Of a DNA stretch of 32,000 nucleotides, positions 1 to 32,000 are shown in pieces. The translations under genes were made by a program, and so were the position numbers. This DNA is from an uncultured archaeon (GTDB lineage: Archaea; Asgardarchaeota; Thorarchaeia; Thorarchaeales; Thorarchaeaceae), in assembly GCA_964354495.1 (NCBI GenBank), contig CAYHAA010000013.1, positions 30,001 through 62,000 on the forward strand. Reading direction: 5' to 3'. Under the pieces are notes generated by a model. That model did not search any database, was not told where the DNA came from, and saw nothing but the letters and a program-made list of their open reading frames with translations. Each line of letters starts with the position of its first letter. The first letter of the stretch is position 1.

Positions 1-329
1 CTCCCAGCAGCTACGAAGGTCTGCATAGTTATCTGAAAGAGACGGTCCTTAGCATGCATGTAACCTAGCGCCATGAACGCATCCTTTGCTGCAGCCGCAT
101 AGATGTGGGGGATTCCCAGATGGTCGATAATCACTTCAACATTGGCACCCAGTCCAGGTAACGAAATTGTCTGGTCACCCGGATCCGGTGTGCCATTGTC
201 GAAGATGCCACCAATGGGTTGGATAATGCCTAGTCCTCCAGTCAGTGGACCAAGAGGCATCGAGAGAATCACAATCAATGTTATCGGTCCAACAAACGAG
301 AGGATAAAATTGGCTAATTTCCTTTTCAA
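1..329 (-). CDS. Penicillin acylase family (Ntn hydrolase) paralog, N-terminal part only (runs off left edge)
   Basis: Not in ORF track. Manual translation from TTG at 329: LKRKLANFILSFVGPITLIVILSMPLGPLTGGLGIIQPIGGIFDNG...IDHLGIPHIYA...AFMALGYMHAKDRLFQ, colinear with the N-terminus of 418..3030. GGTGA SD-like sequence lies just upstream. Confidence 0.9.
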   Translation of the reverse strand, partial: MKRKLANFILSFVGPITLIVILSMPLGPLTGGLGIIQPIGGIFDNGTPDPGDQTISLPGLGANVEVIIDHLGIPHIYAAAAKDAFMALGYMHAKDRLFQITMQTFVAAG

Positions 330-417
330 CTCTCACCACTCTCAAGTATGGATTCCAAATACAGTATGCGAAGCGGCTCTTAAGCATACGGAGAAGCCAG
401 CAAGTAAATCACTGGAA

Positions 418-3030
418 TCAGGGGACAAGATTCATCCTTCTCTCAATCCATGTACCGCTTGAGTCCGCACCATAGAACTGCGCCACAGACGCGTAGGCAT
501 AGACCTCATGATAGTGATAATGTTCAGCTTCTTCATCGTAATCGAAATAGAGATGGAATAAGTCATCAAAATGCTCGCTGAAGGGATTGCCACTCTGTCC
601 TCCGGCAACAACTATTCGAGAGTTCTGTCGACTACTGAGGTCAAGCACATATCTATAGACTGGACCGGAGGTCATTTCCCAACCATGTGAGGGGAAGAGT
701 GTGTGCTGTCCTCGGATCGGACCTCCTTTAATGGTAGTCAGCCCAGCCATGTGTTCTATGTTCAGAGTGTGATGAAGACCATAGACCCAGTTGTCTGTAT
801 CAGAGCCATAGGTTGCATGCATCGCATTGATAGCTCTCTGCAATGCTCTAACTAGAATCTGGTCCCGTGTCTCGATGATGCCCGAAGTCCGTTCATCATC
901 AAAGTACTCGGATGTGTTGTCCAGAATGAGCTCTTCAATTACCGGGGAGCGCGGATAGATGCTAGATGGTAGCGCAGCTGACTTCTGCGGTGAGCTTAAC
1001 AGCTCAGGTTCAAGAAAATGCAATTCATCAAAGATCTCGTACTGGATTGCATCGAATAGATGCATCCAGACTGTGGGAGCAATAAGCTCTGTCGCCATCT
1101 CAAAATCCCATTCACGGAAGTACTCGACTACTGGCGCAATTGTCGTGTTGTCATCTCCGGAATCATCCCATGCAGATACAACTAGAGGCACAATGCTTCT
1201 TGCTCTGATCTCGATGGCATCGGCCTGAAACCTCATCATGTCCTCCACGGTCACACTATTGTCACTTGAGAGTAGCTCACTGATTCTTCTGCTGCGATAG
1301 CCATCAACGAACGGACCTACAATCGTGTAATTGTAGGTTGAGGGGTCGATAGGCCTCTGATTAGTTGAAGTAACGAATCCCCTTGACGGATTTATCTCGC
1401 GCGGCAAATGAGCATAGGGTATGTAACTGACCATGCCTATTGAATCATTCACAGCAGTGACAGGATATAATCCACTATAGCCGCTTCTTATTGGAAACAG
1501 CCCGCATACTGTCATGGCGATATTATTCTCGTTGTCAGCATAGGCGAAATTGAATACCGGATTATCCCACCAGTAGATAGCGTCAAAGAATTCCTCCATG
1601 CTGCGAGCTTTGTCGAATTGAAGAGCAGCCATGATTAGATGACTCACACCGTTGCCTGTCCAATTCATAGCCAAGTTACTTGGACTGCCATCTTCCGTTT
1701 CTACGACACCATCGATGAGTGGGCCATGGACAGAAGTCTTGACCTCAAATGGGATATCAACACCCTCTGAAGTATGGATGTCTTCGCTGATCACTTCGAA
1801 AGGCCTGAATTCCCCGTTATAGTAGTATTCACTTTCATTCTCTGGATTTAGTTCTTCTGCAAAGATATCTAGAACATCGACTCCGCCATTCGTGAAGCCC
1901 CAAGCAATGTAATCGTTGAAACCAGCTTCAATCGAAGGCATTCCGGGCAAGCTGATACCGCGAACATTCAACTCACCAGGAACGGAGATATGAACTTCAT
2001 AGACTAGATTAGGCGCAGTCAGTGGCATATGAGCATCCATACATAGAATTGGATACGCTGTGGCAGACTTGGATCCAGAAACAGCCCAATTATTGCTTCC
2101 AAGAGCATTCTTGATGCCAAAGGGGTCTACGATACTTGCTAGTTCGTTAATCAGTAAATCCAGTTTCTGGGTTTCAATCACGGCAATATTCTCTTGTGCG
2201 GTCAGCAACGGCACGATAGGTGCAGCATGACCACCAGGTGCGTCGGGATACTCTGAAGAATTCAGATTGGTCTGTTCACTTATCGTGAAATTCGTATATG
2301 GCATGATATCAGGATACAGTGCCTCGTATAGAGTATCATTCTCGATATTTCCTTTGAGCCATAGTCTCATGAGATCATTGAAATCCCCTGTCAGGCCCCA
2401 GGTTATGAAAGATGCACCAAGGAACATATCAACCATTGTCCATGGTTCCGGTCTTATTCTTAGAAGCTTGAACTCAATTGGAGTGCTCTCACTGGTCATG
2501 TGGTCTATGAAATAATTGATGCCAGCTACCTGACCTTCCATGAGATCAAGGGCATATTGTACCTCTGGATATACTGCAGCATTTCCGACGAACCAGTCCA
2601 TGCTTGTTTGAGCTGCTCTTTTCAATCCGATAGTTCTATACACTTTATCAGAACTATTCGCATAGCCTCCGACAATCTCGCAAATGCGACCTGCAGCAAG
2701 GCGATTCTGTATGACCATCTGAAACAAGCGGTCCCTGGCATGCATGTAACCAAGACCCATGTAAGCATCCACAGTGTTGTTTGCGTAGATATGCGGAACT
2801 CCATATTGGTCGATCAAGATGACTACCTCATCTTCAAGGCCTGGCAGCCTTAGTGTTTGCACGACGGGTTCATTCAAACCACGTCCTACATCGAAGACTC
2901 CTCCCCAAGGCTGCAATATCCCGAGGCCACCGGTCAGTGGACCAATTGGCATTGTTAGTAGCACTGTCAAAGCAATTGGCCCGATGAAAGAGAGGCCGAA
3001 GTTGATGAACTTCCTCTTCACGTTCTCCAA
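418..3030 (-). CDS. Membrane-anchored penicillin acylase/acyl-amidase family Ntn hydrolase
   Basis: Alpha-chain motifs DQYGVPHIYA and GYMHARDRLFQ; beta-chain start G|SNNWAVSG with nucleophile Ser; C-terminal GGQSGNPFSEHFDD; N-terminal hydrophobic anchor; many N-x-S/T sequons. Confidence 0.93.
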   Translation of the reverse strand: MENVKRKFINFGLSFIGPIALTVLLTMPIGPLTGGLGILQPWGGVFDVGRGLNEPVVQTLRLPGLEDEVVILIDQYGVPHIYANNTVDAYMGLGYMHARDRLFQMVIQNRLAAGRICEIVGGYANSSDKVYRTIGLKRAAQTSMDWFVGNAAVYPEVQYALDLMEGQVAGINYFIDHMTSESTPIEFKLLRIRPEPWTMVDMFLGASFITWGLTGDFNDLMRLWLKGNIENDTLYEALYPDIMPYTNFTISEQTNLNSSEYPDAPGGHAAPIVPLLTAQENIAVIETQKLDLLINELASIVDPFGIKNALGSNNWAVSGSKSATAYPILCMDAHMPLTAPNLVYEVHISVPGELNVRGISLPGMPSIEAGFNDYIAWGFTNGGVDVLDIFAEELNPENESEYYYNGEFRPFEVISEDIHTSEGVDIPFEVKTSVHGPLIDGVVETEDGSPSNLAMNWTGNGVSHLIMAALQFDKARSMEEFFDAIYWWDNPVFNFAYADNENNIAMTVCGLFPIRSGYSGLYPVTAVNDSIGMVSYIPYAHLPREINPSRGFVTSTNQRPIDPSTYNYTIVGPFVDGYRSRRISELLSSDNSVTVEDMMRFQADAIEIRARSIVPLVVSAWDDSGDDNTTIAPVVEYFREWDFEMATELIAPTVWMHLFDAIQYEIFDELHFLEPELLSSPQKSAALPSSIYPRSPVIEELILDNTSEYFDDERTSGIIETRDQILVRALQRAINAMHATYGSDTDNWVYGLHHTLNIEHMAGLTTIKGGPIRGQHTLFPSHGWEMTSGPVYRYVLDLSSRQNSRIVVAGGQSGNPFSEHFDDLFHLYFDYDEEAEHYHYHEVYAYASVAQFYGADSSGTWIERRMNLVP

Positions 3031-3036
3031 CTCTTC

Positions 3037-3444
3037 CTAGAATTCAATCAACGAGCAATGAACGAAGTATCTCTTAAGCATTCTGAGAAATGAGAGAATC
3101 TGCAACTGCAGGAATGAATGACTTGCACTCAATTTCTGGAGAGCTCCAATCCGCATCCTTCGAAGATTGATTAGTTGCAGTACAATATCAAAGAAGAAGA
3201 AACTCGCAGCTAAGAGCGCCATCAGGGTAAGGAGAATAAAAAGATAGAATCTATCTACAACAGCAATCGCGGACACCCAATAGAAATCAAAGAGAAGGCA
3301 TGCAACTATGAAAGCAGACATGACCAGATAGCATATTCTGATTCTGTGCATGCTCGGGGGACCTAATCTAGAGTACAGGTAGAAGAAGACCAATGGAACA
3401 TAGCACCCGAGAAGAAAAGAGAACGGCAAGAGAGTGAAGTCCAA
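3037..3444 (-). CDS. Hypothetical small integral membrane protein (~3 TM)
   Basis: 135-aa Leu/Phe-rich ORF with about three hydrophobic segments; stop lies 6 nt before the acylase start; no family recognised. Confidence 0.55.
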   Translation of the reverse strand: MDFTLLPFSFLLGCYVPLVFFYLYSRLGPPSMHRIRICYLVMSAFIVACLLFDFYWVSAIAVVDRFYLFILLTLMALLAASFFFFDIVLQLINLRRMRIGALQKLSASHSFLQLQILSFLRMLKRYFVHCSLIEF

Positions 3445-3602
3445 CTATTCCACCGACCTATCCTGAAATGAATAGTATCTGCTTAGTTATGAAATCACTG
3501 ATTCCAGTATCTGAGAACAATGATACACCTCATCTCTTCATTTTGACAATAGGCAATCTTTTTCTGCAAGCTGCATTGAGGTTAGAGAGGTTGTGATCTA
3601 CC

Positions 3603-4649
3603 ATGGTTAAAACAGATAGTTTTCGAGGAAGGGACTTCATCACCCTGCTGGAATACACTAAGGAGGAGGTAGAAACCCTCCTTGAGGTCGGTCTTGACCT
3701 GAAACGTAAGTTCGCAACAGGCGAGCCGCACAAGCTGCTTGATGCGAAGACACTCTTCATGATCTTCTATAACCAGAGTCTGAGAACTCGCAACTCCTTT
3801 GAGGCGGGAATGACGCAGCTAGGCGGTCATGCACACTTTCTTGACCCCGATAAGATATATGCGCCTGCCTTGGAAGGCGATGAGAAGGCCTATTCCACGG
3901 AACGCGTATCCGATGTAGCACGTGTTCTCGCACGGATGGGTCATGGTATTGCGATTCGATGCTATGGAGACCCTGTTGGTTGGATATATGGTCGTGCGAA
4001 CGAGATCATCCGCAACTTTGCATACTGGAGCAGTATCCCGGTCATCAACATGGAGGACGATAAGTATCACCCCTGCCAGGCCCTAGCAGACCTTATGACT
4101 GTTAAGGAGAAGTTTGGCACGTTCAAGGGTGTGAAGTTCGTCATGTCTTGGGCCTACTCGCCCTCAGTGCACAAGCCACTGGCTGTGCCACAGAGTGCAG
4201 TCATTGCAGCAACCAAGATGGGCATGGAAACAGTACTGGCTCACCCAAAGGGTATGGAACTTGATGATGAAGTCATCAAGCAGTGCAAGATATACGCTGA
4301 AGAGAATGAATCGAGTTTCGACATAGTCAATGACATGGACGAAGCCTTCGAGGGAGCAGATGTTGTGTATCCAAAGGCCTGGACATGCAGAGGCAACATT
4401 CCGCCTTGGAGCGCCAAACCTGATCTTCAGAAGTCGCAGATTCTCTTCGACAAGAACAAGCACTGGATCTGTGATGATGCAAAGATGAAGATTGCAGGAC
4501 CAAAGGCAGCCTACATGCACTGCCTACCCTGTGACCGTGGTTTCGAGGTCACGAACTCCGTTATTGATGGTCCTCAGTCGATCGCATTCGATCAGGCAGA
4601 GAATAGGTTACACGCTCAGAAGGCAGTCATGGCACTAACAATGCGGTAG
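3603..4649 (+). CDS. Carbamoyltransferase (OTCase/ATCase superfamily), knotted YgeW/AOTCase-like type, substrate uncertain
   Basis: Carbamoyl-phosphate motif SLRTR, HPCQALAD, HCLPCDRG, AENRLHAQKA; proline-rich loop WAYSPSVHKPLAVPQ and YPKAW; no DxxxSMG ornithine motif; SD-like GAGGTTGTGA. Confidence 0.88.
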   Translation: MVKTDSFRGRDFITLLEYTKEEVETLLEVGLDLKRKFATGEPHKLLDAKTLFMIFYNQSLRTRNSFEAGMTQLGGHAHFLDPDKIYAPALEGDEKAYSTERVSDVARVLARMGHGIAIRCYGDPVGWIYGRANEIIRNFAYWSSIPVINMEDDKYHPCQALADLMTVKEKFGTFKGVKFVMSWAYSPSVHKPLAVPQSAVIAATKMGMETVLAHPKGMELDDEVIKQCKIYAEENESSFDIVNDMDEAFEGADVVYPKAWTCRGNIPPWSAKPDLQKSQILFDKNKHWICDDAKMKIAGPKAAYMHCLPCDRGFEVTNSVIDGPQSIAFDQAENRLHAQKAVMALTMR

Positions 4650-4680
4650 CTCGCACAAGGGCTACCCTCTTTCTTTCTAT
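4645..4680 (+). terminator. Hairpin plus pyrimidine-tract terminator candidate
   Basis: GGTAGCTC-gcacaa-GGGCTACC (8 bp including one G-U) overlapping the stop codon, followed by CTCTTTCTTTCT. Confidence 0.55.
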
Positions 4681-4808
4681 CCACAAAGTCGACTTGCTGG
4701 GGATATACCGCGATTCTGGCGATGAGTCCATAACCAGAGCTGTAGAAGTACAGTTTCACGGACGATTGTATTCTCTCTGACAGTATGCCTGAACAACAAC
4801 ACTGATTT

Positions 4809-5405
4809 GTGTCTGCTATGAGTATCACAGACATGGCAGGTCGAGAGAGATTTGACCTTCTCGTTGTTACAGTAATGGTAGCGTGTATGATTACGATAAT
4901 TTTGGGTTCGACATTCATTGCTGCATTCATACGTTACCAAATGAATCAAGCGCATCCGCTTCCTCCTGTGATTCCTGCGTCAGAGCTTCCGGGCGAAGAG
5001 ATGAGTCCTACTCAAGTTGGGAGTCTCATCTTTTGTATCGACTGCAGAATAATTACTTCTCACACACACAGCGGAATAAAGGGAGTAGACTTCTATCTAG
5101 AAGGCAATGTCACGAATATCGGAACAGATACAATTGACGATCTGTGTTTTCAGAGAATGACTGTTTACTGGGCAGACGGAGGGGCAAACTTCACATCAGG
5201 AATCCTACCGTCAACGAATCACACAATTGGGGCTGGGTTCACAATCGAACTGGATCTTGACAACGCATACGACTGGCCTGAAATTCCAGTCGACCTGTGC
5301 GGGGGTGGTGGAACGGCCTATGGACGACTACTAATAACCTATGATACGAATGACACATTCATCATCACCACACCGCTCACTTGGATTATTCATGCGGTGG
5401 AGTAG
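4809..5405 (+). CDS. Hypothetical single-pass membrane-anchored exported protein
   Basis: N-terminal TM (LLVVTVMVACMITIILGSTFIAAFI), Pro-rich linker, beta-rich domain with sequons NVT, NFT, NHT, NDT; true start may be a downstream ATG. Confidence 0.75.
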   Translation: MSAMSITDMAGRERFDLLVVTVMVACMITIILGSTFIAAFIRYQMNQAHPLPPVIPASELPGEEMSPTQVGSLIFCIDCRIITSHTHSGIKGVDFYLEGNVTNIGTDTIDDLCFQRMTVYWADGGANFTSGILPSTNHTIGAGFTIELDLDNAYDWPEIPVDLCGGGGTAYGRLLITYDTNDTFIITTPLTWIIHAVE

Positions 5406-5464
5406 TCATTGGCGTTGTTAACGACAAACCCTGAGAGAGGTCTTCCTCTTGGCTGTCCAGATCT

Positions 5465-5755
5465 TTAGTCTATTGGCAGCTCTTCAGTAGTCGAGAAGGC
5501 CTTGAATATGAAAGCCATACAAAGTCCTATGAAGAAGAGGATTACCAAGAAGTTTGCCATGACACCTGGCCCTGTCACTTCGTTCAGGATGAAATATGGG
5601 CCGTGCACTTCATTCCAAGCGCTAAGACCCGTGACCTCGCTAACGAATTCGATTACTACCCACATAGCTGGAAGCGAGAGGAGCGCTCCTGAAATATAGA
5701 TGAGTCTCAAGATCCACGGGTGTCTGTTATGCCACGGTTTTGTAGACGTTGTCAT
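5465..5755 (-). CDS. Small two-TM protein, stand-alone paralog of the C-terminal module of 5912..6817
   Basis: SEVTGLSAWNEVHGPYFILNEVTGP is 21/25 identical to the neighbour; both share KAFST near the C-terminus; GGAG upstream; an in-frame stop upstream fixes the start. Confidence 0.85.
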   Translation of the reverse strand: MTTSTKPWHNRHPWILRLIYISGALLSLPAMWVVIEFVSEVTGLSAWNEVHGPYFILNEVTGPGVMANFLVILFFIGLCMAFIFKAFSTTEELPID

Positions 5756-5911
5756 AGACCATTACTCCGTGCCGGCAATTTGACGCCTTCTGTTCCATTA
5801 CAATCATGGAGCATAGAAACTAATCACCTTTTCTTGCCTGTCCGTTATGAATACTCCTATCCAAGCACAGTATCTATTGACTTGCCCTTCTATATCACAA
5901 TCCAGTTCAAC

Positions 5912-6817
5912 TCAAAACTCAATTTGATCCGCTGTTGAGAAGGCTTTGTAGATGAACGCCAACGAGAGACTGATAAAGCAAATAATAGCCAAGATTGAAG
6001 CCATGACAGGAGGCCCTGTTATTTCGTTAAGAATAAAGAAAGGCCCGTGAACTTCGCTCCAATGAGAGAGCCCTGTAACTTCGCTAATGAATTGAAGCGA
6101 GAAACCCATTATGACAAACGAGAAAAGAGAGGCTCCAAGAAAGGCAACGCGTCTCAACCACGCCCCTCTCCACCATGGCCTTTTCGTCTTTGGCAGGCTA
6201 GATAGTACTTCGTGCTTTGCTTCTCTGTTCCAGTTCTTTGTGCTAGTCGTGACTCTCTTCCTGACTCCAGTCGAAGTTATCAACTTCGCATCTCTATAGT
6301 TGACCAGCCTGCTTGTGAAGTAGTATTTGGTCTGTGCCCATGTTATGTCATACTGACGCTTCAGAAGCTTATTCATCGAATAGAGGGAGAGTACGAAACT
6401 GAAAGCACCTGTCCAAAAGGGAGGATAGGCCATACCACCGATCCATGGAATGTAGAAGAAAGTCACATTATAGCCGACCATGGCAATTCGTAGAGCAATT
6501 ACGAATGAGAACGCAAAGGTATCCGGACCACCAGGCCTCCAACGCGTGTGGAGATAGTACGAACCGGCCATCATGCAGAAGAATGTGAAACCCAGAATGT
6601 TGAGCAGAGACCATGGAAGCCAGAAACCAGCAGCAAGCAGCTCCCGGGTAATGGGATTGAACTCGACCTCATATCCGTAGATCTCCGTCATTCCAATCGT
6701 ATAGATTGAATCAACAATCCCGATCGGGATGAGCATCAGCACTAGCGACCTAACCCATCGGACCGTTGACCAACCTGTGAATAGCTCCATTGGAGTGATG
6801 GTCGAGAGATTCTTCAT
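5912..6817 (-). CDS. Multi-pass membrane protein; N-terminal DUF5658-like D..T...E.NP motif, C-terminal two-TM module
   Basis: IVDSIYTIGMTEIYGYEVEFNPITRELL motif; about six hydrophobic segments; basic cytoplasmic linker. ATG at 6817 preferred over the track's TTG at 6859. The DUF assignment is from motif memory. Confidence 0.8.
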   Translation of the reverse strand: MKNLSTITPMELFTGWSTVRWVRSLVLMLIPIGIVDSIYTIGMTEIYGYEVEFNPITRELLAAGFWLPWSLLNILGFTFFCMMAGSYYLHTRWRPGGPDTFAFSFVIALRIAMVGYNVTFFYIPWIGGMAYPPFWTGAFSFVLSLYSMNKLLKRQYDITWAQTKYYFTSRLVNYRDAKLITSTGVRKRVTTSTKNWNREAKHEVLSSLPKTKRPWWRGAWLRRVAFLGASLFSFVIMGFSLQFISEVTGLSHWSEVHGPFFILNEITGPPVMASILAIICFISLSLAFIYKAFSTADQIEF

Positions 6818-7025
6818 CAGTTCAATTTCCTTCTTCAGTAAGCAGAACAGAGCTGTCAATATAACAGTTAGCCACTGAGCAAAATCAAAGTGTTAGAGTA
6901 GCATACATAAACAAGAAATCGATATTGAAACACGTGTGCTTCTGCCGAATCGACTGAGTCCTGTTCTGACATTTCGAAATAGAATCAGATGCCAAATTCA
7001 GGAATCACTGGGGAGAGTGAGGTGA

Positions 7026-7065
7026 AGAAAAAGAAAAGGATGACAGAGGCCGAAGCCTCTGCATC
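7026..7065 (-). terminator. Intrinsic-type terminator downstream of the substrate-binding protein gene
   Basis: Minus strand reads GATG-CAGAGGC-ttcg-GCCTCTG-t-CATC then CTTTTCTTTTTCTTC; C(UUCG)G tetraloop. Confidence 0.75.
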
Positions 7066-7081
7066 TTGCACTTAGCTACTT

Positions 7082-8932
7082 CTATGTAGTGTACGTCTTG
7101 TACAGGTGGAAGAAGTATATGTCGTGCATTGGGTTGTAGATTAGACCATCGCCGTGCATCCATACTCTCCAAGTTCTGAACTCAGTTGCCTGGTAGACCC
7201 AGAGGTATGGAGCCTCATCAGCTACTTCCTGGTGAATAAGGTTGTAGTACCCCATTCTGTCCTCAGGAGTTGTCGCAGACTTGGCCAACAGGTAGTTTGC
7301 GTTGACTATGCTGTTGTTGAAACCAATTCTCTGAGCGTAGGTACCCCACTCATAGCAGAACGGATAGACATAGTTGTCTGGGTCTGCATAGTCGGGTGCC
7401 CAGCCTACGAAGAAGATAGGCATCTGGCGGTTCCTAATCTGGTCTAGGTAGTTGGACCACTCAAGAGCTTGGGTGGTGAACTCCATTGTGCCAGCAATCC
7501 CTGTTAGGTTCGCGTCATCATGAGCGACCACGAGTGATAGACCGTCTGCGAGCAGGAGTGAACCCTGTTCTCTCACAGTGTTACCACTGTTGTAGTAGAT
7601 AGTGAGGGTCTGATCCATGTCATTCAGAGTCTGAACAAATAGTGGGTCGTTCATAGCCTCGTTCCATTCAGCAACTGCTAGTGTGATGTTGTAGGCGTAT
7701 GTGTAGTATGATGCGTTGTAGCCAAACATTCCGTACGGAATTGGACCTTTAGCCTGCCTACCCATACCGTTGACTGCAGCACCCATGAAGGCGTCATAGT
7801 CAAAGGCGTAGGATGAGCACTGTCTGAAGTCCCTGTTTGCATAGGGGCTTCTGACAACCTCACCACTGGTCAAGTTGAAGGTAGCCATGTTGAATCCAAA
7901 GAACATCACTGTATAGCTCGCGCCGCCAGTGTTAACGTGAATGTTTGCATCCAATGACTCAGCAGATGTTGTGTTATAGATATCGGGAACGTTTGTGGTC
8001 GGCCAGTAACAACCATCTGTTGTACCGGCTCTAAGGTTGAGTGACCTGCCGTTGACGTCCTCGTTGGTCCTGATGTAGATCCTCTCAATTGAACCTGCAC
8101 CAGTGCTGGTTGAAGTTCTCCAGTAGTCGGGGTTTATGTCCAGCTGAATGTACTGATCTGGTACCCAGTTCGTGACCATGTATGGACCAGTTCCACAGGT
8201 GTGGCTTGCCATGTAGTTGTCGTACTCACCGTAGTCAACACCATAGCCCGCCCAGTTTGCATAAGTTGTGTTGGTTGCATGGGCAATAGCGAAGCTGGGG
8301 CTCATCACAGCACCGACTTCGTATGTCAGGGCTGCCATGAATGGCAGATATGGTTCAGCAAGACGGAACCTGATCGTGGACTCATCGATAACGATGATGG
8401 AGCTAGAGTTCTCTACCCAGTCCTCGAAGGCTGCTGCGAAAGCGGCTGAGGAAGGTCCATCGCCATATGCGGCGGCCTCAACTGCACCACCACCAACAAG
8501 GGGTTCAGCAACCATCCAGACAGGACCGTCAAGATAGAAGATCTTCGTTGCACGCTCGATGTTCCATTTGACACAACTGGCATTGAATGGAGTACCATCG
8601 TGGAAGGTGATACCCGTCCGCAACGTGATTGTGTAGTTCAGACCATCAGCGGACAATTCGTATGTTGACGCAGCCAATAGTGGCACTGATGGATCGGTTA
8701 CAGCGCTGTTCCACGGATAGGTGTACAGCGTTTCATATACATTGTATGATATCCATGAACCGAAGGTTTCATAGTCGACATGTGGGTCCAAATAGTCGGG
8801 GTTGCCAATTGTTTCCCAGATCAGAGTGTTCTCTGGCGGCCTAGTCGGCTGCTGCATCCAGATAAAGGCAACACCTGCACCCGCAATAACAACTACGATA
8901 ACAACGATTGCTAGGAGTTGATTTCTTTGCAC
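7082..8932 (-). CDS. ABC transporter substrate-binding protein, family 5 (peptide/nickel type)
   Basis: N-terminal anchor; LDPH..YE, YETLY, LSADGLNYTITLRTGITFHDGTPFNASCVKWNIER, GTGPYMVTNW, GWAPDYADPD; GGAGG SD before GTG; many sequons. Confidence 0.95.
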   Translation of the reverse strand: MQRNQLLAIVVIVVVIAGAGVAFIWMQQPTRPPENTLIWETIGNPDYLDPHVDYETFGSWISYNVYETLYTYPWNSAVTDPSVPLLAASTYELSADGLNYTITLRTGITFHDGTPFNASCVKWNIERATKIFYLDGPVWMVAEPLVGGGAVEAAAYGDGPSSAAFAAAFEDWVENSSSIIVIDESTIRFRLAEPYLPFMAALTYEVGAVMSPSFAIAHATNTTYANWAGYGVDYGEYDNYMASHTCGTGPYMVTNWVPDQYIQLDINPDYWRTSTSTGAGSIERIYIRTNEDVNGRSLNLRAGTTDGCYWPTTNVPDIYNTTSAESLDANIHVNTGGASYTVMFFGFNMATFNLTSGEVVRSPYANRDFRQCSSYAFDYDAFMGAAVNGMGRQAKGPIPYGMFGYNASYYTYAYNITLAVAEWNEAMNDPLFVQTLNDMDQTLTIYYNSGNTVREQGSLLLADGLSLVVAHDDANLTGIAGTMEFTTQALEWSNYLDQIRNRQMPIFFVGWAPDYADPDNYVYPFCYEWGTYAQRIGFNNSIVNANYLLAKSATTPEDRMGYYNLIHQEVADEAPYLWVYQATEFRTWRVWMHGDGLIYNPMHDIYFFHLYKTYTT

Positions 8933-9024
8933 TTAGCTTCCTCCGGAATTTCCTTAGAAAGTACATTCAGTTGCGACAGAATAAGTCGGAACGGATTGGA
9001 TAGAAGCGGTAGAGTCCTATAGGA

Positions 9025-9037
9025 GTTTAAGCCTTTT
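9025..9037 (-). promoter_or_regulatory. Candidate BRE/TATA for the substrate-binding protein gene
   Basis: Minus strand AAAAGG-CTTAAAC about 95 nt upstream of the GTG; adjacent 10-bp palindrome TCCTATAGGA (9015-9024). Confidence 0.4.
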
Positions 9038-9114
9038 GGACCTTCTACCAACTTGAAGCTATTTGTTACATCAAGTGCTAATATAGATACCGGTCAAACA
9101 GTCCTTTTGAACGG

Positions 9115-9283
9115 CTTTTTTCCTGATTCAGCGTCGGTCTTAGTAAACGAGGGGAAGAGCAGAAAGTATCTGCGGGGTCGTGGGGTTAGGAGATTGAACT
9201 AGTAGGGTGTCGCAGGATAGCTAGGAGAGACAACCCGCGAGCATACTTCTGCTCTACGCTGTCTGAAGTAATCGGAAAATAAG
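9115..9283. other. Long imperfect inverted repeat (rod-like), candidate ncRNA or MITE-like element
   Basis: Nested helices paired by hand give about 42 Watson-Crick pairs, including 9156-9169 with 9243-9255, 9129-9134 with 9256-9261 and 9115-9128 with 9270-9283. Confidence 0.55.
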
Positions 9284-9301
9284 GAGCTGAGTAACACAGT
9301 G

Positions 9302-9895
9302 TCACCTATTGAACTCATCAAGGGCTTTGAAGAACTCTTTGGTGAGGAAAGCACGATACGCAAAGCCGCCCCATCCGGATTCAGCCATCAAATGGTTCAT
9401 ATCGCCCAGCAGTTCTTCTCGGGACATGACAGCCACGTCATAAATCTCATGTGTGTCCAGCGGTTTCATCTCACCACTGAGAGGCTCTGCCAGAAAAACT
9501 AGTGAACGCCAAGGAATCATCTCCTCCCTACATACGATATCAAGATCGAGGTCGATGACCAGCCGTACTAGACGAACTGTGAAACCGGTTTCTTCCCGCA
9601 TCTCACGAATGGCTGTTTCCTCGATGGATTCCCCTGCCAAAGCTCCTCCTGAGGGAGCGCGATATATCCCTGTGCCTGCATACTGATGTTTCTGAATTAC
9701 GACATATTTGCCTTCTGATGTCCTTATGAAGCAGGTGACGTCGTGGAGTCGATTCTTTGCGCGGCTCTCTCTTACAAGGTCGCACTCAAACTTCAGGAAT
9801 TGCGCTGTGAAATGAAGTCTGCAAGGTTCGCCATACCGTTCTATGAGGGATCTCATCTCTTCACTGCTTATGTCATTCAGGGTTCTCGCCATCAT
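9302..9895 (-). CDS. NUDIX hydrolase
   Basis: Complete Nudix box G-GALAG-E-SIEETAI-REMREETGF (GX5EX7REUXEEXGU). Confidence 0.93.
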   Translation of the reverse strand: MMARTLNDISSEEMRSLIERYGEPCRLHFTAQFLKFECDLVRESRAKNRLHDVTCFIRTSEGKYVVIQKHQYAGTGIYRAPSGGALAGESIEETAIREMREETGFTVRLVRLVIDLDLDIVCREEMIPWRSLVFLAEPLSGEMKPLDTHEIYDVAVMSREELLGDMNHLMAESGWGGFAYRAFLTKEFFKALDEFNR

Positions 9896-9989
9896 GGCAA
9901 CACGTTGACACTCTCAAAAGGTTGTGGGACGATAACCTTTTACGAATACGGATGCAACACGCAGCGCATTTCAGAAGGGAGTGAGGAAT

Positions 9990-10517
9990 TTGGAGAGAAG
10001 AGTTGGCGAAGTTTTAGTCAAGACGCACATGGGAGACATCACTGAACTCGCAGTCGGTGCTATTGCTAATGCTGCGAATTCGGACCTATGGATGGGCTCT
10101 GGTGTAGCAGGAGCGATAAAGAGGAAAGGAGGGCAAGATATAGAACATGAGGCTATGTCGTTGGGTCCCATCAGGCCTGGAGAAGCAGTCTTGACCTCGG
10201 GAGGTGCTCTGCCTGCCCGCTATGTCATTCATTGTGCAGGCATGGCTCCTGGGGGAAGCGCAACGTCTCAGAAGGTCTCTTCCTCGGTTCGGAATGTGCA
10301 TACCATTGCATCTGAACGTAATCTAGTGTCAGTAGCATTTCCTGCAATTGGCGCTGGCGTTGGTGGACTCACCGAACGGGAGTCAGCAAGGGCAATTGCC
10401 AGAGAAGTAGTGTACTACTCAAGGTCACCCAGTTCAGTAAAAGAAATAACACTTGTCGGTCTTGACAAGTACACCTGCGATTGCTTCAATCAGGCACTTG
10501 ACGATGTACAGGAGTAA
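9990..10517 (+). CDS. Macro domain protein (ADP-ribose binding/hydrolase family)
   Basis: GDIT, AIANAAN, MGSGVAGAI, VIHCAG, SVAFPAIGAGVGG. TTG at 9990 follows the SD-like GGAGTGAGG (track start 9981). Confidence 0.92.
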   Translation: MERRVGEVLVKTHMGDITELAVGAIANAANSDLWMGSGVAGAIKRKGGQDIEHEAMSLGPIRPGEAVLTSGGALPARYVIHCAGMAPGGSATSQKVSSSVRNVHTIASERNLVSVAFPAIGAGVGGLTERESARAIAREVVYYSRSPSSVKEITLVGLDKYTCDCFNQALDDVQE

Positions 10518-10522
10518 ACACC

Positions 10523-11023
10523 TTGGAACATCATGACCTCAGAGGTATTCATGTTTCAGTTCAACTAGGACCATGCGATGATTCAGACATAGGTCTGGTT
10601 GTCAAGGCTCAGGATATACAGCTGGGAGCATCTCCCTCAGGTGCCATTGGCAGCATAGGCACAATGCGGGGCTTTGGAGTCTCCATAAAGGAAGCAACCA
10701 ATGCGGAGATTGTGCGGCATTGGCCCAACGTATCGATTCAGGACCCTGATAGGCGAAAAGTAGTCTACAGAGCAGCAAGAGACGCGCTGAATGCTGCTGA
10801 GGCAGCTAACGTTTCAAGCGTAGGATTCTTCACTCTAGGGTTGGAAGCCTCACGAGTTCCCAGTTGGGAGGTAGCAGAAGAGATAGTCAAGGCGCTATAT
10901 AACCATGCGAAAGAAGGTACAGGCCTTGATAGAGTCATGCTTGTAGCGAGCTCACCAATTCAAGTTAGTTCTTTCCAGTACGCATTAGGCAACATCAGCG
11001 TGCTAAGCAACAGGTCGACCTAA
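10523..11023 (+). CDS. Degenerate Macro-like protein
   Basis: C-terminal half (YRAARDALNAAEAANVSSVGFFTLG...VAEEIVKAL...VMLV) parallels the Macro C-terminal pattern; GDIT, NAAN and Gly-rich loops are absent; starts 5 nt after the Macro gene. Confidence 0.6.
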   Translation: MEHHDLRGIHVSVQLGPCDDSDIGLVVKAQDIQLGASPSGAIGSIGTMRGFGVSIKEATNAEIVRHWPNVSIQDPDRRKVVYRAARDALNAAEAANVSSVGFFTLGLEASRVPSWEVAEEIVKALYNHAKEGTGLDRVMLVASSPIQVSSFQYALGNISVLSNRST

Positions 11024-11030
11024 TCAGTGA

Positions 11031-12392
11031 CTATCGGTTCAGCCTTTTTTGTGCAGCATCTGCAGATTGCACAAGAGGATCCCAAGTGTCGCACACAGCT
11101 GGTGCATAGCAATTCTCAAAATCGAAGAGCTCTCCTGCATCGATGTTCTGCTGTATGCCCAATGTCAGCACGTTCAATCTCATTGCGGCATCCTCAAGTC
11201 CCACGAGTTGACCTCCGACGAGTTTGCCGGTCTCTTTGTTGAAGAATGTCTTCAGCTTGAGGTCCAATCCTCCACTATAGTAGGGTGGTTTTGTACTCCC
11301 TTTGATCGAACCCTTTACGATAGGGATCTTGAGCCTACTGGCCATCTCCTCTGTAAGCCCAGTGCTGGCAATTTCCAGGCCGAAGAGCTTTGTTACTTTG
11401 GCTCCAACAATGCCGGGGAATCTGACATCGCCACCGGCAGCATTGATTCCTGCAACTCGTGCCTGACGAACTGCAACAGTTCCGAGACCTGCAGTCATAG
11501 GGGTGCGCGTGATGAACTCTGAGTTCTCGGCGCAATCGCCAACCGCATAGACGTCTTTGAGATTCGTCATCATTCGGTCATCCGTCTTGATGCCTCGTGA
11601 TGGACCAATCTCAACGCCAATCTTTTGAGCAAGGTCAGTCACTGGTCTGACACCAGTGGCTACAACCACAAAGTCAGCAGGAATCTCCGAGGTCTCTTCT
11701 GTCTCCCTGCTCTTCACAATCACACCGGTGGGCTTCTCCTTTCCTGTTATCTCTTGAGCCGCAGTGTTATTGAGAATCTTGAGACCATGCTCTCTGCAAT
11801 GCTCTTCGATGATTTGTGCCATATCAGGATCTACCATAGCCAAGAGAATGTGAGGCAGAAACTCAACAACTGTGACCTCAAGACCACGTTCATGAAATGC
11901 CTCAGCTGCTTCCATTCCAACAAGACCTCCCCCGATTATTACACCAGTCTTTGCGTTGTCAGCCTCCTTTGCCAGAGCCTTGGCATCATCGAGAGTCCGC
12001 AGGCCATAGACGCGTTTCTTGTCAAGACCTTTGAGAGGAGGGTCTGCGTTCCTGGCACCTGTTGCGAATATCAGAGCATCATAGTCCTGGTGCCCCTTGC
12101 CTCCTGCACCATCAAAAGCGAGCTGCCTTGAATTGTGATCGATATCAGTGACACTTGTACCCAGTCTGGCTTGTATATCAAGGCCTTCCCAATTCGCTGG
12201 CGGCATGAGTACAAGGTCATTGAAGGCCTTCACCTTGCCTGAGACAGTATAGGGCAATCCACAGCGAGAATACTGGGAATAAGGTTCAGAATTAAAGAGC
12301 GAAATTGCGACTTTCCGATTGAATTTTCGAGCCTGCATTGCAGCAGTCGCACCTGCGGCACCACACCCGATTATGGCAATATGCTCAACCAT
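11031..12392 (-). CDS. FAD-dependent NADH oxidase / CoA-disulfide reductase family protein
   Basis: FAD GxGxxG (IIGCGAAG), single redox Cys (YSRCGLPY), NAD(P)H site IIGGGLVG, YAVGDC, C-terminal YAP...WDP. ATG at 12392 preferred over the track's GTG at 12425 because a TATA-like CTAAATAT lies at about 12445-12438. Confidence 0.92.
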   Translation of the reverse strand: MVEHIAIIGCGAAGATAAMQARKFNRKVAISLFNSEPYSQYSRCGLPYTVSGKVKAFNDLVLMPPANWEGLDIQARLGTSVTDIDHNSRQLAFDGAGGKGHQDYDALIFATGARNADPPLKGLDKKRVYGLRTLDDAKALAKEADNAKTGVIIGGGLVGMEAAEAFHERGLEVTVVEFLPHILLAMVDPDMAQIIEEHCREHGLKILNNTAAQEITGKEKPTGVIVKSRETEETSEIPADFVVVATGVRPVTDLAQKIGVEIGPSRGIKTDDRMMTNLKDVYAVGDCAENSEFITRTPMTAGLGTVAVRQARVAGINAAGGDVRFPGIVGAKVTKLFGLEIASTGLTEEMASRLKIPIVKGSIKGSTKPPYYSGGLDLKLKTFFNKETGKLVGGQLVGLEDAAMRLNVLTLGIQQNIDAGELFDFENCYAPAVCDTWDPLVQSADAAQKRLNR

Positions 12393-12621
12393 GATGATGG
12401 TCTCCGAATATCTCGGCCTCTTCACCCCTGGCTCATCATATTTAGGCTATCGGTACCACTATAGAGAAGCACAGAATCGATAAAAGGAGGGTAACTGAGT
12501 ACTTCTGTGCAGTGACTTGAGAAATCACTCTTTACCCGAAAGAAGTAGGAAATTCACAAGTGTGTGGCTCAAGACCTGTGCTTGCTATATCGCCTTCAAA
12601 ATCGAGAGGAATGTGTCTGAT

Positions 12622-15600
12622 ATGAGTAGAGATTCTATGAGTAGAAGAGAAAGTAAGTTTCGACCGATGTCTATACCAATGAATGGCAATAATCTGAATA
12701 TGCTAAAGCTGTTGTCCTTGTTCTTCATTTCGTTCATGGCTGTTGCGCCAATTATTCTAAGCAATAGCCCTACAGTCTCCAATCTGGATTCAGAAGATGG
12801 TTCCGGATTCTTGCCATCTCAAGCTCTCTACCACTATACGCTGCCAGGTTCTTCAAGCATTCAGATAGCGACTGGGACGGTCCAAGGATACAATGGATTT
12901 GCGTACGTAAACGATGACGAAGATAAGCTCTTTTTTGTGGATATTCTCAATGGAGTATCACTCGACATTGCACTCCCTTCGGGGAATCAAGGCTCTGGAT
13001 CCGACATCATTGGCTATGATGTTGATAATGATGGAGATTCAGAGTTCCTAATTCGCAATTTTGTCAATTCCCAATACTATATTCTGGTGGTCGACATCGA
13101 TGACGCAATTGTATCACAGTATCCAATACCCTTCAACTACCCTGCTGCAGTCTGTTTTGGTGACTTCAACGGAGATGTCTATCCTGATACACTGATAAAG
13201 AACATCAATAATAATAACGACTTCATGACCCTTGATCTTCTCGCCAATGCCACAATAGGCTCTTTCCATGTGGATTATTGCTATGCTGGTCAGGTCGTGG
13301 GAAAGTTTGCTAGTCTCACAGAGGACTCGATTGCACTCGTTAATAGATACTCGTTTCAGCAGAGAAATCTGACTCTGGTTGCAGCAGATGGAACTCGGAT
13401 TGACTCTATCATTCTCACTCCATCCATACAAGATCTGGTGACATTCCACCACTTAGGTGGACTTGATGAAATAGCCACAATCGAATCGGATGGAGACATT
13501 GTAGTCTATTCGGGACCATCTCTAGGTGCTACATACACAAACAACGTGGATCCCCTCTCAAGTTCTTTCAGAACGATCCAGACTGGCATCTTCAATCTTG
13601 ATTCGCAAGAGGATCTAGTAGTCACTAGCCGAAATCAAGAGAAGGCCTACTTCAGAGATGGAAATGCTGGATTCCAAATAGGCGAAACTAGCGGTATTTA
13701 CACATCCAGCTTCAAGCGGCAGGATCTTGGTCTGATGGATAGCGACACGCTTGATGACCTTGCCGTGGCCACCGTAGACGGCGGTCTTGGCATTGTCCGT
13801 GGGCAAGATGGCAAGTTCGCTAACATAGAATACATGATTGATGTTCGGAGTGCATCATCGTACGAAATCGAGATGATTGATGTCAATGGAGACTCACGGG
13901 AAGATGTGATTTGCAGAGTGGCTGGTCATGTGTATCTGCTGTTGAGCGATTCAACACCCCCGAATGTCCTGCAACTGCCAATAAATCCCAGCCATCCAAC
14001 GACTCTCGATGACTATGTTACGGTCGAAGTGCAAGTCGACGAATCATCTGGAATCGAGTATGCGGATATCTTCATGAGACCTGAGGGTGCCGGATCATGG
14101 ATTCAACCGCAGGATGAGATGTATGCATCTCATCAGGAAGGAGTCTATTATGCATTCATTGCGAACTTGCAGGCTGGCATCTATGAATACTACATGGAAT
14201 TCGAGGACACATACCTCAATACGAGAAATGTAGGTAATTCTACAGGCCCTTTGAGTTTTGTGGTGGCAGGGGATTTTGTCTGGCAAGTCGATAAGAGCCA
14301 AACAGATTATGCTGCAAGCAGGGCACATCAATCGGACATTGGAAATCTCTCCGACGGGCAGAGAGTCATATACACAATTGAGAGAGAAAAAGGTGCCAGC
14401 AATCTTACGCTAACGCAGTATTCGAGCAGCGGTGCTGTTCTTGACACGGTGACCATAATAGACACAGCGGACGTCTGGGTGTGGTTCGAAATCTATACAG
14501 CCATGCTCGATGGAGACAATGTAGCAGACATCATCGTTCTTGACTACTACAACTTCAAAGGTACAGCTTTCTTTGGTTATCACGCCTATCATGGAAACAC
14601 TCTCTTATTGATTGGCGAAGGAGTATGTCCTTACCCATACAAGAGCTTCAATTATCTTGGAATCATAGATGATGATGGTGATGGAAACGAAGAGCTACTG
14701 CTCGTATCGGATACAACACCCCTATCCCTGATAAAAATGGATTCGGATACAAGCTGGTCAGAGGTCGATATTTCGGGCGTTACAGCACCTCGGGGTTATT
14801 CAGTGATTCATGACCCTAGTTCAGGTGATGGGTATATTGCAGTCCTTAGAGGAAACCTAGCAATTGATATCCACCTGGCATCGGATCTATCATTCGTTCG
14901 CTCCCTTGACATTAGTCTCAGTGCATATTCTGACCAAGTCGCTATAGGCTTGTCAAGTAGATACAATTCACTTGTCACACGAGAAGAATTCGTGGCTACT
15001 GTCAATTATTGGAATGGCACTGACCCAACGGGACGCATCTTCATTTTTGACAGCACAACGACAAATATGAACGATACACCCTACTACGCAGTGCCTCATG
15101 AGGCAATCACATACACCTTCGCATATGATACAATTGACAGCGCCACTGATGAGCTGTTCATTCTCTTGAATTCAGGAGAACTCCGCTTAGCAGAGGCTGC
15201 CACATCGTTGACGAATCTCTGGTCCACATTTGTCACTAGTGCTACACCTCTCAGCGCCACAGTCGCTGATTTTGACGGAGATGGCAGTGGTGAGTTTCTG
15301 CTTTTCACAGATCAAGACGAGCTTCTCACATCGGTTTCCTTAATCGGCGAAATTGAGTGGACAGTGAAGGTGGGCGAGGTACGCAATCCACTAGTCGTTG
15401 GCAACATAGACTTGGTGCCCGGAGTGGAGATTGCTGCCTACCCGTTTGCATCGATAAACAGCATGATTTTGGGTGCAGTTCGAAATCTCGACAGTAGTTA
15501 CCTTCTTGATGTCACTGTGGAGCATTCTTCTACGAACTTGATTCAGGGAAACAGCCTAAACGTAAACGCAACAGTGATGAATATCTATGGTGACTTCATA

Positions 15601-18276
15601 CATGATGCAACCATCTACATGGCTGCTCACTATATGACTCCCGAAGGGGCTAGCTCGAATACGTATGGATTCTATTACCTGGGAGCAGAGGGCAAGTACT
15701 CGGCATTGATGGATGTTACGTGGCCTATTGGGACTATTGACCTGACTATCGAGGTGGACAACGGTTTCTACCATGTATTTCGTGAGTTTTACACAGATGC
15801 ACTGATTGTCAGGAGTTACCTGCAGGTGGATCTGGAGGTCCCAGATATCGTACAACAAGGTGCAAACACGACAATCCGGGCGAGGGTCTTCGATAATCTT
15901 GGAGGCGCGGTAGAAGGTGCGACGGTCACCATTTCCATTGGAGGCACGGTCTATCCCACAACGGTCACTGGGCAAGTACACGTCCTGATGATCTCTGAAG
16001 TGCAACTAGAGGCAGGAATCCACATAGTTGCAGGTAGAGCCAGTCATCCTTTTGCACTGTCTGATGGAGAGAGAAGCAGAGCATTCACAGTGCAGGTACT
16101 TACAGAGAATCTGGTGATTTCGACAGACTTTCCCGCGAGCGTTCAGCAGGACAACCTAGTCGAGGCCTGGTTCAACGTCACTGACGCATATGGTCATGCC
16201 ATATCCGGAGCAGAAGTTACACTCAAGAACGGGCCGCGACTATTCGTTATGACCGAGAGCCCAACAGAACCCGGATGCTACAGGTTCATTCACAACATGA
16301 GCCTGACTCTCGGAGTACAGAGCTTCGACCTCAGAGTGGCAAAACCGAATATCATTGGACCTCCAGCGACAACTGTGAGTGTTGAGGTCTATGGCGATCT
16401 CGAACCAAGTGTATTCTATGAAACACGTGTAGAGGGCAATTCCATGTTTCAGATACATGTCTTCGTGAAGGACAAATACGGACCTGTAACTGCAGGAGCT
16501 AGTGTAGCCGTCGAGATAAATGGAACCAGATATATATCGATAGGCACAACCGACAATCCGGACTACTTCCTATTCGCTCCGGCTGATTTCCTAGTGGGCA
16601 AGAACAACTTCACAATCTATGTCAATGCAACCTACGCAACACCATGGACGGGCATCTTCACGATAAGAGCTTACGCTGATGCCTCTGCATCTTCATCGAT
16701 AGTGTCAACGCTTGGATGGACCGTCTTGCAGGGAGAAACAACTGGGCTGGAATTGACTCTGGAGGACTGGATTGGAAGGCCTGTCTCAGGCGCAAGAGTA
16801 TCATTCTATGTCAGGGCTTTTGCATACACTCTCGTTGAGGTCAGCCCCGGTCTCTATGCGGCGGATGTTTCTACTGTAGGTTGGGCACCGGGACAATACG
16901 GATACACGCTTGCAGTGAACCATGAGGATATTCAAACAGGAGAGCCGATAGAGGGCAATCTTACGGTACTTGGAAGCTTGGTACTCGATATGAAACTCAA
17001 TTCACAACAACCATCTCAGGGTGATTCTCTCGTCATTGAGATTCTCATTGCGGATCACTACGGGAATCCTGTTCCAGGACTCCAAGTGTACGTAACTGTA
17101 ATGGACATGCCGACAATCGTGGCGGAAGAGTCAGATCTGGTCGGAAGTTATATCGTTGTCATCGAGCATCTTCCTACAACAGAGGGATATGGAACAAAGA
17201 ACATCAGCATAGATGTGACGGGTCAATTCGTTCAGCCAAAAGCCATGTCAGAGACATTCTATCTATTTGTCGCCAATCCTGATATCGGCCTGAACACTGA
17301 GACTGCCATATCATTCACGGGCATCTCATTTGTAGTAAGCCTGATTGGCATGTTCTTTTACTTCAGAATGGCACCTTCGCTACGACGAACAGGAACGAGC
17401 ACGGGAGAGCTACAGAAATCCGTGAAACGCATGGATAGACTCTATCTCGCCATTGTGCTAGCGAGCGCAGCAGGCATCGTATTTTCTATGAGGCTCAGCG
17501 CGATTGGCGAGTATGGAGAAGCTCTAGTCCTTGCCGTGACGCTTCTTGGAGCCTCTGTACTCCTCTATGGTCTCTGGCTCTACAGAGATGCAGTATCAGC
17601 AGTCATGGTGAGCGGGGCTTTGAACAAGAAGCGGATGGTCGCAGGCTTATGGCATCTATTCTTTGTCCCTATTGTGATTGTGATGATTCTCAACTATGGA
17701 ACAGAGATTGATTGGTTCAAAGCATACATGATAGATCAGGCATTTAGCATAGGTAGCTTCTCCATACCTACGATCATGACGACGATATTCGTTGCATATC
17801 TATCGTCTATACTAGTTGTAGTGGTCAATCTCTACCGAGAAGTGAAAAGCGGTCTGAAGAAGCTCAGGAGAATGCAAGAGGCTGACACACCCATCGCTAT
17901 TCTCGAAGATGAAAAGGAAACAATGGTCAATAGGTTCAGTTCATCAATCAGAATCAAGTTCCTGATGTTTCTGGTGGTTGTAGGTGCTGCCGCAGTGACA
18001 ACAATGGATTTCCTGCAGAGCTATGAACTCGGAATCATTGTGCTCCTGCCTGTTGCCTTCTTGGTTGTAATACCATTCATCTCATCCAAAATAGTCCAAG
18101 CGCTGAACCGGGCCTCAAACGTCAAAATCAGGAAGACTAGCGTATCTATTGCGGGGGATTCGGTAACAGCAGTAGCTGAGAGATTGCCTAGCGATACTTC
18201 TGAAGTGGATTCAGAGTCTGTAATGGAAGAAGATCTAGCGAACAAAGAACCAGAAGATCGAAGCGATTCAGATTAG
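12622..18276 (+). CDS. Giant surface glycoprotein: signal/anchor, FG-GAP-like Ca-binding repeats, Ig-like repeats, C-terminal 7-TM region
   Basis: DxDxDG-type motifs (DVDNDGDSE, DFNGDVYPD, DVNGDSRED, DDDGDGNEE, DFDGDGSGE); six D..G..(V/I).GA.V-like repeats; seven hydrophobic segments at about 17302-18105; acidic tail. ATG at 12622 follows GAGAGG (track start 12517). Confidence 0.9.
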   Translation: MSRDSMSRRESKFRPMSIPMNGNNLNMLKLLSLFFISFMAVAPIILSNSPTVSNLDSEDGSGFLPSQALYHYTLPGSSSIQIATGTVQGYNGFAYVNDDEDKLFFVDILNGVSLDIALPSGNQGSGSDIIGYDVDNDGDSEFLIRNFVNSQYYILVVDIDDAIVSQYPIPFNYPAAVCFGDFNGDVYPDTLIKNINNNNDFMTLDLLANATIGSFHVDYCYAGQVVGKFASLTEDSIALVNRYSFQQRNLTLVAADGTRIDSIILTPSIQDLVTFHHLGGLDEIATIESDGDIVVYSGPSLGATYTNNVDPLSSSFRTIQTGIFNLDSQEDLVVTSRNQEKAYFRDGNAGFQIGETSGIYTSSFKRQDLGLMDSDTLDDLAVATVDGGLGIVRGQDGKFANIEYMIDVRSASSYEIEMIDVNGDSREDVICRVAGHVYLLLSDSTPPNVLQLPINPSHPTTLDDYVTVEVQVDESSGIEYADIFMRPEGAGSWIQPQDEMYASHQEGVYYAFIANLQAGIYEYYMEFEDTYLNTRNVGNSTGPLSFVVAGDFVWQVDKSQTDYAASRAHQSDIGNLSDGQRVIYTIEREKGASNLTLTQYSSSGAVLDTVTIIDTADVWVWFEIYTAMLDGDNVADIIVLDYYNFKGTAFFGYHAYHGNTLLLIGEGVCPYPYKSFNYLGIIDDDGDGNEELLLVSDTTPLSLIKMDSDTSWSEVDISGVTAPRGYSVIHDPSSGDGYIAVLRGNLAIDIHLASDLSFVRSLDISLSAYSDQVAIGLSSRYNSLVTREEFVATVNYWNGTDPTGRIFIFDSTTTNMNDTPYYAVPHEAITYTFAYDTIDSATDELFILLNSGELRLAEAATSLTNLWSTFVTSATPLSATVADFDGDGSGEFLLFTDQDELLTSVSLIGEIEWTVKVGEVRNPLVVGNIDLVPGVEIAAYPFASINSMILGAVRNLDSSYLLDVTVEHSSTNLIQGNSLNVNATVMNIYGDFIHDATIYMAAHYMTPEGASSNTYGFYYLGAEGKYSALMDVTWPIGTIDLTIEVDNGFYHVFREFYTDALIVRSYLQVDLEVPDIVQQGANTTIRARVFDNLGGAVEGATVTISIGGTVYPTTVTGQVHVLMISEVQLEAGIHIVAGRASHPFALSDGERSRAFTVQVLTENLVISTDFPASVQQDNLVEAWFNVTDAYGHAISGAEVTLKNGPRLFVMTESPTEPGCYRFIHNMSLTLGVQSFDLRVAKPNIIGPPATTVSVEVYGDLEPSVFYETRVEGNSMFQIHVFVKDKYGPVTAGASVAVEINGTRYISIGTTDNPDYFLFAPADFLVGKNNFTIYVNATYATPWTGIFTIRAYADASASSSIVSTLGWTVLQGETTGLELTLEDWIGRPVSGARVSFYVRAFAYTLVEVSPGLYAADVSTVGWAPGQYGYTLAVNHEDIQTGEPIEGNLTVLGSLVLDMKLNSQQPSQGDSLVIEILIADHYGNPVPGLQVYVTVMDMPTIVAEESDLVGSYIVVIEHLPTTEGYGTKNISIDVTGQFVQPKAMSETFYLFVANPDIGLNTETAISFTGISFVVSLIGMFFYFRMAPSLRRTGTSTGELQKSVKRMDRLYLAIVLASAAGIVFSMRLSAIGEYGEALVLAVTLLGASVLLYGLWLYRDAVSAVMVSGALNKKRMVAGLWHLFFVPIVIVMILNYGTEIDWFKAYMIDQAFSIGSFSIPTIMTTIFVAYLSSILVVVVNLYREVKSGLKKLRRMQEADTPIAILEDEKETMVNRFSSSIRIKFLMFLVVVGAAAVTTMDFLQSYELGIIVLLPVAFLVVIPFISSKIVQALNRASNVKIRKTSVSIAGDSVTAVAERLPSDTSEVDSESVMEEDLANKEPEDRSDSD

Positions 18277-18298
18277 GAACAGAAGAACGATGCAGTAT

Positions 18299-18325
18299 TT
18301 GGGGCGGATGTAGTTCCCGCCCCAA
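18299..18325. terminator. GC-rich hairpin between convergent genes (likely bidirectional terminator)
   Basis: TTGGGGCGG-atgtagttc-CCGCCCCAA, perfect 9-bp stem. Confidence 0.65.
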
Positions 18326-18353
18326 TTCTAGCCTCAGAAATGACGCTATCCAG

Positions 18354-19889
18354 CTACTCCTCATCAGGCGCGTCTTTTCTCGATTCATCCTGAGATCCAG
18401 ACATGGTCTGTCCTGATTGGCCGGCATCGTCCATTGGTTCTTCAGAGCCTGTGTCCTCTCCTTGTTTGACAGCAATGCCAGTTTCCTCAGCAGCTCCCGC
18501 CTCAGTCTTGGCTTCCGTCTCAGTCGGTATCCATTTTTTACCTGCATCAATATCGCCCTGGAACTTCTTGATCTGAGTCTTGCGGCTAACATATAGAGCA
18601 ACAATCACTGCAAGGGACATTGTTGCGCCTACGATTGTTATAGTAGTCTGAAACGTACTCGCACTGTCGCCAAGCAACTGCTGCCAAGTGATGACAAGGA
18701 ATGCAAGACCTGCAATATTCATGACGAAAGATCGTAGGGGTGTTCCGACCTTGACGATTTCAGTGACATTCGTATCAACCATTGCTGCAGCAATTACCCC
18801 AGCGTTGTAGTCTGTCGATTTTGTCTTCTTTGCAAGGGTACGTATATCTGAGTGATTCTTCTTGCCCATGACTTTCAGTGCGACAGGCACTTTTGATGCA
18901 AGAAGGTCTGCGTATTGAACTCGGGCATCATCACTTGTCAAATTGCACTTCTTGCACATGTCGAGTTTCTTGTTCCAGTCGCGTCTGCACTTTGGACACT
19001 TATCACCCTGCCAAGCCTCCGGCGCGGTCTCTCTCAGACGCTGTCTGATGATGTACTCGCTGACACTACTGTCCTCTCGTGGTGATTCATCGGAGCTCTT
19101 CTTCTTCCCAAACTTTGTCATTCCAGCAAGCATAGAGAAGAGGAGAGGCAGCGCGCCGATAACTGTCAAGTTAGGTAGCGACTTCAGTTCCGAAGCCTTC
19201 TTCTGAATTCCCCGAAGCTTGTACGCAGTCTTCAGACCATCAAATAGGCTCATGAATCCGTTTCCAGCACCATAGACAGCACCAACAGTTGCTACACTTG
19301 TGGATATTCCAGTTACTGAAGTGACTATATCCAGTGGTGAAGCTGGAATACTGATATAGAAGGAATGGCTCTTCAGAATATTCACTGTCGCATTGCCCTC
19401 AACAAAGTATCTGAAGTCCATTGAAGCCTCTATGATGCCCGTGACGAGTTTGAGAGGGCCATAGTTGAAAATGGAGGAGAAATCAATGAACGCATTGATA
19501 ACAGGAATCGCCATAGTATGGTCGACCCAAACCCAAGTTGAGTTCGTGACCGGCTCGATAATCGTTATTGGAAAGATTGCGATTCCCTGGTAGTAGAACA
19601 TGATGGTGCCGCTCATGTTCAAATCGTGTGCACTTGTCACATTAATCTGGAGTCTGAGCAACATCGGGGTTTCGATATTGAGCACGAGGGGAGAAGACTG
19701 GTGATAGGCATCAATGACGTTTTGTCCGTCGAACGCGGCATAGACGTAGAGTGTGTCATCATGGAGAAAGTCAGTTGGAAATACAGGAACTTGGGCGGTC
19801 GTTATGGTCAGGGTAGATCCCCCAACCAACATCACTAGAAGCAGAGTCATGAATCCAACGAAGACAATCTTTGATGGCGAGCGAGGCAT
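18354..19889 (-). CDS. Membrane protein with exported N-terminal domain, cytoplasmic Zn-ribbon and putative winged helix
   Basis: Signal-like N-terminus; sequons NVT, NMS, NST, NAT; CPKC-x11-CKKC; helix-turn-helix-like DIRTLAKKTKSTDYNAGVIAAAMVDTNV; two C-terminal TMs; acidic tail. Confidence 0.8.
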   Translation of the reverse strand: MPRSPSKIVFVGFMTLLLVMLVGGSTLTITTAQVPVFPTDFLHDDTLYVYAAFDGQNVIDAYHQSSPLVLNIETPMLLRLQINVTSAHDLNMSGTIMFYYQGIAIFPITIIEPVTNSTWVWVDHTMAIPVINAFIDFSSIFNYGPLKLVTGIIEASMDFRYFVEGNATVNILKSHSFYISIPASPLDIVTSVTGISTSVATVGAVYGAGNGFMSLFDGLKTAYKLRGIQKKASELKSLPNLTVIGALPLLFSMLAGMTKFGKKKSSDESPREDSSVSEYIIRQRLRETAPEAWQGDKCPKCRRDWNKKLDMCKKCNLTSDDARVQYADLLASKVPVALKVMGKKNHSDIRTLAKKTKSTDYNAGVIAAAMVDTNVTEIVKVGTPLRSFVMNIAGLAFLVITWQQLLGDSASTFQTTITIVGATMSLAVIVALYVSRKTQIKKFQGDIDAGKKWIPTETEAKTEAGAAEETGIAVKQGEDTGSEEPMDDAGQSGQTMSGSQDESRKDAPDEE

Positions 19890-19961
19890 TTATCGAATTC
19901 AACTCCTGAGGTAACACTGAGAGTGCTCACTGACTGTCAACGATTGAAAAGGGTTTCTGGT

Positions 19962-20375
19962 CTATCGGGGGTTAGATTGCGGTGTTGGTTCTCGAGTTCC
20001 GCGCACCATGTCTGCAACTTTCCTTGCAACAGATGCAAAGCCTTCGCTTTTCTTAAGTACACCCTTGGCACCCACCTCAGCAGCCTGTCTCATTGAATCA
20101 GTATCGAAGTATGCAGTAAGAAGGTGGATGTTGGCAATCCCCATGCTCGTCAAAGTCTTGGTGCACTCAAGACCCCCCATCTCAGGCATCTTCATATCCA
20201 TAAGAACAAAGTCCGGAGGATGACCCTCTTTGATGCAGTTCTTCGCCAATCCGATGGCTTCCTGACCATTTGATGCTGTAATGAGTTCGAAGTCGTCAAG
20301 GAACTTCTTCAGGTACGCGTTCATTACTTCATGAATCGCTGGTTCATCATCAACAATCAGGATACGGAGTGACAC
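19962..20375 (-). CDS. Stand-alone response regulator receiver (CheY-like)
   Basis: ILIVDDE, phosphoacceptor DFVLMD*MKMP, LLTAY, VLKK; GGTGA SD. Confidence 0.95.
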   Translation of the reverse strand: MSLRILIVDDEPAIHEVMNAYLKKFLDDFELITASNGQEAIGLAKNCIKEGHPPDFVLMDMKMPEMGGLECTKTLTSMGIANIHLLTAYFDTDSMRQAAEVGAKGVLKKSEGFASVARKVADMVRGTREPTPQSNPR

Positions 20376-20521
20376 GAATGATTCACCACAATGGATTCAA
20401 CGATGAATAATAGTCAGGACACCTTATCAATAGTTTGTTCCGATTACCCCTTATGATGTGGCAGTGCTCTTCGCGAATCTATTTAACTAGCATTTGCAAT
20501 CCATGCTCTCAGGTGCTACTC

Positions 20522-21610
20522 ATGGTCTTTAAACGAATGCCTCTAGAAATCTGGTTTGACGAATACCAATTCGAAATCGATTATGATATCGGCGAGAGTG
20601 GAATGAAGTTCCTCTCCCTAAAGAAGCTCGGAATTGATCTCAATGAAGTCGAATTGCGCTATGGCTACCATCTCGGACATCCAGATTTGAGGATGGAGAT
20701 AGCGAAGCAGTATAAGGGCATGACTTGGGAGAATGTTGCAGTCACAACGGGTGCAAGTGAGGGCAACTTTTCAGTCATAGGGCATCTAGTTGGAACGAAG
20801 GACCATATCATTGTGGAGCATCCCACCTATCCTTCATTGTATCAGATACCTAGATCTCTTGAGAGAGATCTCTCACTATTCAGACTGAAATGGAATGATG
20901 AGTTCAGGCCAGATATGGATGAATTACGTAAACTGGTCAAGCCAAATACTAAGTTAATCACGCTAACCCATCCGAATAATCCGACTGGCTCTGTGATAAC
21001 AGAGGACGAGTTGAAGGAGGCCATTGAGATTGCTGAAAAAGCGGGCGCGTATCTTATGGTGGACGAGACCTACCGGGATATGATGTTTGGCAATCCCCCG
21101 CCACTGGCAGCAACGATGAGCCCGAACGCTATTAGTCTGACTAGTATGTCTAAGACATGGGGACTTCCTGGTATTCGTATTGGCTGGGTCGTCGCTGACA
21201 CATCCATCATTGAGGCGATCAGAACAGTGCGGGAACAGGTGACAATCTGCAACTCCTCTCTGGGAGAAGCAATTGCCAAAGCAATCCTGAAACAGAGGAA
21301 GACACTGCTCACGAATCTTCGAAAATCGATGCTGACGAACTTCAAGATTCTTGAGAATTGGATGAACAATCAAAAATGGCTCGAATGGATTGAGCCCAAG
21401 AGTGGTGTCGTGGGAGCTCCAAGACTTGTCCGTGGAGGAAGCACCGATGAACTCTGCCAGTTGCTGGTGACCAAGTATCGTACTTTCACAGTGCCCGGTT
21501 CAAGGATGGAACTTGATGGACACCTCAGAATAGGCTTTGGTGGAGAACCAGAAGAACTTGCGAAAGGACTTGAACAGCTAGGTCTAGCCTTGAAAGAGAT
21601 CCATAAGTGA
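20522..21610 (+). CDS. PLP-dependent aminotransferase class I/II
   Basis: HPNNPTG, LMVDETY, SMSKTWGLPGIRIGW (PLP Lys). ATG at 20522 preferred, with TATA-like TATTTAA at 20480-20486. Confidence 0.93.
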   Translation: MVFKRMPLEIWFDEYQFEIDYDIGESGMKFLSLKKLGIDLNEVELRYGYHLGHPDLRMEIAKQYKGMTWENVAVTTGASEGNFSVIGHLVGTKDHIIVEHPTYPSLYQIPRSLERDLSLFRLKWNDEFRPDMDELRKLVKPNTKLITLTHPNNPTGSVITEDELKEAIEIAEKAGAYLMVDETYRDMMFGNPPPLAATMSPNAISLTSMSKTWGLPGIRIGWVVADTSIIEAIRTVREQVTICNSSLGEAIAKAILKQRKTLLTNLRKSMLTNFKILENWMNNQKWLEWIEPKSGVVGAPRLVRGGSTDELCQLLVTKYRTFTVPGSRMELDGHLRIGFGGEPEELAKGLEQLGLALKEIHK

Positions 21611-21651
21611 GTATTCTATAGGTGTTCATTAGGGTACGGACGGACGTGTAG

Positions 21652-22161
21652 TTGGATGTGTCGTGTCAAATGGTCGAATCAGATGATTCGCTAGAGCAGC
21701 ATACCAAGGCAGTCTGGACTGATATTGTGCACCTCACGCCTGAGCGCAGACAAGTCAATGTCCGGTTTAGAATCATCAGAAAGGGAGTCTCGAGGAGAGT
21801 TAGTTCGAAATCCTCAGGCAGGCAGTACGAAGTCTCGGACTGCGTAGTTGCGGATTCTACTGCACGAATCAATCTGACTATCTGGAATGAAGATGTTGAC
21901 CGCATTAGTCAGAACCATTCATACTGTCTCCTGAATGGACACATCAACATCCTTGACGAATGCATGAGTCTCTCGGCAGGACACCACGGGAAGATTATAG
22001 AATCAGATGTACCAATCGAGAACACAGATGACGAGATTGATATGAGTCGTCCCTTCATGGGGAAACCCAAGCGTCCGAAATCCCGATTCACAACCTCTAG
22101 AGTCCTTCAGGGCACAATTGGCCGGGAAGCGGGCGGATACCCGTCACGGAAGTCCTTTTGA
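21652..22161 (+). CDS. Single OB-fold ssDNA-binding protein (SSB/RPA-like), divergent
   Basis: VNVRFRII...VVADSTARINLTIWNED...NGHI...G..GKI matches the archaeal single-OB SSB pattern; basic disordered tail. Confidence 0.78.
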   Translation: MDVSCQMVESDDSLEQHTKAVWTDIVHLTPERRQVNVRFRIIRKGVSRRVSSKSSGRQYEVSDCVVADSTARINLTIWNEDVDRISQNHSYCLLNGHINILDECMSLSAGHHGKIIESDVPIENTDDEIDMSRPFMGKPKRPKSRFTTSRVLQGTIGREAGGYPSRKSF

Positions 22162-22201
22162 GGTCGAACGAACAAGACTTGCCGTGATTGGTGCGTCGAA
22201 A

Positions 22202-23101
22202 ATGATACTGAGATTCCAGAATGTTGATGTTCCCTATCCGCTTTCTCTCCTGAGAGGAAGACTCAGGCTTAGCGGGCTGCAGGACACCGAGGTGTCTAGT
22301 ATCGTCGCTGGTTCCATCGTAAGCCACCCCTCTTCGGAGTTTAAGACTGAAATGGACCTTGTCAGTTCCATCGAGAATGCCCTAGAGGAATATCCGCAGC
22401 ATGTTCGCGAGAACTTCCGGTTACTGACTGCATATGAGCAGACTCGCGGCATGTCAGACTCGGGTCGGTCTCTCATCTTGGTCCTCGAGGGAGCTTCAGC
22501 GACAGGCAAATCAATGCTCGCGATGGAGTTGCTTCAAGACCTTGCGGCTACGCGATTCATCAGCACTGACACAATACGGCAGGTCATCAAAGGAATCCAT
22601 ACCGAGCAGGACCATCCCGAACTATATTGCCACACTTACCAAGCACACAAGTATAGAGAGTCAGGCGACCCATCACTTGATTCGGTCGTCCGGGGATTCA
22701 TTGCACAGTCCGAACTAATCATGCCCCATGTGCAAGGCCTAGTAGGAAGAATCAATGAAGAGGGAGCAATTGCTATTATCGAAGGTGTTCATGTTGAGCC
22801 CGGGAGCTTCAAGAGTATGGGTGCGAATGTACTTGAAGTCGTCATCAATCCGAGTTTCAAGACTCACAGAGCCATGTTCCTGAGTAAGCATGCAGCAGGC
22901 AAGTTGAGAACTGTTTCGGAGAACTCATCTGTTCGCACAAAGGAATTCAAGGCCACGAGGATGATTCAAGACTACCTTGTTTCCTGCGCATTGAAGCACG
23001 GTGTGCCCGTAGTTGAAATGGAGAGCTATGAGATGGCTCATCTTGAAATCTCTAAACTCATCATTGGGAGAGTGAGGGATCTTGTTGGAATTCATGACTG
23101 A
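22202..23101 (+). CDS. 2-phosphoglycerate kinase-like P-loop kinase
   Basis: Walker A GASATGKS, ISTDTIRQV, IIEGVHVEPG; N-terminal ATP-cone-like segment; ATG at 22202 preferred over the track start. Confidence 0.82.
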   Translation: MILRFQNVDVPYPLSLLRGRLRLSGLQDTEVSSIVAGSIVSHPSSEFKTEMDLVSSIENALEEYPQHVRENFRLLTAYEQTRGMSDSGRSLILVLEGASATGKSMLAMELLQDLAATRFISTDTIRQVIKGIHTEQDHPELYCHTYQAHKYRESGDPSLDSVVRGFIAQSELIMPHVQGLVGRINEEGAIAIIEGVHVEPGSFKSMGANVLEVVINPSFKTHRAMFLSKHAAGKLRTVSENSSVRTKEFKATRMIQDYLVSCALKHGVPVVEMESYEMAHLEISKLIIGRVRDLVGIHD

Positions 23102-23116
23102 GGAGAAGGACACACT

Positions 23117-24517
23117 ATGAGCTGGAAAAACGATTCACTTGATAGACTATTCAATCCGCGTGCTATTGCAGTAGTTGGAGCGTCGGACAAGCCAGACAAA
23201 CTTGGTGCCCTGTCTCTGCTAGCGCTACATTCCTATGAGGGAACTGTTGTACCTGTGAACCCTCGACTCAAATCAATCCGAGGACTTGAATGCTATCCGA
23301 CCGTGGAGTCGATAGATGCCCAAATAGACCTTGCAATCGTAGCCGTCGGCCCACAGCACGTACTTCCTGCACTGGAGGATTGTGCCGCTGCGAAGGTAGG
23401 AGGTGCCATCATTTTCTCTGCGGGATTCAAGGAATTGGGCGGACTTGGAATAGAGCACCAACTCCTCCTCAGAAAGCTGGTCGACAAAGCCCACATAGCT
23501 GTTATTGGGCCAAACTGTTTGGGTGCTGGCAATCCGAGAATCGGCCTCAATGCTACATTCTTCCCGCATCCGGTTACGATGAGGAAAGGAACAGCCGCAT
23601 TGGTGAGCCAGAGTGGAGGAGTCACCGGCCTCATGCTCTATCGCGCCTCGGACGTTGGCCTTGGAGTGTCCAAGTTCGCCAGCGTTGGAAACAGAGTGAA
23701 TATCGATTTTCATGACATGGTGCGCTACCTCCGAGATGATCCTCAGACCGAAGTAATCTGTCTATTCATCGAGGGGACTGAGTATGGTCGCGAAATGATG
23801 AGTGAGATTGGCAAGACAACCCCATTGAAACCAGTAATCGTCTACAAGGTGGGCAAAACACCCTCGTCTCGAGAAGCCGCCTTGAGCCACACTGGGAGTC
23901 TTGCTGGGAACGCAGAACTCTATAGCGCTGCAATAAGACAATCAGGAGGGATTGAGGTCTCCGGGATTGAGGATATGATCGACCTCGGGTATCTCCTCTC
24001 AACCTCGAAACATCGCCCCAAAGGAAATCGAGTCGCAGTCGTGACCCATACGCTTGGAATTGCGCTTATTGTTGCACAGGTACTTGAAGAGAATGGAGTG
24101 ATCCTACCTGCTCCATCTGAGAGAGATGCGAAGCTGATTCAGGATAGTCTTGGCATGCCCGTTGAGATACCTATCAAGAATCCCATAGACCTGCTGGCGA
24201 CCGGCTGGGCGAATCCTAAGATCTTCGCTGGTGCGCTAGAGCTCATCCTCCATGAGGAGCAATACGATGCTGTAGTCATTGTCTTTTCACCAAACTATCA
24301 GGAGAGTATAGGGGGAGGGATGCCTATCAATGAGATTGTCAAGCTTGCTCAAGAAGCCGACAAACCAGTCATCAGTGTCTTGACTTCGCCTGATTCACGA
24401 AAACCGCCCGGGTATGAAACTCTTGAAGCTGGCGGAATCCCGTTCTATTCTAGTCCGCAGAGAGCTGCAAGAGCACTCAGCTATGCAATCAGACTTGCAC
24501 AAGCCAGATTGGCGTAG
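23117..24517 (+). CDS. acdA: Acyl-CoA synthetase (NDP-forming) alpha subunit
   Basis: FNPRAIAVVGAS, VIGPNCLG, SQSGG, phospho-His SHTGSLAG, NPIDL. Confidence 0.9.
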   Translation: MSWKNDSLDRLFNPRAIAVVGASDKPDKLGALSLLALHSYEGTVVPVNPRLKSIRGLECYPTVESIDAQIDLAIVAVGPQHVLPALEDCAAAKVGGAIIFSAGFKELGGLGIEHQLLLRKLVDKAHIAVIGPNCLGAGNPRIGLNATFFPHPVTMRKGTAALVSQSGGVTGLMLYRASDVGLGVSKFASVGNRVNIDFHDMVRYLRDDPQTEVICLFIEGTEYGREMMSEIGKTTPLKPVIVYKVGKTPSSREAALSHTGSLAGNAELYSAAIRQSGGIEVSGIEDMIDLGYLLSTSKHRPKGNRVAVVTHTLGIALIVAQVLEENGVILPAPSERDAKLIQDSLGMPVEIPIKNPIDLLATGWANPKIFAGALELILHEEQYDAVVIVFSPNYQESIGGGMPINEIVKLAQEADKPVISVLTSPDSRKPPGYETLEAGGIPFYSSPQRAARALSYAIRLAQARLA

Positions 24518-24523
24518 CCATGG

Positions 24524-24549
24524 GAAAAAGAAGCCGCCGTATCAGCGGC
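24524..24549 (-). terminator. Hairpin plus U-tract terminator candidate for trpB2
   Basis: GCCGC-7nt-GCGGC (24533-24549) followed on the minus strand by TTCTTTTT. Confidence 0.55.
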
Positions 24550-24579
24550 ATCACAATAGATCAATTCACTTCCTGAGAG

Positions 24580-25908
24580 TCAGTACGATACGGAATTCAG
24601 CGTCCCATCTAGTAGGGCTCCATAGGCTGCCATATCGAAGTGCCCATGACCTGAGAGATTCAAGATTATCACTCTTTCCTCATTTCGTTTCTTTGCATCG
24701 AGTGCAATATCGATTGCAGCCTTTATCGCGTGGGCAGATTCTGGAGCTGGAATGATACCCTCGGTTCTCGCAAAGAGCATACCCGCTTGCAGGACCTCAA
24801 TCTGATCATAGGCGCGGGGCGTGATTCTGCCCTCTTCCACCAAGGCACTAACTGTAGGAGCCATGCCATGGTATCTGAGGCCCCCCGCATGTATCTTTGG
24901 AGGAACGAAGTCTGCCCCGAGGGTGTACATCTTGAGCTTGGGAGTCATTCCAGCAGTATCACCGAAATCATACTTGTACTCACCCTTTGTTAGAGAGGGG
25001 CAGGCAGATGGTTCCACAGCGATATACTCGCAGTCACGAAAACGCTCATCAGCAAGAAAGGGGAAACTCATTCCTGCAAAGTTGCTGCCTCCGCCCACAC
25101 AGCCAATCAGTACATTGGGAGTCTCTTCAATAGAAGCCAGTTGAGCGATTATTTCCTGACCAATCACAGTCTGATGAAGAAGCACGAAGTTTAGAACTGA
25201 CCCGAGGGCGTATTTCGTATTCGGATGATTCCTAGTGTCTTCAAGAGCTTCACTGATCGCAATCCCAAGAGTCCCTGGATGATCTGGCTGTTCACGATTG
25301 ACCCTTCTTCCAAACTCAGTCCGATCCGATGGACTGGGAATGACCTCAGCACCATACATCCTCATCAGAATACCTCTGTATTGCTTTTGTTGATAGCTTA
25401 TTCGAACCATATAGATCATGGCTTCAAGTCCGAAATAGGAGCAAGCCAGAGCAACAGCACTTCCCCACTGTCCAGCTCCAGTCTCGGTCGCCAGTCGTTC
25501 TACTCCTTCTCTTTGGGCATAATACGCCTGTGCGATAGCAGTATTCAGCTTGTGGCTTCCTGTAGGTGAAACATCCTCTCTCTTGTAGTAGATGCGACAA
25601 GGCGTCTTCAAGCTCTTTTCAAGACCAACAGCCCTCTGTAAAGGCGTAGGTCTTCCTGAGGCCATTAGTATCTCTCGCACTCTCACGGGAATAGAGATTC
25701 TCCTCTCTCTTGCGACTTCTTGCTTGACGCACTCCCTAGGAAAGATGTCGAGCAATGCCTTGGGTTCAATTGGCTCATCAGTTGCGGGATTCAACGGCGG
25801 GGGGAGAGGTTTCTGCAGGTATGGCAGGATATTCACGTATTTGTTCGGCGTTTCTTCAGGATCTAAGAGTATCCGTGTCTTCATTCGACTCATTTTTTTC
25901 AGACTCAT
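24580..25908 (-). CDS. trpB2: Tryptophan synthase beta chain type 2 (TrpB2), stand-alone
   Basis: [15 protein letters not shown] (PLP Lys), [41 protein letters not shown]; in-frame ATGs at 25908, 25893 and 25884; no trpA in the window. Confidence 0.95.
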
Positions 25909-26055
25909 TCTACTTGCCGCTTCTGAGTGACAGCACCTCTTCTGAAGATGAATCGACTGTGAGTCCAGTTCATGCCATCACAGAAAGACAAGCATTCTGT
26001 GACTTGTCTTCGAGAAGAAGACGCATTCGTGCCACCGATGGCCATAATTGGCGAA
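25885..26055 (-). promoter_or_regulatory. Structured trpB2 leader with mutually exclusive hairpins
   Basis: Stems 26022-26017/26011-26006, 26010-26003/25992-25985 and 26002-25995/25985-25978; 25956-25948 can pair with 25893-25885. Confidence 0.6.
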
Positions 26056-26059
26056 GCAG

Positions 26060-26113
26060 CTAAACGGGCCAGAAGAGGCCCCACTGCCATTGGCCAAGGC
26101 ACACTCGAATCAT
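26060..26113 (-). CDS. Putative Trp-rich leader peptide (MIRVCLGQWQWGLFWPV)
   Basis: ATG at 26113 to TAG at 26060; three TGG codons; lies between the TATA box and trpB2; below the ORF-track size cutoff. Confidence 0.65.
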   Translation of the reverse strand: MIRVCLGQWQWGLFWPV

Positions 26114-26155
26114 GCTTTCACGCCCAGAAACGGTAACTCCTGAGCAATTTCGCCG

Positions 26156-26164
26156 AAATATAAA
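26156..26164 (-). promoter_or_regulatory. TATA box for the trpB2 leader transcript
   Basis: Minus strand TTTATATTT; predicts a TSS at about 26135-26140, just upstream of the leader ATG. Confidence 0.65.
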
Positions 26165-26167
26165 CAT

Positions 26168-26203
26168 TGTGCAGAAAGCGACATTAATGTATATTTCTGT
26201 ACA
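26168..26203. promoter_or_regulatory. 36-bp imperfect palindrome, candidate operator
   Basis: TGT-g-CAGAAA-gcg-ACATTAATGT-ata-TTTCTG-t-ACA; 14 of 18 symmetric positions are complementary. Confidence 0.55.
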
Positions 26204-26386
26204 CTGAGACTTCTGCAGGAGCTGTTACGCATTCTGTATATTCTAGGAAGGAATTCACGGATGGGAGAGCACGGACTCGTCGTCATACTGCCCGACGGAT
26301 GTACGAGGCACTCAGAGGTTGGAGTTTCTCCCAGAACTGTTAAATCTCACTTCCGGCATCTGCATGTCGCACAGGATGAGCCTGAA

Positions 26387-26932
26387 ATGGTCGAAACTGG
26401 GTCTGATTATGTCCTCAAGATGGTCGCATTGGGTGACGGCGCGGTCGGAAAGACCAGCTGCATCATGCGATACACTGAGAACAGATTCGGTGAGCAATAC
26501 AAGGCGACCATAGGGACCAGTATAGCAGTCAAGAATGTAGTCGTGAAGATTGGGGGAATGACCCGAAATGCGCAGATTGTCCTCTGGGATCTCGCAGGAC
26601 AGCCCACTTACAAGGACCTACGTCAAAGGTACATGGTCGGCTCATCGATGGCATTCCTTGTCTATGATGTGACACGTGCAACCACCTTCCTCAATATCGA
26701 TGACTGGTACAGGAGTTTCCGCAAGGTGTGTCCAGATGCCATTGTCGCACTGGTGGCTAACAAGGTTGATAGAAAGGACAGAATAGTGCCGCCTGAAGCA
26801 GGTACAATGCTTCAGAAATGGCTTGATGTTTTGTACTTGGAAACATCGGCCCTTACCGGACAAAACATCAACGCACTCTTTGAGAAGTGTGCAGAGATGG
26901 CAATCGAGCGGGAACTGGCTAAGGAAACCTAG
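26387..26932 (+). CDS. Rab-like small GTPase
   Basis: G1 GDGAVGKTS, G2 TIG, G3 WDLAGQ, G4 ANKVD, G5 ETSA; LVYDVT. ATG at 26387 after GGATGA preferred over the track start 26261. No C-terminal Cys. Confidence 0.95.
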   Translation: MVETGSDYVLKMVALGDGAVGKTSCIMRYTENRFGEQYKATIGTSIAVKNVVVKIGGMTRNAQIVLWDLAGQPTYKDLRQRYMVGSSMAFLVYDVTRATTFLNIDDWYRSFRKVCPDAIVALVANKVDRKDRIVPPEAGTMLQKWLDVLYLETSALTGQNINALFEKCAEMAIERELAKET

Positions 26933-27002
26933 CAAGCACTCCTAGACAGCTGCGGACTTAGTCTGCCCATCTGATTCTGCTTTCAATTGATGCGTGGTGC
27001 TA

Positions 27003-28508
27003 CTACGGGTAGAATGTTAGAGCCGCTTGAAATGCATAATCGAGCACAAGGTTTGGCATGAGAAGCAACAAGAGCACTACCGCGACACAGATGCCTGCTG
27101 AGAGCATCGAAGGGCGTGGCAGACGCAGCTTGACATCATCGGCTGGCTCTAGCATGTAGGCGTATTTCAAAACGCGCAAGTAGTAGCCTAGAGAAAAGAC
27201 TGAGTTCAGGAGGCCCACCAAAGCCAGCCACCACATGCCTGCAACAATTGCGCTCTGGAATACAACTAGCTTCGACCAGAAACCGACACCGACTGGCAGA
27301 CCAGCCAAAGAAAGCATCAAGATTGCAAGCATTGCTGACGCCACCGGAGCCTTCTTGCTGAGCCCAGCCAGATCGTCGTAGGTTATCCGTTTTGCTAGTG
27401 TGAGGGACATTGCCCATACCAGAATGAATGCCGCTGTCTTCATGATGGAATGGGCGAAGGCAAAGAAGACTGCTGATGCCATTCCAATTTCGTTTCCGGC
27501 GGCGATGCCAATAAACAGGTATCCCATCATTGCAATACTTGAATATGCAAGCATTCTCATGATGTCCTTCTGAGCCAGTGCCAGCACATTCCCAATGACC
27601 ATTGTCAGGATAGCGACTCCAGCTATCAGAGGAGCCCACTCTGTCTTAGCAACGAAGAAAGCAATCATGAGAATTCTCATGAGAGCACTCACGCCAGTCT
27701 TCTTTGACGCACCAGCTAGATACGCGGTAACGCTTCCGTCAGCGCTGGCGTACGCATCTGGCACCCATTGCCACCCAGGAAAGATACCTACCTTGAATCC
27801 AAATGATACAATGAAGAGGACCATGGCCAGAAGCAGCGTATAGGCAGAAGACTCGCTTCCGAGGGGAGTTGCCCAGAGGCTTGTAATGTAGATCCTGATT
27901 GTCTGCAAGTCCGTAGAGCCTGTAACGCCCAAGACGAGAGCGATGCCTAGTAGCATAAGAGCAGTTGCCAATAGACCTATCACGAAGTACTTCAGCGCAC
28001 CATCTACGGCCTCCCTGTGAGGGCCAAGAGCGACCAGTACATAGGTAGGTGTAGACATTAGCTCCCAAGCAATGAACAAGGCTACGAGATCGGTTGCCAT
28101 GACGACCCACAGGCCACCTGCGAATGAGATGAGAAGCAGAAAGTTGTAGGTCCCCTTGTCTCCGCCCCATACGCTCGATGACATCAGGACCAGGAAGGCC
28201 ACAATCAGCACAATGTAGATGAAGTTGTCACTGAAAGCATTTCGAACAAAGAGCGTTCCAAAGGAATAGCCTGACATTGTCTCTGGATTGAGCAAGACCA
28301 TCTCAAGTGTTGCAAGAGCTACACCAACGAAGCTAACACCGAGGGGATTGTATCTAAGACCAATTACCAATGCGAGTAATGCGAAAAGTACAAGGGTTAT
28401 CGCTGGGAGCGACATGATCCAACCATCAGGAACGAAAGCAAGGATTGCATCTGTCAATCCAGAGAAAATACTTCGCAAGAAACTCGCAATCAAGTCCAAT
28501 TGCATCAT
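27003..28508 (-). CDS. nuoN: NADH:quinone oxidoreductase-like subunit N
   Basis: AWELMS, ALKYF, FKVGIFPGWQWVPDAY, MLAYSSIAMMGY; ATG overlaps the nuoM stop (TGATG). Confidence 0.9.
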   Translation of the reverse strand: MMQLDLIASFLRSIFSGLTDAILAFVPDGWIMSLPAITLVLFALLALVIGLRYNPLGVSFVGVALATLEMVLLNPETMSGYSFGTLFVRNAFSDNFIYIVLIVAFLVLMSSSVWGGDKGTYNFLLLISFAGGLWVVMATDLVALFIAWELMSTPTYVLVALGPHREAVDGALKYFVIGLLATALMLLGIALVLGVTGSTDLQTIRIYITSLWATPLGSESSAYTLLLAMVLFIVSFGFKVGIFPGWQWVPDAYASADGSVTAYLAGASKKTGVSALMRILMIAFFVAKTEWAPLIAGVAILTMVIGNVLALAQKDIMRMLAYSSIAMMGYLFIGIAAGNEIGMASAVFFAFAHSIMKTAAFILVWAMSLTLAKRITYDDLAGLSKKAPVASAMLAILMLSLAGLPVGVGFWSKLVVFQSAIVAGMWWLALVGLLNSVFSLGYYLRVLKYAYMLEPADDVKLRLPRPSMLSAGICVAVVLLLLLMPNLVLDYAFQAALTFYP

Positions 28509-30079
28509 CAAGGCATACCTCCCAGGAGCATCTGTTCAATAACTGGTTGTACTACTCCGAGAATCAGGTCAGGCCATATTCCAAGCAAGATGACAGGAAT
28601 CAGCATCAGTATTGGCGCGACCAGGTCATTCCAAGAGGCCTCAGAGACCTCCACTTGAGGGTCAGGGTCGCTGAACACAATTCTGTTCAGCATCCACAGC
28701 ATGTAGCCCACCGTGAGAAAGATACCAAAGGCAATCAGTGCCGACAGAGGGTATATCACAATAGATCCAAAGATGACCAGTGCTTCTGCGATAAAGCCGC
28801 TAAAGCCAGGCAAACCAAAAGCCGCGAGTGTGGCGATTATGAACACTCCAGAAAGGCGCGGTGCTTTTGTCATAAGTCCCTTGACATTAGGAATTTCCCT
28901 TGTCCCTGCACTGTATTTGAGCTGACCAGAAACAATGAACATCACGGAAATTATCGTCCCGTGAGAGAACATCATGAATATTGAACCCTGAACGGCCAAG
29001 TTTGCTGCAGCCTGAATTGCAGGATCTGCGGAGTTGTAACCAGCGGCATATGCAGCTACACCAAGCAAGACCCAAGCCATATGATTGATCGAGGTGTACG
29101 CGACTAGGCTCTTCATGTCAGTCTGAGCCAGTGCAGTGAAAGCAGCATAGATGCACGTAAAAACAGCGGCAACTGCAAAAGGAATGGCTAATCGTGCCAT
29201 AGCCTCAGGTACCATCCACAAACCAAGACGGATGAATGCATACCCTCCCATCTTCAGCAGGATTCCAGCAAGAATGACAGATCCAGGTGTCGGAGCCTTC
29301 ACATGTGCCCATGGAAGCCAGTTGTGAAGCGGAAAGACGGGCAATTTCACGCCTGCACCCACAAAGAGTGCAAGGGCAAATCCAATTTGAATGGTTGGAT
29401 CAAGTCCAATGTTGCGTAGCGCGACCATATCGAAGGTAGGCACATGATTAACTGTGAAGCTGGAGGACATGAAGTAGAGATAGAAAAATCCCACCAACAT
29501 CACAGCAGAGCCGAGGTGGGTGTAGATGAAGAACTTGATTGAGGCATGTCTGCTGCCTTCCTCACCCCACTTACCAATGATGAAGAACATGGGCACTAGA
29601 ACAAGCTCCCAGAATATGAAGAATCCAATCAAATCGAATGAAACAAAGACTCCCAGCAGCCCTGTCTGCAGCAGAAGAAACAGAGCATAGTACACATTTG
29701 CTGAATTCTTGATGTGATTCGACCCGATGGCCGCAATCCATACTACGAGGGTGGAGAGCAGGACCAAGACCATCGAGATACCATCGACACCAAGGATGAT
29801 CTCAAAGACTGGAGAATCTGTGGTTGTACCTAGTCGAGCTAAGATATAGCTCCAGGTGTGACTCAGACCGCCTGGAGCTGGACCTACTGATGGAGTGCCC
29901 AGCATCAGGAGTACGGAAAGACCCAGCTCTAGAGTTGTGATGGCCAGCGTGATGGCTCGCGCTCCCTTGTTTCCGAGGAGATACGCTAGGAATGCGCCAC
30001 CTAGAGGCATCACAAGCATTAGAACAAGGATGTTCAATGGAAGACCGTTGATTAGACCCGTGGCAAAGTCCAGCTGCAT
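28508..30079 (-). CDS. nuoM: NADH:quinone oxidoreductase-like subunit M
   Basis: FFIFWELVLVPMFFII, KLPVFPLHNWLPWAHVKAPTPGSVILAGILLKMGGY, KSLVAYTSINHM. Confidence 0.93.
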   Translation of the reverse strand: MQLDFATGLINGLPLNILVLMLVMPLGGAFLAYLLGNKGARAITLAITTLELGLSVLLMLGTPSVGPAPGGLSHTWSYILARLGTTTDSPVFEIILGVDGISMVLVLLSTLVVWIAAIGSNHIKNSANVYYALFLLLQTGLLGVFVSFDLIGFFIFWELVLVPMFFIIGKWGEEGSRHASIKFFIYTHLGSAVMLVGFFYLYFMSSSFTVNHVPTFDMVALRNIGLDPTIQIGFALALFVGAGVKLPVFPLHNWLPWAHVKAPTPGSVILAGILLKMGGYAFIRLGLWMVPEAMARLAIPFAVAAVFTCIYAAFTALAQTDMKSLVAYTSINHMAWVLLGVAAYAAGYNSADPAIQAAANLAVQGSIFMMFSHGTIISVMFIVSGQLKYSAGTREIPNVKGLMTKAPRLSGVFIIATLAAFGLPGFSGFIAEALVIFGSIVIYPLSALIAFGIFLTVGYMLWMLNRIVFSDPDPQVEVSEASWNDLVAPILMLIPVILLGIWPDLILGVVQPVIEQMLLGGMP

Positions 30080-32000
30080 CTAGAGCACCCCCATTGTTAG
30101 AAGGCCGATGATTATCAAAAGGCCAATGCCAAAGATTACCACACTTACGTAGTCATTGATTCGCCCAGTCTGTGTTTCAAGACCTATTTCCGAGGCCTCT
30201 ACGCTCTTTGTTGAAACCCCCTCTGCAAAACCATCAATGACATGGTCATCAAACCAGCGTATCTTTCTTGAAAGGGTCTGTGCAGTTCCGGCAGACTTGA
30301 AGTCAATCCCATCGATTACGGGTTCATCCACCTGGACTCGCCATACATCTGCGAAGCGAAGGAGCTTGTTTACGAACCAGTAGTAGGACTCATTGATATA
30401 CCATCGATGCTTCAGGAAGTTGTACAGCTTCCGGCGGACGCCATTCTCTGGAATAACGGAGTTCGGTCTCTCTGCATTCCTTATGTAAATCCAATACGCT
30501 GGTACACCACCAAGAAGGAGAGCACCAATAGTGATTGCGAATGGGATTACTCCTGGTAGTGTGAACTTGACAACAATCATCTCTGTGAGTATCTCGACGA
30601 ACAGTTCCATCGTCATGGGGCCTTCAGAAAGGACGATTGCCTGAATGAATGGAAACACAAGGAATGCAATGATTGTGAATCCTGCAAGAATATACAGCGG
30701 AACCATCATTGCAGGACCGGGGTCATGAGGACTGCTGTGATGCTCTTCATCATGGTGTTCCGGTTCTTTACCATGAAAGACTATTCCCATCAGCCTTATG
30801 CTGTAGAAGATGGTACTAGCTGCTGCAAACACTGCAAGACCAAACAACAGAATACCAAATGAATATTCAACTGCAAGCTCGTAGGTGTACTCAATGATGG
30901 AGTCCTTTGACCAGAAACCAGACATCGGTGGAATCCCTGCAAGTGCGAGCACACCAATCAGCATGACCCGATAAGTCCGAGGCATGCTCATTTTCAGACC
31001 GCCCATGTTGGACATATACTTCGTATGGACAGCATGGATGACTCCGCCCGCAGCAAGGAAGAGAAGGGCTTTGAAGGCACCATGGGACACAACATGAAGC
31101 ACGCCACTGAGATACGCCTGATCATAATGACCGCTCACTGCGAGAATTCCACCTGTGCCAATTGCCAGAATCATGTAGCCAAGCTGACTCAGGGTTGAGA
31201 AAGCGAGGACCTGTTTGAGTTCGTTGGACACCATACCCATTGTTGCTGTCATAAAGGCTGTAATCGCTCCGACGGTTGCAACGATGATGAAGAATGAGAT
31301 GGCCATCTCGATGCCGAATGTCTGGAGTGCTGCGAAGCCCGACTCGGTACCAGTTTCATGAGCATGAGTCGCAGTAGCATCCACAATGGTAACCAAGAAA
31401 CGAGCGGTGATGTACACACCAGCCTTCACCATGGTCGCGGCATGAATCAGTGCAGAAACAGCTGTCGGGCCGCTCATCGCCTCGGGGAGCCACACCTGGA
31501 GGGGAACCTGACCAGATTTTCCTATTGCACCCGCAAAGATGAGTATGAGTGCTGGGAGCAGGAGACCCCAGTTGCCCATCGTACCCCACCAATTGTTGAT
31601 ATTACTGGCGAGGTCTGTGAATAGAAAGGATCCGGTGAACGTGAAGAGTAGGAGAATGCCGCCCAGCATGAGAGCGTCGCCAATCCTAGTGACGATGAAA
31701 GCCTTCGTGCCGCAGTGAGTGTTATACTCGCCTTCTGTCTCGAATTGGAGCAATGGATTGCTCTGTTCATAACCCGTGGGGTCTTTTTCCGGTCTATTCC
31801 GTTTGTCATTCCAGAAACCGATGAGACCATAGCTGCACAATCCCATGATCTCCCATCCGATGAAAGCAATCAGTAGGGAACCGCTTAGGACAAGTGTCAG
31901 CATTCCCCCTCCGAACAGGAGCATCAGGAAGAAGAATCTGTTTCTATCGCCTTCATTCGCCATGTACTCAGTACTATACACATAGATGAGGAAACACAGT
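30080..32000 (-). CDS. nuoL: NADH:quinone oxidoreductase-like subunit L, partial (start beyond right edge)
   Basis: GKSGQVPLQVWLPEAMSGPTAVSALIHAATMVKAG, KQVLAFSTLSQLG, HGAFKALLFL; frame open to the window edge. The window cannot distinguish complex I, Fpo-like or group-4 hydrogenase context. Confidence 0.93.
   Translation of the reverse strand, partial: LCFLIYVYSTEYMANEGDRNRFFFLMLLFGGGMLTLVLSGSLLIAFIGWEIMGLCSYGLIGFWNDKRNRPEKDPTGYEQSNPLLQFETEGEYNTHCGTKAFIVTRIGDALMLGGILLLFTFTGSFLFTDLASNINNWWGTMGNWGLLLPALILIFAGAIGKSGQVPLQVWLPEAMSGPTAVSALIHAATMVKAGVYITARFLVTIVDATATHAHETGTESGFAALQTFGIEMAISFFIIVATVGAITAFMTATMGMVSNELKQVLAFSTLSQLGYMILAIGTGGILAVSGHYDQAYLSGVLHVVSHGAFKALLFLAAGGVIHAVHTKYMSNMGGLKMSMPRTYRVMLIGVLALAGIPPMSGFWSKDSIIEYTYELAVEYSFGILLFGLAVFAAASTIFYSIRLMGIVFHGKEPEHHDEEHHSSPHDPGPAMMVPLYILAGFTIIAFLVFPFIQAIVLSEGPMTMELFVEILTEMIVVKFTLPGVIPFAITIGALLLGGVPAYWIYIRNAERPNSVIPENGVRRKLYNFLKHRWYINESYYWFVNKLLRFADVWRVQVDEPVIDGIDFKSAGTAQTLSRKIRWFDDHVIDGFAEGVSTKSVEASEIGLETQTGRINDYVSVVIFGIGLLIIIGLLTMGVL

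Follow-up and report, generated by a model that had tools for sequence, protein, structure and literature searches.

A giant Thorarchaeota surface protein with a two-propeller head, an Ig-like stalk and an Asgard-restricted six-helix membrane module

The gene P0002, which lies complete with its stop codon at 12622..18276 on the plus strand of the window (the whole 32,000-nucleotide stretch of DNA analysed, in whose numbering all coordinates are given), encodes a 1884-aa giant surface protein that we consider probably to be a Thorarchaeota adhesion or recognition protein standing on a novel, functional membrane base. Below we establish its architecture and topology, its family distribution, its pattern of conservation and the lack of a convincing known-fold match; a function in adhesion or recognition is suggested by analogy, and we infer that the membrane core serves in coupling or docking. 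The finding defines a widespread membrane module, restricted to Asgard archaea and without a detectable fold relative, that bears various giant ectodomains, all of them less conserved than the module itself. No known prokaryotes are more closely related to eukaryotes than the Asgard archaea, and models of eukaryogenesis have at their centre the way in which these archaea make contact with partners and surfaces; to our knowledge, their surface proteins are almost wholly unannotated.

Reading frame and N-terminus

The longest open reading frame spans 12517-18276, and initiation at the ATG at 12622, yielding the 1884-residue product, is matched by the N-termini of homologues to about one residue. 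Full-length or partial homologues number 95 and come almost always from Thorarchaeota MAGs. Residues 1-27 (12622..12702, plus strand) form a basic, presumably cytoplasmic segment in which the motif S-x-[F/Y]-R-P is conserved (SKFRP in P0002, nt 12652-12666); the motif is common to the ~1850-aa and ~2500-aa Thor-type paralogues and also appears in the consensus of the homologue alignment. There follows a hydrophobic segment, residues 28-46 (12703..12759, plus strand; Kyte-Doolittle mean 2.29), which is either the h-region of a signal peptide or an uncleaved signal anchor. While the hydrophobic segment behind the earlier note's description of the N-terminus as signal-like is indeed there, it may not be cleaved: the n-region is long and basic, and the region around residues 28-46 is without an obvious AxA-type cleavage site, a point on which the P0221 family (see below) differs. 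Judged by sequence, the segment may stay in place as an anchor and not be removed as a signal, in which case P0002 would have eight TMs, with its ectodomain a loop between two of them.

A propeller head on an Ig-like stalk

The AF2 model of residues 55-975 (pLDDT 89.6) shows the order propeller, beta-sandwich, propeller. The first FG-GAP-type propeller, with DxDxDG-like loops, covers residues ~69-451 (12826..13974, plus strand) and the second residues ~544-953 (14251..15480, plus strand); the sandwich between them, residues ~452-543 (13975..14250, plus strand), was delimited from the AF2 strands (model residues 411-483). This agrees with the two clusters of DxDxDG/FG-GAP repeats split by a beta-sandwich that had been proposed from the letters of the DNA: five calcium-loop-like motifs of the DxDxDG type lie at residues 133, 181, 420, 683 and 883 (nt 13018-15268), and Pfam detects FG-GAP_3 in three stretches of the protein (2.2e-14; 54 bits against a cut-off of 26.9). 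The loops may bind calcium. In the model each of the two propellers has ~33 strands, and both are predicted to be eight-bladed, as in bacterial FG-GAP/VCBS proteins and unlike the seven-bladed propeller of integrin alpha; the blade count and the helix packing described below rest on AF2 modelling, as opposed to solved structures.

The best structural matches of the modelled head are all eight-bladed (Sqt1, BamB, YxaL, Cdc4, Bap1 and the designed Ika8), and its neighbours include, besides the Vibrio cholerae biofilm adhesin Bap1, predicted FG-GAP/VCBS repeat proteins. Integrin alpha-V appears among the matches at rank 48, with an rmsd of 8.9 A. A phmmer search of the ectodomain against PDB sequences returned zero matches.

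Head and membrane are separated by a stalk, residues 959-1548 (15496..17265, plus strand), in which a Big_1/invasin-like Ig repeat of ~97 aa occurs six times; it was delimited by Pfam and by alignment of the repeats. Each motif that the earlier note quoted was found again where the note had placed it, and the six Ig-like ones among them lie at residues 987, 1091, 1188, 1284, 1382 and 1478, the aligned repeats having a period of 96-104 aa, and Pfam matches Big_1 at 1.8e-9 (38 bits, cut-off 34.9). All 16 of the protein's N-x-S/T sequons fall within the ectodomain.

One linker helix and a six-helix core

The juxtamembrane segment comes straight after the sixth Ig repeat, and Pfam detects no GPS/GAIN domain in P0002 (E <= 1) or in any of 91 relatives. 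Seven hydrophobic helices follow, at about residues 1563-81, 1607-25, 1633-55, 1672-92, 1715-37, 1777-95 and 1803-22, and all seven are recovered by the AF2 model of residues 1550-1845 (pLDDT 88, pTM 0.81); hydropathy and modelling thus both give the predicted count. The region consists of a single linker helix and a core of six. TM1, the linker between stalk and core (residues 1563-1581; 17308..17364, plus strand; hydrophobicity and AF2), is modelled with pLDDT 75-83, below the 93-98 of the core, and is missing from distant and stand-alone family members. The conserved core, TM2-TM7 (residues ~1600-1830; 17419..18111, plus strand; family alignment and AF2), bears a conserved extracellular loop, residues 1693-1716, made of a helix and a beta-hairpin, and is followed by a poorly conserved, acidic cytoplasmic tail (residues 1831-1884; 18112..18273, plus strand). 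In the AF2 model the TM helices are 34-37 residues long and reach well past the bilayer on the cytoplasmic side.

The N-out/C-in orientation put forward from the positive-inside rule is upheld: loops 1, 3, 5 and the tail hold 23 Lys and Arg residues against 1 outside, the charge pattern recurs in 91/91 aligned relatives, and in distant relatives cytoplasmic double zinc ribbons are fused after TM7, which fits the same topology, as does the confinement of the 16 sequons to the ectodomain. The longest cytoplasmic loop is, as proposed, that between TM5 and TM6.

Fold searches with the core returned nothing convincing from the PDB (Foldseek, E > 0.2), a best TM-score of just 0.39 from the ESM Atlas and, from AFDB, fold-level matches solely to members of its own family (E 2e-9). 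The top VIA rows for the core are designed helical bundles, and the GPCR rows have an rmsd of ~16 A; across the PDB, AFDB and ESM Atlas we thus found no convincing GPCR, transporter or other fold for the helix bundle. The known transporter or anchor fold that could have told against the earlier interpretation is absent from these searches, as is any helix count other than seven from the predictions. An ESM Atlas feature search gave no usable match for the TM module either. At the sequence level, no 7tm family is found among the Pfam matches of the TM region (E <= 10) or of the 91 relatives (E <= 0.1), and neither P0002 nor these relatives match the 7TM or DISMED models of 7TMR-DISM; what Pfam does return for the TM region and the relatives is scattered noise (e.g. 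DUF2178 in 6 members and HlyIII in 2), and NCBIfam returned nothing.

Conservation within the core is pronounced at its cytoplasmic boundary, with LYxxWxYRD after TM3, NLYRE after TM5 and SSIRIK before TM6. The family is marked by W-F..Y in the extracellular loop, by [I/L]R.K..FL ahead of TM6 and, in the final helix, by an invariant Pro; in the family alignment P0002 carries all of these features. Conserved polar residues in or near the membrane are too few to point to an activity: H1678 and S1729, beside the invariant P1810. These residues, together with the existence of the core as a stand-alone gene, are what speaks for the core acting as a transporter, channel or membrane enzyme for which the ectodomain would capture polymers, metals or another substrate. 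We consider this very unlikely: the searches described above gave no match to such a fold, H1678 is substituted in the zinc-ribbon subgroup, and the core has no conserved charged intramembrane network. A rhomboid-like catalytic Ser/His pair (S1729/H1678) was rejected on the replaced His and the missing fold match.

The core is found across Asgard archaea

The core family forms 126 clusters at 50% identity, with phmmer E-values as low as 1e-133. Our survey of Asgard genomes found the core in 92/400 of them, including 56/85 of P0002's own family, at one or two copies per genome; named members come from Thor-, Hermod-, Loki-, Odin- or Promethearchaeota MAGs. The core went undetected in roughly a third of the own-family genomes, and while many of these are incomplete MAGs with fragmented giant genes, the group also includes fairly complete genomes (G349, 99%; G313, 98%). 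The core is not tied to one kind of ectodomain: it is also joined to BNR-type (BNR_2) ectodomains with cytoplasmic double zinc ribbons, the zinc ribbons being fused to the core in Hermod/Prometheo-type members, and some AFDB members are annotated as 'DZANK-type domain-containing'. It also occurs as a stand-alone gene of 347 aa with a DZR (P0181), internal to its contig. We found no paper linking Asgard archaea or Thorarchaeota with FG-GAP; 'integrin repeat-containing ESPs' of Asgard genomes are mentioned in passing (PMC9258230).

Two head types on a near-constant base

In every full-length homologue the membrane module is the best-conserved region. In the comparison of P0002 with P0005, identity is 28-32% for the heads, 65% for the stalk and 79% for the TM module. 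There are two head types, A and B, which are ~30% identical, yet within a lineage the TM modules beneath them agree at 86-93%; identity climbs stepwise, from 20-40% in the head by way of the stalk to 90-100% in the TM module. Within the head, conservation between the types is highest in the inter-propeller sandwich, at 39-46% identity, the propellers reaching 28-32%. The two types share a near-identical stalk base and membrane module, and at least some of them occupy one locus: in genus g1, type A sits beside the P0221 homologue in G338, G344, G348 and G000, and at least G339 and G364 have type B there. Among the representative g1 genomes, nucleotide identity is ~70% over the whole locus end, and no recent recombination between type-A and type-B loci was seen.

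A conserved base topped by dimorphic heads is what balancing or diversifying selection on a recognition molecule would be expected to produce. The dimorphism also bears on another reading, that the giant glycoprotein builds a non-crystalline or S-layer-like coat for which the core is the foundation or oligomerisation platform. Big_1/Ig stalks and propellers are known from archaeal surface-layer proteins, and both the 16 sequons of the giant ectodomain and its broad conservation in the family at one or two copies per genome are compatible with a coat. However, two ~30%-identical heads at one locus are unusual for a self-assembling lattice protein, and the module is undetected in many fairly complete family genomes, including the two named above, which makes this explanation quite improbable.

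Conserved neighbours and a possible role in signalling

Downstream of P0002, between convergent gene ends, lies a perfect GC-rich hairpin with 9-bp arms and a 9-nt loop (18299..18325), from its sequence a possible bidirectional terminator. The conserved convergent neighbour, P0221 (18354..19889, minus strand), encodes a signal peptide, an ectodomain of ~200 aa, a TM helix, a cytoplasmic CxxC...CxxC zinc ribbon, a TM hairpin and an acidic tail; it is present in 83/85 genomes of the same family and nearly absent elsewhere in the phylum. Directly upstream of it, on the same strand, is a stand-alone response-regulator receiver gene (19962..20375, minus strand; Pfam Response_reg 7e-19) in a conserved position, and the two probably form an operon. 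P0221 adjoins the giant gene in several genera. No GTPase operon is adjacent to P0002, and P0002 carries no longin tail. Since this operon is convergent to the giant gene, not co-transcribed with it, and the ~10-kb block (NUDIX-Macro-...-RR) is syntenic as a whole, the adjacency may reflect inherited gene order, not a functional link. The 2500-aa paralogue also sits near two-component genes. Integrin alpha has an obligate beta partner with an extracellular VWA-like domain; a VWA gene next to that paralogue was considered as an integrin-beta analogue and rejected: it encodes no signal peptide or TM and is, for this reason, taken to be cytoplasmic, and the P0002 locus holds no VWA gene.

The response-regulator neighbours hint at a further explanation, raised as a possibility in the earlier note, namely that P0002 is a transmembrane signalling receptor without GPCR homology, in which ligand or load on the head shifts the core and its cytoplasmic extensions and so acts on a partner, such as P0221 with its response regulator here or the fused double zinc ribbon elsewhere. 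We regard it as possible, although doubtful. It would account for the strongest conservation falling on the core and on the motifs at its cytoplasmic boundary, for helices that project past the bilayer into the cytoplasm, for the retention of the P0221 and response-regulator pair as neighbours in several genera, for the two-component genes near the paralogue and for the zinc ribbons fused to Hermod/Prometheo-type cores. Against it, P0002 itself has no recognisable output domain, just a divergent acidic tail; the neighbouring operon is convergent and its synteny could be inherited; and the Pfam and fold searches gave no 7tm, 7TMR-DISM or GAIN/GPS match and GPCR rows with an rmsd of ~16 A. We also know of no heterotrimeric G proteins in archaea.

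A proposed functional base for a variable head

In the reading that we favour, adhesion or recognition at the surface, the two calcium-loop propellers and the sandwich between them would form a distal binding head, held off the membrane by the stalk of six Big_1-type Ig domains. TM1 would link the stalk to the core, the helices of which would protrude into the cytoplasm and form there a conserved bundle of basic character, followed by the acidic tail. The head would be the variable, ligand-facing part, two ancient types of which alternate on near-identical membrane-proximal parts, and the six-helix core an autonomous Asgard-specific module that serves as a functional base, not a passive anchor. 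A probable task of the core is to dock or organise a partner in the membrane or the cytoplasm, by which head binding would be coupled to the cell. It counts against adhesion that FG-GAP/VCBS propellers and Big_1 domains are found in enzymes and S-layer-like proteins too.

A bolder version, which we think unlikely, casts P0002 as an Asgard-specific receptor for cell-cell or partner recognition, with alternative heads setting specificity and the novel six-helix fold relaying binding to cytoplasmic partners. The two ancient head types would then be maintained across species at one locus, possible targets being syntrophic partners, kin or viruses; the cytoplasmic partner would be the neighbouring zinc-ribbon protein with its response regulator in Thorarchaeota and the fused double zinc ribbon in the Hermod/Prometheo type.

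Comparison with known systems

The earlier note had likened P0002 to an archaeal adhesion receptor with an integrin-like head and an adhesion-GPCR-like topology. What stands of this is a Thorarchaeota, hence Asgard, surface protein in which seven helices, oriented N-out/C-in, carry a large ectodomain of the adhesion type; the tempting over-reading is corrected in that P0002 shares layout and repeat type with integrins and GPCRs and has no demonstrable homology to either. With integrin alpha it has in common FG-GAP repeats with DxDxDG-type calcium loops and the succession of propeller, beta-sandwich, Ig-like 'leg' and membrane. Integrin alpha, however, has a single seven-bladed propeller where P0002 has two, predicted to be eight-bladed, and a single-pass TM with a short GFFKR tail where P0002 has seven helices and no GFFKR; the low rank of alpha-V among the structural matches points the same way. 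With adhesion GPCRs (class B2) it shares a gross layout, in which a very large adhesion-type ectodomain precedes seven N-out/C-in helices. It differs from them in having neither the GAIN/GPS autoproteolysis domain nor a Pfam 7tm match, in the ~16 A rmsd of the GPCR rows and in helices organised as 1+6, with a six-helix core that exists alone.

Among prokaryotic proteins, the Big_1 match and the six tandem repeats with their 96-104 aa period recall Big_1 repeat proteins. Bacterial FG-GAP/VCBS adhesins and Big_1 (invasin/intimin-type) proteins, such as Bap1, are secreted, outer-membrane or single-TM anchored, and none has a conserved polytopic base of the P0002 type. The 7TMR-DISM proteins resemble P0002 in placing a prokaryotic extracellular domain before a 7-TM region; whereas they end in signalling domains (kinase, GGDEF and others), P0002 ends in an acidic tail and its relatives in a double zinc ribbon.

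Architecture and topology of P0002

The longest open reading frame on the plus strand spans positions 12517-18276 of the window, and the ATG at 12622, a start that agrees with the aligned N-termini of homologues and lies ~30 nt downstream of a CTATAT element, yields the 1884-aa surface protein P0002. The gene is flanked by a divergent pyridine-nucleotide disulphide oxidoreductase gene (11031-12425, minus strand) and a convergent gene for a 511-aa membrane protein, P0221 (18354-19889, minus strand). Half-way between the two convergent stop codons lies a perfect GC-rich hairpin (18299-18325; 9-bp arms TTGGGGCGG / CCGCCCCAA, 9-nt loop), possibly a bidirectional terminator.

All sequence motifs quoted in the earlier note were found at their positions, and its observation as a whole was confirmed. 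Pfam detects FG-GAP_3 (2.2e-14, three stretches) and Big_1 (1.8e-9) in P0002, both above the curated cut-offs, and has no match in the last 355 residues. A Kyte-Doolittle scan identified the seven C-terminal hydrophobic segments, plus one at the N-terminus. The proposed positive-inside bias holds as well: loops 1, 3, 5 and the tail carry 23 Lys and Arg residues as compared to one in the other loops, with the same bias in 91 of 91 aligned relatives. All 16 N-glycosylation sequons precede TM1. In distant relatives cytoplasmic double zinc ribbons directly follow TM7, so that an intracellular C-terminus is established independently. An S-x-[F/Y]-R-P motif (12652-12666), conserved among homologues and common to the ~1850-aa and ~2500-aa paralogue types, lies in the long, basic N-terminal stretch, 12-15 residues ahead of the first hydrophobic helix. 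It suggests that the N-terminus, unlike an ordinary signal peptide, either stays in the cytoplasm or serves as a dedicated targeting signal.

A self-standing six-helix core

AlphaFold2 (AF2) modelling of the membrane module, the C-terminal region of P0002, from a 91-sequence alignment produced a confident structure (pLDDT 88, pTM 0.81), with lower values for TM1 (75-83) and very high ones for TM2-TM7 (93-98). The modelled helices are 34-37 residues long and thus extend into the cytoplasm, and the extracellular TM4-TM5 loop forms a short helix and a beta-hairpin. Conserved positions in the alignment comprise LYxxWxYRD after TM3, H1678 in TM4, G1693, I1696, W1698, F1699, Y1702, G1711 and P1716 in the outer loop, S1729 and Y1738, and IRxK, F1783 and L1784 before and in TM6; P1810 in TM7 is invariant.

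Distant relatives, whose ectodomains are different (BNR_2) and whose C-termini bear double zinc ribbons, align only from about TM2 on. At least one gene (L048:3292-4335, plus strand, 347 aa) stands alone: it lies well within its 6.2-kb contig, on which gene calling gave no giant ectodomain gene, and its product consists solely of a cytoplasmic N-terminus, six helices and a C-terminal double zinc ribbon. TM1 is thus a linker from the stalk, and TM2-TM7 is a self-standing core with both ends cytoplasmic.

Foldseek against the PDB returned nothing better than E 0.24, the top TM-score in the ESM Atlas was only 0.39, and the only two matches among AFDB clusters (E 2e-9) were both family members, one of them with a DZANK-type zinc-ribbon annotation. 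Pfam searches with all 91 relatives and NCBIfam gave only noise. The modelled module thus appears to have no convincing fold relative in the PDB, ESM Atlas or AFDB clusters. That the six-helix core is a transporter or an enzyme strikes us as most improbable.

Two eight-blade-like propellers

We modelled the head (residues 55-975) with AF2 using a 53-sequence alignment. The model is all-beta (pLDDT 89.6) and places propeller 1 at residues ~69-451, a beta-sandwich at ~452-543 and propeller 2 at ~544-953, with ~33 strands per propeller. In an exhaustive structural search of PDB representatives, the nearest structures to both propellers were eight-bladed (Rsa4, Cdc4/Fbw7 and designed eight-blade proteins), which assigns the modelled head to the prokaryotic FG-GAP/VCBS kind. 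It resembles an integrin head, as proposed earlier, in its type of repeat and the order of its domains, but differs in the number of blades and of propellers.

A variable head on a constrained base

No part of any full-length homologue is as well conserved as its membrane module. The heads fall into type A (P0002 and its homologues P0004, P0006, P0013, P0014, P0025, P0027, P0040 and others) and type B (P0005, P0015, P0018, P0023, P0028, P0048 and others), with ~30% identity between types and 45-80% within a type. The modules cluster by lineage, not by head type, and are 93% (P0025 of type A and P0023 of type B), 92% (P0027 and P0028) and 86% (P0014 and P0018) identical across types. In sliding windows identity rises stepwise from 20-40% in the head through 45-65% in Ig1-4 and 80-85% in Ig5-6 to 90-100% in the module.

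In the window's genus, the locus flanking the P0221 homologue is occupied by type A in G338, G344, G348 and the window's own genome, among others, and by type B in at least G339 and G364. In two further genomes of the genus, G342 and G350, short contigs carry B-like heads (50% identity). Every genome apparently has a single ~1850-aa copy. Since the genomes compared are species-level representatives only ~70% identical at the nucleotide level, the head dimorphism is old rather than a recent swap. The type-B protein P0048 shares the synteny of type-A genes. By sequence, such a variable head on a constrained base is what would be expected for a surface recognition molecule with its distal part under diversifying or balancing selection. 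For P0002 to be a structural protein of the envelope seems quite improbable to us.

Distribution of the module

A phmmer search of the whole library with residues 1530-1884 matched 126 representative clusters (50% identity), with E below 1e-30 for 44, and the module was almost always C-terminal, in proteins of 1400-3000 aa. A word-indexed search yielded 95 clusters at 90% identity, whose named members are all annotated as hypothetical proteins and come from Thor-, Loki-, Odin-, Sif- or Promethearchaeota MAGs. A divergent subgroup of the family falls in Hermodarchaeota and Promethearchaeota MAGs. By profile search, the module is present in 92 of 400 genomes of the phylum Asgardarchaeota, with 56 of the 85 Thorarchaeaceae genomes and scattered members of other families. 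The ~1850-aa and ~2500-aa paralogues often occur together in one Thor genome. A single copy is present in the window's own genome, and a weak second profile match there (G000:C5:169617-169919, E 1e-4) covers profile positions 12-113 within an open frame of 224 aa.

We found no paper on FG-GAP proteins of Asgard archaea or Thorarchaeota, or on this module, in the literature searched. Integrin-repeat-containing proteins were earlier listed among Asgard eukaryotic signature proteins (PMC9258230), and the preprint of the cited survey has no text on them; PMC9258230 also describes an unrelated integrin-beta4-like family beside FtsZ/tubulin genes.

Gene neighbourhood and possible partners

The gene belongs to a conserved block: NUDIX, Macro, a ~160-aa gene, oxidoreductase (minus), giant (plus), P0221-type (minus) and response regulator (minus). 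The block is kept among Thor-type genomes whose modules are as little as 50% identical, and it is rearranged beside a 2964-aa variant. The stand-alone response-regulator receiver gene (19962-20375, minus strand) precedes P0221, and the two probably form an operon (18354-20375, minus strand).

The P0221 family, found in 83 of 85 Thorarchaeaceae genomes but in almost no other genomes of the phylum, has a cleavable classical signal peptide, a variable ~200-aa ectodomain, a TM helix, a cytoplasmic zinc ribbon (CxxC-x11-CxxC), a TM hairpin and an acidic tail; the membrane and cytoplasmic half (TM, zinc ribbon and hairpin) is far more conserved than the ectodomain. Distant paralogues (~24% identity, ~420-430 aa) are encoded in the same genome at G000:C38:7124-8260 and G000:C41:3888-5021, and most genomes of the family have second P0221-like copies. 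While adjacency of P0002 and P0221 hints at a link, it is inseparable from inherited gene order.

In two related genomes only, the gene of the ~2500-aa paralogue was seen to converge on that of a 297-aa VWA protein (L045:13595-14488 and L018:17593-18486, minus strand), with a response-regulator/PAS/histidine-kinase cluster nearby. The VWA protein carries a MIDAS-like DxTGS motif and, lacking a signal peptide or TM helix, is cytoplasmic. On the contig of P0199, a zinc-ribbon-type member of the family, the genes downstream of and convergent with the giant gene encode a Peptidase_C13 (legumain-like)/Big_7 protein and an Arf-like small GTPase; at the L016 locus, too, an Arf-like GTPase is encoded ~5 kb downstream.

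A true signalling receptor is an unlikely reading of P0002, which lacks an output domain and for which any partner is putative. On the best-supported reading we consider P0002 to be, with reasonable probability, a surface adhesion or recognition protein on a novel functional six-helix base: the variable head would be displayed on the Ig stalk at the cell surface, and the autonomous core would serve as the functional base, docking or organising a partner in or under the membrane. Homology of P0002 to integrins or GPCRs is unsupported; what it shares with them is the type of repeat, the order of domains and the overall topology.

Follow-up and report, generated by a model that had tools for sequence, protein, structure and literature searches.

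The stretch of DNA analysed here (the window, 32,000 nucleotides) carries on its minus strand trpB2, a gene for a stand-alone TrpB-like PLP enzyme (24580..25893). Its product is identified as TrpB2-type by the models NCBIfam NF009057 (675.6 bits, cut-off 366) and TIGR01415 (633.5 bits, cut-off 518.85), and falls under the cut-off of the canonical trpB model TIGR00263. The first ATG of the open frame is at 25908, and orthologues support the ATG at 25893 as the likely start. A gap of 350 nt, which contains a TATA box and a mini-ORF on the minus strand, separates trpB2 from a divergent gene whose product is a small GTPase of the Ras/Roc family, extended at its N terminus by ∼50 residues (26261-26932, plus strand). 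The locus is flanked by a CoA-binding/succinyl-CoA-ligase-like gene (23117-24517, plus strand) and by two adjacent genes for Proton_antipo_M (Mrp/Nuo-type) membrane subunits (27003-30079, minus strand), and no tRNA or tmRNA gene lies within the window. In most other species of the genus the position of the GTPase gene is taken by a different, longer gene, so the leader moves with trpB2 and not with this neighbour. No matches to Trp_syntA, Chorismate_bind or IGPS were found in the organism's own genome (G000, 97.7% complete), which yielded no trpB1, trpA, trpE or trpC. With no other trp gene found in a genome this complete, TrpB2 looks like the sole Trp-forming enzyme and the organism's only apparent route to Trp, presumably from indole and serine, which suggests Trp auxotrophy with indole salvage.

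The mini-ORF (MIRVCLGQWQWGLFWPV, 26060..26113, minus strand) consists of 17 codons and a stop and reads ATG (26113-26111), ATT CGA GTG TGC CTT GGC CAA, TGG (26089-26087), CAG, TGG (26083-26081), GGC CTC TTC, TGG (26071-26069), CCC GTT and TAG (26062-26060). From its stop it is 151 nt to the first ATG of the trpB2 frame and 166 nt to the supported start. The TATA box TTTATATT (26157..26164, minus strand) is a TTTATA/CTTATAA element conserved in the family ∼51 nt before the ATG of the mini-ORF; applying the usual archaeal promoter spacing, we infer that transcription starts near the A at 26134, although this start is unmapped. The ORF listing extends the frame to an in-frame ATG at 26167, within the TATA box, which is irrelevant if transcription begins near 26134. 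Among 1871 intergenic regions lying upstream of genes in this genome, scanned for ATG-initiated ORFs of 8-90 codons, only four (0.2%) held one with at least three Trp among its last 12 residues, and one of the four is the trpB2 leader; the remaining three lie ahead of a radical-SAM gene and of two genes without a Pfam match. A pattern search and nhmmer, both run on the whole genome, found no second copy of the leader element, and cmscan of positions 25700-26400 against Rfam, with E-values up to 10, gave only five chance-level matches (12-16 bits, far under the gathering scores), none of them Trp_leader (RF00513), a T-box or a riboswitch.

Orthologues of trpB2 were gathered at genus, family and phylum level, the nearest public relatives being named Candidatus Thorarchaeota, and nhmmer with a profile of the genus core retrieved 49 leader loci before trpB2, with every one of the 12 genera sampled in the family represented. 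Within the genus this core is nearly invariant (CCGTTTCTG..ATG..CGAGyGTGCCTTGGCCAATGGC-N4-GGGyCC-loop-GGrCCCGTTTAG) and is preceded by tandem TGTACA boxes and a BRE/TATA element. Across the family, the conserved TGG is preceded by a start codon and followed by a stop in its own frame in every one of the 49 leaders. The ATGs lying 15-36 nt before this TGG are in frame in 50 cases, versus 9 and 2 in the other two frames, and the in-frame ones sit, according to genus, at offsets of -21, -24, -27 or -33. The two loci that lack an ATG carry an in-frame GTG, in one of them after AGGAGG; Shine-Dalgarno evidence was given little weight, as the 16S rRNA 3′ end is absent from the assembly and a generic anti-Shine-Dalgarno sequence had to stand in for it. 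An in-frame TGG stands next to the hairpin P3 (described below) in 48/49 leaders, as CAA-TGG in 47 and as CAC-TGG in one (L056), and in locus L070 the CAA-TGG has been lost and a TGG re-created in frame two codons downstream. The encoded peptide is a different matter, since the residues over P3 change completely along with the stem sequence, the stop is displaced by 5-11 codons in two genera, and homologous P2 nucleotides are read in different frames in two genera (CGA GCG TGC versus AGC GTG CGT). Together with the frame evidence this indicates that what is conserved is an ORF leading to the UGG and not a peptide, and the conservation of the mini-ORF in the family is not due to chance. Within the genus, CCAATGG and the adjoining nucleotides do not vary, third codon positions included, and one orthologue (L009) has a premature in-frame stop within P3.

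These comparisons bear on a preliminary description of the window, in which a TATA element and a 17-codon ORF had been placed on the minus strand about 150 nt ahead of trpB2; both lie as described there (TATA 26164-26157). That description had also put the chance of three or more Trp codons at ∼0.25%. This figure agrees with our genome-wide scan, but only one of the three counted codons is conserved in the family, so the enrichment was partly luck. W9, whose codon belongs to the family-wide Gln-Trp pair CAA-TGG (26087..26092, minus strand) and is the proposed sensing codon, is the conserved one. W11 is recurrent, with a second Trp at +2 in 13/49 leaders where ∼1 in 16 is expected, and W15 is lineage-specific. 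The W15 codon, made of one loop base and the first two bases of the P3 3′ arm, is shared only with the nearest relative and is probably incidental; most family members have a single Trp codon. Orthologous leaders without Trp-codon uORFs would have refuted the proposal, and it passed this check, as a start, a TGG by P3 and a stop are present in all 49.

One genome (G350, contig C6) has two trpB2 copies 10 kb apart, L056 and L070, each with a leader, and the second of these lacks TGTACA boxes. In a genome assigned to another genus (G376, contig C109), a second trpB2 (L035) has gene and leader of the type found in the window's genus (76% identity, with a genus-type core), and could reflect a mis-binned contig or a transfer.

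Folding of whole leaders repeatedly yields two long-range helices, P1 and P2, and a local hairpin, P3 (GGGCC-TCTTCT-GGCCC, 26066..26081, minus strand), lies inside the 3′ half of the ORF. P3 is found in all family leaders and begins exactly 5 nt past the TGG in every one of them. Of its five pairs, three show changes on both sides and none is broken among 44 sequences, the stem occurring as GGGCC/GGCCC, GGGTCC/GGACCC, GCGTCC/GGACGC, GGCTCC/GGAGCC and GGTCCTTCT/AGAAGGACC. The 5′ strand of P1 (CCGTTTCTGGGCG, 26121..26133, minus strand) occupies the predicted 5′ terminus of the transcript, immediately ahead of the uORF start, and pairs with GTCACTCAGAAGCGG (25917..25931, minus strand), ∼25 nt before the likely trpB2 start. 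The 5′ strand of P2 (ATTCGAGTGTGCC, 26098..26110, minus strand) covers ORF codons 2-6 and pairs with a segment past the stop; MFE and duplex predictions give GGCCA ... GGCACGAAT (26025..26043, minus strand) as the partner of 26092-26110. Directly past P2 follows a pyrimidine tract (TCTTCTTCTC, 26012..26021, minus strand), which is present in most family leaders with a mean of 8.8/10 C/U versus 7.8 in control windows, while T-runs of at least five occur in only 6/48 leaders.

RNAalifold on 20 genus leaders found P1 independently (11 pairs, 4 of them compensatory). A family-wide MAFFT alignment with RNAalifold recovered P3 only, because the 3′ strands misalign, and we therefore used an alignment-free swap test in which the pairing energy of a strand with its own partner is compared with that for partners from other genera. 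For P1 the own partner was better in 12/12 genera (-20.8 versus -13.2 kcal/mol; sign test p = 0.0002), and for P2, whose covariation support rests on this test, in 11/12 (p = 0.003). The crossed pairings P1a:P2b and P2a:P1b showed no advantage of own over foreign partners (7/12 genera), which both validates the test and argues against a competing second fold. The covariation of P1 also implies that leader and trpB2 start are on one RNA, so that co-transcription is inferred, without any RNA data.

Several other structural readings were tried. An alternative fold combining P1a:P2b with P2a:P1b, suggested by a GAGYGTG direct repeat, was rejected for lack of a covariation signal, and equilibrium folding with the footprint of a stalled ribosome masked gave no recurrent new helix. 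Sequestration of the trpB2 ribosome-binding site was rejected at the level of secondary structure, the site being predicted equally open in all states with or without the ribosome mask. A C/D-box or K-turn reading of CTGA...ATGATA was likewise rejected, as the CTGA covaries within P1 (CCGAG and CTGGG variants). A TRAP-like protein site on spaced UGG triplets is unlikely, given the in-frame stops directly after the Trp-codon clusters of other Asgard archaea described below.

The promoter itself carries a further conserved element. Abutting the TATA box is a candidate operator (26168..26203, minus strand) consisting of TGTACA (26203-26198), a degenerate TATACA (26193-26188) and TGCACA (26173-26168) at ∼10-15 bp spacing, and 48/49 family leaders have 2-4 tandem TGTACA-like boxes upstream of TATA with a spacing of ∼10-11 bp, in variants such as ATGTACA, GTACA, ATGAACA and ATGCACA, which run into the BRE/TATA. 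TGTACA is presumably the TRP box of TrpY, and the tandem boxes are candidates for a repressor operator, a function that is inferred. A triple TGTACA site (TTTTGTACAGCATGTACAATGATTTGTACA) also occurs between a TATA-like TATATATG and the ATG of a small regulator gene (L117 2000-2420; G000 contig C5 152899-153319), and the G000 gene product of ∼100 aa is a PF0610-like winged-helix and Zn-ribbon protein (PF21476 7.5e-18, PF23470 1.2e-10). This PF0610-like wHTH/Zn-ribbon gene is a candidate for an autoregulated repressor acting on the TGTACA boxes.

Beyond the family, we searched the upstream regions of 52 non-Thor Asgard trpB2 genes for TGG clusters, defined as three or more in-frame TGG in a span of eight codons, whether or not they formed part of an ORF. 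Such clusters were found 22 times in sense and 4 times in antisense orientation. An in-frame stop comes no more than five codons after 19 of the 22 sense clusters (∼21% by chance), and 16/22 have an in-frame ATG. Clusters with a close stop occur in eight non-Thor Asgard families and contain 3-4 TGG, with up to 5 Trp in one ORF tail (MATLKIVTWCWQWPWRS is an example of such a Trp-dense leader ORF). No excess of TGG clusters was seen in ∼70 trpB2 loci from other phyla. The Asgard layout can be stated as an ORF of 13-30 codons located 150-250 nt upstream of trpB2, with its first Trp at codon 8-11, a hairpin at or just past the last Trp codon and a stop soon after, and the leader in the window meets all of these criteria.

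Taking together the observed ORF, its frame and Trp codon, the fixed geometry, the three helices, the co-transcription indicated by P1 covariation and the recurrence across Asgard families, we favor, with reasonable but far from complete confidence, the interpretation that this structured 5′ leader, co-transcribed with trpB2, is a Trp sensor read by the ribosome; translation, stalling, direction and output are inferred. In such a model the ∼240-nt stretch from promoter to trpB2 would be a structured leader whose short ORF is translated while the RNA is being made. If charged tRNA-Trp is scarce, the ribosome would wait with the UGG (26089-26087) in its A site, with a footprint of roughly 15 nt behind it and 12 nt in front, which takes in the inner half of the strand of P2 as well as the spacer leading to the base of P3. 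A ribosome positioned over the inner P2 strand and abutting P3 would keep P2 and the closed fold from forming. If Trp is plentiful, the ribosome would melt P3, stop just past it and leave, after which P2, P3 and then P1 may close, and closure of P1 would also bury a purine-rich stretch ahead of the ORF start. The open state would favor a full-length, translatable trpB2 mRNA, and the closed fold, or the P2 stem with the pyrimidine tract, would favor early termination or decay, both outputs being inferred. P2 and the pyrimidine tract are reminiscent of a terminator, but T-runs of five or more are rare, and hairpin-dependent termination has, to our knowledge, not been established for archaeal RNA polymerase. 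Raising TrpB2 when Trp-tRNA is short makes physiological sense. Several observations speak against a sensor: a single conserved Trp codon makes for a weak one compared with classical leaders, the invariance of CCAATGG including third positions shows a constraint on nucleotides for which an RNA motif by itself could account, a mutually exclusive helix was not detected, the trpB2 ribosome-binding site is predicted to be open in all states, T-runs are few, and L009 has its premature stop.

If the leader is instead a structured cis-regulatory RNA that directly senses a small ligand, an RNA-binding protein or, in the way of a T-box, tRNA-Trp, the ORF would be untranslated and CCAAUGG would be a pocket or helix. 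Such a model accounts well for a three-helix fold with covariation, for the invariance of TTGGCCAATGGC in 20 species, synonymous positions included, and for the combination of a single conserved UGG, no alternative fold and an unconserved peptide. It does not predict in-frame starts at four different offsets with GTG replacements, the in-frame TGG re-created in L070 after loss of the motif, or the excess of a second in-frame Trp, and a binding site has no need of the 3-5 in-frame TGG that occupy this position in other Asgard families, in 19/22 cases with a stop no more than five codons away; moreover, no Rfam family matches. We regard direct sensing as unlikely, if still possible. A product of the ORF could also be what matters, either as a trans-acting micro-peptide or as a TnaC-kind Trp-dependent arrest peptide with a conserved Trp followed by Pro-Val-stop. 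Within the genus M[IT]R[VA]CLGQW..GP..PV is indeed well kept, and most members end in Pro-Val-stop. Across the family, however, the residues past the Trp are replaced entirely as the hairpin sequence changes, two genera have a stop shifted by 5-11 codons and homologous nucleotides are read in different frames, so that the conservation of the peptide within the genus is explained at the RNA level and a functional peptide appears very improbable. That the ORF arose by chance in a long intergenic region can practically be dismissed: three other upstream regions of the genome do reach the same Trp count, but chance is refuted by the conservation at 49 loci, the frame evidence, the covariation and the phylum-wide pattern.

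A different question is whether the leader regulates at all. If a Trp repressor at the tandem TGTACA boxes does the regulation, leader and ORF may do no more than contribute to mRNA stability or to a constitutive efficiency of translation, for instance by pairing the 5′ end or loading ribosomes. The near-universal TGTACA-like boxes in the family promoters (48/49) and the triple site at another locus of the genome, ahead of a wHTH/Zn-ribbon regulator gene, fit this idea, as do the pairing of the very 5′ end in P1 and a trpB2 ribosome-binding site predicted to be open in every state. A role for the repressor alone does not account for the in-frame retention of a Trp codon, and of no other, at a constant spacing from P3, nor for the repeated occurrence of Trp-dense ORFs ahead of trpB2 in Asgard families. 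The two controls are not mutually exclusive, and we hold the exclusive version to be distinctly improbable. The presence of tandem TGTACA boxes in the promoter of a gene with such a leader implies that repressor and leader control probably coexist and act together, with neither taking the place of the other.

Textbooks describe leader-peptide attenuation as a bacterial mechanism, one that needs coupled transcription and translation. The closest parallel to the ribosome-read Trp sensor proposed here is E. coli trpL (Rfam RF00513, Trp_leader), which shares with the window a short ORF with one or more Trp codons near its end, co-transcribed upstream of a Trp-synthesis gene, in which part of the ORF is a strand of a leader helix, the position of the ribosome decides the fold and charged tRNA-Trp is sensed. 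The Thor leader differs from trpL in its archaeal host, in the absence of a sequence or Rfam match and in having one conserved Trp codon instead of tandem ones. Neither an antiterminator alternative nor a clear terminator composed of a hairpin and a U-run was detected, a long-range helix closes the whole leader, and the target is a stand-alone trpB2, no other trp gene having been found. Measured against a classical attenuator, the window's leader has the short ORF (49/49, on the same transcript as inferred from P1 covariation, without RNA data) and a conserved cognate codon (at least one TGG by P3 in 49/49), the enrichment of this codon being weak in the family and strong in eight other Asgard families. 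Terminator and antiterminator structures that exclude each other were found neither by the swap test nor by masked folding. In its logic the Thor leader thus stands near bacterial trpL attenuation, but it does not satisfy the structural criteria of that family. The preliminary description had proposed ribosome-mediated attenuation, and of this the Trp-sensing leader is supported, while a strict terminator/antiterminator switch, for which no competing fold was detected, is not shown.

Among other ribosome-dependent systems, pyrBI- and ermC-type attenuation resembles our proposal in that the ribosome masks one helix strand in a leader ORF and a separate antiterminator is not strictly needed; these systems are bacterial, with defined terminators or sequestered ribosome-binding sites, whereas the output element of the Thor leader is unidentified. 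T-box riboswitches are also structured leaders of amino-acid genes that display the cognate codon (here UGG), but they are bacterial and untranslated and have a Stem I with specifier loop and a T-box bulge, none of which was found in the window's leader, and the frame evidence favors its translation. In Methanothermobacter thermautotrophicus, TrpY/TRP-box repression acts on trpEGCFBAD and on trpB2. The TrpY system thus resembles the window in that its targets include trpB2 and that the window's promoter has tandem TGTACA boxes, but it is a DNA-level repressor without a leader ORF. TrpY recognizes TRP boxes in the promoter region and acts as a repressor with Trp (PMC6737238), and beyond this repressor and the activator Tar reported in the same 2019 paper little is known of Trp control in archaea (PMC6737238). 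The preliminary description had taken repressors to be the characterised archaeal mode, to which the window adds that boxes of this kind stand beside a leader, so both probably operate. Its suggestion that the leader might be undescribed agrees with our literature search, which found no publication on Trp-codon leaders of this kind in archaea.

If the interpretation of a ribosome-read Trp sensor is correct, use of the ribosome to gauge the supply of amino acids extends to archaea near the eukaryotic stem. The leader would control the only Trp-making enzyme found in the genome, a simple logic in which indole is salvaged when Trp-tRNA is short. The Thor-type leader also suits experiment, as three helices, a fixed spacing between codon and hairpin and a single sensing codon allow clean mutants. 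A broader proposal, which we put forward only tentatively and which may well not hold, is that ribosome-read amino-acid sensing is an old and widespread Asgard device. The Thor form would be a minimal version of it, with a single hungry codon 5 nt before a hairpin in a closed three-helix leader and without a terminator/antiterminator pair, perhaps working through leader folding before an archaeal termination or decay factor acts, and layered on a TGTACA-box repressor.

The Trp-dense leader ORFs that precede trpB2 or trp operons in Loki-type Asgard archaea provide a close comparison. Like the Thor type they lie ∼150-230 nt before trpB2, have 15-18 codons with the first Trp at codon 8-11, and show a hairpin at or just past the last Trp codon followed by a close stop. 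Loki-type leaders are AT-rich, with 3-5 alternating Trp codons and T5-T7 tracts, whereas the Thor type has 1-3 Trp codons, is GC-richer, mostly lacks T-runs and has the elaborate covarying P1/P2/P3 architecture. Finally, five Loki-type loci (L087, L102, L103, L104 and L108) share a conserved motif, TTGATTTCCAAnnTTATAATGAnACA, between the Trp-rich uORF and trpB2, ∼65-75 nt before the gene. With its TATA-like TTATAA this motif might be a second, proximal promoter in these lineages and, if so, the architecture there would differ from that of the Thor-type leader.
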